Shown here piece by piece: positions 1-64,000 of a DNA stretch of 64,000 nt. This stretch comes from an uncultured Acidobacteriaceae bacterium (lineage in GTDB: Bacteria > Acidobacteriota > Terriglobia > Bryobacterales > Bryobacteraceae): the NCBI GenBank assembly GCA_963787615.1, contig CAWBDJ010000001.1, positions 543,517 through 607,516 on the forward strand. The letters run 5' to 3'. A program made the position numbers and the translations under genes. How positions within the stretch are numbered: position 1 is the first letter of the stretch; each line of letters begins with the position of its first letter. The notes beneath the pieces were generated by a model. That model ran no database searches, was not told where the DNA came from, and saw only the letters and a list, made by a program, of their open reading frames with translations.

Positions 1-264
1 AGACCTTAATTTCAGATTAGCTCACACCCTGCGCCTTACTCCCTGCGGCTGATCGTTCGCGTCGCGAAAGCTACTCGCGCTGAGCTCTTTGCCGCAACAG
101 TTCTATTGATCGCTTCTCATCGATCGGATAGGTGAAGCGCGGCTGGTGGCTTTCGCTCTTCACCTTCTTTTTCGGATCCCCGGCCTGCTGCCCAAAACAG
201 CCGACCGCGAGAATAGCTTCGTGTGCGCCTCGTGTGTCACGCTTAAAGAAGAAAGAGTCCGACC

Positions 265-582
265 ATGCGGATCACTGTCTCCCACAACAAATCGAAACAG
301 GACCTGGTCCGCGCTGTCGATCGCTCGTTTGACGACCTCTTCGGTGGGCTCGGCATCGCTCCATTCCAAATCGTGAATGAGCAAAGAAGCTGGCAAGGCT
401 CAACGTTAAACTTTTCGTTCACCGCAAAGATGGGCATCGTAAATGCACCCATCAAAGGCACGGTTGAGGTCACAGACAAGGATCTGACTGTCGACGCCGA
501 TCTCGGCTTCTTCGAGAAACTTCTGCCGATGAAGCAAGCGCGCGCTGTCATCGAGAAGAACGTTCGAGGGCTCCTGACTTGA
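265..582 (+). CDS. small polyhydroxyalkanoic acid (PHA) system family protein (TIGR02610-like)
   Basis: 105-aa ORF MRITVSHNKSKQDLVRAVDRSFDDLF...W.GSTLNF...GTVEVTDKDLTVDADLGFF. Its size and motif pattern match my recollection of the ~90-100 aa putative PHA-granule-region proteins. A purine-rich stretch aagaaagag lies before the ATG. Confidence 0.55.
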   Translation: MRITVSHNKSKQDLVRAVDRSFDDLFGGLGIAPFQIVNEQRSWQGSTLNFSFTAKMGIVNAPIKGTVEVTDKDLTVDADLGFFEKLLPMKQARAVIEKNVRGLLT

Positions 583-629
583 CGAAGTCATACATCGGCT
601 AAAATCCTAGCCTGGGAGGTAACTCGAGC

Positions 630-1052
630 ATGGCAAGTGCTGCTTCTTCTTCTGATCCATTCATCGGCACGTGGAAATTAGATCCGAACAAATCTAAATA
701 CTCAAGTGGTGCACCGCCGCGCGACATGACCATCCAGATCGCGCCGGAAGGGGACAATCTCCGCATCGAGGCTCACGGCAGCGACGAAGATGGTTCGCCG
801 CTTTCCGTCACGTACTCACTCCCGGCAAAGGGAGGAAACGGACAGGTCCAGCACGGCTTCTTCGATTCGGTCCGCTCCGAGTACATCAGTGTTGAGGTGC
901 GCCAGACAACTTACCTGAAGGACGGAAAAGAAACGATGTCGCGCCGCACCGTCCTTTCAGACCAAGGCAAAACGATGCGCAGCACCGTGAAAGGCACTAA
1001 CGCCAAGGGACACCCCGTCGCGGGCGAAGAGGTTTACGAAAAGGTCACATGA
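630..1052 (+). CDS. hypothetical protein, lipocalin-like (GTWKL motif)
   Basis: 140-aa ORF with N-terminal DPFIGTWKLDPNKSK, typical of small lipocalin-like beta-barrel proteins. Its stop overlaps the next start as ATGA (1049-1052), suggesting translational coupling. Confidence 0.5.
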   Translation: MASAASSSDPFIGTWKLDPNKSKYSSGAPPRDMTIQIAPEGDNLRIEAHGSDEDGSPLSVTYSLPAKGGNGQVQHGFFDSVRSEYISVEVRQTTYLKDGKETMSRRTVLSDQGKTMRSTVKGTNAKGHPVAGEEVYEKVT

Positions 1053-2050
1053 ACCGCCTTTTAACGAGTACCCTCGCCCTCGCTTTCGCTGCAGCATGTG
1101 GCGCACAAACTGAGATTCCATCGCCCGCCTTGCTCGTTCTGAACAAGGAAGGCTCCCTCGCTATTGTGAACCCCGCCACTGGGCAAGTCATTGGCCGTGT
1201 ACCCACCGGTGCGGATCCCCATGAGACCGCTGCATCGAGCGATGGAAGACTCGCGTTCACCAGTAATTATGGTTCGGGTCGCCCCGGAGGTGAAGGCCAC
1301 ACCATCTCCGTCATCGACATTGCTGCTCAAAAAGAAATCCATCGTGTGGACCTGGCGCCCTTGAGCCGCCCTCACGGGTTATTCTTCGCTGACGGAAAAC
1401 TTTACTTCACTGTCGAGGCGAACAAAGCAATTGGCCGCTACGACCCGGCGGCAAACGTCGTTGATTGGGTTCTAGGTACGGGTCAGAATACGACCCACAT
1501 GGTTCTTCTCAGCAAAGATCGCAAAATGATTTTCACGTCCAATATTGGTTCGGACTCGATCAGCATTTTCCAGCGAACCGACGGACCAAATAGCTGGAAT
1601 CAGACTGTTGTGCCGGTGGGCAAAGGACCTGAGGGATTCGACCTTTCTCCGGATGAAAGTCAAGTGTGGGCTGCTAATTCGCGCGACGGCACTGTTTCGG
1701 TGATTGACGTTGCCAGTAAGAAGGTCGTCCGCACCATCGACGTTCACACCAAACGTTCAAACCGCTTGAAATTTACTCCGGATGGAACTCTCGTACTCAT
1801 CTCCGACCTCGGCGCCGGCGACTTAGTCGTTCTGGATGCTCACACCGGAGCCGAGCGCAAACGGATGAGTGTGGGACGCGATGCTGCCGGCGTCCTGATC
1901 GCGCCTGACGGTTCGCGTGCCTACGTCGCCATCACAGGCGAAAATAATGTCGCCGTCGTGAACCTGAAAACGCTGGCCATCGAGAACCGTCTTCATACCG
2001 GGACCGGGCCGGATGGTATGGCCTGGCTCGATCTCGCGAACAGGCGCTAA
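1049..2050 (+). CDS. YVTN-family beta-propeller repeat protein, secreted
   Basis: 333-aa ORF with a signal peptide (MNRLLTSTLALAFAAACGAQ). It has repeated ~40-residue units with P.G...S.DG...YV.N motifs (AASSDGRLAFTSN, SPDESQVWAANSRDGTVSVID, APDGSRAYVAITGENNVAVVN). Confidence 0.7.
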   Translation: MNRLLTSTLALAFAAACGAQTEIPSPALLVLNKEGSLAIVNPATGQVIGRVPTGADPHETAASSDGRLAFTSNYGSGRPGGEGHTISVIDIAAQKEIHRVDLAPLSRPHGLFFADGKLYFTVEANKAIGRYDPAANVVDWVLGTGQNTTHMVLLSKDRKMIFTSNIGSDSISIFQRTDGPNSWNQTVVPVGKGPEGFDLSPDESQVWAANSRDGTVSVIDVASKKVVRTIDVHTKRSNRLKFTPDGTLVLISDLGAGDLVVLDAHTGAERKRMSVGRDAAGVLIAPDGSRAYVAITGENNVAVVNLKTLAIENRLHTGTGPDGMAWLDLANRR

Positions 2051-2053
2051 AAA

Positions 2054-4517
2054 TCACTCGTAGCGCAGCGCCGTCATCGGATCAACCTTGGTCGCTCGCC
2101 ATGCGGGAATGTAACAGGCCGCGACTGCAATCGCGATCAAAAGCACTGCGACTGCACAGTAGGTCAGAGGATCCGTTGCGCTGATCCCATAAAGAAACTT
2201 TGTCAGCACGCGGCTCAGCAGGAATGCTCCACAGAGTCCCGCCACCGCTCCCGCAAGTGCCAGCCGCAGCCCCTGCCCGGTAATCATTCTCAGCACCTCT
2301 GCCTTGCCGGCTCCCAACGTCATGCGAATGCCAATCTCCTGCACGCGTTGCGTGACCGAGTACGTCATTACGCCGTACAAACCCACGATGGAAAGCAGCA
2401 GCGCAGCACCCGCGAAAATCCCCAGTAAAATCGTGCGGAATCGCGGCTCAGCCTCCGAAATCGAGATATTCTCTTGCATCGTGCGAATCTTTACTAGCGG
2501 TTGTTCGGGATCGAGTTGCCGTACTACGCTGCGCAGTGCCGAAATCTCCGCCCTCGGATCGTCTGCAGTGCGCAAGACCAGCGATAGCGCGAAAATTGGA
2601 AGCATTGTGTCGGCTTGGCGATACGGAAGATACATCTCGGCCTGCGCATCGGTCGCAAGATTCTGCTTCATGTCACCTACAACTCCGACGATCTCCATCA
2701 GCGGCACTTCGTGATTCGGTAGCGCCCCCAGCTGCACATGTCTCCCCAGCGCGGATTCATGCGGAAAAAATCGACGCGCCATGGCTCGATTCACAACCAC
2801 CACAAACGCACTGCGCTCCGTGTCCGCATCCGACAACAAACGGCCTTCGATCAGCGGCACCCGCAACGTCCCCAGATACCGCGGACTCACCGGACGATAA
2901 CCAACCACAATGTAGTCATGGCCCGTCTTCGGAGCCCGGCCTTCGATGTTGAAATGAATGAGCGCGCCGCCGCCGCTGACCGGTAGTGTCGCTGCTGCGC
3001 CCGCTGCTTGCACGCCTGGTATTACGCGCGCGCTCTCGAGCAAGACGATCAAAAAATGCCATGCGTTCGGCTGATTGTTTGTGCGCCCGCGGCGACACCG
3101 GCACATCTGCAACCAGCAGATTGTTCGCTTGAAATCCCGGCTCTACATCTTGGAGATGTGCGAAGCTGCGCAGCAGAAGCGTTGCCCCGACCAGCAGCAT
3201 CAGCGCCAGCCCAATTTCTGCAACCACCAAGGCGCTTCGCATACCACTCTGCCGTCCTCCGCCCGTCGACCCCCGCGCGGCTTCGTTCAGCATTGCGCGT
3301 AAATCGAGCGTCACCGTTTGTAAAGCCGGAGCCAGTCCAAACAAAATCCCCGAGAGCAGCACCACCGCCATCCCAAAGAACAGCACCCGGCTGTCGAGTT
3401 GGATTGTGCCCAAATTACGAATATTTTGTGAGGCCAATCGCTCGAGCAACGGCATGCATGCCCAGGCGAGTCCGAATCCAAGCAGCCCGCCCGTAAAGGC
3501 CAGCAGCACACTTTCAGTCAGTAGTTGACGCACGATGCGGAAATGCCCTGCACCCAGGGCTGTCCGTACGGCAATTTCCCTTCGACGCGAGGTCGCCCGC
3601 GCCAGCAGCAGATTCGCCACGTTCGCGCACGCAATTAGCAGTACCAGGCCTACCGCGCCCAGCAGTACCAACAGCGCCGGACGAACATTCTCGACCAGCG
3701 ATTCCTGCACACGCGATACATTCGCGCGCACATCGGTGTCGTACACCGGGTATTGCCGCTCCAGGCGTTTCGCGATCATATCCATCTCGGCACGTGCACT
3801 CTCTATCGAAACTCCGGGCTTCAGCCTTCCGATGGCGATAATTCCCGGATGCCAGGAGCGATCATCCGGCAGCGTCTTCGTCCACGGCTCGAACGGAACC
3901 ATCACATCCACCGGTTGCACCAATTGAAATCCAGCGGGAAGAATGCCGACGACTGTATACGGCTGGTTATCGAGCGTGATGCTGTTGCCCAGCACCTGCG
4001 CACCGGCAAAACGCCGCTTCCAAAATCCGTAGCTGATGAGCGCTACCGGCGCAGCACCCACGCGATCCTCTTGGGGCAGAAATGTATGACCTTCTACCGC
4101 GCTCACCCCCAGCACCGAAAAGAGCCTTGCCGATGCCATCTGTCCCTGCACGCGCTCCGGTTCCCCTGCCCCCGTGAATGTGAATGTCTGGGTATGAGCT
4201 CCGACCACCGCCTCGAACGAGCGGTTCTGCGCGCGCCAGTCGACAAAGTTCTGATACGAAGGTCCCACGACCGGAAGATCTCGTAATCGCTCCGTCAGCA
4301 GGCACAGCGACCTTGGGTCGTGAAACGGCAGCGGTCGCAGTAGAACCGCATTCACCACGCTGAAGATCGCGGCATTTGCGCCAATCCCGATCGCCAGCGT
4401 CACTAAAGCTACCGCCGTAAACCCAGGATTCTTGAGTAGCATGCGCCACCCGTACCGCAGGTCTTGAAAAAACGTTCCCGGAGCTAACGTCATCCCAGTC
4501 ACCGCCCTCTCACCCAC
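2054..4517 (-). CDS. ADOP-family duplicated ABC permease (MacB/FtsX type); reading frame broken by a 1-nt indel near 3040-3050
   Basis: ORFs 2916..4517 and 2054..3112 overlap in different frames. The N-terminus MLLKNPGFTAVALVTLAIGIGANAAIFSVVNAVLLRPLPF and two FtsX modules match this family. Skipping one base joins the pieces as ...ERMAFFDRL|LESARVIPGVQAAGAAATLPVSGGG. The combined ~821 codons fit the family length. Confidence 0.8.
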
Positions 4518-4523
4518 TAACTC

Positions 4524-4952
4524 TCATGACGAATGATCGTGCACAATTTTCCAGCCGTTCTTTGTGCGTTTGCAGATTACTGTGGTGAGTCCTTCTCGTT
4601 TTTCGCCGCTCTCGAGCGCCAGATGCCATCTGGCCGTAAACACGGCCGCGTCCCCACCGAGCATCTCAATCCGCGTCTCAGTGAAGTTGAGCTGCCCCAT
4701 CTGCTTGCCTGCGCCTTGATACCTCTGGCGATATCGCGCGAGCGTCGCCTCCCACCCCTTCGCGATCGTGTCCCCCGAGAAAAATGTCAGCTCCGGCGAG
4801 TTGTCGTATCCGCGCATGAAGCCTTTCAGATCGCCACGGTTCCACGCCGCCGTTTGATCATCTAGCATTCGCTTTAGTTCATCGCGCGCACTTTGCTGTG
4901 GAAAGGCAGCAGGTACTACCAGCAGAACCAGCGCCAACAATCGTCTATGCAT
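4524..4952 (-). CDS. SnoaL-like / DUF4440 (NTF2-fold) protein, secreted
   Basis: 142 aa with a signal peptide, then ...DQTAAWNRGDLKGFMRGY...WHL...NGWKIVHDHSS, typical of NTF2-like DUF4440 proteins. Confidence 0.6.
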   Translation of the reverse strand: MHRRLLALVLLVVPAAFPQQSARDELKRMLDDQTAAWNRGDLKGFMRGYDNSPELTFFSGDTIAKGWEATLARYRQRYQGAGKQMGQLNFTETRIEMLGGDAAVFTARWHLALESGEKREGLTTVICKRTKNGWKIVHDHSS

Positions 4953-5016
4953 GGCACGCAGTATAGCGTCGCAGTATTGTGTCGGAGGCGCGCCGCGTCG
5001 ACGCTGCTCGTAGACG

Positions 5017-5331
5017 CTATCGAGACGGCTCCCTCAGACCCTGCACGTGCTTCATCCACCAGCGCGCGCCGACAAACAGGAATCGGTAGTCGTTCATGAA
5101 TTCGGGTCGTTTGCCCTCGGCGGCATGACCGATGAACTGAAGCGCCCAGCCGCCCACAAAAAGCGCCGCGGGCACCCGCCACCACCTCCGCGAAACGAGT
5201 ACGCCCGGCAACAGCGCGATAGAAAGTGCAATCGCCGGAATGCCCACCGTATGGCACGCGCGGTTCACCGGATTCTGGTGACTGCCCTCGTACTGCGAAA
5301 TCCAATCGTCCCAGCTGCGGTTTCCCAGCAT
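5017..5331 (-). CDS. DUF962 (Mpo1-like) membrane protein
   Basis: Motifs HQNPVNRACHTVGIPAI and FIGHAAEGKRPEF plus two TM segments. Start chosen at the internal MLGNRSW (5331) to avoid overlap with the upstream gene; the ORF extends to 5361. Confidence 0.65.
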   Translation of the reverse strand: MLGNRSWDDWISQYEGSHQNPVNRACHTVGIPAIALSIALLPGVLVSRRWWRVPAALFVGGWALQFIGHAAEGKRPEFMNDYRFLFVGARWWMKHVQGLREPSR

Positions 5332-5347
5332 AAGCACCTCGCGCTGG

Positions 5348-6505
5348 TCAGATTCTAACAACCGCGTTCGCGCCGTCGCCTCTTCTCACGGTGTCCTTGC
5401 GCCCAAGGCTTGCGCGAGTTTCTGCCAGCGTTCGATAGTGATGACCATCGGCAGCGAGCATACTGTCGACTTCTTCGTCAGTGAGATAACGAAGGGAAGC
5501 CGATTCGTCGATGCGTCGCAGCACTCGTGCGAAACCGTCGAGCGTCGCCCACTCGGCGGCAGTAATCCTGTCACTGATTAAGACACCGCCTCCTTCGACG
5601 ATCACGAAGGGATGCGACTCTCCCATCTTGCGGATTTGATCCCGCATTTCAGACCCGCATCGAGAGCACCGTATGTGGGGCAAAGTTCTGCCCAGAAAGA
5701 GCCCCTGACATGGATATAGAACGCCGCGTTGCATGATCCGTCGCGAGGTAACGTCCGTCCCCAGTGCCTGCAAGGATTCTGATTGCGCCAGCCGCCAACC
5801 TGAAAGAGCTTGCAGGTTTTGCCGGAGATCCCGCCGAGGAGGTGGAGCAAAACGCGGCGTTACTGTCAGCCGCCACTCCACCTCAAACAGAAGGTCTTCC
5901 ACACTGTCGCAATCCTCGCCGCAAACCACCAGCCCATGATTCCCGAGCACAAACACGTCCGCACCCGGAGAACGCTCACGAGCGCTTTGAATTTCTCGCG
6001 CAAGAGACAGTCCCGACGTGGCATACGGAATCCATTCCCATGGCAACCCGCAGAGTCTTTCCGCGAGTTGCAGAGGCGCATCCGACCGTACCGCCCATGC
6101 AATGGTGTTCACGGAGTGGACGTGAACAACAACTCGCTGCGGCAACACTGCATGCATGAACGTCTCCACCGAAGGGCGCAAATGCGCTCGCTTCGAGCTC
6201 GCATCGTGCTGTGTGAGGGGCGCGCCTTCTCTAAAACGTTCTCGCGCCTTGGCAAGCTGAACGGGCACTAAAATTTGCTGTCGATTTGCATCGGCAAGCC
6301 ACTTACCGGATGCCTTGATCCAAAGCGTCTCGTCAATTTTCACCGAAGTATTGCCGCTACTCGCCTGTACCAGCGATGGATCCTTGCCAATCCGGCTGGA
6401 GAATTCGAGCAGAGCCTCGATCTCGCTCGCGCGGCTTTGGATTGCATCCCTGAGCCCCGCGATACCTTTCATCAGCTTCTTCCTCCTGGGGAACTTTGCC
6501 TTCAT
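5348..6505 (-). CDS. class II aldolase/adducin domain protein
   Basis: 385 aa. SSGNTSVKIDETLWIKASG... and VVVHVHS...NHGLVVCGED are hallmarks of the class II aldolase fold. It resembles the N-terminal half of bifunctional aldolase/short-chain dehydrogenases. Confidence 0.7.
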   Translation of the reverse strand: MKAKFPRRKKLMKGIAGLRDAIQSRASEIEALLEFSSRIGKDPSLVQASSGNTSVKIDETLWIKASGKWLADANRQQILVPVQLAKARERFREGAPLTQHDASSKRAHLRPSVETFMHAVLPQRVVVHVHSVNTIAWAVRSDAPLQLAERLCGLPWEWIPYATSGLSLAREIQSARERSPGADVFVLGNHGLVVCGEDCDSVEDLLFEVEWRLTVTPRFAPPPRRDLRQNLQALSGWRLAQSESLQALGTDVTSRRIMQRGVLYPCQGLFLGRTLPHIRCSRCGSEMRDQIRKMGESHPFVIVEGGGVLISDRITAAEWATLDGFARVLRRIDESASLRYLTDEEVDSMLAADGHHYRTLAETRASLGRKDTVRRGDGANAVVRI

Positions 6506-6524
6506 CTGCCGCTCCTCCTCGTCA

Positions 6525-7538
6525 TTACAAGATTCGAAATTGATTCTCGACCGGCAAGCTTGCAGGGAGCCTTTTGGATCGGGCGCGCCCTATTTTAAGC
6601 GACGTCCTGAAGATCGCATTCACTGGAATAAAGCCCGCCAGCTTATGTTCGGCGACGGCCGCTAGTCCCATCGACGCGATACAGCCACACGAGCCGCAGT
6701 CCGGATTCCCGCCGAACTGGCACGGCGACACTACTGTTTTCAGGTCTGCCGAAATTGTCTTGGTCGTAAGTGCGAAGACACAGTCACTGGGGCTCTCGGG
6801 AGGGCACGTGAATTGCCGGATCAGAGCTTCGGGCATGTCGAGCTTTGGGTATTGCTTGCGGAGTTCCATCATTTCGGAGATAGCCTGGTGTCGCTCATGT
6901 TCGGCCAGCATCTCCGGAAGGTCGTCTCCGATCTGTGGAGTGAAAATACTGAACCAGACCTTCCTGACTTCGTCCTGGGCCGTCCAGAATTCCAGGAAGT
7001 CCGCCAGATATCCCGGGCGTTTCATCATCTGGCCGGTGATCGTGCAGTGAATCGTGATTTGCTGGTGGGCGATGTTTGCCAGAATTCGGTCGTATGTAGC
7101 CGGTGTCCGTCGCGCGTCGTGCTCCGGTCGCAGCCCGTCAACGGAAACAACCATGTTTACGTGCGGCTCGCGAGTCCATTCCTCAGGAAACGGCCGGAAC
7201 GCACTGGTCACGATTTGCACATGGATCCCACGCGCGGTAAGTAATGGAACCAGCTGCTCCAGTTCTCGATATCGGACCAGCGGATCCCCGCCCACCAGTG
7301 ACAAGTGCAACGGTTTTAGAGAATCGACTACGTTCAAAACTCCGTCAACCAGAGCCTGTCCTTTCAGGTCCCTCAACTGCCTCAGAGTCAACCCACCGCC
7401 CAGATGGGCAGCATCGTAGGCGTAACATCCAGGACAGCGCAGCGGGCATTCTCTTGTAATTTCAATCGAAAGCGAAGGGGCTTCCCCGCGTAGGATTTTG
7501 CCCCAGGCTCGAACAACTTCTGACGTGCGCATACGCAC
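6525..7538 (-). CDS. radical SAM protein with C-terminal Cys-rich (SPASM/twitch-like) region
   Basis: CxxxCxxC motif ITRECPLRCPGCYAY, a GGDPL motif (LVGGDPLV), and a C-terminal SPCQFGGNPDCGSCGCIASMG cysteine cluster. Confidence 0.8.
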   Translation of the reverse strand: MRMRTSEVVRAWGKILRGEAPSLSIEITRECPLRCPGCYAYDAAHLGGGLTLRQLRDLKGQALVDGVLNVVDSLKPLHLSLVGGDPLVRYRELEQLVPLLTARGIHVQIVTSAFRPFPEEWTREPHVNMVVSVDGLRPEHDARRTPATYDRILANIAHQQITIHCTITGQMMKRPGYLADFLEFWTAQDEVRKVWFSIFTPQIGDDLPEMLAEHERHQAISEMMELRKQYPKLDMPEALIRQFTCPPESPSDCVFALTTKTISADLKTVVSPCQFGGNPDCGSCGCIASMGLAAVAEHKLAGFIPVNAIFRTSLKIGRARSKRLPASLPVENQFRIL

Positions 7539-7699
7539 CTCCTTACTTCAATTCGCAAACTGGGACGGTGACCGGAGAACGCAAGGAACGTCGAATACGC
7601 GATACAGCATCCGCGCATACGAATGCCCCCGCTGCGCCCAGTACACAGTCCCGCGATGCCATCACCGCAGGCCACAACTGTTAACGGAATGAGCGGAGT

Positions 7700-7990
7700 T
7701 TAAACGGTAGGAGGTGAGGAGTCCGAAGCTTCAATGACATAAGCGGCCAAAAGGCTGGCCGGCTTATGCTCGGCTAACAAGCTCTTCTCAAAGCAGCGCG
7801 CGTGCGATCGCGGATCGAACAGAACTCGAAACCACGCATGGTCCCGGTCGGCAGCGACCTGGTGCAACGCGGTAAAGCAAAACGCGGCAGCCTTGTCAGG
7901 GTGCGGCTGCACCACTGGAGGATCGGGTACTCTGTCGAGCGAGGCGACGAGCAGGAACAGGCATAACAAGTAGCTCAAGAGTCGCTGCAT
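7700..7990 (-). CDS. hypothetical small secreted protein
   Basis: 96-aa ORF with an N-terminal hydrophobic signal-like segment (MQRLLSYLLCLFLLVASL). No recognisable domain. Confidence 0.3.
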   Translation of the reverse strand: MQRLLSYLLCLFLLVASLDRVPDPPVVQPHPDKAAAFCFTALHQVAADRDHAWFRVLFDPRSHARCFEKSLLAEHKPASLLAAYVIEASDSSPPTV

Positions 7991-8083
7991 TTGTAACCGC
8001 CCTCGGTACCTGCGCTATAGTACCTCAGCATCATCTCTGAACCTGTCGCAGTGTTGTGCACGCAAGCAGGGCCAAATGAGCTT

Positions 8084-8617
8084 TCAAACATGCTTGGCGA
8101 ATTCGATCAGGCCGATCACAGGCAGCGCAATGCTCGCCGCGACGATCACAATCGTCAAGACTAGGAAAAGCCAATCGTGAACCCGTTGCTGCTTAGGCTG
8201 TAGCAGGTTCTTCTTCAGCAGTTGATAATTGCGGCGATTCGCTTTGAATGCAATATCGAACAGATCTCCAATAAACGGAACCGCGCCCGCGAGAGACTCT
8301 ATCCCGATATTCACCAGCATGCGCGCGATCGCCACGCGTGGGATGCCAAGTTGTATAGCGCGGTACACGATGTAAAACGAGACCAGCGCATCGATGACGT
8401 CACCGATCCCGGGAATCAGTCCGATAATTCCCGCCAGCCCAAACCGGAAATGCCCCGGCAGTTCGAACGCATAATCGAGCCAGCGCGCCAGCGCTTCCAC
8501 ATCCGCAATGCGCGGGTCGACGATCTCGGGCGTCAGCGCATCGGCCCGATATCTTGGACCGGCATAGGGCGTAATCGCGTTCGGCACCAATCCTCCTGTA
8601 AACCAGACCTTCGCCAT
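8084..8617 (-). CDS. DUF4112 domain membrane protein
   Basis: Motifs GLIPGIGDVIDALVSFYIV and VPFIGDLFDIAFKANRRN are characteristic of DUF4112. Confidence 0.7.
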   Translation of the reverse strand: MAKVWFTGGLVPNAITPYAGPRYRADALTPEIVDPRIADVEALARWLDYAFELPGHFRFGLAGIIGLIPGIGDVIDALVSFYIVYRAIQLGIPRVAIARMLVNIGIESLAGAVPFIGDLFDIAFKANRRNYQLLKKNLLQPKQQRVHDWLFLVLTIVIVAASIALPVIGLIEFAKHV

Positions 8618-8659
8618 CCCGGAAAGTTTCTCGTTTACAGCAGCAACAGACCGCCGACC

Positions 8660-9442
8660 TCAGAGTTCCAGTTTGCCTTGATACTCCATCTCCTTTAGCG
8701 CGAACTTCTTTTTTATCTCCATACGGTTTGACGCGATCCGAAACTCCGGATCTTTGTCGTGCAGCGTGATCGGTTCTGACTTGTCGAAATGAAAAATCGT
8801 TCGCGCGTCGCGGCCCTGATTCAACTCAACCTTCGTGGGATTCAGCCGCTCATGTCCGAGCGACAAAACCGTGAGGACCTTCAAATGATCGGCAAACCTG
8901 GCGTCGTCCGAATCGTCACCGGGGTTGCTGGTCGATTCCTGCGACCCGAATCCGGATTTCGGCAGCCCAATTACTGCAATCACGTATTCATTCAGCGGCT
9001 TCATTGCAGCTGGATCCGCAGCGGCGCCGTTCGTCTTTGCTTCGGCCAGCCGCACGGGCAACGCGCTTTCCCATTGCACGGTCACCGTGGGACCCTGTTC
9101 CGCAGGCGGATATCCGCCGCCCCTGCGCCCTCGGCCCATACCACCGCCCATTCCGCCGCCGCCCCAGCCGCCCCCGCCACGACCCATGCCGCCGCCGGGC
9201 ATGCCCTCGCCCCAGGTCCCGCCGTTTCCGCCGCGACCACCGCTCTGGTCGTAACCTGAACCTCTCGCCACCGTCACCTTCACTGATTTAGACCAGGGCG
9301 AATTGTTCAGTATTTGATACACGTCCTCGCTGGTCCACTGCGCCGGATCGTCCTTCTGCCACGAAGCCGCCGCGAGCGCAACGCCCGCCGTCAGGATCGA
9401 GCTAACAACTATTCCTTGCAAGAAAACAGATCGCCTGCACAT
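8660..9442 (-). CDS. secreted protein with a Gly/Met/Arg-rich low-complexity core
   Basis: 260 aa with a signal peptide, then WQKDDPAQWTSEDVYQILNNSPWSKSVKV. The low-complexity block is GGRGGNGGTWGEGMPGGGMGRGGGGWGGGGMGGGMGRGRRGGG (about 9106..9247). Confidence 0.55.
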   Translation of the reverse strand: MCRRSVFLQGIVVSSILTAGVALAAASWQKDDPAQWTSEDVYQILNNSPWSKSVKVTVARGSGYDQSGGRGGNGGTWGEGMPGGGMGRGGGGWGGGGMGGGMGRGRRGGGYPPAEQGPTVTVQWESALPVRLAEAKTNGAAADPAAMKPLNEYVIAVIGLPKSGFGSQESTSNPGDDSDDARFADHLKVLTVLSLGHERLNPTKVELNQGRDARTIFHFDKSEPITLHDKDPEFRIASNRMEIKKKFALKEMEYQGKLEL

Positions 9443-9553
9443 AACTCTTGAGTTTCGACGCCTTTTCCGGCGTTCGCGAGTACACCGGTTTTTACTGTCG
9501 AGACGACGGGCTGACGGTAACCCCGTTCGGGGTTACAGCCTTAGATATCTCTT

Positions 9554-9596
9554 CAAAAGCCTTCTCCTTCGGGCCGCAACTTCCCGTAGAGAAGGC
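9554..9596 (-). terminator. putative intrinsic terminator after the glucoamylase-family gene
   Basis: On the minus strand GCCUUCUC ... GAGAAGGC (8-bp stem, with an inner CGGG/CCCG helix in the loop) is followed by UUUUG. It lies 13 nt after the stop at 9609. Confidence 0.35.
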
Positions 9597-9608
9597 GCTC
9601 CGCGTACA

Positions 9609-11006
9609 TCACCGCGCGCGCGCTTCCAATTCGCCCCGCATGATTCTGTAATCAACCGCATAAGCGTGGAATCCGGCCCGCTGAAATCCACGAATAACTT
9701 CCGGGTTCTTCATAAACGTGTTCCAAACGAAACCCGTGCGTAGATTCTCTGCCATCACCATCGTGATGCCCGTATCAATTCCAATCACGTCGGTGTCATA
9801 CCAGTTCTTCAGGGGGTTGAAGGCATTGACGAATCCATAACGGCTCCAGGCACGCGCTCCATAGCTGTTTTTGATTGTTTTCAGTACGCGCAATGTAGCC
9901 GATGGGAGAAATGCCAACGAGCCTCCCGCGGCACTGGGCACCACAGTTCCATCGATCGGTCCAATGGCGGGAGGACCACCCCACACAACATAGCCATTCT
10001 CGGAATCGGAAGCCGTAATGCCCCACAAATCATTGCTGTAATCGGGAAACTGCTTGCCCAGTTCCAAGCAGAACAGGCGATGGACCTCCGTTGCTGTCAT
10101 CGAGTTCAGGAAATAATCCGCATGCGCATCTCGTTTGCCGCGGAAGTCGAACCAGGCCTGCGAATACTGATGTACGAACAGAGGCGCGTACGAACCGATA
10201 TAGCGGAGCCCATCGTATTCGAAAGTTGTCCGTTTCCAGGCGTTCCAGACCTCACCCGGCAGCGGATGTGATGAAGAGCCCAGGCCGAAAAGGTACATCA
10301 TCATCAGTTCGCTGTAGTAATCCCATCGATAGGGCAGAAAACCAGTTTCAGGCGACCACCCATGCGGGAGCAGATGAGTATCTTCCGACAACCATGTCCA
10401 CTCGACGCGTGCAAAAATGGCGGCTGCCAAGCGCGTGATTTCGGAGTGCCGGAAGTATTGACGGCAGGTCATCACGCCGCACAGCAAAATCGCCGTATCT
10501 ATCGAGGAGACCTCCGACTCCCACATCCGTTCGCCGCTCTTCAAATTCGCGAAATGATAAAAGAACCCGCGGTGCGTCGGCATCTTCTCATATAAGAAGT
10601 GCAAAGCGGTGATCACACGCCGATGCGCATCGCCGAGCGACAGATATCCTCGCTTGTGTCCAATGCACACGGCCGTCAATCCGAAGCCGGTCGCTGCGAT
10701 GCTTGCCACCGTCGTCTTATCGGTTGCCCGTACATTGCACCTGTCCTTAACAAGCCCGGTCTCGGCATCGGCCTGATCCAGAAAAAACAGGAAATTCGCC
10801 TTCTCGATCTCCTCCAGGAACGCGTCGTCCTCTGCTGAGATCGCCTGGCTGCTTGCGTCTATCGGCTGCGGGGGCGGCGGCTCTGCGGCTAAGAGCAGCG
10901 GGGCGAGGCCTTGTCTGAAGATCGCCGCGGATGCCGTCGTCCCAGCCAGCATCGCTAAGAGTTGACGCCGCGAAAGTCCGCTCTCTTCGATCTCTCCGGC
11001 TGCCAA
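9609..11006 (-). CDS. glucoamylase-family glycoside hydrolase (GH144 / DUF3131-like), Tat-exported
   Basis: 465 aa with a twin-arginine leader (SRRQLLAMLAGTTASAAIF). Motifs GLVKDR, SIAATGFGLTA, GFFYHF, SSIDTAILLCG and DSENGY match the beta-1,2-glucanase/glycoamylase family as I recall it. Confidence 0.7.
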   Translation of the reverse strand: MAAGEIEESGLSRRQLLAMLAGTTASAAIFRQGLAPLLLAAEPPPPQPIDASSQAISAEDDAFLEEIEKANFLFFLDQADAETGLVKDRCNVRATDKTTVASIAATGFGLTAVCIGHKRGYLSLGDAHRRVITALHFLYEKMPTHRGFFYHFANLKSGERMWESEVSSIDTAILLCGVMTCRQYFRHSEITRLAAAIFARVEWTWLSEDTHLLPHGWSPETGFLPYRWDYYSELMMMYLFGLGSSSHPLPGEVWNAWKRTTFEYDGLRYIGSYAPLFVHQYSQAWFDFRGKRDAHADYFLNSMTATEVHRLFCLELGKQFPDYSNDLWGITASDSENGYVVWGGPPAIGPIDGTVVPSAAGGSLAFLPSATLRVLKTIKNSYGARAWSRYGFVNAFNPLKNWYDTDVIGIDTGITMVMAENLRTGFVWNTFMKNPEVIRGFQRAGFHAYAVDYRIMRGELEARAR

Positions 11007-11091
11007 TCAACTTACTTTAGACGATCGTCACGGTTCGCGCATCCGTGGATCTCCTCGATCGCACGTCTTAGAATCTGACAGGGACAACGAG

Positions 11092-12078
11092 ATGACGCGT
11101 GGGCGGAAGGTCGTGCTTGGGGCAGCTATCGTTATCTTCGCCGCCATCCTAGCTGGAGTAATCGTCTCTCGCACCTCTAGAAAGGAGAGCATTTCGTTGA
11201 CAGGTGCCGTCCTCCAGCAGGCCAGCGACCCCAGAATGCAGACGCCCATCGCCGATACAGAGATCACCGCCAGTAGCGGTCTCGCGAGCGCCGCAACCCA
11301 CTCCGATGTTTCCGGTTTTTTCCAATTGACTTTGCCTCCGGATGTAAAGCCGGGCCAAGCAGTGAGCCTGAGCTTTCGCCATTCGGGTTATCAACCGCTC
11401 GCGGTTACGATGCGCGCGACCGACCGCCTTTACATCGCCCGCCTGGTGCCCATCCATACCGAATCGAGCGCAGAGGCGCACGGTGCTGAGATCACGATCG
11501 GCAATCTACGCGTGAGGTATTCCGTCAAGGACATGGCAACTGTAAATGTGGGAAGCATCGCGAGAACTTTTGAAGTTTCTAACACCGGCGGAGTTCCGTG
11601 CGATGGCCACGCTCCTTGCTCCCCAGACGGTAAATGGAAAGCGGCAATCGGGTCTGACTCTTACGATGCCGGAGAAGACAATCAGTTCCGCAATGTCCGT
11701 GTTTCTTGCATCGCCGGCCCTTGCCCTTTCACAAACATCAGTCCCACTGATCTTTCCAACCAGGGCCGAATCGTGAAAGTGTCTGCACTCGATTGGTCCG
11801 ATACAGCCACCTTTCTCGTCGAAGCGGAGGTGAGTCGTACGCTGGCCAGTGACACGGTCCGGTACTCGATCCCCGTGATTTTCGGAAACGGCATGGATTT
11901 CACCCTGCCGGGAACAGCGGAGGGGCCCAGCATCGAAGCCGATCTGAACGGATCCGACATCGTCTTCCCTCTTGGGCCCGAAATCTTTTTGTCCTGGGCC
12001 GGCTGTACTCTCAAGGCCGGCGCGAATGGCTCGAAGCTATACCGCTGTGAACTCAAACCCGGATACCGATTCCAATAG
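11092..12078 (+). CDS. hypothetical membrane-anchored protein (N-terminal CarboxypepD_reg-like segment)
   Basis: 328 aa with an N-terminal TM anchor (VVLGAAIVIFAAILAGVIV). Beta-rich, with the segment SGFFQLTLPPDVKPGQAVSLSFRHSGYQP. Confidence 0.5.
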   Translation: MTRGRKVVLGAAIVIFAAILAGVIVSRTSRKESISLTGAVLQQASDPRMQTPIADTEITASSGLASAATHSDVSGFFQLTLPPDVKPGQAVSLSFRHSGYQPLAVTMRATDRLYIARLVPIHTESSAEAHGAEITIGNLRVRYSVKDMATVNVGSIARTFEVSNTGGVPCDGHAPCSPDGKWKAAIGSDSYDAGEDNQFRNVRVSCIAGPCPFTNISPTDLSNQGRIVKVSALDWSDTATFLVEAEVSRTLASDTVRYSIPVIFGNGMDFTLPGTAEGPSIEADLNGSDIVFPLGPEIFLSWAGCTLKAGANGSKLYRCELKPGYRFQ

Positions 12079-12146
12079 CCGCGTGCTGCCCGTGGTTCTC
12101 GGAATCCGCCCGAATCGCCAGAAGGTGTTCGCTTGAGGGTCTCGTC

Positions 12147-12554
12147 TTAGTGCTGAGCGCCGCTATTTCGATGAGCGGCCGTGTATTGCACCGCGTGGTC
12201 GACGATCACGTAAAGAAGCTGGTCGGGGTCCTTCTTGGCCTCTGTTTTGATCCAATTGCCGGCTTTCGTCCCCGCCTCCGCCGTATCCGGCACCGTGAGG
12301 CCGCGCTTCTGCGCCGACAACTCAGCGAGCGCCTTCACGATTTCGAAGAAACCATCTTCGGTTTTCCCGCCCAACGCCCATGCCTCGCGCACGGAGCTGG
12401 TCACCGCCTGCTCCATCGTCCATGAGTGTGCAGTCGGCGTATCGGTCGCCGATTGCGGAGCAGCCGTCTGCTGCGACTTGGCGTACACGGATTGCCCTGA
12501 CAACGCAAGGACGGCAGCCATAACAGACGCCGCCAGCATAGTTACTTTTTTCAT
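12147..12554 (-). CDS. hypothetical secreted protein
   Basis: Start chosen at the internal MKKVTMLAASVMAAVLALSGQSVYA signal peptide, which avoids overlap with the upstream gene ending at 12574. Confidence 0.45.
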   Translation of the reverse strand: MKKVTMLAASVMAAVLALSGQSVYAKSQQTAAPQSATDTPTAHSWTMEQAVTSSVREAWALGGKTEDGFFEIVKALAELSAQKRGLTVPDTAEAGTKAGNWIKTEAKKDPDQLLYVIVDHAVQYTAAHRNSGAQH

Positions 12555-12573
12555 GATTTTGGATTCCTTTCGC

Positions 12574-12936
12574 TTACCGGTGTCGATCGCGATCATTCTG
12601 CGCGACCTTGCCCGCAATCGCGCCCATGCCGGCCCCCGCTGCTCCACCGATCAGAGTACCTTTTAAACTGCGGCCGAACACGGCTCCTAAAGCAGCGCCG
12701 CCCGCCGCGCCGATCAGAGCACCCTTGCCCGGCCCAATCCCCGTGTCGTGATGATGCCGGCGCTCATCCTCGCTGGCATAACGCCCGTAGTCTCCTTCTC
12801 GAACGCTGCTTTGCATGCCGCTGTAGTAGTTTCTACCGCCGTAGTTGCTTCCATTACGGTCACGTTGGCCTACCACTGGCATGACGGAACCCAGCAGTAA
12901 CCCAGCGGCTACTACATAGGTCTGTACCTTGCGCAT
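12574..12936 (-). CDS. glycine-zipper (YMGG-like) small outer-membrane/secreted protein
   Basis: Signal peptide plus a C-terminal GxxxG array: GALIGAAGGAALGAVFG...LIGGAAGAGMGAIAG. Confidence 0.55.
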   Translation of the reverse strand: MRKVQTYVVAAGLLLGSVMPVVGQRDRNGSNYGGRNYYSGMQSSVREGDYGRYASEDERRHHHDTGIGPGKGALIGAAGGAALGAVFGRSLKGTLIGGAAGAGMGAIAGKVAQNDRDRHR

Positions 12937-13049
12937 AAATTCCTTTCCCGAGACATCGCTGCCCGAGCCAACCTACTCCCTCCCGCAGTGTAACTGATAT
13001 TAGTACCGTCTTGATTTTTCGAGGCCCAAATGTCGCCCGCGGCTAAGTA

Positions 13050-13994
13050 TCAGGCCGCCGGCGAAATAGGTTCGACGGGGAGACCTAGCTTCAGCCAGCT
13101 TTCGAATCCGCCCTCGAGTGGATGAACTCTGCGCACTCCGGCTCGCCTCAGTTGCAGCGCCGCACGGGCGCTGGTCGCCTCGTTTGGTCAAGTGCAGTAG
13201 AGGATTACTTCGCGATCACGCGGAATCTCTCGAAAATGCGCGCGGAGTTCCGCCGGACGCAGTACCTGCGCACCCATTATCTTCTGGCCTGTTCTCTCCA
13301 CCTCTGACGGGGCGCGCAGATCGACGATAACGGGCGGCGGATCGCTGCCCATCGTTGCGTACGCTTCCTTTGCGCTCATTCGGTCAATGCGCAATTGCCG
13401 GCGGAACCGCACTCGCTGAAAATAACGCCAGCTAATGAACGCGCCGATCAGAAGAGCTAAGACGAACCCGGCGCGGCGCCCAAACAGGCCAAGCAAAATG
13501 ACCACCCTGTCAATCTGGCGATGAAATAGAACTCCGGCAACCAGATAAGCTGTCGACCAAAGCGCCGATCCCGCCGCATCCGCCAGAAAGAAACGCCACC
13601 TCGGCAGTTTGATTGCTCCAGCCAGCGGGTTCGCGATCAGACTCGTGCCTGGAACGAATTTCGTAAAGAGCAACGTCCACGCTCCACGCCTCATATAGTC
13701 AACTTCCGTTTTGCGGACGCAGGTATCGGGTTCGAGCGAAAATTTACACAGCAGTTTGAGAACGGAACGGCCTCGCCAGCGGCCCAACTCGTACCAGAAA
13801 AAGTCCCCCAGCAGAGCGGCAGCGACGCTAATGACGACAGCAAGCCCAAACGAGTAATGTCCATCGCCCACCGCAGCGCCCATCACGAGCAGAACCGGAT
13901 CTGCCGGAATGGGAACACCGGCCTGCACTGCGAACACATAACAGAACAAGAACAGATAGCCATGGAGCAGAATCAGCGAGCGAAAGGACGGCAC
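13050..13994 (-). CDS. DedA-family membrane protein fused to a rhodanese domain; in-frame TGA (13188..13190) at the catalytic-Cys position (candidate selenocysteine)
   Basis: ORF 13188..13994 has a DedA/SNARE-associated core (VPIPADPVLLVMGA, TKFVPG) followed by a rhodanese N-terminal part ending ...DREVILYCT-TGA. The same frame continues PNEATSARAALQLRRAGVRRVHPLEGGFESWLKLGLPVEP... to TGA at 13050. See the first finding. Confidence 0.6.
13155..13173 (-). promoter_or_regulatory. SECIS-like hairpin downstream of the in-frame UGA
   Basis: Minus-strand CAGCGCC-CGUGC-GGCGCUG forms a perfect 7-bp GC-rich stem with a 5-nt loop containing GU. The stem starts 14 nt after the UGA and the loop 21 nt after it. 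Confidence 0.4.
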
Positions 13995-14098
13995 TTGCTT
14001 CAGCTTCCCACGCCCATCGGTTCTTGCTGAAACTTCGGGACAGCTTCCCCGACGCTTGCTCTCAGGTCCGGTTCACGAGTAGTGACAACATAGGGGCT

Positions 14099-14335
14099 AT
14101 GCCGAAGCTCACCATACAAATTGACCCCTCAAGCTGCATCCTGGCGGCCAACTGCGTGGGTGTAGAACCGAAGTTGTTTCAGATCGGCGGGGAATCGCAC
14201 GTGGAGATCGTCGACGGGAGCGGCATCTCGCAAGGAACCGTATACACCTTTGATGCAACTGATGTAGAGCTCGAGATGGCCGAGGAGGCCGCTGAGTCCT
14301 GCCCGACCCGCGCCATCGCCGTCACGCGCGGTTGA
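14099..14335 (+). CDS. small single-cluster ferredoxin
   Basis: MPKLTIQIDPSSCILAANCVGVEPKLF...AEEAAESCPTRAIAV. The C..ANC...CP pattern fits ~70-80 aa Fer4_13/15-type ferredoxins. Start taken at the internal ATG of ORF 14024..14335. Confidence 0.6.
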   Translation: MPKLTIQIDPSSCILAANCVGVEPKLFQIGGESHVEIVDGSGISQGTVYTFDATDVELEMAEEAAESCPTRAIAVTRG

Positions 14336-14595
14336 GTCCGTGGCTCCATGCCCCCGCTCCTCCCGCGCCGCCTCTCAGTACCAAGTACTCTCTTCCCCCA
14401 CCCAAATCCCGGTCCTCTTGCGCAACATCTTTCAAAAGGTGTCCCATATCGTTAATACAGTTCTCAATTGTGTCCAACTCTTGCGGACTTTACCTTGGGG
14501 TGTGAAGTTTTCCGCTTTTCTAATGAATGGCTGATTACATGGGGTGCTGGGGTCAATGCCTTCGACGTGCGTTCATCGCTGACACGCTCCATGGG

Positions 14596-17106
14596 ATGTC
14601 TGTACCCAGGATTTCTGTGGTTTTCTTCATAGCCATTGCAGCCACCCTCTGGGTTGCTCCGCTCGGCCAGGCCTCCGATCCTCCCTGTAAATCGGGCGAA
14701 CTGCGCGTCTACGTCAAAGATTCGCAGGAGAGCCCGGTGTTCGACGTGCAGATTAGAGCCGCGTCTACCGCCACAGGAAGCGCCAGGCGAACAACGGGGG
14801 CCATGGGCATCGCCGACTTCGAAAACATACCCTGTGGGTCATGGACCATCCAGGCCCTCAAGCAGGGATTCGAAGAAAGCGTCATCACCGTACAGATCAC
14901 AAGCGGCATCAACACCGACGTGAGTCTCACACTCAATCCGAGCGTCGTGCACTCCAGCATCGACGTAACCGAAAAGCCCGCCATCGTGGAACAAAGTTCT
15001 TCCGAGAGCAACGAACTGCATACCAGCGAAGTGAAGCCTCTTCCCGGAAATCCGCCCACCGTCGCCGATGTGCTCCCGCTCGTGCCCGGCGTTGTGCGTT
15101 CACCCGACGGCGAGCTGAAACTCGACGGCTCGGGTGAACAGCGCAGCGCGCTCGTTGTGAACCAAAGCGACGTCACCGATCCTGCCACAGGCAAGTTCGG
15201 CCAAACCGTACCGATCGACAGCGTCGAAACGGTGAATGTCTTGAACACTCCATTTCTTGCGCAATATGGTCGCTTCACTCAAAGCGTGGTGGCCGTCGAG
15301 ACCCGTCGGGGCGGCGAGAAGTGGCATGCCGATCTCAACGATCCGTTTCCTGACTTCCGGATCAGAAGCTACCACATGCGCGGAATTCGCAATGAAACTC
15401 CGCGAGCAGTGTTGGGCGGTCCCTTGATCGCCGATCGCCTGTTCTTCATCAGCGCACTCCAGTACTTCCTCGACAAGGTGCCCAACCGCACGCTCGGTTT
15501 CCCCTACAACGAATCGAAGCAGGAATCGCTAAATTCGTTCACACAATTGGATTACATTGCCTCTCCCCGGGAGATCGTCACTGCCACGCTGCACGTTACA
15601 CCTCAGCACATCAACTTCGTCAATCCCGAGTACTTCAACCCGCAACCGGTAACACCTACTTACGCGCAGCATAATTACATCGGAACCGTCAGCGATCACT
15701 TCGGAATCTGGGGTGGCACGCTCGACAGCAGCCTTTCCATCCAGCGTTTCGAGGCGTTCATTGGGGCACAGGGCGATGCCGACATGGTCCTGACGCCCGA
15801 AGGAAACCGGGGCAACTACTTTAGTCGACAGAATCGCGAGGCCGGACGCATCGAGTGGCTTGAAATCTGGTCGCCTTCCCCAGTCAAACTCGCCGGAACT
15901 CATCTCGTGAAGACTGGTACATCGCTCAGCCGTTCAACCGATCAAGGACAGTTCACTTATTACCCCGTCGACATCCTCAACACCGCCGGTCAGCAGTTGG
16001 AGCGCATCGATTTCACCAATCCGGCCCCCTATAATCGCACCGATCTGGAACTCACAGCGTACGGACAGGATCACTGGTCGCTCACTCCCAAAATCGCTCT
16101 CGATTACGGATTGCGCGTCGAACACCAGAGACTTGCCTCCAGCTTTCGAGTGGCGCCTCGCGCGGGCTTCGCCTGGACTCCTTTTGCCAACGAACGAACC
16201 GTCATCCGAGCCGGTTACGGCGAGTTCTACGATCACATTCCGCTCGACGTCTATACCTTTGGTCGCTATCCATCGAGGACCGTGACCTATTACGCCCCGG
16301 ACGGCAGCATCGTAGGTTCGCCGATCGATTTCGTCAACGTCATCGGCAGTGTCAGCGGGCCCCGTTCATTCTTGGTCCACGGCCAGCGCGTCGCCGGCGC
16401 CTTCTCCCCACGAGGCTCCACCTGGAACGCCCAAATTGAGCACAGCTTTTCACGCCTGTTTCGGATTCGCGGAGTTTACACCGACAACCGTTCCGTCGGA
16501 TTAATTGCGCTCGAACCCGAACTCCTCGGAACAACAAATGAAATTGTGTTAAATGGCGACGGTAGTTCCAGGTACAGGCAGGCCGAAGTCACCGCCAAAC
16601 TCGCCTGGAGCAATGCGCAGCAGCTGGTCTTCTCGTATACGCGCAGTCGCGCTCAAGGCAACCTCAACGAGTTCGATTCCTATCTCGGCAATTTCTCCAC
16701 TGCGCTAGTGCGACCCGACCTCTATTCGAACCTGCCGGCCGATCTGCCGAACCGCTTCCTGCTCTGGGGTCACACCAAGCTTCCGGTATGGAAACTAGAG
16801 CTTCTGCCGATCGTCGAATATCGCAACGGATTCCCGTATGCGCAATTCGATTCCTTTCAAAACTACGTCGGCACACCATATAGCGATCAGACGCGCTTCC
16901 GAAATTTCTTTTCTGCGGATGCTCGGCTCATCAAGGATTTTAAAGTCACCCCAAAATATACGGTGCGACTCTCGTTGAGCGCCTTCAATCTAACCAACCA
17001 CTTCAACCCGCTCGCCGTCCACGCCAATGTTGCCGATCCTCAATATGGAGTGTTTTTTGGTAATTACCATCGGCGTTACCGCGGCGATTTCGAAGTGATC
17101 TTCTGA
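14596..17106 (+). CDS. TonB-dependent receptor-like outer membrane protein with N-terminal CarboxypepD_reg domain
   Basis: Signal peptide MSVPRISVVFFIAIAATLWVAPLGQA and a carboxypeptidase-regulatory-like beta sandwich. A plug-like region (VADVLPLVPGVVRSPDGELKL...VETVNVLNTPFLAQYG) precedes a long beta barrel ending in a terminal aromatic residue (...GDFEVIF). Confidence 0.75.
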   Translation: MSVPRISVVFFIAIAATLWVAPLGQASDPPCKSGELRVYVKDSQESPVFDVQIRAASTATGSARRTTGAMGIADFENIPCGSWTIQALKQGFEESVITVQITSGINTDVSLTLNPSVVHSSIDVTEKPAIVEQSSSESNELHTSEVKPLPGNPPTVADVLPLVPGVVRSPDGELKLDGSGEQRSALVVNQSDVTDPATGKFGQTVPIDSVETVNVLNTPFLAQYGRFTQSVVAVETRRGGEKWHADLNDPFPDFRIRSYHMRGIRNETPRAVLGGPLIADRLFFISALQYFLDKVPNRTLGFPYNESKQESLNSFTQLDYIASPREIVTATLHVTPQHINFVNPEYFNPQPVTPTYAQHNYIGTVSDHFGIWGGTLDSSLSIQRFEAFIGAQGDADMVLTPEGNRGNYFSRQNREAGRIEWLEIWSPSPVKLAGTHLVKTGTSLSRSTDQGQFTYYPVDILNTAGQQLERIDFTNPAPYNRTDLELTAYGQDHWSLTPKIALDYGLRVEHQRLASSFRVAPRAGFAWTPFANERTVIRAGYGEFYDHIPLDVYTFGRYPSRTVTYYAPDGSIVGSPIDFVNVIGSVSGPRSFLVHGQRVAGAFSPRGSTWNAQIEHSFSRLFRIRGVYTDNRSVGLIALEPELLGTTNEIVLNGDGSSRYRQAEVTAKLAWSNAQQLVFSYTRSRAQGNLNEFDSYLGNFSTALVRPDLYSNLPADLPNRFLLWGHTKLPVWKLELLPIVEYRNGFPYAQFDSFQNYVGTPYSDQTRFRNFFSADARLIKDFKVTPKYTVRLSLSAFNLTNHFNPLAVHANVADPQYGVFFGNYHRRYRGDFEVIF

Positions 17107-17177
17107 TCCTCTCGTTATCAGCGCGGGGTGTGGTAGCAAAATAGAGTAGGACTTCGGCCGACGGTGGGCCTGCACCG

Positions 17178-18221
17178 ATGAGCCCTGACGACAATAGTAA
17201 GATCGTGCTGGAACCGAATGGCAACGAGATAAGTACCCGTGCCGGCGGGGCGCGGCGCTATCGAAAACCTTTGACTGCTTTCCGCTGGTGCGATATAAAG
17301 GCGCTGCTGGTCGATAGCTTCAGGCGCTGGAACAAACACAACGCCACTCGACTCGGAGCCTCGCTAGCGTTCTATTCCCTCCTGTCGCTCGCTCCCCTCC
17401 TGCTTCTGTCGGTTTCGATTGTGGGCCTCGCCTTCGGCCATTCCACCGCGCAGCGCCAAACTGTGCAACAGGTAGAAGCGCTGGTCGGGCCTGCTGCCGG
17501 AAAAGCAATGGCTGCCTTCCTGCAGGGATCGCAAAACACCACCCACGGCATTATCGCCACCATCCTGGGCGTGATCACGCTTTTGTTTAGCGCATCGGGT
17601 GTGGTGATTGAGCTGCGATCGGCCTTGAACCTGATCTGGGACGCGCCCGACCGGGATTTGAGCGGACTCGAAATGATCGCAAGCTTCGTGAAGCAGCGGC
17701 TGTTCTCCTTCGGGATCGTCCTCGGAATCGGATTCCTGCTCATCGTCTCGCTTGCTGTTACCACCTGGATCACTGCCTTAGCAGCGCTCCCCTCTTCCGT
17801 TTCGGGCGCGGAAGCGGCGTTCCTGCACGTCCTGAATTCAGTCGTCTCCTTCGTCGTCATCGCGGCACTTTTCGGCGCGATCTACAAAATCATCCCCGAT
17901 GTACATGTCGAATGGCGCGATGTCGTGCTCGGCGGCGCCGTCACTTCGCTGCTGTTTTCCATCGGAAAACTGGCGCTCGGCTTCTACCTCGGCCGCGCCA
18001 GCTACAGCTCTACCTATGGAGCCGCCGCTTCGATCGTCATACTGATCGTTTGGGTCTACTATTCAGGGCAGATTTTTTTCCTGGGTGCGGAGTTCACCAG
18101 AACCTTCGCCGAACGCTATGGTTCCGATCCGGCCGAGAAGCCCGAGCACATCGTAACGCTCGCTTCCGAAACTACACCGCAAGCCAACCCGAAGATCATC
18201 GTGCCCGACAAGTCGGCCTGA
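17178..18221 (+). CDS. YihY/BrkB family membrane protein
   Basis: RWNKHNATRLGASLAFYSLLSLAPLLLL plus six TM segments and a C-terminal YYSGQIFFLGAEFT, characteristic of YihY. Confidence 0.8.
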   Translation: MSPDDNSKIVLEPNGNEISTRAGGARRYRKPLTAFRWCDIKALLVDSFRRWNKHNATRLGASLAFYSLLSLAPLLLLSVSIVGLAFGHSTAQRQTVQQVEALVGPAAGKAMAAFLQGSQNTTHGIIATILGVITLLFSASGVVIELRSALNLIWDAPDRDLSGLEMIASFVKQRLFSFGIVLGIGFLLIVSLAVTTWITALAALPSSVSGAEAAFLHVLNSVVSFVVIAALFGAIYKIIPDVHVEWRDVVLGGAVTSLLFSIGKLALGFYLGRASYSSTYGAAASIVILIVWVYYSGQIFFLGAEFTRTFAERYGSDPAEKPEHIVTLASETTPQANPKIIVPDKSA

Positions 18222-18228
18222 ATCTTCG

Positions 18229-19689
18229 CTACAGCTTGATCCAGCACCACTCCTTTGAGTACGGCACCCGGCTCATGCGATATCCGGATTTCAATCCCGT
18301 GACTACGTTGTCGCTCCAGTTGAAACCGCAACCCTTCTCGGCATCGTACAAGCCCGGCTCCTCCGAGAAGCACATACCGCGATGTAGCACCGTGTTATCG
18401 CCCAACGCCAGATACGGAGCTTGGTGGCCCTCCGATCCTTCCCCGTGCGCCGGCCGGTGATAAATGTAGTTTTGAACTCCGTTGTCCACTTGGTATTTGT
18501 GAATCTTGTACGCCACGCTCGAACAGGTCGCGCCCTCCACTTGTAGCTCTACTTGCATATCGCAGGTGTGCTGGCTCACCTCCCAAAGCTTCTGCATGTG
18601 CGAATCGAAATTGCCGGCGGAATCGGCAATGATACCCGCCCGGTAATTCTCTCCGCCGCATCCGCCGATGTAAGCGTCTCCTTCAATCTGGAACGCCATG
18701 TTGCGTCCGATCCGCTGGTAAATCGGCTGGTTGGGGTGCGGATAGCCTGTGAGCGGTCCAACCCGCACCTGCAGCGACACCTCGCTGGACACCCCATGGT
18801 GCGAAGCTCCGTTCGCCAAATTCAGTTCCGAAAGCAGTTGATCGTTGATCCACAGCGTAGTCGCCGCCCCGACCTCATAATCGGTCACGTCCGTTCCATG
18901 GGTCAGCATGTAATCGCGTGCGAACGCATGCGCGCGGTCGAAGTAGATGTAAGCCCGGCGGCACAAGGCCAGCTCTTCCGGCGTTTTCATCTGACGCATC
19001 TTCAAAACAGTTTCGGAAATGTCTACCCACTCGATTCCCGGCAGTACTTCTTTCGCTTTCGCGAGATCTTTTGGATAGAATTCGCCATCAAGACCGATTT
19101 TTTTCCCCTGAATACCTCGCTTTTTGATGCCTTGCAGCATGAACTTGAACAAATCCACAGTCTTCCCCTGCGTCACCGTTCCTTCGTTGGGGAATCCGCC
19201 TTCGGAATGCTTGAAATCGAAGTACATCAATCCATCGCCGTACCACCAACTCTTGACCAGGTCTCGATCCAACGCCGGATAGAAGTACCACGGATCGGCA
19301 TCGTTTTTGTTCATGAAAGTGGCTTGTGGCCGCTCGGTGGTGGTGTGCCAGTATCCAGTTAAATAAATCACGTTCAGTGGATCGCGTAAGAGGAATGCTT
19401 CGATCCCGCGTTGCCCGAGCGTATCTTTGAGGCGTCGCACGGCCTGCTTGTTCCACTCCAGTGGAAGCCGGTCCGTCGTAGCAGGTTGCGGCGGCCCTTC
19501 CTCGCCCGGCTTCGATGCCAGCAGCAACTTCTCGCTGGTCCCGGAGCTTTGCGCTTTCAAGTTTTGCGTCCAGGACAGGTTCGTCGGGGTGGACTGCATC
19601 GCCGCAACTTTGTCAACGCGCGACAGGAATCCGCCACCAACGACCGCCAAACTACCGCCCTTCAAAATTTCCCGACGACTTCGTTTCAT
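18229..19689 (-). CDS. M24-family Xaa-Pro peptidase/creatinase-like, Tat-exported
   Basis: Tat leader MKRSRREILKGGSLAVVGG. An N-terminal creatinase/prolidase-like domain precedes a pita-bread C-terminal domain (HHGVSSEV..., GMCFSEEPGLY). Confidence 0.7.
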   Translation of the reverse strand: MKRSRREILKGGSLAVVGGGFLSRVDKVAAMQSTPTNLSWTQNLKAQSSGTSEKLLLASKPGEEGPPQPATTDRLPLEWNKQAVRRLKDTLGQRGIEAFLLRDPLNVIYLTGYWHTTTERPQATFMNKNDADPWYFYPALDRDLVKSWWYGDGLMYFDFKHSEGGFPNEGTVTQGKTVDLFKFMLQGIKKRGIQGKKIGLDGEFYPKDLAKAKEVLPGIEWVDISETVLKMRQMKTPEELALCRRAYIYFDRAHAFARDYMLTHGTDVTDYEVGAATTLWINDQLLSELNLANGASHHGVSSEVSLQVRVGPLTGYPHPNQPIYQRIGRNMAFQIEGDAYIGGCGGENYRAGIIADSAGNFDSHMQKLWEVSQHTCDMQVELQVEGATCSSVAYKIHKYQVDNGVQNYIYHRPAHGEGSEGHQAPYLALGDNTVLHRGMCFSEEPGLYDAEKGCGFNWSDNVVTGLKSGYRMSRVPYSKEWCWIKL

Positions 19690-19796
19690 GTATCCGACAA
19701 CTCCTTGTTACGTGCGCCTCGCAGCTTGCGCCAAACTTTCGGCGGAGTATATCACGTGCTGACCGGTTATCGGCGGCGCAGCAGCGACTTCCCCGG

Positions 19797-20444
19797 TCAG
19801 CGGGACAGCTTCCTTCGCATCATCCAGGCCGCTATCGCAGCCAAGGTGAGAACGAGCGTGGCGATGAACGTATAGCGTTGAACTAGCCGCATCGTCGCCT
19901 GCCAGTTTTCCCCGACGAAGTATCCAATAGAAAGAAAGGTCGCGACCCAAACGGCTGCTCCCGCATAGGCGAACAGCGCAAATGTTTTGTATTCGAGATC
20001 CGATGTGCCTGCTGCCAATGCCGTAAAATGACGCACGCCCGGTATGAAGTACCCGATCGCAAGAAGCCATTCTCCCGCGCGCTGAAACCAGCCGTGTATC
20101 CGATCTAAGCGCTCGTGCGTCAGGTGAAGCCAGCGTCCGTAGCGGTTCACCACCTCGATTCCGAGTGTCCGTCCAATCAGGTAACTGATCGATATCCCGC
20201 ATGCGCTGCCTGCAAATCCAGCCGCAAACGTAAGCACCGGATGCAATCGTCCTTTCGAAATCAGATATCCCGAGAAGACCAGCAGGGTCTCGTCCGGTAT
20301 CGGCAGGCCGACAATGCCCAGAACCAGCAGAGTGAATAAGCCGGCGTAGCCGTAATGCGACAGCCATGCGAGCAGCGCGTCCATGCTTCGGGTAGTCAGA
20401 GGATAACAGGGTGTTACCTGCTTTAACGCTCTACGGCAACTCAC
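19797..20444 (-). CDS. DedA family membrane protein
   Basis: YGYAGLFTLLVLGIVGLPIPDETLLVFSGYL and FIPGVRHF motifs. The true start may be the internal MDALLAWL. Confidence 0.75.
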   Translation of the reverse strand: MSCRRALKQVTPCYPLTTRSMDALLAWLSHYGYAGLFTLLVLGIVGLPIPDETLLVFSGYLISKGRLHPVLTFAAGFAGSACGISISYLIGRTLGIEVVNRYGRWLHLTHERLDRIHGWFQRAGEWLLAIGYFIPGVRHFTALAAGTSDLEYKTFALFAYAGAAVWVATFLSIGYFVGENWQATMRLVQRYTFIATLVLTLAAIAAWMMRRKLSR

Positions 20445-20473
20445 AATCCACTCTTTTGCGATACGATTTCCCT

Positions 20474-20785
20474 ATGGCGAATCCTGCAAGCTCGAGCTTC
20501 GAAGTAAAGTGTCCCTGCTGTGAAGCGACGCTGCACATCGACCCCGAAATGCAGATTGTCATTCATCATCGCGAGGCGGAAAAAAAACCGGCTATTGAAG
20601 ATTTGCATACTGCCGTTCAGCAGCTCAAAGGAGAAGCAGACCGTCGGGCCGACGTTTTCGAAAAGAGCTTCGCATCGCATCTCAGCAGTGAAAAGGTCCG
20701 CGACAAGAAGTTCGAAGAACTGCTGAAGCAGGCCAAAGAAGACAAATCGGGCGCGCCGCCCAAGCGCCCGTTCGACCTCGACTAG
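20474..20785 (+). CDS. hypothetical small protein with possible N-terminal zinc ribbon and coiled-coil/charged tail
   Basis: MANPASSSFEVKCPCCEATLHIDPEMQIVIHH... followed by a Lys/Glu-rich helix. Start chosen at the internal ATG. Confidence 0.45.
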   Translation: MANPASSSFEVKCPCCEATLHIDPEMQIVIHHREAEKKPAIEDLHTAVQQLKGEADRRADVFEKSFASHLSSEKVRDKKFEELLKQAKEDKSGAPPKRPFDLD

Positions 20786-20789
20786 CTGC

Positions 20790-21215
20790 TCACGATTGGT
20801 CTAGCTGTTCGGAGAAATCTCCGCGCGCGAGTCGCCTCACGAAATCCAGATCGCCGTCGAGGAAGTCGAGTGCGGGCAGCTCACGCAGATCCGTCCAGCA
20901 GATCTGTTCAAACACGCGGCCTTTCGGTTCGCCCGCGAACTCCGGGACCGCGAAGAACAACAGGTGCACGCGGCTGCCGCTCGGATAGTCGTGCTCATAG
21001 CGCGCCAGTTCGCGGCCGACCTTTGCATCGATTTGCAGCTCTTCTCGAAGCTCCCGAACCAGCGCTTCCTGCGGCGACTCCCCTTGCTCCACTTTCCCGC
21101 CTGGAAACTCCCACTTAAAAGGATGCCGGTCGCTTCGGCGCCGCTGCCCCACCAGCACATGCCCGTCGCGGTGGATAATTCCCGCCGAAACAAGGAGTGG
21201 CGCACGCGTTTTCAT
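20790..21215 (-). CDS. mutT: NUDIX hydrolase, MutT-like (8-oxo-dGTP diphosphatase family)
   Basis: Nudix box GKWEFPGGKVEQGESPQEALVRELREELQI. The 141-aa size is typical of MutT. Confidence 0.75.
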   Translation of the reverse strand: MKTRAPLLVSAGIIHRDGHVLVGQRRRSDRHPFKWEFPGGKVEQGESPQEALVRELREELQIDAKVGRELARYEHDYPSGSRVHLLFFAVPEFAGEPKGRVFEQICWTDLRELPALDFLDGDLDFVRRLARGDFSEQLDQS

Positions 21216-21281
21216 TTCGATCGATTCAGCCCGACGAATTAAGCTTAGATCGGAGAACGTCCGGGCCGCTACTCGATCGTG

Positions 21282-23964
21282 CTATGCGGCGCCGCCAGAG
21301 GCGATCAATTGCCGCAACACGTAAGGCAGAATGCCGCCGTTTCGATAGTATTCGGCTTCCTGCGGCGTGTCGATGCGCACCTTCGCTTCAAACTCCACCT
21401 TCTTGCCGTTGCTACGCGTGGCAGCTACCCGAACGTTCGTCGATGAAGCAATAGCAGCCGCAACACCGGAGATTGAATAGCTCTCCTCTCCCGTCAACCC
21501 CAGAGATTCATGAGTGTCGCCGCTCTGAAACTGCACCGGCAACACACCCATCTGCACCAGGTTCGATCGATGTATGCGTTCGAACCCTTCCGCAATCACT
21601 GCTCGTATGCCGAGCAACAGCGTGCCTTTCGCCGCCCAATCCCGTGATGAGCCCGACCCGTACTCTTTCCCGGCAATCACGACCAGCGGTACGCCTTCCG
21701 CTTTGTATTTCACCGCCGCATCGTAGATGAACATCTTTTCGCCGTCCGGCATGTGCCGCGTCCAACTGCCTTCCACGCCCGGCACCATCTGATTCCTCAG
21801 GCGAATGTTCCCGAAAGTTCCGCGCACCATAACTTCGTGATTTCCGCGGCGTGCGCCGTAACTATTGAAATCGCCCGGTTTCACACCGAGGCTGATTAGA
21901 TATTTCCCTGCCGGGCTGTCTATCGCAATGGAACCCGCCGGTGATATATGGTCGGTCGTAACTGAATCCCCCAGCACCGCCAAGGCCCGCAAGCCATCCA
22001 TGTCTTGAACGAACGTGCTCGGATCTACTAAAGTCTCAAAGTAAGGCGGTTGTTTGATGTAAGTGGAATCGGCGCTCCACTCGTAAATACTGCCCGTCGG
22101 TACTTTCAATGAGTTCCAGTTATGATCGCCTTCGAATACCTCCGCATACTCTTTCCGGAAAAATTCAGTGCGCGCCGAGTGCGTAACGACCTCGTCGACT
22201 TCCGCTGAGGTAGGCCAAATGTCTTTCAGACATATATTCTTCCCTTTGGCATCCTTCCCAAGCGGCTCTTTCGTGATATCGATATCCACTCGTCCCGCAA
22301 GCGCGTATGCCACCACCAGCGGCGGCGACGCCAGGTAGTTAGAGCGCACCAACGCATTCACGCGGCCTTCGAAATTTCGGTTGCCGCTCAGTACTGCCGC
22401 CACGTTCAGCTTTCCTTCCGTCACTGCGGCGGCAACATTCTCCGGTAACGGGCCGCTGTTCCCAATGCAGGTCGTACAGCCGTAACCAACCAGGTGAAAG
22501 TTGAGCTTCTCCAGGTAGGGCATCAAGCCGGCATCGTTCAAATAATCGAAAACCACTTTCGAGCCTGGAGCTAAAGAGGTCTTCACCCACGGTTTTGATG
22601 TCAGCCCCTTTTCAACGGCCTTCTTGGCCAGTAACCCGGCGGCGACCATTACGGACGGATTCGACGTATTGGTACAGCTGGTAATCGCGGCGATTACTAC
22701 CGCGCCGTCGTGAATCTTTTCTTTATGGCTGTTCACTTGGACTTCCGCCGTTTTAGGGGACCCTCCCAGCGAAGACAGGAAATTCTCCTTCACGTCCGGT
22801 AAGTCGATGCGGTCTTGCGGACGGCGCGGACCCGCTAACGAAGGAACAACCTTCGATAAGTCAAGCGAGAGCGTATCAGAGTAAGTCGGCTCGGGCGAAT
22901 CCGCTGTTAAAAATAAGCCCTGCTCCTTAGCGTATGCTTCCACTAAGTTCACGTGTTCTTCTGTGCGGTTGGTTAGTCGCAGATACTCGAGAGTCACCGC
23001 GTCTATAGGGAAAAAGCCGATCGTCGCGCCATATTCCGGAGCCATGTTACTGATCGTGGCGCGATCGGCGAGCGACAGCGCAGCCACGCCCGTCCCGAAG
23101 AACTCTACGAACTTGCCCACCACGCCTTTCTTCCGAAGCATCTGTGTAACTGTGAGGACCAAATCGGTAGCGGTGGCGCCTTCGGGCAACTTGCCGGTCA
23201 ATTTGAATCCAACCACTTGAGGCAGCAACATCGAAATGGGCTGCCCCAGCATGCAAGCTTCTGCTTCGATGCCGCCGACACCCCAGCCCACCACGCCCAC
23301 GCCATTGATCATTGTTGTATGCGAGTCGGTGCCCATCAACGTGTCCGGATAGGCCTGCAAAACGCCCTTGGATGAGTCGCTAAAGACTACGCTGGCGAGG
23401 TATTCGAGATTCACCTGATGAACGATGCCCGTGTCGGGGGGGACTACGCGAAAGTTGCCAAATGCCTTCTGTCCCCAGCGCAAAAATCCATACCGCTCTT
23501 GATTTCGCGAGAATTCGAGAATTGCGTTCTGCTGGAAAGCCGCATTGGAGCCGAACTCATCCACCTGTACCGAGTGGTCGATCACAAGATCCGCCGGGAT
23601 TAGCGGGTTGGCAAGCTCGGGATTCGCCCCAAGTTGTCTTTAAAGCATCCCGCATCGCGGCTAGATCGACGATGCACGGCACGCCCGTAAAATCCTGCAG
23701 CAGAATCCGCGCCGGCCGGAACTGTATCTCCTGCGCTGCCGTTTTCGAATCCCACTTGGCAACATACTCGATGTCGGCCGCTTTCACCGTGCGGTCGTCC
23801 TCGAAACGCAATAAATTTTCGAGCAGGACCTTGATGGAATAGGGAATTCGTGCCGTCTTTACACCACTCACGCCTTTCTCGAGCGCATCGAGACGAAAGA
23901 TCTGGTAATCGCTGTCGTTGACGCGCAGCGTCGCAGCAGCACCGAACGAGTTTTTACTGGCCAT
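21282..23964 (-). CDS. acnA: aconitate hydratase AcnA; frame broken by a 1-nt insertion near 23634-23640
   Basis: The N-terminal ORF (23557..23964) reads ...[24 protein letters not shown]. The 767-aa ORF then carries [12 protein letters not shown]...[13 protein letters not shown]...[11 protein letters not shown]. Deleting one A restores [31 protein letters not shown]. The total of ~894 codons fits AcnA. Confidence 0.9.
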
Positions 23965-24037
23965 TTGATTCTCAGCGGATAATCGGCTACCCTCTCGCGT
24001 GGTCTCCGCTATGCGCGTCTCATTTTAGTTTAGATCT

Positions 24038-26028
24038 CTACATATATTCCGGCTGCTCAATGCCCAGAACACTGAGAGTGCCGAGTAATTGCTTACGCAC
24101 ATATTCCGTCAACCACAGCAAAACAGTGCGTTTCTCCAGGTCTGGTTCCGTGATGACGGGTTGCTCCTGATAGAAGATGTTGAACGCCTGCGCGAGCTGA
24201 AACGCGTATTTCGCTACATGCGCGGGCTCGCCGGAGGCAATCGACCTTTCCACCACACTGTCGGATTTCGAAGCAAGCAACAGCAGCTGCCAAAGATTTT
24301 CGTTTTCGAAGTAGCGCTTCAGGATCTCCGGAGTCAGCACTCGCTCGAATTCCGGAAGTGTCTCTCCCATAGCGACGAATTTACGAAGAATGTTCTGCGC
24401 TCGCACAGCCGCATATTGCACATACGGCCCGGTCTCTCCTTCAAAGCTGAGCGCTTCCTGAAAATCGAAGGCAATCACCGAATTTCTCGTGAACTTCAGC
24501 ATGAAGTACCGCAGTGCGCCTACCGCAATTTGGGTCGCGACGTGCTGCCGGTCTTCTGGATTCGTCTCCGGATGCCGGTGCTCCACCTCCGCCAACGCCG
24601 TCTCCGTCAATTTGTCGATCAGATCGTCAGCCTTAACCCCCAGCCCCTTGCGCCCCGATACCTCGACGTAGGCGCGCCGCTTGTCGTCGTCCGACAGTTC
24701 GATTCCGAGCTCAACGCACGTCCGCGGTGAGAGGGCGACCATTTCATACGAAAAGTGAATCGAGGCGTCCGCCTGCTCCTTGAAATCCAGCGCTCGGAGT
24801 CCCGCCACTACGACGTCTTGAAGATAGGACTGCCGCGAATCGATCACGTTGAACACCTTTGAAGCATGGCCAAATTTCGGCGCAGAGTCATCCCCACGCT
24901 GGTCGGTCGTCACCCAAACTTGTTGGCCATCCGGATAAGCTGACCAGGGGCGATACAAGAAGTCTTTTCCCAGCAGCCCGAATTTCCAGAGTTGGTAAGC
25001 GATGTCCTTGCCCACGTACGTAACGGTTCCGTTCGATCGCACAATAATTTTGTTGTCGTCCTCGCTCGTCTTCCCGTCCTCAGCATTGGTGGCAGTCTCG
25101 CCTACCTTGAACGCGGATGCCGGCATTACCCAACAACCTTTATTCTTTCCAACGGTTTCCAGGTACACAGCATTCCTTCGCTTTAACAATTCAAATGCGA
25201 TTGCCCAGAACTGCAGGTGAATGATCTCGCTTTCACGTGGAAGTAGCTCATAACGCACCGATAATCGGTACATCGTGCGGAGGTGCAGTCCGACAATCGC
25301 GTCACCTACCTGGTGGCCGAGAGTCGCGAGCTCTCCCGTCCCCGCCTCGATGGCGTGGAGAGTTTCACTCCGCCAAGCGAGCGACGACGGCTCCTCTTTG
25401 TAGTGGGCCGAAACACGAGCGTACAGATCCCAACAGAGATAGTCGAAGCGCACGTTCGAATCATCGATGAGGACTTGAACATCGGCTGGTGTTTTCCGTT
25501 CCAGGAAGTGGAATCCAGCGACAACATCTGCAACCTGCACGCCCGTGTTGTCGATATAATTCTGCACCTCGACCGTCCGTCCGCGCCTTCGCAGCATTCG
25601 TGCGAACGTATCGCCTAAGACGGCGTTGCGAAGGTGTCCGATGTGTGCCGCCTTATTCGGATTGATATTCGTGTGCTCGACGATAATCTTTTCCGCATTG
25701 ACGCGACTCTCTTCAATCAGGTCGGCCTTGCGCAGGAGCTGACCTGTGTACATTCCCCTGTCCAGTCGCACATTGATGTAGCCGTTTCCGGCACTCTCAA
25801 GTGACGCTACGCCGGGCATCGTCCGGAAGTCCGCGCGCCAACTCCTCCGCGATCTGTTTGGGTGAGCGCTTCAGCTCACGGGCCAACTGAAACGCGACCG
25901 GTATGGCCAGTTCTCCGAACGAACTTTGCCGCGGCTGCTCAAGTAATACTTTAACTGTCGCGGCGAATTTGGACTGAACGTACTCCTCGACGGCCGCTGG
26001 AAAGCCTAGCTTCGATGTCCTGGAACAT
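24038..26028 (-). CDS. argS: arginine--tRNA ligase; N-terminal domain split over three frames by two 1-nt insertions
   Basis: The main ORF has the class I HIGH motif (NPNKAAHIGHLRNAVLGD) and an anticodon-binding C-terminus. The upstream text MFQDIEARLSS / AVEEYVQSKFAATVKVLLEQPRQSSFGELAIPVAFQLARELKRSPKQIAEELARGLPD / MPGVASLESAGNGYINV is readable only by shifting frame at ~25995 and ~25821. Confidence 0.9.
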
Positions 26029-26452
26029 TAGTTCTCAGTATGCCGAAGTTCATCGTCCATCCGTAGAGAAACCCGACTCGTACAATGAGGGTGTGCCCAA
26101 AGTGACGTTCTTGCCCGAGGATAAGACGGTTGAATTCGAACCGGGCAAGCTTCCGTACGCGGATCATGGCAAGCCGGGCTCCATCCTGGACATCGCGCTC
26201 AACTTCAACATTCATCTGGAACACGCCTGCGGCGGCAGTTGTGCCTGTACCACCTGTCACGTCATCGTCGTCGAAGGCGACAAGAATTTGTCGGAAGCAG
26301 ATGACGACGAACTGGACCGGCTGGATATGGCCGCCGGCCTGACCCTTCGTTCCCGCTTGGGGTGCCAAGCCGTCGTAAAAGGCGATGTGCGCGTCGAAAT
26401 CCCTGCGTGGAATCGTAACTACATCAGCGAAGGTGGAGTATCGACGCTCTAG
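26015..26452 (+). CDS. 2Fe-2S ferredoxin (adrenodoxin/ISC Fdx type)
   Basis: HLEHACGGSCACTTCHVIV...LGCQ cysteine pattern. The listed ORF start overlaps the divergent argS start codon (26028), so the true start is probably an internal GTG around 26093-26102. Confidence 0.75.
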   Translation: MSWNISSQYAEVHRPSVEKPDSYNEGVPKVTFLPEDKTVEFEPGKLPYADHGKPGSILDIALNFNIHLEHACGGSCACTTCHVIVVEGDKNLSEADDDELDRLDMAAGLTLRSRLGCQAVVKGDVRVEIPAWNRNYISEGGVSTL

Positions 26453-26470
26453 CGTCTCGCCGTAACAGGC

Positions 26471-27427
26471 TTACCGGCTTTTCAACGTCTCCGCCGCGTT
26501 GCTTCTGAGCGCAGGCAAATAGGCCAGCAGCTTGTCAACAAGGTCGCCGGAAATATCCGCGCGCACGTGAACCACTTCTTTGTCTTGATCAACATGAATC
26601 GCATCGTACATCTGGAGAAGGTCTTGCTGGTCGTCTTTGGTGGTCAGACGCCCGAGCGCTACTCCCGCGCGCAGGCCGTCGCCGACTCGCTGAGCCCCTT
26701 GCGGCGATACGCAGGTCAGGTCCGCCGCTAAGTGCGCTCCCGTGTCGACGCCCAATCCAATACTCGTGGCGCGCACGTAACCAACGATATTGGAGAGCGC
26801 CGATTCGTAGTCGGATCGTAGGGGCAAGTCCGTAAAGGGCAGCCCGCCGCGACTTACCGCCCAGATCTGATCGTTTCTGGGCACCGAGCCTAGCTGCGCT
26901 TCCAATTCCCGCGGCACTGTTCCGCCATCCCGATCTCTGAGATCAAGGGCTGCGTGCAACGATGCAACAGATCCCTCCACCGCGATGGCGGGTTTCAAAA
27001 ACACCAGCGAGTTCTCGTCGCTACCAAGGAGCGTATATCGTCGGTAGGGCTTTCGCTCTGCTCCCATCGCGATGAGTTTCTGCTCCACGACGTTGGGCGT
27101 GAATCGCCCGCGTATCATAAACAGCGGACGCTCCCCCGTCCAGGCAATTAGGAGACTGGACACATCGCGTCGCGGATCTAAGCCGATCCGTTCCGACGAA
27201 GCATCGAGCAGCGGAAAATTCAAACTGCTCTCATGCCGCCGGTAAAGAGCGGCAGCTTTCAGCTTGTCCACGTCTGCCCCCACGAGCACTCTCGTATCCG
27301 CCGGAATGAGGGAGCGCAAGGCCGGATCCACGGAGACGCCGGTCCCGGCTTGCGGCCGGCAGCCCACTCCACCAACTAGCGCAGCAAGCACCCCGACCAG
27401 CAGAAGGAACGTGAAAACGTAACGCAC
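26471..27427 (-). CDS. hypothetical exported (possibly lipo-)protein, third gene of an ABC operon
   Basis: 318 aa starting MRYVFTFLLLVGVLAALVGGVGC. The GTG start directly abuts the TAG stop of the permease gene (27428..27430). Confidence 0.5.
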   Translation of the reverse strand: MRYVFTFLLLVGVLAALVGGVGCRPQAGTGVSVDPALRSLIPADTRVLVGADVDKLKAAALYRRHESSLNFPLLDASSERIGLDPRRDVSSLLIAWTGERPLFMIRGRFTPNVVEQKLIAMGAERKPYRRYTLLGSDENSLVFLKPAIAVEGSVASLHAALDLRDRDGGTVPRELEAQLGSVPRNDQIWAVSRGGLPFTDLPLRSDYESALSNIVGYVRATSIGLGVDTGAHLAADLTCVSPQGAQRVGDGLRAGVALGRLTTKDDQQDLLQMYDAIHVDQDKEVVHVRADISGDLVDKLLAYLPALRSNAAETLKSR

Positions 27428-28276
27428 CTAGAAATCCCGCTTCTGAAAGATATATATCGCGCTCGAAAGCACTAACACGCCAAACGCCGCCGACGTCCAC
27501 ACCGGGGTCCACCAGTCAGCGTGCCTGTCCAAAACGATGATCTGCCTCATCGCGTTCGCCAGATCGTAGACCTTCGGAATGCACCAATACAGACCCATCC
27601 AAAGCTGGCGCGGCCAACCGGGATTCAGCACTCTGAGCATGAAAGCCGTTTGCGCCAGCACCGCACTGATCAACATAAGTGCCACCGATACCATCACCGA
27701 TAACGCTGCGCTTTCCGAGCGAACTCCGATCAGCACGACCACGCAAAGCAGAACCGCGAAGATGAATAAGCTCGCGGGTATGGCCAGCAGAAAACGCGTC
27801 TCCCAGATATGCGTTTTCAGGCCGATGATGATCCAGATGCTAACGATCAGATAAATGTGATTCGTCGCCACCACGAGTACGTTGCCGGCATATCTTCCTA
27901 ACAGCAGCATGGGCCTCGTAATCGGTTTCGAAAGCAAAAGCGAAATGCGCCCTGCCTCAAGCACGCTCGGAATCAAACCGGAGGACGCAAAGACCGCCAG
28001 AAGCGTCCCCCAGATGTACAGAAAAATGGAGATGAACGCGTATGAGGTATTGACGAACTTCCGCACATCGAGGACTCTGCTGGTGGACTCAATTCCGAGA
28101 ATTGATATGGCGCCTTCCACCAGATCGATCTTCAAAACGAAAAGAAATATTGCGATCAACAGCGTGGAGAGCGCGAACAGGCCCCCGAAGAGCCAGCGCG
28201 CCCGTGCTTCTTGAAACGTATCGCTGATCAGCGCCATCAGCACGCGTAATTTGGAGCGTTCCAGCGAATCGGTCAT
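27428..28276 (-). CDS. ABC-2 type transporter permease
   Basis: 282 aa with about 6 TM segments. Its start overlaps the ATPase gene stop as ATGA (28273..28276). Confidence 0.65.
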   Translation of the reverse strand: MTDSLERSKLRVLMALISDTFQEARARWLFGGLFALSTLLIAIFLFVLKIDLVEGAISILGIESTSRVLDVRKFVNTSYAFISIFLYIWGTLLAVFASSGLIPSVLEAGRISLLLSKPITRPMLLLGRYAGNVLVVATNHIYLIVSIWIIIGLKTHIWETRFLLAIPASLFIFAVLLCVVVLIGVRSESAALSVMVSVALMLISAVLAQTAFMLRVLNPGWPRQLWMGLYWCIPKVYDLANAMRQIIVLDRHADWWTPVWTSAAFGVLVLSSAIYIFQKRDF

Positions 28277-29208
28277 GCAGCCTTCTCGGATTCTGTCGCC
28301 CGAATGAATACGTCTTCCAGGCTGCTGGTCGAAGTAGAAACACTTTCAATGAGGCCGCCGGCCGCGCGCACCTCATCGATGACTCGATTCGATTCTTCGC
28401 GCGTCACGACCTGAATCTCTACCGCATCTCGCATCGGTACGATGACGGCCCCGGAGCGTCGGAAGCTCGCCAGCACCTGCTCCGGCAATTGCGTCGCAAT
28501 GACGCGATATCCCCGCCCAGCTATCAAGGCGCTCACCTTGCCTTCGAGTACGAGGTTGCCTCGATTCAAAATTGCGACGTGATCGCAAAACGACTCCACT
28601 TCACTGAGCAAATGAGAATTGATGAAGACCGTTACGCCTGTTCCGATCAGCCGGTTGAGGATTTCACGTATGTCCCGCCGGCCAACGGGGTCGACGCCAT
28701 CTGTTGGCTCATCCAAAACGAGAAGCTGCGGCTGGTGAATAAGCGCCTGCGCCAAACCCAAACGCTGCAACATGCCCTTCGAATATTTTTTGAGTCGAAC
28801 GTCGCCCCAATCCCTCAGCCCAACCAGTTCCAGCAGCTCCGGAATGCGCCTCTTCCGATGTGCCGCCGTAACTCCGGAAAGCGCTGCGTAGAAATCCAGC
28901 ATGCCGCGTCCAGTGAGATACGTGGGGAAGCGATGGTTCTCCGGCAGATACCCGACCGGCCTGCGCGCTTCCGCATCTCGCGCATTCTTTCCGAACAGTT
29001 GGGCAGACCCTCCGCTCGGATTCACCGCTGCCAACAGCATCTTCACGAAAGTTGTCTTCCCTGCCCCGTTCGGACCAAGCAATCCGAACTTCACCCCAGT
29101 CGGTACGCGCAGCGTTAAGTTGGAAACCGCTTTGATTTCACGGCCTCGGAAACGCGATCGATAGATCTTCTCGAGACCTACCGTTTCAATCGCGTACTCG
29201 CTGGTCAT
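28273..29208 (-). CDS. ABC transporter ATP-binding protein
   Basis: Walker A GPNGAGKTT, signature YSKGMLQRLGLA, Walker B LLVLDEPT. Confidence 0.9.
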   Translation of the reverse strand: MTSEYAIETVGLEKIYRSRFRGREIKAVSNLTLRVPTGVKFGLLGPNGAGKTTFVKMLLAAVNPSGGSAQLFGKNARDAEARRPVGYLPENHRFPTYLTGRGMLDFYAALSGVTAAHRKRRIPELLELVGLRDWGDVRLKKYSKGMLQRLGLAQALIHQPQLLVLDEPTDGVDPVGRRDIREILNRLIGTGVTVFINSHLLSEVESFCDHVAILNRGNLVLEGKVSALIAGRGYRVIATQLPEQVLASFRRSGAVIVPMRDAVEIQVVTREESNRVIDEVRAAGGLIESVSTSTSSLEDVFIRATESEKAA

Positions 29209-29254
29209 GTACCTTTAGGATACGAACCGAGAGCGTCTTTCGTTCCCGACCAGA

Positions 29255-31219
29255 ATGCCCGCCTTCTTTGGGTTCTTTTTATTCCTTTTCGTGTGCGCCA
29301 CTTGCGCCGTCGCCCAGGGAAACCCTCCACCCTCACAGATCCAACCCCCCGCTCCGGCGAATGCAACCGCTCCGCCGCTCAAAACCACAGTCAGTGTGAC
29401 CGCGACCTTGGCAAGCGAATCGCCCGCCTTCATCACCGTCCTCACCGACCAGCAGCTTCAACAAATTCCCGGCGTTAACCTGGACGACCGTCTGCGTCAG
29501 GTTGCCGGCTTCAGCCTCTTTCGTCGCTCTTCAAGCCTTGTCGCCAATCCCACCACGCAAGGTGTCTCGCTGCGTGGCACGGGCTCGTCCGGCGCAAGCC
29601 GCACGCTCGTGCTCTGGGACAGCATTCCGATCAATGATCCGTTCGGCGGCTGGGTTTATTGGGACCGCGTCGATCCAAACTTCATCAGCGATGTCGAAAT
29701 CAATCGCGGCGCCTCGACCAGCATCTTCGGAGACCGCGCCATGGGCGGCACCATCGCGCTCTTCTCTCCTCCGGAACAGCGCGAACATCTGTTCGCCGAC
29801 TATCTGGCCGGCAACGAAGGCACGCAAGATGTCTCAGCCGGCTATTCGAATCTCTGGGGTGCTTGGGGGTTGAGCCTTCACTCACGCGCCTTCACGACAG
29901 ACGGCTACTACATCACCCCTCAGCCCGTGCGCGGTGCTGTCGATGACAAAGCCAACGTTCGATTCGCCACGGGCGATCTCCATCTCGACTACCTCGGCGC
30001 GGCAGATCGTCTCTCGCTTCACTTGGACGCCCTCGCCGAAGAGCGGCACAACGGCACCGAGCTGACGCATAACTCAACTGGGCTTGGCACCATCGGCGGA
30101 AATTACACCCACTCTTGGACAAACGACCAAATCTCGTTTCTTGGCTTCCACACCCAAGAGCAATTCCACAGCACTTTTTCAAGCGTATCTGCCAATCGAA
30201 ACTCCGAAACGCTAACCTCCCGCCAGACAGTTCCCGAGGAAGACATCGGCGGCGCAGCTTATTGGCAGCATCACCGCGATGCTCACTCGTTCAAGTGGAA
30301 CACCATTTTCGGCGCGGACGTCGACGATATTCACGGCACCAGCTACGATTATTCGTACAGCACCCGCGTGCTGACGCCCAGCGGCGGTACGCTCCTCGAA
30401 CATGGCGCCTTCGCCCAAGGAGATTTGAATATCGGCCCAGTACGTTTTTTCGCGGGCATTCGTCACCAGTTCACGGGCGAGCACGGCGAGACTTTTGTCA
30501 GCCCTAACGGCGGGGTGGCCGTCGGCCTCAAGAACTTCCGCTTTCGCGCATCCGGGTACCGCAGCTTTCGCGCCCCCACGCTGAATGAGCTCTACCGCCA
30601 GTTTCGTGTAGGCAATGTTCTTACGCTCGCGAACCCGGCCTTAGTTCCCGAAAGCCTGATCGGAGTCGAGACGGGTGTCGATTGGAACGGTGAAGCCAGC
30701 CGCGTTTCGCTGACCATATTCCACAACGATCTCGAAAACCTGATCGATAATGCCACCGTTTCCACCTCGCCCACGCTGATCCTGCGCCGACGCGAAAATT
30801 TCCCGACCGCATTCTCCCGCGGCATTGAGGTGAACGCGATGCGCCGCTGGCGTCGCTGGACCGCTGAAGCCGGATACCTCTACGCTGATGCGCGCCTTGC
30901 GACCGGCCAGCGCATACCCCAGATTCCGAAGCAGCAAGGCACCGCAGAGATTACCTACACCGCGAAGGCGACTCTCCTCTCCGCTGGTATCCGTGCCTTC
31001 GGCCTGCAATTCGACGACGATCTAAACCAATTCAAACTGCCCGGCTACGCCGCCCTCCAGTTCACGGCCGAGCAGCACCTCACCAAGAGCCTGTCCGCCG
31101 TAGCCGCCATCGAAAACTTACTTGATCGCACTTTCCTCGTCGCTCTCACGCCCTCGCCCAATACCGGCGAACCGCGGCTCTGGCGCGTCGGCCTCCGCTG
31201 GAACGGCCCGATTCGCTGA
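29255..31219 (+). CDS. TonB-dependent receptor
   Basis: Signal peptide, then a plug (IPGVNLDDRLRQVAGFSLFRRSSSLVANPTTQGVSLRG...TLVLWDSIPINDPFGG) and a 22-strand-size barrel with RAPTLNELY. Confidence 0.8.
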   Translation: MPAFFGFFLFLFVCATCAVAQGNPPPSQIQPPAPANATAPPLKTTVSVTATLASESPAFITVLTDQQLQQIPGVNLDDRLRQVAGFSLFRRSSSLVANPTTQGVSLRGTGSSGASRTLVLWDSIPINDPFGGWVYWDRVDPNFISDVEINRGASTSIFGDRAMGGTIALFSPPEQREHLFADYLAGNEGTQDVSAGYSNLWGAWGLSLHSRAFTTDGYYITPQPVRGAVDDKANVRFATGDLHLDYLGAADRLSLHLDALAEERHNGTELTHNSTGLGTIGGNYTHSWTNDQISFLGFHTQEQFHSTFSSVSANRNSETLTSRQTVPEEDIGGAAYWQHHRDAHSFKWNTIFGADVDDIHGTSYDYSYSTRVLTPSGGTLLEHGAFAQGDLNIGPVRFFAGIRHQFTGEHGETFVSPNGGVAVGLKNFRFRASGYRSFRAPTLNELYRQFRVGNVLTLANPALVPESLIGVETGVDWNGEASRVSLTIFHNDLENLIDNATVSTSPTLILRRRENFPTAFSRGIEVNAMRRWRRWTAEAGYLYADARLATGQRIPQIPKQQGTAEITYTAKATLLSAGIRAFGLQFDDDLNQFKLPGYAALQFTAEQHLTKSLSAVAAIENLLDRTFLVALTPSPNTGEPRLWRVGLRWNGPIR

Positions 31220-31319
31220 CTCATCGCCTCGCCTCAATCGACCAATTTTTCAGTTAAGTCGCGTCTATTTTCATGCATGCGCTCCTGTCTTAGGGTCCGT
31301 CTGCAGTAAGGAGTATTTT

Positions 31320-32150
31320 ATGGACGCCATCCCCCTCCCTTTCTACGAAGTCGTGCCGCTGGATGACATCGCTCCCGGCGTGAAAGGCTTGCGCATTCTC
31401 TTCGTCAATGTGTTCGCACTCGCAACTCCTGGCGGCGGCTGGACGCTGGTAGACACCGGCCTCTATCTCTCCGCAGGAAAGATCAAGCATTGGGCTGAGA
31501 CCCACTTCGGAAAAGGCACCAAGCCTGAAGCCATCATCCTCACGCATGGCCACTTTGACCACGTCGGCGCGGTCAAGGATCTGCTCACGGATTGGAACGT
31601 GCCCGTGTACGCGCATCCTGACGAGTTTCCGTACCTGACCGGCCATGCGAAATACCCGCCGCCGGATGCGAGCGTCGGAGGTGGCCTGATGGCCGTTATG
31701 TCGCCACTCTATCCGCGTACTTCTGCGGACCTCAGCGGACGCGTTCAGTCGCTTCCGGCGGACGGCTCCGTTCCGACTTTGCCGAACTGGCGTTATCTCC
31801 ACACGCCGGGCCATGCGCCCGGGCACATCTCCCTGTTTCGCACCGAGGACAAGGTTCTCCTCCCGGGTGACGCGTTCTGTACGACAAAGCAGGAATCGTT
31901 TCTTGCCGTCGCTAAGCAGAAGCCGGAGTTGCACGGTCCTCCCGCTTACTACACGCCCGACTGGGACGCCGCGCGCGCTTCCGTTCTGGAGTTGGCGAAG
32001 CTGTGCCCCCGAACGATTGCGCCCGGCCATGGCCTCGCCATGTGCGGCGACGAAGTGCCGGATCAGCTGCAACGCCTCGCCCTGAATTTCGACCACTTTG
32101 CCGTGCCCGATCACGGGAAATACGTTCACAAGGCCGCCGCGGCCGAATAA
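31320..32150 (+). CDS. MBL-fold metallo-hydrolase
   Basis: THGHFDHVG motif and a downstream HTPGHAPGH. AAGGAG lies 7 nt before the ATG at 31320. The longer ORF from 31122 overlaps the receptor gene and looks non-coding. Confidence 0.8.
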   Translation: MDAIPLPFYEVVPLDDIAPGVKGLRILFVNVFALATPGGGWTLVDTGLYLSAGKIKHWAETHFGKGTKPEAIILTHGHFDHVGAVKDLLTDWNVPVYAHPDEFPYLTGHAKYPPPDASVGGGLMAVMSPLYPRTSADLSGRVQSLPADGSVPTLPNWRYLHTPGHAPGHISLFRTEDKVLLPGDAFCTTKQESFLAVAKQKPELHGPPAYYTPDWDAARASVLELAKLCPRTIAPGHGLAMCGDEVPDQLQRLALNFDHFAVPDHGKYVHKAAAAE

Positions 32151-32154
32151 CGTG

Positions 32155-33189
32155 CTAGCGCTTCCTGTGAAGCGCAGCGATGATCGTGTCCACCTGCCCG
32201 CTTTCTGCGAGCTTTGTGAGGCGTGCCTCATCAATGCCTGCGATTCGCCCCAGAATAATTTTTCCCGGCCAGGAGTGCTGAGTCTTCCAGCGAGCAATTT
32301 CGATGAGCCGATCTAGCGCCCGCTCCTTCAGTTCGTTTAACAGCTTGGGTTCCCTTGTCTTCGTGAGAAACAACAGCACAGAACTTGCCTTGTTCACATC
32401 GGTCCATTTACCCGAACAGAGCAAGTCAATGAACGGGTCCGCCGGAATCTCCTTCGCAATTTGCTCACTCGAATCGGCCAGCACTAGCAACGCTCGAATT
32501 GCGTTGTTCCGCACGGTAACGTTGCTGTCGCGAGTCGCTCTCAAGAGTGCGTCAATCTGACTCCTCGACTGTCGTTCGAATCCAAGCATCTCTGCGGCGA
32601 TGACACGCTGCTGGTCTTTTGCCGCGGAAGCGAGGACATGTTCAATGAGTGGCCCATGCGCAACTGCGTACGCTCGCATTGCAAGCTCGGCCGCGCGCAA
32701 GTTTGCGTCCTTCTTTGCTAAAGCATAGCCTCGGGAATGGTCTTCTTCGGTGTCTCCTTTTCGAACGGCCACTTCTAAAGCGGTCGTGAATTTCTCGTAC
32801 AGAGCGGTCGCCTCTGGTGGGAGCTGTGCCGGGCTGCTGGGCTTAGGACTATAGGCAATGTGCTTGCCTCCCACTCCGATGAAAACAATCCAATTTCCGC
32901 GCTCATCGCAACAGACTGGGGCCACATCGGAGGGAGAACGACCGACCCTCTGTTGTACCGTGCGTGCCGCACCATCCAACAATGCGGCACCCTGCTCCGG
33001 TTTCTCCGGAAAAAGATCTCCTTCTCTAACCGGCAGCGCACTTCTCAGCTTCTTCAGATCAACGCTGCCGTAGCCGAAGAACTCAATTTCACCGATACGC
33101 TTCTGTGTTGATGGGGCTGCAATCAGCGCGCGAATTGAGATTGCCGCAACTAAAATCGAACCTCGAATTCGCGCATCGCAAATGTGCAA
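32155..33189 (-). CDS. hypothetical protein with HEAT/ARM-like repeats
   Basis: 344-aa ORF with a helical-repeat C-terminal half (RDSNVTVRNNAIRALLVLADS). No catalytic motif recognised. Confidence 0.45.
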   Translation of the reverse strand: MHICDARIRGSILVAAISIRALIAAPSTQKRIGEIEFFGYGSVDLKKLRSALPVREGDLFPEKPEQGAALLDGAARTVQQRVGRSPSDVAPVCCDERGNWIVFIGVGGKHIAYSPKPSSPAQLPPEATALYEKFTTALEVAVRKGDTEEDHSRGYALAKKDANLRAAELAMRAYAVAHGPLIEHVLASAAKDQQRVIAAEMLGFERQSRSQIDALLRATRDSNVTVRNNAIRALLVLADSSEQIAKEIPADPFIDLLCSGKWTDVNKASSVLLFLTKTREPKLLNELKERALDRLIEIARWKTQHSWPGKIILGRIAGIDEARLTKLAESGQVDTIIAALHRKR

Positions 33190-33194
33190 TCGCT

Positions 33195-33713
33195 TTAATC
33201 CCGCACTACTTCATAGGTCAACAGAACCAAACCGCTCGAGAACTCCTTGCATGCCGTCAGCCGCAATTGCGTTTGCGGAAAACCACTATAGAACAGCGGC
33301 CGCCCTTCTCCTAGCAGCAGAGGCTGCACAGCCAACCTGATTTCATCTACTAGGCGCTGCTGCAGAAAAGAATGCACCAGTTCGCCACCGCCCACCAGCC
33401 ATATGTCTTTCCCGTTTTCCGCGCGCAGGCTTTGAACGAAGCTCGTCACCTCGCCCGAAACAAATTCGACCCCGCCCTCGCCTTTTCCCGATTTCGTTCG
33501 GGAAAACACGTAATTCTTCATGCCGGTAAACGATGGCGACCCGAACTTCACCATCAAATCGTGCGTCTTGCGTCCGATCAGTGCGACATCCACCGATTGG
33601 AAAAAGTCTGCAATGCCGTAATCCTGGTCGTGCAATATCCAATCGAAGGCGTCATCCGGCCGCGCGATGTAATTGTCGAGACTGTTCGCTATCGAGAGTT
33701 TAATTTTGCGCAT
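33195..33713 (-). CDS. dihydrofolate reductase family protein (RibD C-terminal domain)
   Basis: MRKIKLSIANSLDNYIA...IGRKTHD...DIWLVGGGELVHSFLQQRLVDEIRLAVQPLLLGEG, typical of the RibD_C/YwjB family. Confidence 0.75.
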   Translation of the reverse strand: MRKIKLSIANSLDNYIARPDDAFDWILHDQDYGIADFFQSVDVALIGRKTHDLMVKFGSPSFTGMKNYVFSRTKSGKGEGGVEFVSGEVTSFVQSLRAENGKDIWLVGGGELVHSFLQQRLVDEIRLAVQPLLLGEGRPLFYSGFPQTQLRLTACKEFSSGLVLLTYEVVRD

Positions 33714-33720
33714 ACAGTTC

Positions 33721-35136
33721 CTACTTCCCGACCTCAATGTGCAATCGTATGCTCGCAGCCCAAACCGGGCCGCGATCCTGGTTGTAAGCCGGATTCGCAA
33801 TTCGTTGCAGATCGAATGACGTGAAAAAACCCGGAATTACGCGCGCACTGTAGTAGCTCTCCCACACGTACTCCGGTCCGTAGTTTAACCGCCCATCTCC
33901 GATGATGAAATCCAGCCCGCCGGCTGCGAGGTATTCGGCATGTACCGCAGAGAGCCCTCCGACGGTCAGCGCCGTCGCTGCGGTATCGAAGTGGCGGTGC
34001 CAACGCGTGCCGGTGACCGACACACCGCCTTCCGCCAAGCGGTCCATCGCGGTGAATACAAATGACTCTGTCTTTCCGTCGTTCCATCCCAGCCTCGCGA
34101 AAACGCCGAGATCCGAAGTAATCTCCTGTTCCGCATTTACGCCCACTCCATACTTCAGCCGGCCAATTTGCCGCGTTGCGGTCACATCCGGTCGCGTGCC
34201 CGTTTGTTGCGCCAGGTTCAGAGCCTCTCGATAGCTCCCCGAGTCGGTGTGCAACAGCGACTCGAGCACACGAACAACTCCCACATGCTGCCCGATGGTA
34301 TAGCGCCGCTCCTGCTCGAACATATCTCCTCGATCGCGAAAAATCCGGCGGTCGAAGCGTAACCCATTCGCCACCTTCGGCTCGAGCGCGCTCGCATACC
34401 GCAAAGACCAGTGCGCAGTGTGTAGCTCGTGATACCAGCCCCACGTGTATCCGCGCGTGTCTGCCGGATAATCCCACGCTCCGTTGTACATGATGGCCCA
34501 TCCCATGAACTGCGTCCGTGGATCGTGACTGTAACGGTTATTGTCGAGGAAATCTGTGACCGTGAAGCGCCCCACTACAACTGTGTAGCGGTTCACAGGG
34601 CGGCTGCCTGAAAGCTGGTTCTCTTCGCTGCCGAACGACTCGCGCTCCGATCCCCATCCGAAGTCATGCTGAATGTAGGCCCGCGCCAAATAGGGCTTCG
34701 GCGTTGCGCCGGATACGCGCGGCAGTTCCCCATTCGTAAAATTCGCGATACCTGTCACATTGCTGAAACCACGGCCGCCCGCCAGTTCCGGATTCACATA
34801 AATCACCGTGTTCTCGTCCAGCCGCAATCCGAGGAACAACGTGCTCGTGACGGACACGCTGCGCTCGCTGACATCCTGCAAACTGTTCGGCCCCTGATAC
34901 GGAGAGTGAAACGTGCCGTGATATTGCCCAATCGAAGTTGCCTGCCAGAAGATGTTCCAGCGCTGCGATAGTTCGCGCTGTTGTGGGCTCTTATTCTCCT
35001 CCTGCCGAGGCACTTTCCCGCCTTCAGGCGGAGGATTTTCCGGCGGCTTCTGCGCCTGATCTTGAGTCTGATCTGGCGTCTGCTGCGCAGAGCACACCAG
35101 CGCGAGGCTCAGGACTAGCGCGCCAACGAAGACCAT
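33721..35136 (-). CDS. carbohydrate-selective porin, OprB family
   Basis: Signal peptide and a Pro/Gln-rich linker, then RWNIFWQATSIGQYHGTFHSPYQGPNSL, which I recognise as the OprB-family N-terminal motif. Beta-barrel composition. Confidence 0.65.
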   Translation of the reverse strand: MVFVGALVLSLALVCSAQQTPDQTQDQAQKPPENPPPEGGKVPRQEENKSPQQRELSQRWNIFWQATSIGQYHGTFHSPYQGPNSLQDVSERSVSVTSTLFLGLRLDENTVIYVNPELAGGRGFSNVTGIANFTNGELPRVSGATPKPYLARAYIQHDFGWGSERESFGSEENQLSGSRPVNRYTVVVGRFTVTDFLDNNRYSHDPRTQFMGWAIMYNGAWDYPADTRGYTWGWYHELHTAHWSLRYASALEPKVANGLRFDRRIFRDRGDMFEQERRYTIGQHVGVVRVLESLLHTDSGSYREALNLAQQTGTRPDVTATRQIGRLKYGVGVNAEQEITSDLGVFARLGWNDGKTESFVFTAMDRLAEGGVSVTGTRWHRHFDTAATALTVGGLSAVHAEYLAAGGLDFIIGDGRLNYGPEYVWESYYSARVIPGFFTSFDLQRIANPAYNQDRGPVWAASIRLHIEVGK

Positions 35137-35230
35137 CTAGTCATCGTGGCACGCACTTGCAACAATTCAATGACCATCGAGGCCGCGCTGTACGCGGAGA
35201 AAACTCCCGTGAAGCGTTACAGTCGATGGG

Positions 35231-35620
35231 ATGGAGCCAAAACGATTGAGTGTTCAGGAAAAAGATCCGCGCGTTTACTTTGCGGCTGAACGTACCTTTC
35301 TGGCTTGGATCCGCACGGGACTTGCTCTGATGGGCTTCGGATTCGTCGTTGCTCGTTTTGGCCTCTTTCTTCGCGAGCTTAGAGTCACTACTGCCCCTGC
35401 CAATGAATCGCCCGGAGTCTCACTCTGGGCTGGAACTGCGCTTGTGCTCGTCGGCGTCATCATCGATGTCGTATCGAGTTTCCGATACACGCACATCATT
35501 CGCGATCTGAACAGCGGTCGTGATCCTACGGGTCAGCCCTCCTCACTCGCCATCGCCTTGGCCATCACGCTCGCACTTATCGGAATCGGCATTTCGGCCT
35601 ACCTGATGGTGATGCGATGA
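35231..35620 (+). CDS. DUF202 (YidH-like) membrane protein
   Basis: DPRVYFAAERTFLAWIRTGLALMGFGFVV motif and three TM segments. Confidence 0.75.
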   Translation: MEPKRLSVQEKDPRVYFAAERTFLAWIRTGLALMGFGFVVARFGLFLRELRVTTAPANESPGVSLWAGTALVLVGVIIDVVSSFRYTHIIRDLNSGRDPTGQPSSLAIALAITLALIGIGISAYLMVMR

Positions 35621-35661
35621 ACGAATTTACCGGGCAGGGCCGCTAACCCGCGCGTTCACAA

Positions 35662-36966
35662 ATGACCGCTCTGCGCGATCACGATTCCTGCGCTCCCGAA
35701 CCGCTTCCGCGTCGCCGCTGGCTCATTGCAGCTCTGCTCGGCTTTGGTGTACTCATCAACTATTTCGATCGTGTCAATCTATCCGTCGCTAAAGATGCAT
35801 TGCACAACGAATTCGGATTATCAACCGTCGCCTGGGGATATGTCCTCAGCGCCTACAACTGGACATACGCCGCACTGCAACTCCCCACGGGGGTCTTGCT
35901 CGACCGCTTCGGCGTTCAGGCCGTCGGCAGGGTCAGCGCTCTGCTGTGGAGCGTGGCCACTTTCGGTGCAGCGCTCGCTCCTGGAATCAAAAGTTTTTTC
36001 TCCTCGCGCCTTTTACTCGGCGTCGGAGAAGCGCCCACCTTCCCCGCCTATGCAAAGGCGACGGGCAACTGGTTCCCGCGCCAGGAGCGGAGCCTCGCCA
36101 CCGCAATTTTCGATTCGGCCGCTAAATTTGCAACAGGAATCGGAACACCCATAATCGGATTACTACTCATCCGCTTCGGCTGGCGAGTTGCTTTCGAAAT
36201 CACCGGCATCGCGAGCCTCGTTTTCTTCTTCGTTTTTTATCTCGTCTATCGCGACCCAAAGGATGACAAGCACCTCTCCGATGTCCAGCGCGCCTGTTTG
36301 AAAAATGCCGGCGCGGTCCCTGCACCATCCTCGACGAAAAACGCCGCGAGCTTAGGTTATCTGCTCCAGCAGCGGAAAGTGTTAGGCCTCGCGCTCGGAT
36401 TTGCTGCCTATAACTACTGTTTCTATCTGCTCTTGACGTGGCTTCCCAGTTACTTCACTGGTTCTCTTCATATCCAGTTGAGTCGATCGGTCCTGTTCAG
36501 TGCCGTTCCCTGGCTCTTCGCAACCGCGACCGATCTCATCGCAGGCGGTTGGCTGGTCGACGCTCTTGTTCGACGAAAATATAACGACAGCCTGGTACGC
36601 CAGACAGTTCTAGTGAGTGGAATGGTGCTGGGCCTCGCAATTTTGGGCGCCAATTTCACCCGCAATCCCGTCGTCGCGATGTGGTGGATCACGCTCTCCA
36701 TCGGTGGCCTCGCTGCATCCGCGCCCGTCGCCTGGTCCATACCTGCGCTCATCGCACCAACCGACAGCGTTGGGAAAGTCGGAGGCATCATGAACTTCGC
36801 CAACCAACTGGCCGCTCTCGCAGCGCCCATCGTTAGCGGCTATTTAATCGGTGCGTCCAACAACTATGCGCATGCTTTCCTTGCAGCGGCCGTAGCAATC
36901 TTCATCGGAATCGCGGGTTACGTGATCCTACTCGGCCCAATTGTGCCGATACCTGAACCGGATTGA
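35662..36966 (+). CDS. MFS transporter (ACS/anionic sugar-acid subfamily-like)
   Basis: 12 TM segments, with motifs FDRVNLSVA and LLDRFG...RLLLGVGEAPTFPA typical of the ACS family (hexuronate/galactonate-type). Confidence 0.8.
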   Translation: MTALRDHDSCAPEPLPRRRWLIAALLGFGVLINYFDRVNLSVAKDALHNEFGLSTVAWGYVLSAYNWTYAALQLPTGVLLDRFGVQAVGRVSALLWSVATFGAALAPGIKSFFSSRLLLGVGEAPTFPAYAKATGNWFPRQERSLATAIFDSAAKFATGIGTPIIGLLLIRFGWRVAFEITGIASLVFFFVFYLVYRDPKDDKHLSDVQRACLKNAGAVPAPSSTKNAASLGYLLQQRKVLGLALGFAAYNYCFYLLLTWLPSYFTGSLHIQLSRSVLFSAVPWLFATATDLIAGGWLVDALVRRKYNDSLVRQTVLVSGMVLGLAILGANFTRNPVVAMWWITLSIGGLAASAPVAWSIPALIAPTDSVGKVGGIMNFANQLAALAAPIVSGYLIGASNNYAHAFLAAAVAIFIGIAGYVILLGPIVPIPEPD

Positions 36967-36995
36967 AGAACGGACTGCCTTTCGGGCCGGCCGCG

Positions 36996-38009
36996 CTACT
37001 GACCGGACGCTTGCGTGCCCGCCAGGCTCTTGTTTGCCTGCTGGAACGCATCCACGCCACCTTTATCGATGATGAATGCGCCGGTATCCACAAAGGTCGG
37101 CACAGGAGACGTAGGATTCTGCATCCAATTGTTGCTGAGAGGCGAGGGCGGGTGAAGGTGCAGATCGGCCAGCAGCTTTGTCCCGTAATACGCCATCGTG
37201 AACGGCTTCTGAGCAATCGTCGCCGAAATGACGCCCTTCTGAACCCAGTCGATCGTCCTCTGATCGGTATCCATCGCAACCACCGCCACCTTGCCGCCCA
37301 TATTTGCCCGGTTGACGACCTCGCCGACTTCGGGACAACTGATCGCTTCCAGGCAAACGAACGCATCCACCTTCGCTTTGCTCTCCAGCAGCTTTCGCGT
37401 GTTATCGAATACAACGGTCGGATCGCCCTTCATATCGACAATCTGAGTAATCTTGATGTCCGGATGCTCCGCGAAGGCATCTTCATATCCATGAAGCCGG
37501 TCTTTTAAGTTTGGTTGTGCCGGCAACGTGTAAACAACCACATTGCCCCTCCCGTTTATCAGCTTCGCTACCAATTTGCCGCCCAACGTTCCGGCATTGT
37601 AATTGTCGGTGCCGATAAAAAACAGTCTTTTACTATCAGGCGCGTCGGAGTCGATCGTGATCACAGGAATATTTCGCTGCAAAGCTGAATCGATATCGGG
37701 CGTCATGATGCTCGCATCCGCCGCCGAAATTAAAATGCCGGAAGGTTTTTGCCCAAGTGCGCTCTGAAATGCATCGTGCTCGGCTTTCGTGTCGTAGCCA
37801 TCGGGGCCGTCCATCTCGGCTTTCACCTTCATCTCGTTTGCCGCATGGATGAGCCCCGCCGACGCAGCTTGCCAATACGGGATCTTCGTGTTGGTTGTAA
37901 TAAGAATATATTTTTCCGTCGGGCTGTGCGCTGAACCGCTACACCCGGCCATAGAGAAAAACGCGGCTGGAAGTACCGCCGCAAGCAGTGCCCGCTGAAC
38001 TGTTCGCAT
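36996..38009 (-). CDS. sugar ABC transporter substrate-binding lipoprotein (RbsB/Peripla_BP_4-like)
   Basis: Lipobox FFSMAGC, then the type I periplasmic binding fold (ILITTNTKIPYWQ..., PVITIDSD..., FIGTDNYNAG). Confidence 0.75.
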   Translation of the reverse strand: MRTVQRALLAAVLPAAFFSMAGCSGSAHSPTEKYILITTNTKIPYWQAASAGLIHAANEMKVKAEMDGPDGYDTKAEHDAFQSALGQKPSGILISAADASIMTPDIDSALQRNIPVITIDSDAPDSKRLFFIGTDNYNAGTLGGKLVAKLINGRGNVVVYTLPAQPNLKDRLHGYEDAFAEHPDIKITQIVDMKGDPTVVFDNTRKLLESKAKVDAFVCLEAISCPEVGEVVNRANMGGKVAVVAMDTDQRTIDWVQKGVISATIAQKPFTMAYYGTKLLADLHLHPPSPLSNNWMQNPTSPVPTFVDTGAFIIDKGGVDAFQQANKSLAGTQASGQ

Positions 38010-38084
38010 TTCGTGTACCTAGCGCGGGAGTATATCACGCCTTTGCGCAACCACGACGCCACGCGATACGCAATAATCGCCTGA

Positions 38085-38759
38085 ATGACGACCGCCACGG
38101 TTTCGCCTTTCGAAGAGGGGCCTGTTCGCGGCTTTCTTCATCGCGAGCGGCACGCTAACGGGACGAATCTCGTGCTCACTCATGGCGCTGGCGGTAACTG
38201 TCGCGCACCGCTGCTGGTCACTGTCGCAACTGCGTTCTGTAGCGCCGGCTATTCAGTCTTGCGTTGCGATCTCCCCTTCCGGCAACGCCGATCTTTTGGG
38301 CCTCCCTCGCCCAACACGTCCTCTGAAGATCGCGCCGGTTTGAAAGCTGCAGTTGCTGTTATGCGCCGTTTGAACGCCGGTACGGTCTTTCTCGGTGGCC
38401 ATTCTTATGGTGGGCGCCAAGCTTCTATGCTCGCCGCCGATGAGCCCGAATGCTGTGATGGTTTACTGCTACTCTCCTATCCGCTCCATCCGCCCAACAA
38501 GGCGAATCAGTTGCGCACTGCCCATTTCCCAAATCTGCGAACGCCTTCTCTTTTTGTCCACGGCACAAAGGATCCCTTCGGATCGATTGATGAATTCGGC
38601 GCTGCCCTGCCATTGATCCCGGCACGCACGGAACTCATCAGCATCAGCGCGGCCGGTCATGATCTGGCGCGTGGCAAGTTTGATATCGAGAATCTCATCG
38701 TAAAGAAGTTCGACGAACTGATGCAGCGAACAGCGACCGGCCAGAACACGTCTTGCTAA
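38085..38759 (+). CDS. alpha/beta hydrolase (COG3571/dienelactone-hydrolase-like)
   Basis: LVLTHGAGGN..., nucleophile elbow GGHSYGG, C-terminal HGTKDPFG...GHDL. Confidence 0.7.
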   Translation: MTTATVSPFEEGPVRGFLHRERHANGTNLVLTHGAGGNCRAPLLVTVATAFCSAGYSVLRCDLPFRQRRSFGPPSPNTSSEDRAGLKAAVAVMRRLNAGTVFLGGHSYGGRQASMLAADEPECCDGLLLLSYPLHPPNKANQLRTAHFPNLRTPSLFVHGTKDPFGSIDEFGAALPLIPARTELISISAAGHDLARGKFDIENLIVKKFDELMQRTATGQNTSC

Positions 38760-38936
38760 CTGTCCCACGGGTCCTGACCCGCTTGAGTGTGCTCCTGCTT
38801 CTCCGGACTAACGCGCTTCATATTCGGATGGGCGCTGGATCTTGACGAGAGGCGGTCCGGCTGGAAAAATCGCGCCGGGCGAACACGAACTGAAAACGCT
38901 GTTTGATTGTTATACTCGGGTTGTTTTCTTGCCGTC

Positions 38937-39025
38937 GCTGGAGTGGCGGAACTGGCAGACGCACGGGACTCAAAATCCCGCGGAGTTCACTCTCCATGTG
39001 GGTTCGACCCCCACCTCCAGCACCA
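38937..39025 (+). tRNA. tRNA-Leu (anticodon CAA), class II with long variable arm, CCA encoded
   Basis: Acceptor GCTGGAG/CTCCAGC and anticodon stem CGGGA/TCCCG with loop CTCAAAA. Variable arm GGAGT..TCTCC, T arm GTGGG-TTCGACC-CCCAC, 3' ACCA. Confidence 0.9.
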
Positions 39026-39059
39026 TGCACCTTCACCCGCCGACGCTCCGTCCTTCCCT

Positions 39060-39223
39060 TCGGTACCGTTGTTCAGGACACCTTTCACAAACTCGCGACC
39101 CATATCGAGCCGGAGCGCCACTTCATCGCTGCTCTGGTTGACGAATGCAAGAAGCACGGCTATATTGGCTTCAAATTTGACTTTGAAAACCAAGGCGGCA
39201 CTACGCTCATTAGCTATGCTTGA
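39060..39223 (+). pseudogene. isolated fragment resembling the active-site region of a GH18-type glycosyl hydrolase
   Basis: The frame reads ...GTVVQDTFHKLATHIEPERHFIAALVDECKKHGYIGFKFDFENQGG.. then stops. The pattern R..FI...v....k.GydG...DfE recalls the GH18 DxxDxDxE strand. There is no start codon and the tRNA lies immediately upstream. Confidence 0.3.
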
Positions 39224-42200
39224 CATGTTTGTCCGTTAAGTATCTCTGCCTGCTTTCCCTCCTGACATGGCCACTCAGCGCAGCGGAGCCATGGACATTA
39301 CCTCTCTTTACAACTGATCCCCGCACTGTCCTCGCTGCCGCATCCAGATATTCCGTCTCCGGCGATCTGAACGCTCATCACGTTGGATTATTCCGTCCAG
39401 GTGCACATTGACGAAACCGGCAAGATCACGAAAACGACGCGCACTGTCACCCGTGTTCTGCGCGTGCAAGGCATCGAGGCTGCTCGCCGAGTGGCGGTCG
39501 GATGGATCGAGTGGCGCGAGAATCGTCCAAAAATCAAGGCCCGCGTCATCACCTCCGACGGTCGCCCTCACGTCCTCGATGAATCAGCCATCGACGAAAC
39601 TTCTCCTGCTGGCTCAGACCCGGCAGACGCGACCGGCATCAAGCTTCTGGCTGCGATTCTTCCCGAGGTTGACCTGGATAGTGTTGTCGAAGTCGAAATG
39701 CAACAGAGCGATCGCGAAGCAGCATTCCCCGGAGGTCGATTTGAGCAAGTCGTCGTGGAAGCGCCCTTCGCGATAGCACATTTCAAGCTCGCGGTGACTT
39801 CTTCGTCATCTCCGCTGCGCATCGAAGCGCGCGGTTTTCCTGACCCACAACCGCTCGTCACGTCCCAATCGATGGAGAGCACACCTCGCCACCGTCGAGG
39901 CTTCCAATTTCTTCGCCGGCTCGAATGGCACGCTGCTGCCACCCGAAATCGCGCCCCGCCCGATGGTCGCATTCACGAATGTGGCTAATTGGCAAGCCGT
40001 CGCGCAGTGGTACGCAGCCACCATCGCCAAAGTCGCAGCGCCACAGGCCAGCACCCATCCCACACCCAACCAGGATCAGCTCACCACGGTAGAAAACATC
40101 GTCGAGGACGTGCGAAAGAAAGTGCATCGCGACGCAATTCCTTTCGGCGCCTCTGCCTACACGCCTCGCAATCCCACTGAGATTTTGCAGAAGGGATCAG
40201 CCGACGAGAAGGATCTGGCAGCTCTGCTCATCAGCAGACTGGCCGAAGTAGGAATCGCTGCAAAAGTCGCGCTAGTAAGCGCAGACCCTTATCCGGACGT
40301 CGTTCGCAGCTTGCCGGGCTTGGAGGCGTTCAACCGTGTACTCGTTTACGTCGGAGGCGAGCATCCGCTGTGGATCGATCCCTCTAGTGAGTTCACGCCT
40401 GTCTCACGCCTGCCGGTGCCCGATCAAGGCCGGTCGGCGTTAATCGTCGATCCAACCACTAGCGACCTCGTTCGCACTCCCGAAACGACCGCGTCTGATA
40501 ATCGCCAGATCGACACAAGCGAGATTCGCCTGAAGGATGGAGCTCCCGCCCACGTAATCCAAACGCTCGAAAGCCGCGGCGTATTCGAGGATCTGCTTCG
40601 ATCGCTTGCAACCTCTCTCAACAGCCCGGATGTCGGATCAAAAACAGAACGCGGAAACACAGCTTCAGCGGGCTGCGGGAGTCCAAACCATCACCAGCGT
40701 CGACACCGGAGATCCGCGCAAACTGCTCAGCCCCGCGCGCGTGCAAGTGATTGCGGAAGGTTACACGGCAAGTCAGATCACAGATGAAGGAGGAGTTCTC
40801 GATTTGCCCGGTCAGATCTCGAACAGTCTTCAACGCCTCGGCGCCGCATTGCGATTGACGAATGATGCGAGCGCAGCCCCGGGCCCTCCGCGCAAATACG
40901 ATTATTACCTTCCTCCTGCCTTTACCGAACAGAGCAGTTATCACGTGATCCCTCCGCCCGGCGTATCAATTCAAGCAAGCGCCTTCGGTTTCTTCTTTCA
41001 CTCTTGGTCCACTGCAATTCTCTGCGACAGCGAAGCTCGAGACGGATGGCAGTTTGTCGATCAGCTACACGCTCATCAATCCCAAAGCGCGCTATACGCC
41101 TCAGGAAGTCGCCGCGATGCGTCGCGACCTTCCGAAACTCGCCGACAAACGAATAACTCGCCTGGCCTTCTTCAACATCGCGGAAGAGAAACTCGCCAAC
41201 GGCGACTTCAAGGAAGGGTTTAAGTTGTTGCGCCAGCAGACCACAGCCCGCGACGCCTCTTCCAGCACGCAGCTGCGACTGGCGAGTGCCTACGCAACGG
41301 TGGGCGCGCGGTCTGCTGCCGTGAAAATCTGCCAGGATGTACTTGCGAAGGACGGCAACAACGCTGCTGCCTACGCGAGACTCGGCTGGATTTATACACA
41401 CGATGAGTTCGGACGGCCATTCGGCTCCGGCATGAACATGCCCGAAGCGGAAAAAGCGTATTTGAAAGCTCTCGATCTCCAGTCCACGCCAGCCTACGCG
41501 ATCGAGCTGGCGACGCTCTACACCTACAACTCCGCCGGCATTCGTTTCGGAAATTCGGCGCGGCTCGATGAGGCGCTGCACCTCTATAACCAGGTCGGAC
41601 TCGACACGTTGGCGCGAACCGGATTGATCAACGATTATGCCCTCACGCTCTTGTTTGCCCATAAGTACAGCGAGCTGCGCGCGTTTTTTCTTTATCCGCA
41701 GGCGGATCGCGCCGATCAAGCCATCAAGATGGCGGGCATTGCAGCGGGCGGCGACGCGAGCGTAGTCAAAGACGAGGCAGTTTATGCGTTCCCCGATCCT
41801 GCCAAGAGGAGAATCGTCCTTATCGAGGCCGCGCGATATCTGCTGAACTCACGCGAGTTTCAGCCCGCAGCGATGCTCTTCGAAATGGCAGGCCACCCCA
41901 CTCCCGCCATCTCCCCTGCAGATTTCGCCATGCTAAAAAGAGCGCGACCGTTCGATGAGAGCGCCGCGTCGCCACAGCCCGCCATAGCAGCTTTCCAGCG
42001 TTTTATTGCAGCCCTTCTCAATCCGCCGGATCCCGACGCTTGGAAGAACTCGGTCGTTCCCGAATCGCGCGGAATGAACGTAGCCTCTGGGCGCCTCGCG
42101 CTGCTGCAGCTCTCCAGTGCCACCGAGCAAGTAGCACGTCAACCGGTGAGCTGGCCCTTTGCTTCCGACCTGCTTGCAACCGCCATCGATTTCGACGCCG

Positions 42201-43438
42201 AAGGAAGCGAGCAGACTGGTTTTCGAATCCGCACTCCCGATCAAACTCGCAAAGCGGCGCGAAAAACCATCGCATATGTCGTGAAACGCGGCAATACGTA
42301 TCTCGTGCTCGGTCTGATTGGCAGCGCATCTGAGACCGCAGAAGCGCTCACCAGGGTAGACGCCGGCGACTTGCCCGGCGCGCGCCAATGGCTCGCATGG
42401 GCAAACGACGAAATGCCGGCGGCGCGACCGGCTGATCCTATGGCCGGACCAGCGTTTCAGCTACTCTGGCCGCCCAAGTCGACCGACCCGCACATCGTCA
42501 AAGCTGCAGCGGCGAGTATCGCAGCCCGTGCTCCCGCCTACGAACCAGGCATTAAGGCTCTCAACGAACTCCGCCCGCAAATAACCGATCCCGAGTTGCA
42601 GAGGGCCATCGATCAGGCACTTGCTGAAGGTCTGCTGGCGCATGACAAGTACGCCGAAGCGATCCCCGTGCTCCAGCGGCTTCAAACCGAATTGCCCAAT
42701 TCGAAAGTGCTGCCGGAGCTTCTCGCGCAGGCGTTCATATCGACCGACCGCTTCCCTGAAGCGTCGGCCGTTATCGAAACCATCGAGCGGACCGCGCCGG
42801 GAAATCTCGGTGCCATGCGTCTTCGGGAGCGCTCTCTCGCCGAACAGAAAAAATTCCCCGAAGCCGCTGCGCTTGAAACTCAGATCTGCGCCAATCCCAA
42901 AGCTTCAGGATTTGATTGGAATGATCTCGCGTGGGTCGATCTGTTTGCGCACGCCGACGCCAAGTCTATGGAGGAAGCCGCCGACAAAGCAGTGGAGTTG
43001 ACTGGCGCCCGCAGTTTCGCCGTCGTGCATACCTTGGCCGTTGTCCAGGCCAGTACAGGCCGGCTGAAAGACGCGCGCGCCAACGGTTATCAGCTCCTGG
43101 AGAGATCCGGCGATGCGGATGAACTATTGACCATTTTCGGCCGTATCGCCGAACAGTTGGACATCCGCGACGTGGCGGCGGAATACTATAAGCGCGTTAA
43201 AAAGCCCGACAGCAATTCCGCGCTCTCGGCTTACTCGTTCGCACAGATGCGTCTGAAAGAAGGCCTCACCGGCAACGTCCACCAGCGCGCCTGCCGAACA
43301 AAGTCAAATCAAGCCCGGCGGCAAATAGCGCTTCGCGCCACCCGCACGTCTGCTATTACAGCTTCAGCTCGTGTGTTTGTGGGCCTTGTGCTTCTTCACC
43401 TTATGTGGTTTCGGGTGAGTAGACCCGTCCGGCGGTGA
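39220..43438 (+). pseudogene. large DUF3857 / transglutaminase-like / DUF3858-like / TPR repeat protein gene, interrupted by at least four +1 frameshifts
   Basis: Five consecutive overlapping ORFs (39220, 39383, 39963, 40606, 41054), each in the next frame. Joins are readable by deleting one base at ~39384, ~39880, ~40635 and ~40961. The order is signal peptide, a beta-rich DUF3857-like region, a transglutaminase-like core (ILQKGSADEKDLAALLISRL) and a long TPR C-terminus. A further shift near 43258 would end the gene at 43328. Confidence 0.65.
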
Positions 43439-43507
43439 ACTCCACCGCGCCGGCGTCACCGCTGGAAACACCAGGCAACTCAAAAGAAGCAGAACACAGA
43501 TTCGCAT
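43364..43507 (-). CDS. candidate small secreted His/Lys-rich peptide (47 codons)
   Basis: MRICVLLLLSCLVFPAVTPARWSSPPDGSTHPKPHKVKKHKAHKHTS. GAGGGG lies 9 nt upstream of the ATG. Same strand as ahcY, 72 nt downstream of it. Too short for the ORF track. Confidence 0.35.
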   Translation of the reverse strand: MRICVLLLLSCLVFPAVTPARWSSPPDGSTHPKPHKVKKHKAHKHTS

Positions 43508-43579
43508 CGCAACAACCCCTCGTATGTATTATCGGCAGGGCGGTAGAAAACCCTCGCTTGGCCGAGCCGCCCTTCGTCG

Positions 43580-45010
43580 CTAGTATCGATAATGATCGGC
43601 TTTGAACGGCCCTTCCGGCGGCACGCCCAGATACTCAGCCTGCTTCGGCGTTAACGTGGTGAGTTTCACGCCAATCTTCTCCAGATGCAGCCGCGCCACT
43701 TCCTCATCAAGCTTCTTGGGCAGCGTGTACACGCCAACTTGATAGGTATCCCGGTTCTTCCACAGGTCGATCTGCGCGAGCGTTTGATTCGAAAAGCTGT
43801 TGCTCATGACGAAGCTCGGATGCCCCGTCGCACAGCCGAGATTCACCAGCCGTCCTTCGGCCAGCAAAAAGACACTGTGCCCATCGGGAAACGTGTACAT
43901 GTCTACCTGCGGCTTGATGTTGGTGCGCTTCACTCCCTTCTCCGAGTTCAACCGGTCCACCTGAATCTCATTGTCGAAGTGCCCAATGTTGCAGATGATC
44001 GCCTGATCCTTCATGTAGCGCATGTGCTCGAGCGTCAGCACGTCCAGGTTGCCCGTGCAGGTGACGTAAATGTCGCCGCGGCCGAGCGTGTCTTCGACCG
44101 TCGTCACTTCGAAACCTTCCATCGCTGCCTGTAGCGCATTGATGGGATCGATCTCCGTGACAACTACACGCGCCCCCATGCCGCTCAACGACTGCGCCGA
44201 ACCCTTCCCTACATCGCCGTAGCCGCAAATCACCGCTACCTTGCCCGCCATCATCACATCGGTCGCGCGTTTGATTCCATCGGCCAGCGACTCACGGCAC
44301 CCGTATAAGTTGTCGAATTTCGACTTCGTTACCGAGTCGTTCACATTGATCGCAGGAACTAACAGCTTGCCCGCTTCCTGCATTTTGTACAGGCGGTGAA
44401 CACCGGTGGTCGTCTCTTCCGAAACTCCACGCCATTCTTTGGCGATGCGATGCCAGCGCTGCGGATCTTCCTGGTGAATTTCTTTGAGCAGATTCTTGAT
44501 AACAGTTTCTTCGTGACTACCCGACGGCGTGTTAACCCAACCGTCGCCATCCTCGAGTTCGTAGCCCTTATGGATCAGCAGCGTCGCATCGCCGCCATCG
44601 TCAATAACGAGCTGCGGTCCCTTGCCATCGGGATGGCTGAGAGCCTGATACGTGCACCACCAATACTCCTCGAGGCTCTCGCCCTTCCAGGCAAATACAG
44701 GAGTACCAGCGGCGGCAATCGCGGCAGCAGCGTGATCCTGCGTCGAAAAAATATTGCAGCTCGCCCAGCGAACATCCGCTCCCAACTCCGCCAGCGTCTC
44801 AATCAGAACGGCGGTCTGGATCGTCATGTGCAGCGAGCCGGTTACGCGTACACCCTTAAGCGGCTTCTCCCGCGCGTACTTCTCGCGGATCGCCATCAGT
44901 CCCGGCATCTCGTGCTCGGCAATGGAGATTTCCTTTCGACCCCATTCGGCCAAGCCCATGTCGGCGACTTTGTACTCTGCCGCAGTTTGATTAAGAGTTC
45001 CTGTTCCCAT
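43580..45010 (-). CDS. ahcY: adenosylhomocysteinase
   Basis: 476 aa. [26 protein letters not shown], the [11 protein letters not shown]-binding motif and a C-terminal ...KADHYRY are unmistakable. Confidence 0.95.
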
Positions 45011-45012
45011 TC

Positions 45013-46326
45013 CTATTCATCATATCGGGCAGGCGTCGCATTTAATTCTGTAGTATTGGGTGCCGTCAAGGCCTGCGTCCTCGTCTTCACGTTCCAAACC
45101 GCCGCATATCCGAGAGCCACCACACTCACAAACATCATTAGCACTTCGCTGTCGCCCAGATCATATTCCGCGAACCCCTCTACCAGCACGCCAATCATCA
45201 CCGCAATCGTGCCCTGCAGCACAAAGCGCTCCTCCGAGCGGCCCCTCTCCGCACGCGAAAGCGCCGCCGAACAGTCCCACATGGTCATCCCGATGAACCA
45301 CAGCAGCAAGAGCAATCCCGGAACGCCGCGCTCTGCCGCGTACTGCACGTACACGTTGTGCAAATGTCCGTAATATCCGGAGGGCAGCGGCCTTACGACA
45401 TCGCTAGGAACATATCGCTCGAAGTTGCGCTTGATTTCTTCCGGTCCCACTCCGAACCACGGATGCGCCTCGATCATTGCAACTCCTGTGCGAAAAGTGA
45501 TCACGCGAAAGCGATTCGAATCCGTGTCGCCGTGCGGGGTGATGAGCGAGCTCAGTCGGTCGCGCGTCTCCCCCGGCGCGATCCAGAAGGCGAGCGCCGC
45601 AATCACAGGCACAGCTAAGGTCATTTTGCGGCGCCAAAACCAAACCAGGTAAACCACCGCAACCATTGCCGCTACCCAGATACTTCGATCCCAGCTCAGC
45701 AAAATTGCCGCTGCCAAAATCGCTATCGCGCCGTACACCCACCCCGGCATTCTGCGGCTCGAAAAAAACCATTGCGCCAGCAGAAGCGACAGCACGCTCA
45801 GTTGCAGTGCGCCGAATGTCAGCCAATGACTCTCGAATCCCGTAATACGCCGAGGCAAATAAGCTAGATAAAAGTTTTCGCCCGTGTGCCGCGCGCGCTC
45901 GTACTTAAGAACAAATTGCGCTAAGCCCCAAGCACCGGAGGCCGTCGCGGCAGCGGTCCACGCCATCATCAAATAGAACACCTTCGGGAATTGACGAACA
46001 AATACCCCATACACCAACGGAATGAACAGAAACACAAAAAATTTCCGGATCTGCGCACGACCGCCCCACGGGTCAGGTGACACTGCGTCGGCGAGTACTG
46101 TCCAAAGAAATAGCGCCGCCAGCGGTATCCAGATGCGCGGGAATTCCAGCTTTTGCCGAAACACAAGCAGCAGCCCAATGCCCACGCCTAACAGCGTCTG
46201 GCTCGCCGCGATGGAGACGTGAATCAACCCCGCTGCCGCGATCGCAATCACCAGCAAAATGCGATCTTGGGTCTCCTCGCCGAGGCGCATGCCGCCCCAG
46301 TATGACAGAATGAAAGGCGAAACCAC
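45013..46326 (-). CDS. O-antigen ligase family (Wzy_C) membrane protein
   Basis: About 11 TM segments with a periplasmic loop ...[41 protein letters not shown]...[14 protein letters not shown], typical of Wzy_C. Confidence 0.7.
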
Positions 46327-46334
46327 GCGAGTTT

Positions 46335-46826
46335 ATGCAGCTGTATCTGCTTCGGCATGGAATTGCCGAAGATGCGTCGAAGAGCGTCAGCGACGCAGAT
46401 CGCGCACTCACTCCCGAAGGCCGCCGGAAGCTCCGGCAGGTGCTCGAAGCAGCGGCGGAAGCCCGCGTTGAACCCACTCTCATTTTGACCAGTCCTCTCA
46501 AACGCGCCATTCAGACCGCCGAAATTGTTCAAAGCGTTCTGAAATGCAAAAACGACCTGCTTCGCACTGAGGCTCTGGTTCCGGGTGCAACGGTTGAGCA
46601 GGTCTGGGATGAGATTCGCGATCATCGCGACGAACCTTCTCTGATGCTGGTCGGCCACAACCCGCTTTTTACAGAACTCGCGGCGTATCTCCTCGGATCA
46701 AAGGAAATTCAAATCGATTTTAAAAAAGGCGCTCTTTTGCGAGTGGATCTGGACAACTTTCCTGCACATCCCAACGGTCGACTGCGCTGGTATTTAACCG
46801 CGAAACTGGCGGCTGATCGCGTATAA
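46335..46826 (+). CDS. sixA: phosphohistidine phosphatase SixA
   Basis: MQLYLLRHGIAED... RHG catalytic motif, ...LTPEG..., LVGHNP. 163 aa. Confidence 0.8.
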   Translation: MQLYLLRHGIAEDASKSVSDADRALTPEGRRKLRQVLEAAAEARVEPTLILTSPLKRAIQTAEIVQSVLKCKNDLLRTEALVPGATVEQVWDEIRDHRDEPSLMLVGHNPLFTELAAYLLGSKEIQIDFKKGALLRVDLDNFPAHPNGRLRWYLTAKLAADRV

Positions 46827-46857
46827 AGCCATTCCACTCTCAGCGTCTATGATGTAA

Positions 46858-47668
46858 ATGGGTCTTTCGATGGCTCTATCGCAACGCGCGCAGTCGTTTT
46901 GTACGCGCGTGCAACATTTCTCTCACGCTCGCGTTACTAGCTGGGCTCGCTTTCACCCAGGCACCCTCCAACACCACCCCTCCTCCTACGAATTCAAGCA
47001 AGAAAATCGCTCCTGGGCAGGCCGACCCCGCCGCAATCAGTCCACAGAACCCGTCCATACCGGCGTCCATCCCTCAACAGAGTCAATCGGGAGTGCCGCA
47101 GTCGCCCATTCAATTCGAATCGCACGGCATCGAGTATGAGGCGCTCACGAAAAACGGCATTACGGTCATGTTTGCTCCCTTGCCGCCGCATATAAAGGAC
47201 TACAACATCGTCCAAGTAACCGTCACCAACGGATCCCTCGTGTCGTGGACCGTGAAGGCCGCTGATTTTAGCTTTGTGCGTCAGGATGGAAGCGTGCTTC
47301 AGCCCGTCTCGGCTGACGATGTGGTGGAGTCGCTGCTTGAAAAGGCCAGCCACAGCGACGTCATCAAGCTGCAGCTTCTCTACGAAGACACCATTTATGC
47401 GCTTTCGAATTTCCGCTCCACGAACGGGTATGAAAAGCGCCGCGAAGCAGCTATGGCACAGTTCGTAAAGCCGGGCTTCAAAGCCGCCGCTGCGGCTTCC
47501 GCCATTACTCTTGTGCCCACCAGGCTCAAATCCGGCGACAGCACGGACGGAGCCGTCTTCTTCGAGAACCGTAGCAAAGACAAAATACTCGGACCCGGCC
47601 GCCTGGTTGCGCACACCTGCGGTGAAATATTCGAGTTCATCGTTTATCCTGAGACCAAGCTCCGCTAG
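46858..47668 (+). CDS. hypothetical secreted protein; frame broken near 46900-46920
   Basis: The body (47093..47668) extends upstream in frame through a Pro/Ser/Gln-rich linker to a signal-peptide-like SLTLALLAGLAFTQAPSNTTPPP with no start codon. The only ATG (46858) is in the -1 frame, implying a +1 insertion. Confidence 0.5.
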
Positions 47669-48555
47669 TGTCAGAACCCCCCGAACGTTCCCAAGCTGCA
47701 CTCATCGATCTCCACGCTCATACCAGCGCGTCCGACGGCACCTTATCGGCGGCCGATCTAATATCGCTCGCCAAGCGCGTCGGCTTGGCTGCGCTCGCCA
47801 TCACCGATCACGATACTTTCGATGGGTACGAAGAAGCCGTTCCATTTGCCCGCGAGGCTGCACTCGATCTGGTGCGCGGCATCGAGCTGAATTCGCGTTT
47901 GAGGGTTTCCAGTCAAGGCGAATATCGCTTTGTGCATCTTCTCGGCTACTGGCCCTCGCAACCCCCTTCAGCGGAATTCCGTGCCTGGCTCGAAGGCGAG
48001 CGCCAAGAGCGGCGCGACCGTAATCGCAAGCTCGCCGCCACTCTGCGCGATCGCGGCGTCAATATCACTCTTGAAGAGGTCGAAGCACGCGGCCATAGCT
48101 TAACGGGTCGCGCCCATTTCGCGCGCGCTTTGGTCGAAAAAGGATACGCGCTCGATAACGAAGACGCCTTTCGCAGATATCTCGGCCAAAACGCTCCCAC
48201 TTACGTAGAGCGCCAGAGCCAAAGCACCGAGGAGGCGATTCGCAAAATCCGCGATGCACACGGCATTCCGGCCCTGGCTCATCCCGTCCGGCTCGCGCTC
48301 CCTCGCGATCGCGAGCGGGAGCTTCTCCTGCGGCTGAAAGAAGCGGGCCTGCTTGCGCTTGAGGTCTATCATTCCGAGCACCCGCCCGAACTGCAAGCCC
48401 ACTACCGGCAGCTCGCCGAGGAACTCGACCTGATTCCGACCGGTGGCTCCGACTTCCATGGCTCGCCCAAACCGAACATCGAACTCGGCACCGGCATGCA
48501 CGGCAATCTGCGCATCCCGCGCGAATTTCTCGATCGAATGCGGCAAGTACAATGA
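47668..48555 (+). CDS. PHP domain phosphoesterase (TrpH/YciV-like)
   Basis: IDLHAHTSASDGTLSAADLISLAKRVGLAALAITDHDT... and HP...GGSDFHG motifs. Confidence 0.8.
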   Translation: MSEPPERSQAALIDLHAHTSASDGTLSAADLISLAKRVGLAALAITDHDTFDGYEEAVPFAREAALDLVRGIELNSRLRVSSQGEYRFVHLLGYWPSQPPSAEFRAWLEGERQERRDRNRKLAATLRDRGVNITLEEVEARGHSLTGRAHFARALVEKGYALDNEDAFRRYLGQNAPTYVERQSQSTEEAIRKIRDAHGIPALAHPVRLALPRDRERELLLRLKEAGLLALEVYHSEHPPELQAHYRQLAEELDLIPTGGSDFHGSPKPNIELGTGMHGNLRIPREFLDRMRQVQ

Positions 48556-48593
48556 GGCGTCTTGCGACAGTTAGCCACTCCAGCGCGCTGTAA

Positions 48594-48911
48594 TCAGCGT
48601 GTTTCGAGTTTCATCAGCCTTACGTTCATGTCGGTGACCTGCTGCTCGACGAGCGCCAGGCGCGGGGACACGGATGCATCCAGGTTGCCCTGGTCGGCTT
48701 CGACTTTGCGCATTCGAAGTGTGAGCCCGGTGTTATGGGCGGCGAATCCGCGCAGCAATTCGGTCTGCATATCGCGCATCGTCTCGATGAGCTTCTCTTG
48801 AACAACGTCGAGGCGCTGCTCGAAGCGTTGCTGTAGCCGCTGTTCGAGCAATTCGAGTTCTGCTTTCAGTTCGGCTTTGGTAGACGGGGCTTTCGTTGTT
48901 AAGTGAGCCAT
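48594..48911 (-). CDS. hypothetical coiled-coil protein
   Basis: 105 aa, strongly heptad-like (KAELKAELELLEQRLQQRFEQRLDVVQEKL...). Confidence 0.45.
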   Translation of the reverse strand: MAHLTTKAPSTKAELKAELELLEQRLQQRFEQRLDVVQEKLIETMRDMQTELLRGFAAHNTGLTLRMRKVEADQGNLDASVSPRLALVEQQVTDMNVRLMKLETR

Positions 48912-48962
48912 TTGGACACACCTTCAGTTTACGGGTTTTGTGGGCGCCCCTTACAATGAGGC

Positions 48963-50198
48963 GTGTCGGACGTTCTCCCCAGACTCCGCTTCAATCTCGA
49001 TTTCATGCCCTCGCCCGATCCGAAGCGGCCCGGGCTCTTCATTCGCGATCCTTATCATTACTCGGACGCCACCTTGCTCGTTCCGCCCGCTCTCGTGCAA
49101 GCGCTCGAGTGCTTCGATGGCCAGCAATCGACGCTTGATCTCCGTTCCGAGCTGGTTCGTATCACTGGTGAAATTCAGGTCGGCGAACTCGAGAGGCATC
49201 TCTTCGAATCGCTGAATGACGCTGGTTTTCTCGACAATGACCGCTATCGCGAGCTGAAAACACAGCGCGAAAGCGATTTCGCCACGGAGCTCACACGCGA
49301 AGCAATCTTTGCGGGCTCCGCTTATCCCAAAGATCGCTTGAAGCTCGCCGACCTCCTGGCCACGCGTATCGGCGCATTGAATGGCACAGCCGCGAGCGTC
49401 GGCATCGCCGCTCCACACGCCAGCCCCGAAGGTGCCTGGGATACGTACCGCGCAGCCTATCGCGCACTACCTTCGTTAGAAGATGCCCGTGAGCGCACCT
49501 TCGTGATTCTCGGAACCTCGCACTACGGCGCGCCGGACCGCTTCGGACTTACTCGCAAACAGTTCATCACTCCGTTCGGTGAGGCGCAAACAGCCATTGA
49601 TTTGGTAAACGAGCTCGAAAACGCCGCCCCCGACGCGATCCGAATGGAGGACTACTGCCATTCCGTCGAGCACTCGATCGAATTCCAAATCGTTTTTCTG
49701 CAACATCTGTACGGCCCGGGCGTGCGCATCCTGCCAATTCTCTGCGGCCCCTTTGTCAAAAGTATTTACGAAGGCGGCGCGCCCGAAAGCAACGAGAACG
49801 TGGCGCGTTTCTTCGATGCTCTCGCCAACATCGCGGCACGGGAAGCCCAGCGCCTGTTCTGGATTTTAGGCGTCGACATGGCCCACATCGGGCGACGCTA
49901 TGGCGACCAGCTACGAGCCACAGCCAATCTTGGCGAGATGCTTGCAATCGAACAACGCGATCGTGCCCGTATCGCCCAGATCGGTGCCGGCGATTTGCGC
50001 GGCTACTGGTCCTTAGTGCAAGAGCGGCACGACGATCTCAAGTGGTGCGGCTCGTCACCCTTCTACACTTTTATGAAAGTGATGCCCGGCCTACGCGCAC
50101 AACTGGCCCATTATCAGCAGTGGCAAATCGATCCGCACAGTGTTGTTACGTTCGGCGCACTGCTGTTCGAGCACCCAACTAATTCTGCACAACAGTAA
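48963..50198 (+). CDS. MEMO1 family protein (AmmeMemoRadiSam system protein B-like) with ~130-aa N-terminal extension
   Basis: AAPHASPEGAW..., ILGTSHYG..., HSIEFQIVFLQH, GVDMAHIG are the Memo/LigB-fold motifs. Confidence 0.7.
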   Translation: MSDVLPRLRFNLDFMPSPDPKRPGLFIRDPYHYSDATLLVPPALVQALECFDGQQSTLDLRSELVRITGEIQVGELERHLFESLNDAGFLDNDRYRELKTQRESDFATELTREAIFAGSAYPKDRLKLADLLATRIGALNGTAASVGIAAPHASPEGAWDTYRAAYRALPSLEDARERTFVILGTSHYGAPDRFGLTRKQFITPFGEAQTAIDLVNELENAAPDAIRMEDYCHSVEHSIEFQIVFLQHLYGPGVRILPILCGPFVKSIYEGGAPESNENVARFFDALANIAAREAQRLFWILGVDMAHIGRRYGDQLRATANLGEMLAIEQRDRARIAQIGAGDLRGYWSLVQERHDDLKWCGSSPFYTFMKVMPGLRAQLAHYQQWQIDPHSVVTFGALLFEHPTNSAQQ

Positions 50199-51404
50199 TC
50201 ACTGCGCCCCGCCGCCCCACCAGTAGCCGGGCCGCGTGCGAATCTTCAGCCCTGGCCGATCCACCACCACCTTGATGTTGTGAAATCCGGGCTCGTTTTG
50301 ATCATTGGGGCTGTAACTGAGAAGGTACTGGCTGTTCAGATCCGCGCCGATATCGGTAATCGCCGTCTCGAGCGTCCGTTCGCTGGCAAAGCCATACACG
50401 CGTCCCCCCGTGAAATAGGAGAAGGCTTCCGCGGGAGTTCTCTTGAACAAATCATGAATGGCACGCGCCACCGGAGGAATCGCGTTCAGAGCATTTCCAT
50501 TTTCCTGCTGCACCACACTCGTTTCACTTCGCGGGCCTCTACCGCCGGCGACGTTCGGCAGCGCTTCAGGAGGAACTCCCCCATTCTGCGGACGCGGATA
50601 GCCAGGCTGTTTCATCAGCGCCGTCAGCACTCGCGAGATATCGATCGAGTAGATGATGACATTGTCGAATTGTATGGCGTGAACCGTCTCCTCTAGATGC
50701 GATTCGCTGCCCTTATCGATATTCCGGCTGATCAAAACGACCACACGACGCCGTACACCGCGTGGATCGTGACGCTTCAGCATGCGGTCCGCATCCTGCA
50801 CTGCATCGATTAGACGCGCGCTGTTCGATCCTGCCGTAAGTCTGTGCATCGCGTCATCCAGCTTGTCCGGATCGTTCGTGAAGTCCTGCAGCAGTTGCAG
50901 CCGGTGATCGAAGGCCAGCACAGCGACGTCGCCGTCCTGCCCGGTAACCAGTCCCTGAAATAAAACACCCGTTCTCTTCAGTTGCGGCAGCACCGCCTCA
51001 ATTTCCGCATTCGCCTGCACGACCAGCACGACGGAAACCGGTTGCTCCGTGTACTCAGCATGGATCTTTTGCAGCTTGTTGTTGTCGTAAACTTCGAAAT
51101 CGCTAGCCGCCAGTCCGTTTACGTATCCATGCCCGTCAGGATCAAGCACGGACGTGGGCACCAGTACGTATCGAATCGTTGTTGTAAACGCTGGATTGCC
51201 CGGAGTCGTGCTCCCATCGCTGTCCGCTGGTTCCACAGTCGCGCCGGGAGATTCTGGCGTACTCGGCGGAAGTTTTTTGGGCGCAGGTCCCAGCTGCCCC
51301 GGCTGTGGTGGAGGACCCGGCGGAAGTTGTCCCGGCGGCAACGTCTGCGCCACGGCCGTGGTGCCCATTGCCAATAGCAAGGCCAGCAAAGGTAAATGCC
51401 TCAT
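50199..51404 (-). CDS. VWA domain protein (VWFA-related acidobacterial type)
   Basis: Signal peptide and a Pro-rich linker, then VSVVLVVQAN...VAVLAFDHRLQLLQDFT...RRVVVLISRNIDKGS and a C-terminal YLLSYSP...FHNIKV. This matches the TIGR03436-type architecture as I recall it. Confidence 0.7.
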   Translation of the reverse strand: MRHLPLLALLLAMGTTAVAQTLPPGQLPPGPPPQPGQLGPAPKKLPPSTPESPGATVEPADSDGSTTPGNPAFTTTIRYVLVPTSVLDPDGHGYVNGLAASDFEVYDNNKLQKIHAEYTEQPVSVVLVVQANAEIEAVLPQLKRTGVLFQGLVTGQDGDVAVLAFDHRLQLLQDFTNDPDKLDDAMHRLTAGSNSARLIDAVQDADRMLKRHDPRGVRRRVVVLISRNIDKGSESHLEETVHAIQFDNVIIYSIDISRVLTALMKQPGYPRPQNGGVPPEALPNVAGGRGPRSETSVVQQENGNALNAIPPVARAIHDLFKRTPAEAFSYFTGGRVYGFASERTLETAITDIGADLNSQYLLSYSPNDQNEPGFHNIKVVVDRPGLKIRTRPGYWWGGGAQ

Positions 51405-51458
51405 AAGTCCTGAGATGTCTTCGGTTGCTACTGAGTTTCCTGTACTGTACTTAGTTTC

Positions 51459-51947
51459 TCATCCACCTGCATGCTCTGTACGGCCCTCCAGCAAATCGAC
51501 CACATGCGGTATAAGCTCTTCAATCGCCCGAAGCGAGTGCAATGCTCCGCGAGGCGACCCGGGAAGGTTCACGATCAGAAAATGTTTGCGCGTTCCCGCA
51601 ACGGCACGTGAGAGCGCGGAAAATTTCGTCTGTTCCAATCCCTTGGTCCGCATGAGCTCACCCAATCCCGGAACTTCACGATCGAGAATGCTGCGTGTGC
51701 CTTCGGGCGTCACATCCCGCGCGGAAACGCCTGTCCCGCCCGTCGTCAGTATCAACGAAACGGCCCCGCTATCGGCCCACTCTCGTAACTGCTCTGCTAT
51801 GGCGCTTTCGTCATCACCGACGGTCGCCACCTCCACGACTCGCCAGTTCAACTCTCCGCACCGCTCTCGAATCGCAGGTCCGGACCGATCCTCTCTCTTG
51901 CCCGTCGCGGCCGAATCGCTGATTGTGAGAATCGCAACCGTGATCAC
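51459..51947 (-). CDS. MogA/MoaB family molybdenum cofactor biosynthesis protein
   Basis: [25 protein letters not shown]...[18 protein letters not shown]...LPGSPRG. The GTG start overlaps the moaC stop as GTGA (51944..51947). Confidence 0.8.
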
Positions 51948-52423
51948 TTCAGTGCCTTGCTGCGCCGATACGTTCCCGATTTCCCGCCCGTCTTCTCGAC
52001 CAGATACACCCCGCGAATTTCTATCGCTTTGTCCAGAGCTTTCGTCATGTCGTAGATCGTTAGCGCTGCAACCGAAGCCGCCGTCATCGCTTCCATTTCT
52101 ACGCCCGTTCGCGCCGCAGTTGCGGCCTGCGCCGTAATCTCGATTCCGTCCTCTCGAACGTCGAACTCCAAACTGACATGCGTCAGCGGAATCTGGTGAC
52201 ACAACGGAATCAGGTCGGAGGTCTTTTTCGCTGCGCTGATACCGGCAATTCGGGCGACCTCGAGCGGATCGCCCTTCGCGTTATGGGGCAGCGCTCGAAT
52301 CACCTCTTGCGACATCGCGACAAAAGCGCACGCCGTCGCGGTGCGCTCCGTCACTGCCTTTCCGCCGACATCGACCATCGAGACCCGGCCCGCCGAATCG
52401 TAATGCGAAAGCGCCTTCTTCAT
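51944..52423 (-). CDS. moaC: cyclic pyranopterin monophosphate synthase MoaC
   Basis: MVDVGGK..T.R.A.A...[24 protein letters not shown]...[22 protein letters not shown]. The ATG at 52423 overlaps the moeA stop as ATGA. Confidence 0.9.
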
Positions 52424-53658
52424 GGTTTCGGCATCACCCGAATAGAATCGCCAATCTCCCAACGTTCGCGATCATGATCCGCCACAAGAAACGCGTTGGC
52501 TTTCGCCAGCGCCGGAACGTCGCTCGATCCTTGCCAGGAAATGTGGCGTAGATGCTGGCCGTCCGCGCTCAACCGCGCGGGCAAGAAGCGCGTCAACCCA
52601 AGCTTATGGCGAAATGGAGCTTCGAATCGCGCTGACAGAAGCGGCAGGATCGGCTCGCTTTGCCCCCCGATCAAATCCAGCGCTGCGCGCGCGAAAAGTT
52701 GAAATGTCACGAGCGTCGATCCCGGATTACCCGGCAGCCCAAATACCGGCTTTTTTCCAGCCGTGCCAAACGCCGTCGGTTGCCCGGGCTGCACCCGCAC
52801 TCGCTCGAAGTGAAATTCGACCCCCAGCTCGCGCAGCGCAGGCTTCACCAGATCGTATTTTCCCGCCGATACGCCGCCGGTGACCAGCAGCATGTCATGC
52901 TCCAAGCCTCGCTCTACAAGCGGCCGCAGAGCTTCTCTCGTGTCACGGGCAATCGGCAGAATCGTTGCATGTGCGCCCGCGGCGCGCACCAGAGCAGCCA
53001 GCATGTACGAGTTCGAGTTGCGGATCTGGTGAGCAGCCGGCTTCTCGCCTACTTCGACGATTTCATCGCCCGTCGCAAGAATCGCGACTTTAGGCCGCTG
53101 CTTCACTGCAACCGTTGTGTAGCCAGTCATCGCCAGAGTGGCGACATGGCTCGCGTCGAGAACCGTACCTTCAGGAATAAGTACGGAGCCACTTCTCACT
53201 TCCGCACCGCGCTCGTTGACGAACTGCCCCGTTTCGGCGCGCTGCTCGATGCTCACTTCATTGCCGCTGCGCGTGACGTGTTCGATCATCACCACCGCAT
53301 CGGCGCCATGGGGTACCGGCGCACCCGTCATAATCTCCAGAGCCTCGCCCCGTTCGAGCGGTGGCTGTTCGCCTTCACCCGCGCGAACTTCCCCGCGAAT
53401 GCGCAACGTCCCTGGCACGTCCGCAGATTTCACCGCGAATCCATCTCGCAGGGACCGCCGCAGTGCCGGATAATCGCGATCCGCCCGTACATCTTCCCCC
53501 AGCACCCGCCCGTGCGCTTCTTCTAAAGAGACCCGTTCCGCCTCTCGCCCGATTCCCAGCCCGCGCACCACTTCAACAACAATGCGTCGCGCCTCTTCAA
53601 ACTCCAGCGCTTTGGATCGGACAGCTTCCGGCACGCTTCGGATTGTACATTGCGGCAC
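52420..53658 (-). CDS. moeA: molybdopterin molybdotransferase MoeA
   Basis: LEFEEARRIV..., DYPALRRSLRDGFAV, ILATGDE..., NSNSYMLAAL, LVTGGVSAGKYD, PGNPGS motifs. The start may be the downstream GTG (~53634). Confidence 0.85.
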   Translation of the reverse strand: MPQCTIRSVPEAVRSKALEFEEARRIVVEVVRGLGIGREAERVSLEEAHGRVLGEDVRADRDYPALRRSLRDGFAVKSADVPGTLRIRGEVRAGEGEQPPLERGEALEIMTGAPVPHGADAVVMIEHVTRSGNEVSIEQRAETGQFVNERGAEVRSGSVLIPEGTVLDASHVATLAMTGYTTVAVKQRPKVAILATGDEIVEVGEKPAAHQIRNSNSYMLAALVRAAGAHATILPIARDTREALRPLVERGLEHDMLLVTGGVSAGKYDLVKPALRELGVEFHFERVRVQPGQPTAFGTAGKKPVFGLPGNPGSTLVTFQLFARAALDLIGGQSEPILPLLSARFEAPFRHKLGLTRFLPARLSADGQHLRHISWQGSSDVPALAKANAFLVADHDRERWEIGDSIRVMPKP

Positions 53659-53698
53659 TCAGGTGCGGCGAAACACGGAGCCGCTAGGCTTGACAACA

Positions 53699-53911
53699 TC
53701 AGACATCGGACTTGGTTCGGCTCCTCGGCGCCGCACGCAGCTGAGGCTGGCTGCCGCCGAGGGCAGCCAGCCTTCGTGCAGCTTCTCTGGCAATCAAGGC
53801 CTCCAGACCGGCACGGATTAGATCAACGTCTTCCTCAATACCTGTGAGGCTTCGTGCCCGTTTGAGTAGATCCTCATCGATCTTCAAAGTGATTCTCATC
53901 CGCTTATCCAT
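53699..53911 (-). CDS. vapB: type II toxin-antitoxin VapB-family antitoxin (DUF2191-like), no cognate toxin adjacent
   Basis: MRITLKIDEDLLKRARSLTGIEEDVDLIRAGLEALIAREAARRLAALGG matches the MRTTLDIDDDLL...LTG....E.V..AL..L pattern of this family. Confidence 0.7.
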   Translation of the reverse strand: MDKRMRITLKIDEDLLKRARSLTGIEEDVDLIRAGLEALIAREAARRLAALGGSQPQLRAAPRSRTKSDV

Positions 53912-53979
53912 CTCATCGGTATCGTCTCCGATTTCATGGCACGGCGTCCTCCACTTTGCGATCCTAACCTCAGAGCCCC

Positions 53980-55769
53980 GTGCGCACTAACTACGGCCTC
54001 ATCTCTTCTGTTTGCCTGATCGGGCTCGCTTGCGGTCTGATTTCCGGCCACCCCGCCTCCGCAAGCCAGCGTCTAAAGCGCCCTCTCTCCGTTATCCATA
54101 GTCAACACGGGCGTTGGACCGACCTCAACATCGGACCCTTCTACGTCGACACGGACAGCGACATCGCGGCCGCTCGCGACGCGCTCACTCAACTCGAGCA
54201 GCTGCGTTGGGTTCTGGGCGGCTTGCTCGAATCCAAAGATCTTCCGAGCGTGTGGCCTTTCCGGCTTCTGCTCACTCCGTCCGAAAGCACAAACGCAATC
54301 GCCGCGCCACAGTTCGTTTTGCAAAACGGCACGTACCTCCTCGCCTGCCCGCCCGGCACTCGCCTCCCGCTCGATCAAGTCGCCGGAATTTTGCTCGATG
54401 CCAATACACCGCGTCTCCCGCCGGAGGTCGAATCAGGCGTCCGCCAGCTCTTCTCAACCCTTGAAGCGAAAGGCAGCCGCGTCACTTGGGGCGGTCCGGC
54501 CCCCCATCCCGATCTGGCCTGGGCTCGCATGCAACTCTTCGCCACCAAGTTCGAATACTCCTCCAGTTTCCATATTTTCTTTACCGCTCTCAAAGGCGGC
54601 AGCACGCTTCGCGCCGCCGAACAAAACGCTTTTGGAAAAGATTCCGCCACGCTCGAGCAGGAAGCGGCCGCCAATCTCGCTTCGCATAACTGGCCGTCGG
54701 CCTCCGTCTCAGGTCGTCCGCTTGATCCGAAGCGCGATTTCGGCGAGCACTCGCTCGACGACACGATCGCCGCCGTCTACCTCGCCTGGACTCAACTCGC
54801 TTCACCTTCTAAAACGTCAGCAGCTGCCCGCGAAAACGATTCCGGCGAAGCAGCCTTCAAATCCGCGATCGAGGCCGGGGGCGCCGCCCGCGCGCTCGGT
54901 TACGAAGGGCTGGCCGCGATCGCTGAACTCGCTCACGACAATCCAAAGCCGTTCCTCGACAGCGCCATCCGAGCGGGTAGCAGAAACGCAACAGTGTACG
55001 TCACGGCAGCCGACGGCCTCGACGCATCCAAGCTCTGCCGCTTCTCAAAAAGGCCGCTCAACTGAATCCCTTGTGGGCGGAACCCATCTTCCGTCAGGCG
55101 CAGTTTTCTGCCGATCCCGCCGAAAAGGAGGCGCTGCTCAAAAAAGCCGTCCACCTCGATCCGCGCGCCACCGAGTATTGGATCGATCTCGCCCAGCTTC
55201 AAATCACTCAGGGCGAGGGCACCGCCGCGCAAGGCACTTGGCTCCGCGCCGAAGATTCCGCCGCCGATACGGCAGAGCGTAACCGTGTCCATCAGCTTCG
55301 CCTCGACGCCGAGCAGGAACGCCTGGACGCCGCCGAAAACGCCCGCCAGCACGAACGCGAATCCGTGCATCTCGCCGATGAACGCGCCCAACAGTCCGAG
55401 GCGGATCGCATCCGTGCGGCCGAGCAGAAAGCCAATGGGGCGAAAGACGCTGCCGCGGGCGATCAGAAACCCGTTAACGTCGTTCCCTGGAGTGAGGTTG
55501 CCTCACCACCTAAGAAAATCAGCGGCACCTTGATCGAAGTCGACTGCCTCGGTGCGCCGGCGCCGGCATCTAATTCGCCCGCCCCCGCCCGCCTCTCTAT
55601 AAAGGACCGCACCGGCAACACCGTCCAACTGCTTCTCAAAGATCCCTCGCAAACCGGCCTGACGTGCGGCACCCAACGTCCCGCTCGCCGCGTCGCGCTC
55701 ACTTACGCGGCTGATCCCGACGATCGCTTCCACACCTCCGGCACCGTCGTCAGCATCCATCTCCAGTGA
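53980..55769 (+). CDS. hypothetical secreted protein with TPR-like/coiled-coil C-terminal half; frame broken near 55030
   Basis: ORFs 53980..55065 and 55071..55769 join as ...TAADGLDASK|ALPLLKKAAQLNPLWAEPIFRQAQFSADP if one base is added. Signal peptide at the N-terminus. Confidence 0.5.
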
Positions 55770-56218
55770 CACCTCTCATCCGACCCGCCACCTCCGACGA
55801 CCTCCCCGCCCTTCTCGATATCGAACAGCAATCGTTTTCTCATCCCCACTGGACCTCGCGCGATTTCCGCCACGCCGATTGCATCGTCGCCGAATTGGAC
55901 GGCCAAGTCGCTGGCCTCCTCGTCGCTCGGGATATCTATGCCGGCGAGGCGTCCGCGCCCGGCGACCCCTCCGACCCGCCCGAACGCGAGATTCTCAACC
56001 TCGCCGTGGCACCCCCTTTCCGCCGCATAGGCGTCGCTACCGCCTTGCTGAATCATGAACTTACCCGCAAGGCCGTGCGCTTCCTCGAAGTCCGCGAATC
56101 CAACCTCGCCGCACAACAGCTCTACCGCAAATTCGGCTTCGTCGAGATTGCCCGCCGGCCCGACTATTACCAGTCCCCCGCAGAAAGAGCTATTGTCATG
56201 CAGATGAAATGGTGCTAA
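55766..56218 (+). CDS. rimI: GNAT N-acetyltransferase, RimI-like
   Basis: IRPATSDDLPALLDIEQQSFSHPHWTSRDF ... NLAVAPPFRRIGVATALL ... LEVRESNLAAQQLYRKFGF. 4-nt overlap with the upstream stop. Confidence 0.7.
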   Translation: MTPLIRPATSDDLPALLDIEQQSFSHPHWTSRDFRHADCIVAELDGQVAGLLVARDIYAGEASAPGDPSDPPEREILNLAVAPPFRRIGVATALLNHELTRKAVRFLEVRESNLAAQQLYRKFGFVEIARRPDYYQSPAERAIVMQMKWC

Positions 56219-56351
56219 TTTTTGGAATGCGTAGGGCCACTGGTGACCCTACGCGAGTGAATACATGCACTCCCACCTACCGGGCCAGATTCTTCCCTCA
56301 TTCATCCAGAACCAGACTCGGCCGTGGTCGCTCGATAAAGGAGAACCCTTA

Positions 56352-56591
56352 ATGGAGAATCACACGCAAGAAGACTTGAAAGCGCATCTGCTCGCCTCGA
56401 ATGAACAATTCCGATCGCTTGCCGAGCAGCATGCGCAATTGAAGCGGCAGATTGAGGCGATCGAGTCCAAGCCTCATGTAACCTCGACCGATGAGCTCGA
56501 GGAACAGCGCCTCAAAAAGCAGAAACTGCGCCTTAAAGACGAAATGAACCACATGATGGCGCAGTATAAAACCGCAAGCGTCGGTAGTTAA
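56352..56591 (+). CDS. DUF465 (YdcH-like) protein
   Basis: MENHTQEDLKAHLLASNEQFRSLAEQHAQLKRQIEAIES...DELEEQRLKKQKLRLKDEM. AAAGGAGAA lies before the internal ATG. Confidence 0.7.
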   Translation: MENHTQEDLKAHLLASNEQFRSLAEQHAQLKRQIEAIESKPHVTSTDELEEQRLKKQKLRLKDEMNHMMAQYKTASVGS

Positions 56592-56690
56592 CCTCTCTTT
56601 TTCCTCGTCAGGGAATCCGGTCGCGGTTCCCTGGCGATCTGCATACATCCGTGCGTGGCGCGAACCTCACTATGTGGAACGCGATAAGGT

Positions 56691-57269
56691 ATGACCGCGA
56701 TATCAGTTTTCCTCGCATTCCTCTTCCTCGTGCGGGGCAACTCTCTTGCTCTAGGAACCGAGAACAAGTCCGCAAGTCGTTGTCCAATCTCTAACTTGGA
56801 GAAAGGCTGGACCGTATTCGTTGATCCAGTACACCGTTTCTGCTTTCAGTATCCTTCCACATATGAGCAACTCAGGCCCCCTTTCGAACCGGACCGATTT
56901 CATCCAGACGCCAAGGTGATCGCCCAGTTTGAGAGCGCAGAGTTGCGCAGAGCAACCGAAGAAGACCGTGCCCGAGCCGCAATCTTTTTATCGTTCTCGA
57001 AGGTGAGCTTCAACTTACAAAACTTCATCAGCGACGCACCGACCGGTGTTGAGAGACCGCCTAGCCCGGTGCGTTTTGGCGCTTTGACCTTCTTTTACTA
57101 CGGGCCGGGTGGCGGGGGTGTAGCCTATGACGACATCTACTATTTCAATCTGCACAACCGGACGCTCAGGATTGTGTTCGACGGACCTTTTGATGGGCAC
57201 AGCAAATCTCCGTCGGAGAAGACTCAGCAGATCGAGAGCGCAATTCTAGCCAGTTTCAAAATCTTCTAG
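56691..57269 (+). CDS. hypothetical secreted protein
   Basis: 192-aa ORF with a signal peptide (MTAISVFLAFLFLVRGNSLA). No domain recognised. Confidence 0.45.
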   Translation: MTAISVFLAFLFLVRGNSLALGTENKSASRCPISNLEKGWTVFVDPVHRFCFQYPSTYEQLRPPFEPDRFHPDAKVIAQFESAELRRATEEDRARAAIFLSFSKVSFNLQNFISDAPTGVERPPSPVRFGALTFFYYGPGGGGVAYDDIYYFNLHNRTLRIVFDGPFDGHSKSPSEKTQQIESAILASFKIF

Positions 57270-57865
57270 CGCGCCATCGCCGTGTGCGTCTTCGCCCGGG
57301 TCCGCGTCGAAGCTCCATTCCCTAGCGCCAGCAACTCCTCTATGCGTTGCCGGATAGTCGCCTCTTTGGTCGAGTTCTCATCACCTTTTGCTGTCGTCTG
57401 GTAGTGGATGTAACCCTTTCGATCGATCAGCACCAGTTGCGGCACTACGGTCAACTCCGCGAAGCTGAATCCCATGAAGTTCATGAACTGCTCTCGAGGA
57501 GTCCAGCCCACCGGAAATCCAACCTCGAAATTTCTGGCGAAGAGCATGACCACGAAATTGGCCTGTTGCGCATTGCGGCCCTCATCCAGAGCGTTGATCG
57601 CGACATCCACCGCCTGAAAGCCCCGGCTGCCATACTCTTGCTCCAGTCGCGTCATTAGCCGCGAAGCTGCTTGGCAGTGCGGACACGTCGTCGCAATGAA
57701 CTCGAGCGCCACCACCTTCCCCCTGTACTGGCTCAGCAACTGCTCCCCCTGACCCGGAACAGTGAACGCCAGCTCGGGCGCTTTCCGAAAACCATTCGCC
57801 TCTTGACCGAGACCAACGGCCGCAAAAATCATCAGTGCAGAAAAGGAAAGAAGTATTCTTTTCAC
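57266..57865 (-). CDS. thioredoxin-fold redoxin (TlpA/AhpC-TSA family), exported
   Basis: Signal peptide and GKVVALEFIATTCPHCQ (CxxC in a thioredoxin-fold context). Confidence 0.75.
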   Translation of the reverse strand: MKRILLSFSALMIFAAVGLGQEANGFRKAPELAFTVPGQGEQLLSQYRGKVVALEFIATTCPHCQAASRLMTRLEQEYGSRGFQAVDVAINALDEGRNAQQANFVVMLFARNFEVGFPVGWTPREQFMNFMGFSFAELTVVPQLVLIDRKGYIHYQTTAKGDENSTKEATIRQRIEELLALGNGASTRTRAKTHTAMAR

Positions 57866-57868
57866 GGG

Positions 57869-59057
57869 ATGAGACTCCTTCTCAGTTTACTGATCGTAAC
57901 GGTTGTGCCGAGGGCTGCACAACAGGAACTCAATGTGTCCGCCATTTCGAGCGTCAAAGATTTCGGCGCAGCTGGCAACGGCACGACCGACGATCTTCCC
58001 GCCATCAAAAAAGCGTTCGCCGCCGTCGCCGGCAAAGGACAACGTTTGCTGTTTCCGGCCGGTACCTACGCTGTCAGCGGAACGGTCGTCATTCCCAACA
58101 AAACACAAATCTATGGGGTGGGCCGCGGGGACGCGGGAGGCGTAAACACCGTCATCAAAGCCTTGCCTGGCTTTCCGCCGGGAGCAGCCGTCATCGAGAT
58201 GGGGCCCGCACCTGGGCCCAACTTCGGAATCGAGGTAGAAAATCTCACCATCGATGGAGCTTCCATCGCCGGAACTTGTCTCGCCAACCACTACGCGCAA
58301 GAACTGAGCTTTGGACGGAATCTGCTGCTGATCAACTGCGGTGCTCGCGGGCTCGTGGTGTCGAACGTCGGGCAAAACTCCGGGCCTTTCGAGAATCTCG
58401 AAATTGATGAAGGTGCCGGCCCTACCGTCAACACCAACACAGTGTGCGTCGAGGTGACTTCAGTCGGCGCGTTTCGCGGAATCCACGGGCTTACCTGCAA
58501 CGGTGGAAGCCACTACGCCTCCCGCCCCGCCGTCGCTCTCGCCCTCGATGGAACCGGCATCTACCAGGACATTCACGTGGAACACTTTGGTACTGCCGTC
58601 ACACTGGGAAATCGAGCGAACTCCGCCGACGGGCTCATCTTCGCGGACGGCAGCTTCGGGCCGGATGTCACTACCGGTCTCGCCATCGCGTCCGCGTCCC
58701 ACGTCAACAATCAAAACCTGACCATTCTTGGTATCTCCTGCACCGGATGCACCACTCTTCTCAGCGATGGCATGACCGGCACCAAAATTTCCGATACCTC
58801 GGTCGGCTGGTATTTGTTGGGAAACGGAGGATCGAACAAAGCCATCTGGTCTTCGAACTACGGAATCGGCGGCCAAGTCACCGGCCCTTTTCGCGCTCCC
58901 GAAATGCAACTCACTGCTCTCGGCTCCAAACCTCCGTGCTCCGCTTCGACACGCGGAACATTTTGGTTTGTGCGGAGTCCACCAGGCAGCCCCCGACCAT
59001 CTTCAGGTCTGCAGCAAATCGGCTCACGACACATACTCCTGGACCACCGTCTTTTAA
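57869..59057 (+). CDS. pectate-lyase-superfamily (Pectate_lyase_3 / right-handed beta-helix) glycoside hydrolase-like protein; frame broken in the C5 run 58990..58994
   Basis: Signal peptide, then NVSAISSVKDFGAAGNGTTDDLPAIKKAF...LLFPAGTY, typical of this family. Removing one C gives ...FWFVRSPPGSPDHLQVCSKSAHDTYSWTTVF-stop at 59055..59057. Confidence 0.65.
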
Positions 59058-59069
59058 CGTTCCGCTCCA

Positions 59070-59885
59070 ATGCTGGCGCAATATGGTAAAGAAGCAGTGG
59101 CCATCGCCCTTCCAGAAAAGCAGCGCGTCGTTAGCGTCGGCATCAGCAAAACCAGCTATAACGAGGTTGTCGCGCTCTGTCACGCCTGGGCTTCCGAACG
59201 CAAAACATCCACCCACTCACTCGCCCGATACATCTGCGTCACCTCGGTCCACGGCATCATCCTCGCCCATGATGATCCCGAAGTCGCCGAAGCGCTCAAT
59301 GCCGCCGACATCGCAACACCCGACGGCATGCCGATCGTGTGGGCCCTCCGTTCTTTCGGATGCCCCAATCAGGAGCGTGTGTACGGTCCCACGTTAATGC
59401 TTGAAATCTGCCAAGACGCGGCCGAGAATGGACACCGCGTTTTCCTCTATGGCAGTCGTGAAGAAACGCTCGCGCTTTTAATCGACAGACTTCACATGCG
59501 TTTCCCGCGCCTTCAAATCGCCGGCTCGTACGCTCCCCCGTTTCGTCCCTTGACCGCGACCGAAGACCGCCAGGTCCAGCAGAAAATTTGTGAGTCCGAC
59601 GCCGACATCGTCTTCGTTGGAATCAGCACGCCCAAACAGGAGAAGTGGATGTACGAACATCGCCGCTCTTTTCCTGGCGTAACATTGATCGGCGTAGGCG
59701 CAGCTTTCGACTTTCACGCCGGGGAAACGCCTCAGGCCCCCGCGTGGATGCAGCGACACGGATTCGAGTGGCTCTTCCGTTTGTCCAGCGAACCCGGCCG
59801 GCTTTGGAAGCGCTACCTGTTGATCACGCCGCGATTCCTGCCGTTATGGGCCAGCCAGAAGTGGCACTCCGTTCGCTCGCGTTAG
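59070..59885 (+). CDS. WecB/TagA/CpsF family glycosyltransferase (GT26)
   Basis: ...VTSVHGIILAHDDPEVAEALNAADIATPDGMPIVWA... FLYGS...ADIVFVGISTPKQEKWM...IGVGAAFDFHAG...AP.WMQRHGFEWLFRL..EP.RLWKRY. Confidence 0.8.
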   Translation: MLAQYGKEAVAIALPEKQRVVSVGISKTSYNEVVALCHAWASERKTSTHSLARYICVTSVHGIILAHDDPEVAEALNAADIATPDGMPIVWALRSFGCPNQERVYGPTLMLEICQDAAENGHRVFLYGSREETLALLIDRLHMRFPRLQIAGSYAPPFRPLTATEDRQVQQKICESDADIVFVGISTPKQEKWMYEHRRSFPGVTLIGVGAAFDFHAGETPQAPAWMQRHGFEWLFRLSSEPGRLWKRYLLITPRFLPLWASQKWHSVRSR

Positions 59886-59917
59886 CAGCAATGTGTCGCA
59901 GTTAATGTAGAAAGAAC

Positions 59918-60317
59918 GTGTCTTCTCCCGATCCCCTCATCCAAGCCGCCCGCGCCGCACGCGAACGCGCGCATGCACCTTTCTCGCATTTCCAGGTGGG
60001 CGCCGCCATCGAAGACGAGAACGGTCGCATCTTCACCGGCTGCAATGTCGAGAACGCCACTTACGGACTCACCATCTGCGCCGAGCGCCTCGCCGTCTTC
60101 AAAGCGATCTCCGAAGGCGCCGCCAAACTGAAACGCATCGCCATTGTCGCCGATACCGGCGCACTCACGCCGCCCTGCGGTGCTTGCCGTCAGATCCTGT
60201 GGGAATTTTGCCCCGATGCGGAACTGATCCTCGCCAATCTCTCCGGCCAGCAGGAAACGCTCTCAGCTTCGGCAAATTTTCCCCCGCGCCTTCGACGCAT
60301 CCTTTCTGAAGCCCTGA
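59918..60317 (+). CDS. cdd: cytidine deaminase; frame broken near 60266-60272
   Basis: APFSHFQVGAAIEDENGRIFTGCNVENATYGLTICAERLAVF... PCGACRQ zinc motifs. The 240-aa ORF is about 100 aa too long. Dropping one T gives ...ETLSARQIFPRAFDASFLKP-stop at 60315..60317 (~133 aa, the normal size). Confidence 0.8.
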
Positions 60318-60425
60318 ACGCGTTCCTTTTTGGTCCGCCGCGTACGGGCATTTCTGACATAGATGCCCTTCCCGTCCGCCCCCACTCTCCTTCAGTAACC
60401 ACACTAATTCGTCGGAGGGGTTCTA

Positions 60426-61053
60426 TGTCTGTACAAACGAGTGCGTCTGCGCGCGGTCGCTGTCGGGCGCGGCATTGCTGTCTCGCCGCCGCTGCGCGCG
60501 CAGCCACCATCACTCACGGCAGTGCACAACTCTACCTGGCTGCCTGCATGGCAGAGTTCACTGTCTGGAAGTCCACTACCGATCTGCAACTTTCCACTCT
60601 GAGTTCCAGTTCCGACATCCGGTCACAAGCGTGCCATTAGGCGTTTTTACCTTTACTGGCACGGCCCTGCAAGAGGATGCACAACGAATTCTGTAGGGTC
60701 GTCGATCACCGCCACTGCACCACCGGGGGCGAAACCGCGTTCTACTTTTTCGACGTGACAGTCACTATCCGGCGCTGACGAGCGACATCATCTTCACGCT
60801 CACTGTTGTCAGATCAAGAGATCGTTTCAGCTGATTCCGCTGGGATGGTATGGTTCGCCTCAACCACTCCCATCACCTCACTGACAGTTCACCGGCACCT
60901 CCGGCATACGTTGGCCTCTGGCCGATCTCTGGTACGGACCCGCTCCCGCCGCCGACTCCCGCCCCCGAAGCCGCCACTTTCCTGCTCAGCGGCGGAGGCG
61001 CGCTCACTCTACTTGGGTGCGGGCGCAAACTGGCACGTAGACGCACGGCTTAG
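60426..61053 (+). pseudogene. PEP-CTERM sorting-signal protein gene, N-terminal part scattered over several frames
   Basis: The C-terminal frame ends ...PPPTPAPEAATFLLSGGGALTLLGCGRKLARRRTA (PEP-like motif, TM helix, Arg cluster). GGAGGGG lies before the ATG at 60426. Beta-rich fragments (TFTGTA, DVTVTI, IIFTLTVV, ITSLTV) appear in different frames between. Confidence 0.5.
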
Positions 61054-61090
61054 CGACGGCATATTCTTCCACTGCTCCGTTCGCACACAC

Positions 61091-61120
61091 ACGGGATCGT
61101 CTACGCGATCCCGTTTTTTT
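61091..61120 (+). terminator. intrinsic terminator
   Basis: ACGGGATCG-tctacg-CGATCCCGT, a perfect 9-bp stem followed by a T7 run, 38 nt after the PEP-CTERM stop. Confidence 0.75.
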
Positions 61121-61131
61121 CTTGCCGTAAT

Positions 61132-61440
61132 CTAATCGAGCGTTCCCTGTTCGATCACCACGTTTTCGCGAACGATCAGCCGGTGCGGCGCCAGATCACA
61201 CAGCTTAGGAAGCACCCGTGTCACATGCTCTTCGTAATCCACAAAGATGATGATCACCGGCAGATCGCCGCCCGCTTCCACCAGGCTCGACGTATGCACC
61301 CGGTTCCTGCCGTTGAATCCCGCCACAGCATGAAACGCACTGGCGCCCGCGACGTTCTCACGTCTCAGCACCTGAAGAATCTGTTTCCATTTGTCCGATT
61401 CATTCAGGTACATCGTCACCTGCACCGCAGTCATGCCCAA
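61132..61440 (-). CDS. DUF190 domain protein (PII-like, crcB-associated)
   Basis: 102 aa, ...MYLNESDKW...ENVAGASAFHAVAGFNGRNRVHTS...LPVIIIFVD.... Located immediately downstream of crcB, as usual for this family. Confidence 0.75.
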   Translation of the reverse strand: MGMTAVQVTMYLNESDKWKQILQVLRRENVAGASAFHAVAGFNGRNRVHTSSLVEAGGDLPVIIIFVDYEEHVTRVLPKLCDLAPHRLIVRENVVIEQGTLD

Positions 61441-61446
61441 ACCCTC

Positions 61447-61821
61447 CTAGATGCTGCGGGCCAGCACCGCGCCAAGTATCACCGCAATGAAGCAGACCAC
61501 ATTGGTTGCAAAAACATTCAACGCGGCGACTGACCACTGACCCTGTTCGAACAGTGCGAACGTTTCAAACGCATAGCTCGAATACGTCGAATAGCTTCCA
61601 CAGAATCCTACTGCGATAAGAAGCCGCCACCGCGGGTCCGCCAGGACGCGTTCGGTGGTCCAGATCAGGAAGAACCCCAGAATGAAACTGGCGGTGATGT
61701 TGATGATCAACGTGCCGAAAGGAAAGCTCGACGGGATGAGCTTGGAGACATATTGCGCTACGAAATAGCGCAGATTTGCGCCCGCTACTGCGCCCAAGGA
61801 AATCAGCAGAACTTTTTGCAA
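61447..61821 (-). CDS. crcB: fluoride ion channel CrcB/FluC
   Basis: 124 aa with 4 TM segments. GAVAGANLRY..., FPFGTLIINITASFILGF, GFCGSYSTYSSYAFE. TTG start with GGAG 8 nt upstream. Confidence 0.9.
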   Translation of the reverse strand: MQKVLLISLGAVAGANLRYFVAQYVSKLIPSSFPFGTLIINITASFILGFFLIWTTERVLADPRWRLLIAVGFCGSYSTYSSYAFETFALFEQGQWSVAALNVFATNVVCFIAVILGAVLARSI

Positions 61822-61840
61822 GGAAGACTCCAGCCGTTAA

Positions 61841-61894
61841 GGTGGTAGGAGTCATCAGCCTTTGCAGGCGGTTTTGGCGAACTCCATCGCCGTC
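61841..61894 (-). promoter_or_regulatory. fluoride riboswitch (crcB RNA motif)
   Basis: The minus strand reads GACGGCGAUGGAGUUCGCCAAAACCGCCUGCAAAGGCUGAUGACUCCUACCACC. Compare the Thermotoga petrophila aptamer GGGCGAUGAGGCCCGCCCAAACUGCCCUGAAAAGGGCUGAUGGCCUCUACUG. The conserved GGCGAUG, AAAC.GCC and GGCUGAUG..CCUAC blocks are present, with compensatory helices GGAGU/ACUCC and GCCU/AGGC. Confidence 0.85.
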
Positions 61895-61959
61895 TCTCTC
61901 CATGCTAACTCGTTTTAGGTCCGAATTCCGCCGCGTGTTACGTTAGTGGCTGAAATTTC

Positions 61960-62814
61960 ATGGCCTGGTTCACCCGCCAAAAGCCGTCGCTCGAGGGCGA
62001 GCCGCTCAAAGACGGCGAAAAAAACGTCCGCACCGAAGGATTGTGGCAAAAGTGCGAGGCCTGTGGCCAAATTATCTGGCGCAAGACGGTCGACGAAACC
62101 CTGCAGACGTGCCCCAAGTGCGGCCACCATTTCCGCATCGGTGCAGCCGAGCGGCTCCAGCAGCTTTTCGATGACGGCGCCTATGTCACGCACGATTCAG
62201 GCCTGCACTCTTCCGATCCACTGCACTTCGTCGATTCCAAACCTTACTCGCAGCGGCTGGAGGAGATGCGTAACGCTACACAATTACCCGATGCCGTTAT
62301 CTGCGCGAGCGGGTTATTGAACGGCCGCCCCGTACAAATTTCCGCGCTCGAGCTCAAGTTCATCGGCGGCAGTATGGGGGCCGTGGTGGGAGAAAAAATT
62401 ACGCGCTCGATCGAGCGGTCTCTCAACGAAAAGACTCCTCTCATCATTGTCTCGGCCTCCGGCGGAGCACGCATGCAGGAAGGCGCCATCAGCCTCATGC
62501 AGCTGGCCAAATTGTCCGCCGCCCTCATGCGCCTCGATGAAGCACGTTTGCCCTACATCAGCGTCCTCACCGACCCCACCACCGGAGGCGTCACCGCCAG
62601 CTTCGCCATGCTCGGCGATCTGAACATTGCCGAACCAGGTGCGCTGATCGGCTTCGCTGGTCCGCGCGTCATCGAACAGACCATCCGCCAGAAACTCCCC
62701 GAAGGATTCCAGCGCAGCGAATTCCTACTCGAGCACGGCTTCCTCGACGCTGTCGTCAAGCGCACCGACCTCAAGCCCTACATCGCCGGCGCACTTGAGT
62801 TTTTCCTCTCTTAG
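61960..62814 (+). CDS. accD: acetyl-CoA carboxylase carboxyltransferase subunit beta
   Basis: N-terminal zinc ribbon CEACGQII...CPKCGHHFRI, then FIGGSMGAVVGEKITR and SGGARMQEG. Confidence 0.9.
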   Translation: MAWFTRQKPSLEGEPLKDGEKNVRTEGLWQKCEACGQIIWRKTVDETLQTCPKCGHHFRIGAAERLQQLFDDGAYVTHDSGLHSSDPLHFVDSKPYSQRLEEMRNATQLPDAVICASGLLNGRPVQISALELKFIGGSMGAVVGEKITRSIERSLNEKTPLIIVSASGGARMQEGAISLMQLAKLSAALMRLDEARLPYISVLTDPTTGGVTASFAMLGDLNIAEPGALIGFAGPRVIEQTIRQKLPEGFQRSEFLLEHGFLDAVVKRTDLKPYIAGALEFFLS

Positions 62815-62829
62815 CGAAAATGGTTGTGA

Positions 62830-64000
62830 ATGCTGCAACTCACCGGAGCCGGTAAGCGCTTCGGACACAAACTCCTGTTCCAAGACCTCGACTGGCTCGT
62901 CACGCCGAAAGAGCGGGCTGGTCTTGTCGGCGCAAACGGGACTGGAAAATCCACTCTGCTGAAGATCCTCGCGGGTCTCGAGCCGCTGGACTACGGCTCG
63001 CTATCTTCCATGAAAGGGATTCGCGCCGGTTATTTGCCGCAAGACGGTCTTGAAGTGAGCGGCCGCACCGTCTTCGCCGAGTGCATGAGCGTTTTCGCCG
63101 GCGTGAAAGAGCTCGAGCAGGAACTCGAAGCTTTGACCGCCAGCATGAGCGAGCTGGATCCCGACAGCGCCGAATACCAGCAGGTCGCCAACCGCTTTGA
63201 ACGCGCCGACAGCGAGTTTCGCACTCGCGATGGCTACGCCATTGAAGCGCAAGTCGGCGCCGTGCTCGCCGGCCTTGGTTTCCGAAAAGAAGATTGGCTT
63301 CGCCAGACCGAAGAGTTCTCGGGCGGATGGCAAATGCGCATCGCGCTCTCAAAATTGCTCCTCGAAAAACCAAATCTTCTGCTGCTTGACGAGCCGACGA
63401 ATCACTTGGACCTCGAAGCGCGTAATTGGCTCGAGCAGTATCTCGCCAATTACGAATTTGCGTACGTCCTCATCTCGCACGACCGCTATTTCCTCGATGT
63501 CACGGTAAAGAAAATCGTCGAGATCTGGAACAAGAGGGTCTTTTTCTACACCGGCGGCTATGAAAAATACCGGCAGCAAAAGGCCGAGCGCCTTTCCCAG
63601 CTCGAAGCCGCCTACAAGAACCAGCAGGATCGAATTCAACAGCTCGAAGCTTTCATCAATCGATTTCGCTATCAAGCCACGAAGGCCAAACAGGTGCAAA
63701 GCCGCATCAAGGAACTCGACAAGATCGAGCGCATCGAGCTCCCTCCCGAAGAGAAAACTATTCACTTCTCTTTTCCGCAACCCAAGCCAAGTGGCCGCGT
63801 CGTCGTGCAATTCCAGAACGTCGCGAAAAGCTACGGCACGAAGCAGGTCTTCAGCGGCGTTGACTTCATCGTCGAGCGTGGTGACCGCATTGCGCTCGTC
63901 GGCGTCAACGGCGCCGGAAAATCCACCCTAATTAAATTGCTCGCAGGAATCGAGCCACTGAGCGCCGGTGAATACACGCTGGGACATAACGTCGAGCCCG
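62830..64000 (+). CDS. ABC-F family ATP-binding cassette protein (partial, runs off the window end)
   Basis: Open frame from ATG 62830 with no stop. First cassette: GANGTGKST, FSGGWQMRIALSKLL, LLLLDEPTNHLD. Linker: YEKYRQQKAERLSQLEAAYKNQQDRIQQLEAFINRFRYQATKAKQVQSR. The second Walker A, GVNGAGKST, begins before the end. Not in the ORF track because it is unterminated. Confidence 0.85.
   Translation, partial: MLQLTGAGKRFGHKLLFQDLDWLVTPKERAGLVGANGTGKSTLLKILAGLEPLDYGSLSSMKGIRAGYLPQDGLEVSGRTVFAECMSVFAGVKELEQELEALTASMSELDPDSAEYQQVANRFERADSEFRTRDGYAIEAQVGAVLAGLGFRKEDWLRQTEEFSGGWQMRIALSKLLLEKPNLLLLDEPTNHLDLEARNWLEQYLANYEFAYVLISHDRYFLDVTVKKIVEIWNKRVFFYTGGYEKYRQQKAERLSQLEAAYKNQQDRIQQLEAFINRFRYQATKAKQVQSRIKELDKIERIELPPEEKTIHFSFPQPKPSGRVVVQFQNVAKSYGTKQVFSGVDFIVERGDRIALVGVNGAGKSTLIKLLAGIEPLSAGEYTLGHNVEP

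Follow-up and report, generated by a model that had tools for sequence, protein, structure and literature searches.

The window, which is the whole 64-kb stretch of DNA analyzed here, contains a 268-codon ORF at 13188..13994 on the minus strand. It begins with GTG and ends ...PRDREVILYCT-TGA, with the TGA at 13190..13188. Past this triplet the same frame stays open for 45 codons, PNEATSARAALQLRRAGVRRVHPLEGGFESWLKLGLPVEPISPAA, until a TGA at 13052..13050. A sequence-only reading of this DNA had proposed that the first TGA encodes selenocysteine (Sec) in a DedA–rhodanese fusion; the ORF, the triplet and the continuation it described are all present in the sequence. The features of the locus are the following.

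13050..13994, minus strand: complete coding sequence of the predicted selenoprotein, 314 residues plus a terminal stop, with Sec at codon 269
13994..13992, minus strand: GTG start codon; orthologues begin MPSFRSL...
13530..13910, minus strand: DedA/VTT membrane domain, residues 29-155; PF09335 (VTT_dom), 55.1 bits (threshold 33.9)
13089..13373, minus strand: rhodanese domain, residues 208-302, extending across the UGA; PF00581, 43.3 bits (threshold 22.2)
13194..13196, minus strand: TGC codon of Cys267; invariant, and likely the canonical catalytic Cys or the partner Cys of a C-x-U motif
13188..13190, minus strand: predicted Sec codon 269, UGA; TGA in 71 and TGT or TGC in 8 of 79 loci, Cys in full-length relatives
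13155..13173, minus strand: predicted bacterial SECIS hairpin; 5' arm CAGCGCC at 13173..13167, 3' arm GGCGCUG at 13161..13155
13166..13162, minus strand: apical loop of the predicted SECIS, CGUGC, beginning 21 nt after the UGA
13050..13052, minus strand: true terminator TGA; orthologue C-termini end or diverge hereabouts

Both domains claimed for the fusion were found in the read-through product by Pfam models. The match to the rhodanese model covers PF00581 profile positions 2-101 of 102 and is complete only across the TGA, as expected if the 45 codons are, as had been suggested, the missing remainder of the fold. The DedA signature, G126-x3-(M/L)-x-R132-x-R134-F135...D139..G142...W146, is present. 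In the alignment of relatives D32, G126, F135, G142 and W146 are invariant, and R132, R134 and D139 vary little or not at all. The UptA and DedA NCBIfam models match weakly, and the scores for UptA and PRK10847 are far under their cut-offs. The Cys-form relatives are also annotated by JGI as DedA plus rhodanese.

The structure modelled is that of a Cys-form relative, P0029, which is 65% identical to the window protein. The model is all-helical to approximately residue 203 and is followed by an alpha/beta part, for which a PDB structure search returned rhodanese domains only, including that of YgaP (5hbo, 2mrm). The rhodanese part also matches solved rhodaneses by sequence and by profile. The product would consist of an N-terminal DedA (VTT, COG0586-like) inner-membrane domain, a long helix, an Arg-rich stretch, WRYFQRVRFRRQLR, and the C-terminal rhodanese domain. 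The Arg-rich stretch should be cytoplasmic based on the positive-inside rule.

We compared the locus with its orthologues in a set of 79 loci, consisting of the window and 78 loci from Acidobacteriota species genomes with 42-81% protein identity. The column of the UGA carries TGA in 71 loci (window included) and a Cys codon, TGT or TGC, in the other 8, a Sec/Cys pair. Full-length relatives in the databases likewise carry Cys, in the context LYC[T/S]-C-PNEATSAR. The frame past the TGA is gapless and conserved in 79/79 loci, and the orthologues run through the TGA column to a roughly equal C-terminus. The 43 residues following the UGA are 79% identical to those of the Cys-form relative P0028. 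The earlier reading had allowed that orthologues might genuinely stop here and leave the 45 codons unconserved; the retained frame and this level of identity are the opposite result. In a neighbour-joining tree the Cys forms appear as single tips within groups of Sec forms, a scattered distribution that fits repeated replacement of Sec by Cys. As far as sequence comparison can determine the predicted residue, these data settle the reading of UGA269 in favour of Sec. In its Sec form the DedA–rhodanese fusion is widespread among soil Acidobacteriota. TGA orthologues are also present on the complete MAG chromosomes OZ255834.1, OZ255821.1, OZ244565.1 and OZ255713.1.

The hairpin CAGCGCC-CGUGC-GGCGCUG lies where it had been described, a perfect 7-bp stem (-12.1 kcal/mol) 14 nt past the UGA with its loop at 21 nt. 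Published criteria for bacterial SECIS elements (bSECIS) specify an apical loop of 3-9 nt, an upper stem of 4-16 bp, a G in the first two loop positions, a position 16-37 nt from the UGA and an MFE of -7.5 kcal/mol or lower (PMC13188914). All four bSECIS criteria tested hold in 71/71 TGA loci, where the hairpins have a 5-nt loop, CG[U/G]G[U/C], a stem of 6-7 bp, a spacing of 21 nt and stabilities of -8.2 to -13.3 kcal/mol. The loop of one orthologue (L059) is GGUCA. In the Cys loci the same register folds with only -2 to -8.9 kcal/mol, and what is found there are decayed remnants of the hairpin. A search with Rfam models gave no relevant match, either over the whole window at gathering thresholds or over 13000-13300 in E-value mode. 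The proposed check against SECIS models came out favourably for the bSECIS criteria and without a matching Rfam model.

Selection on the hairpin at the RNA level is evident from the codons that form its stem. Among the Sec loci the Ala codon at +7 is GCC in 71/71, the Val codon at +9 is GTG in 50/50, the Ala codon at +10 is GCG in 68 and GCA in 3, and the Ser at +6 is encoded exclusively by AGC or AGT. Other Ala codons of the gene have a codon entropy of 1.5-1.8 bits, and the stem codons themselves vary in the 8 Cys loci. Thus, four-fold degenerate positions in the stem are frozen in the TGA loci only, while third positions outside the hairpin vary freely. Some compensation is also seen: the pair 24-36 is CG in 62 loci, UG in 5 and UA in 3, and the closing pair is CG in 32, GC in 7, AU in 3 and UA in 2. 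Across the 71 loci, pairing holds for 94.9% of cells, compared with 20-55% in slid controls. Because most stem pairs never vary, support for the hairpin comes mainly from conservation at synonymous sites rather than from many covariations. The question raised by the sequence-only reading, whether TGA-containing orthologues keep the hairpin, is thus answered by a structure with the same spacing, synonymous constraint and compensation that is absent from the Cys orthologues.

The window sequence is less informative when considered by itself. Among 1814 TGA triplets in the window, 4.9% precede a hairpin with the minimal bSECIS properties and 0.8% precede one that is equally stable. The fold of 66 nt around the site is unremarkable (z = -0.23); as the context is GC-rich, folding of this single sequence is uninformative. 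Judged from the sequences, the window hairpin appears to exceed chance moderately when taken alone, and far exceeds it when the comparative evidence is included.

We searched for the selenocysteine machinery in the window and 80 loci using tblastn with E. coli SelA, SelB and SelD. The genes selA, selB and selD are absent from the 64-kb window and from most flanks, and tRNA-Sec was not found in the window or in the 82 loci searched. The N-terminus of a SelB was identified at the edge of one locus (L018:1-237), 9.8 kb from the TGA orthologue on the same contig. The closest database relatives of this fragment come from Bryobacterales and bear the name SelB or selenocysteine-specific elongation factor; most of these are short-fragment matches that are informative by name only. 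A second selB, which bears a WHD_3rd_SelB domain, occurs in L083. A SelB-like match in L062 was rejected as TypA/BipA. Acidobacteria have been recorded as Sec users with three selenoprotein families (PMC1794560). The related long-read metagenome assemblies contain frame errors: the selB of L083 is split by frameshifts, and L025 has a one-base offset.

No synteny with the window is conserved across the loci. In 14 loci the next gene encodes a DsbA-like CxxC protein, and in 10 there is a cNMP-binding thioredoxin-reductase-like flavoprotein a short way downstream; such thiol-redox neighbours are limited to a minority of loci. Frequent clusters of apparent opposite-strand neighbours were rejected as antisense ORF artefacts within the gene itself. 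A screen of the window for a second selenoprotein gene, combining an in-frame TGA with a strong hairpin, returned only non-coding-looking matches.

Several other explanations of the in-frame TGA were weighed. The TGA might have arisen by erroneous sequencing or assembly, or by a recent nonsense mutation that made a pseudogene in a single genome; frame errors do occur in the related long-read assemblies (L083, L025). However, the TGA is shared by 70 other independently assembled genomes from different species, and in every one it is followed by an intact hairpin under selection, which effectively refutes this explanation. It is also highly improbable that the TGA is a real stop, with a product consisting of DedA and a rhodanese stub of 268 residues in all and with 45 codons that are conserved for another reason or translated separately. 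The 268-residue form is indeed the one given by gene callers and by NCBI, as in MBV8866391.1 ('VTT domain-containing protein'). Insertion of Sec tends to be inefficient, and on this general ground some truncated product is probably made. Yet the rhodanese fold is completed only by the downstream segment, whose codons remain in-frame and gapless in 79/79 loci and evolve as protein, and in the Cys-form relatives the whole is a single translated chain. A separate downstream ORF would have neither start codon context nor a promoter signal. A split gene was considered and rejected.

There is a slight chance that UGA269 is recoded to Cys or another standard amino acid by a suppressor or a tRNASec-like tRNACys, possibly helped by the hairpin. 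Published examples exist of tRNASec-like tRNACys (selC*) and of unusual allo-tRNAs, some of them acidobacterial, that may act as nonsense suppressors (PMC5389517). Cys is the alternative residue at the UGA column, and no tRNA-Sec was seen in the window or the 82 loci searched. Against this, a Cys product would need only a plain TGC or TGT, and it would be hard to explain why 71 lineages have long kept TGA together with a costly constraint on the RNA. In addition, genes named SelB occur in Bryobacterales, one of them near a TGA orthologue, and elsewhere in the window UGA functions normally as a stop codon. It is in fact the commonest ordinary stop there, terminating 14 of 31 long ORFs as well as the present gene, and genome-wide reassignment of UGA was rejected on these grounds. 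We conclude, with a probability of roughly 0.92, that the DedA–rhodanese gene at 13994..13050 (minus strand) is a genuine selenoprotein gene decoded with Sec. According to this Sec reading, a ribosome that reaches the UGA at 13190..13188 would not terminate. The hairpin 14 nt further on would act as a bacterial SECIS and presumably recruit SelB·GTP·Sec-tRNASec, selenocysteine would enter at position 269, and translation would cover the 45 further codons up to the TGA at 13052..13050.

The active-site loop reads Cys267-Thr-Sec269-Pro-Asn-Glu-Ala-Thr, which, counted from Cys267, is two residues longer than the canonical C-x5. Position 267 is Cys in every Sec locus (71/71) and every Cys locus (8/8) and is invariant among the relatives; in the P0029 model it lies at the end of a strand. 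The UGA had been said to fall exactly on the catalytic Cys. An ungapped alignment to GlpE does place Sec there, as does domain 1 of 6mxv, giving a loop of six residues. However, four of five profile alignments (6mxv domain 2, 3tp9, BpPRF Cys314 and 2hhg) pair the catalytic Cys with Cys267 instead, giving a loop of eight residues with Sec at +2. Most of the alignments therefore favour Cys267 over Sec269 as the candidate for the canonical catalytic position in a putative C-x-U motif, although the assignment is not secure.

The nearest known family, and the best NCBIfam match, is NF041203 (rhodanese_LYCAU, a 'form 3' CxU rhodanese (seleno)protein), which was predicted computationally (PMC13188914, PMC9312934). 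The match scores 79.9 bits (E = 1.2e-22) over residues 202-308 and profile positions 19-124 of 126, and does not reach the equivalog cut-off of 115 bits. In both cases a Cys-x-Sec ends the central strand, as LYC-A-U in NF041203 and LYC-T-U here, Sec and Cys forms both exist, and a bacterial SECIS is directly downstream. The LYC-T/S-U motif is found in all 71 Sec loci, with L265, Y266 and C267 invariant. However, members of NF041203 are free-standing proteins of approximately 126 residues, whereas the domain described here forms the C-terminal end of an integral membrane protein of the DedA type, 314 residues long. A 2026 review does not mention DedA, VTT or SNARE in its text or its family table.

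In architecture the protein is comparable to Cys-form DedA (COG0586)–rhodanese fusions such as P. aeruginosa PA1209, which have PF09335 and PF00581 in the same order. These are treated as ordinary Cys proteins in two papers that report no Sec form (PMC10127716, PMC12893004), and the role of a rhodanese fused to DedA has been described as unclear (PMC10127716). The DedA–rhodanese architecture is known in its Cys form only, and the Sec form is new. The rhodanese domain of E. coli YgaP is likewise tethered at the inner membrane. YgaP has an N-terminal rhodanese domain, two C-terminal transmembrane helices and a single catalytic Cys, and is not known to contain a DedA domain or Sec. The hairpin resembles the fdhF-type SECIS and the bSECISearch consensus in its position in the coding sequence just past the UGA, its small loop with a G followed by U or G, its 21-nt spacing and its adequate stability. 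It differs from the fdhF type in that the sequence is unrelated and the stem is 6-7 bp, with no bulged U or lower stem evident.

Cys267 and Sec269 may work as a pair that cycles through a selenenylsulfide. On the cytoplasmic side of the DedA domain, such a pair could accept and hand on sulfane sulfur or selenium, or could reduce a bound anion; thiol-disulfide partners would reset it. We regard this specific chemistry as rather doubtful. The CxU motif of the closest curated family, together with the DsbA-like and flavoprotein neighbours, provides a lead to the chemistry; the lack of conserved synteny with the window and the small share of loci with thiol-redox neighbours count against it. A role in selenium or sulfur trafficking, as the sequence-only reading had imagined for the DedA–rhodanese protein, is speculation.

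The locus is a clean example of how a SECIS and a chance GC-rich hairpin can be told apart by the synonymous sites of Sec and Cys orthologues. In at least 70 species-level Acidobacteriota genomes and in dozens of protein clusters, the gene is called as a stub of 268 residues. A dedicated model would regain the full rhodanese domain, and selenoproteome counts would gain a selenoprotein that is widespread in soil.

We tentatively raise the possibility that these proteins form an undescribed selenoprotein family, the first that is DedA-based, in which the Sec DedA–rhodanese is ancestral and dominant in Bryobacterales and Terriglobia but is systematically entered in public databases as a truncated 'VTT domain-containing protein', and in which a Cys-x-Sec selenenylsulfide centre, placed where the transporter opens to the cytoplasm, physically ties the enigmatic DedA family to the chemistry of selenium or sulfur. 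If this is true, the Cys-x-Sec centre may handle selenite, polysulfide or another chalcogen species moved by the DedA domain, and the genetic connection of DedA with selenite, known for some time, would then have a mechanism. Selection of Sec at the C-x-U site suggests that the rhodanese domain performs demanding chalcogen or redox chemistry and is not a passive module. Acidobacteriota are dominant soil bacteria, and a common membrane selenoprotein among them would imply a requirement for selenium.

The sequence-only reading had described an ORF ending at TGA, a further stretch of open codons in the same frame, and a hairpin shortly after the TGA. The sequence bears this out, including the position and spacing of the hairpin:

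13994..13188, minus strand: ORF of 268 codons with a GTG start, ending ...PRDREVILYCT-TGA
to 13052..13050, minus strand: extension of 45 codons, PNEATSARAALQLRRAGVRRVHPLEGGFESWLKLGLPVEPISPAA, in the same frame, open past the first TGA and ending at a second TGA
13173..13155, minus strand: perfect hairpin CAGCGCC-CGUGC-GGCGCUG, starting 14 nt after the UGA, with its loop from 21 nt

In the read-through product, Pfam identifies a VTT/DedA domain at residues 29-155 (55 bits) and a rhodanese domain at residues 208-302 that spans the TGA. The rhodanese match becomes complete on read-through (profile positions 2-101 of 102), and the codons following the TGA are thus the missing remainder of this domain, as had been proposed. 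Comparison with relatives shows that the conserved acidic and arginine residues of the DedA domain are retained.

A protein search identified dozens of clusters with 60-100% identity to the read-through product that are annotated with a length of exactly 268 residues. Relatives at lower identity (53-66%) are full-length proteins of 312-341 residues containing both domains, and these have cysteine in the TGA column (...ILYC[T/S]-C-PNEATSAR...). We examined the best 80 loci from species-representative genomes, almost all of which are labelled as Bryobacteraceae, Bryobacterales, Terriglobia or 'Acidobacteriaceae' MAGs. Two TGA-form loci carry other bin labels, Solirubrobacteraceae (L044) and delta proteobacterium (L056), which could reflect mis-binning or horizontal transfer; apart from these two, the gene occurs only in Acidobacteriota among the best 80 loci.

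We were able to place the motif in 79 sequences (78 loci and the window). Both states that the earlier reading had asked about occur in this column, which is TGA in 71 sequences and TGT or TGC in eight. The frame 3' of the column (PNEATSARVALQLKRAG..RPLxGGFExW) is gap-free and conserved in all 79, with protein identity ranging from 42 to 81%, and the post-UGA peptide of the window matches residues 270-312 of a full-length Cys-form relative (P0028) at 79% identity over 43 residues. The Sec/Cys pattern and the retained frame therefore exclude a split gene, a sequencing error and a nonsense mutation private to this genome. General reassignment of UGA is likewise ruled out: among the 31 long non-overlapping ORFs, 14 stop at UGA, and so does the DedA–rhodanese gene itself. 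In a neighbour-joining tree each Cys form is a lone tip inside Sec-form branches. Because the Cys forms are scattered and nested in this way, this simple tree suggests that Sec is ancestral in the clade and has been lost repeatedly. One locus on a long branch, L025, has a one-base offset inside the gene, around 10806.

On its own the hairpin is only moderately unusual. The 66-nt fold at the site has a single-sequence z-score of -0.23, and in this GC-rich window a hairpin meeting minimal SECIS criteria follows 4.9% of the 1814 TGA triplets, while one as stable as -12 kcal/mol follows only 0.8%. The case therefore rests on comparison across genomes. The 71 TGA loci align without gaps, and in this alignment stem columns 22-27/33-38 are near-invariant with 94.9% of cells paired, compared with 20-55% in slid controls. 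Pair 24-36 changes from CG (62) through UG (5) to UA (3), and the closing pair 21-39 is CG (32), GC (7), AU (3) or UA (2), with mismatches in addition.

Because most stem pairs never vary, synonymous sites provide a sharper test. Within the stem, the Ala codon seven positions after the UGA is GCC in 71 of 71 Sec loci, the Val codon at +9 is GTG in 50 of 50, and the Ala codon at +10 is GCG in 68 and GCA in three. Ser at +6 is restricted to AGC or AGU, and all three GCA sequences carry a compensating AGU there. Other Ala codons in the same gene have entropies of 1.5-1.8 bits, and the same stem codons vary freely in the eight Cys loci (GCA/GCC/GCG; GCC/GCT/GCG/GCA). Since these sites are all but fixed in Sec loci and free in Cys loci, the RNA-level constraint is confined to loci with UGA in the column.

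The model published for bacterial SECIS elements calls for a loop of 3–9 nt, an upper stem of 4–16 bp, a spacing of 16–37 nt, a G among the first two loop nucleotides, with G or U as the usual next base, and an MFE of at most -7.5 kcal/mol (PMC13188914). This model fits 71 of 71 TGA loci, all of which keep the stem and the 21-nt spacing between UGA and loop that the earlier reading had noted, with energies of -8.2 to -13.3 kcal/mol. The apical loops are CGUGU (33), CGUGC (18), CGGGU (17), CGGGC (2) and GGUCA (1). The GGUCA loop, in a TGA orthologue (L059:10787-10840, plus strand) with the stem CAGCGCC/GGCGCUG and Gly for Arg at +8, differs from the CG[U/G]G[U/C] loop of the remaining 70, and is similar to the loop in E. 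coli fdhF, GGUC. The Cys loci retain weakened hairpin remnants in the same register (-2 to -8.9 kcal/mol); leftover SECIS-like hairpins after Sec-to-Cys conversion are known in other families (PMC1794560).

The UGA had been placed on catalytic Cys65 of GlpE. This assignment stands if one aligns without gaps from the C-terminal end, for 6mxv too, but not in the family-profile alignment, where the catalytic cysteines of 6mxv domain 2, 3tp9, BpPRF (Cys314) and 2hhg align with the invariant Cys267 and Sec269-Pro270 forms a two-residue loop insertion. An AlphaFold model of a Cys form that is 65% identical (P0029; mean pLDDT 82.5) also puts Cys267 at the classical position, since the central strand ends at residue 266 and the next helix begins at 272. 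PDB matches of this model are rhodanese domains only, including membrane-anchored YgaP and persulfide dioxygenase–rhodanese and CoA-disulfide reductase–rhodanese fusions. What can safely be said is that an invariant Cys267-x-Sec269 pair lies in the active-site loop.

No sel genes were found within the 64-kb window, and no tRNA-Sec in the window or any fetched flank; the only tRNA gene in the window is a tRNA-Leu (CAA) at 38937-39025 (plus strand). In one Acidobacteriota contig of 1.9 Mb, a TGA orthologue lies 9.8 kb from the N-terminus of a SelB-type factor (L018:1-237, minus strand), which runs off the locus edge. This SelB fragment is 58% identical to residues 1-79 of E. coli SelB, and its nearest database relatives are Bryobacterales proteins named selenocysteine-specific elongation factor or SelB. 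At L083:10001-11858 (plus strand) selB is in two pieces, a 121-residue GTPase fragment and a separate winged-helix (WHD_3rd_SelB) fragment. This split, like the L025 offset, exemplifies frameshift errors in long-read MAG assemblies, whose short 'proteins' should be read with care. These selB genes, and the three selenoprotein families recorded from Acidobacteria (PMC1794560), provide indirect support for Sec decoding.

No gene neighbourhood is conserved between the window and the other loci. Neighbours in the window encode an outer-membrane beta-barrel protein, a glycine-zipper protein, a glucoamylase, BrkB and an M24 peptidase. Other features are:

19797-20444, minus strand: second, stand-alone DedA/VTT paralogue of 215 residues (PF09335, 75.5 bits)
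61839-61900, minus strand: fluoride riboswitch (Rfam RF01734, 63.4 bits)
61447-61821, minus strand: CrcB/FluC-like membrane protein ORF of 124 residues, directly downstream of the riboswitch
61132-61440, minus strand: ORF of 102 residues, following the CrcB/FluC-like ORF

The last three form a classical fluoride-resistance layout. The DedA paralogue, approximately 6 kb from the selenoprotein gene, lacks a rhodanese domain and is ~25-30% identical to the DedA domains of the fusion orthologues. In 14 loci the next gene downstream of the DedA–rhodanese gene encodes a DsbA-like thioredoxin-fold protein (CxxC, CPDC motif), and in ten a gene for a cNMP-binding thioredoxin-reductase-like flavoprotein is found a short way downstream. 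Examples of these neighbours are L051:1194-1979 (plus strand) and L031:8129-9808 (minus strand); in the window, neither adjoins the gene. The arrangement hints weakly that the two proteins may be thiol-redox partners.

Several forms of rhodanese selenoprotein have been predicted computationally, and the kind is well established. The form with a CxU motif, 'form 3', is represented by NCBIfam NF041203 'rhodanese_LYCAU' (PMC13188914, PMC9312934). NF041203 is also the best NCBIfam match here, at 79.9 bits against a cut-off of 115. That family is free-standing and ~126 residues long, whereas the window protein is a rhodanese fused to a DedA membrane domain. In the Cys form, such fusions have already been described, as a COG0586 subfamily including P. 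aeruginosa PA1209 (PMC10127716, PMC12893004), and their role is described as unclear (PMC10127716); the window fusion has the same architecture in the Sec form. Our literature search found no paper joining selenoprotein, rhodanese and DedA, and a 2026 selenoproteome review makes no mention of DedA, VTT or SNARE. Truncated Sec forms and Cys forms alike are named 'VTT domain-containing protein' by NCBI. Given the score, the fusion and this literature, we regard the protein as working like a CxU rhodanese selenoprotein while formally outside NF041203, and the joining of a Sec-rhodanese with a DedA membrane domain has apparently not been described before.

The proposal of a Sec-encoding UGA with a SECIS in a DedA–rhodanese fusion is supported by the Sec/Cys column, the retained frame and the SECIS constraint, with one likely correction, to the placement of the catalytic residue. 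By far the likeliest reading, with a probability of roughly 0.9, is SelB-dependent insertion, in which the hairpin would direct SelB to insert Sec at the UGA. The DedA membrane domain would carry the rhodanese domain, which is probably cytoplasmic if the Arg-rich linker follows the positive-inside rule. A more speculative and rather doubtful proposal concerns the chemistry: the C-x-U pair might cycle via a selenenylsulfide and transfer sulfane sulfur or selenium, or reduce a bound chalcogen or oxyanion.

The finding introduces no new principle, but rather a selenoprotein that is widespread in soil bacteria and that annotation systematically gets wrong. It gives a concrete, testable hypothesis for the puzzling DedA–rhodanese fusions and for the long-standing genetic connection of DedA with selenite, reportedly made by Ledgham et al. 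in 2005.
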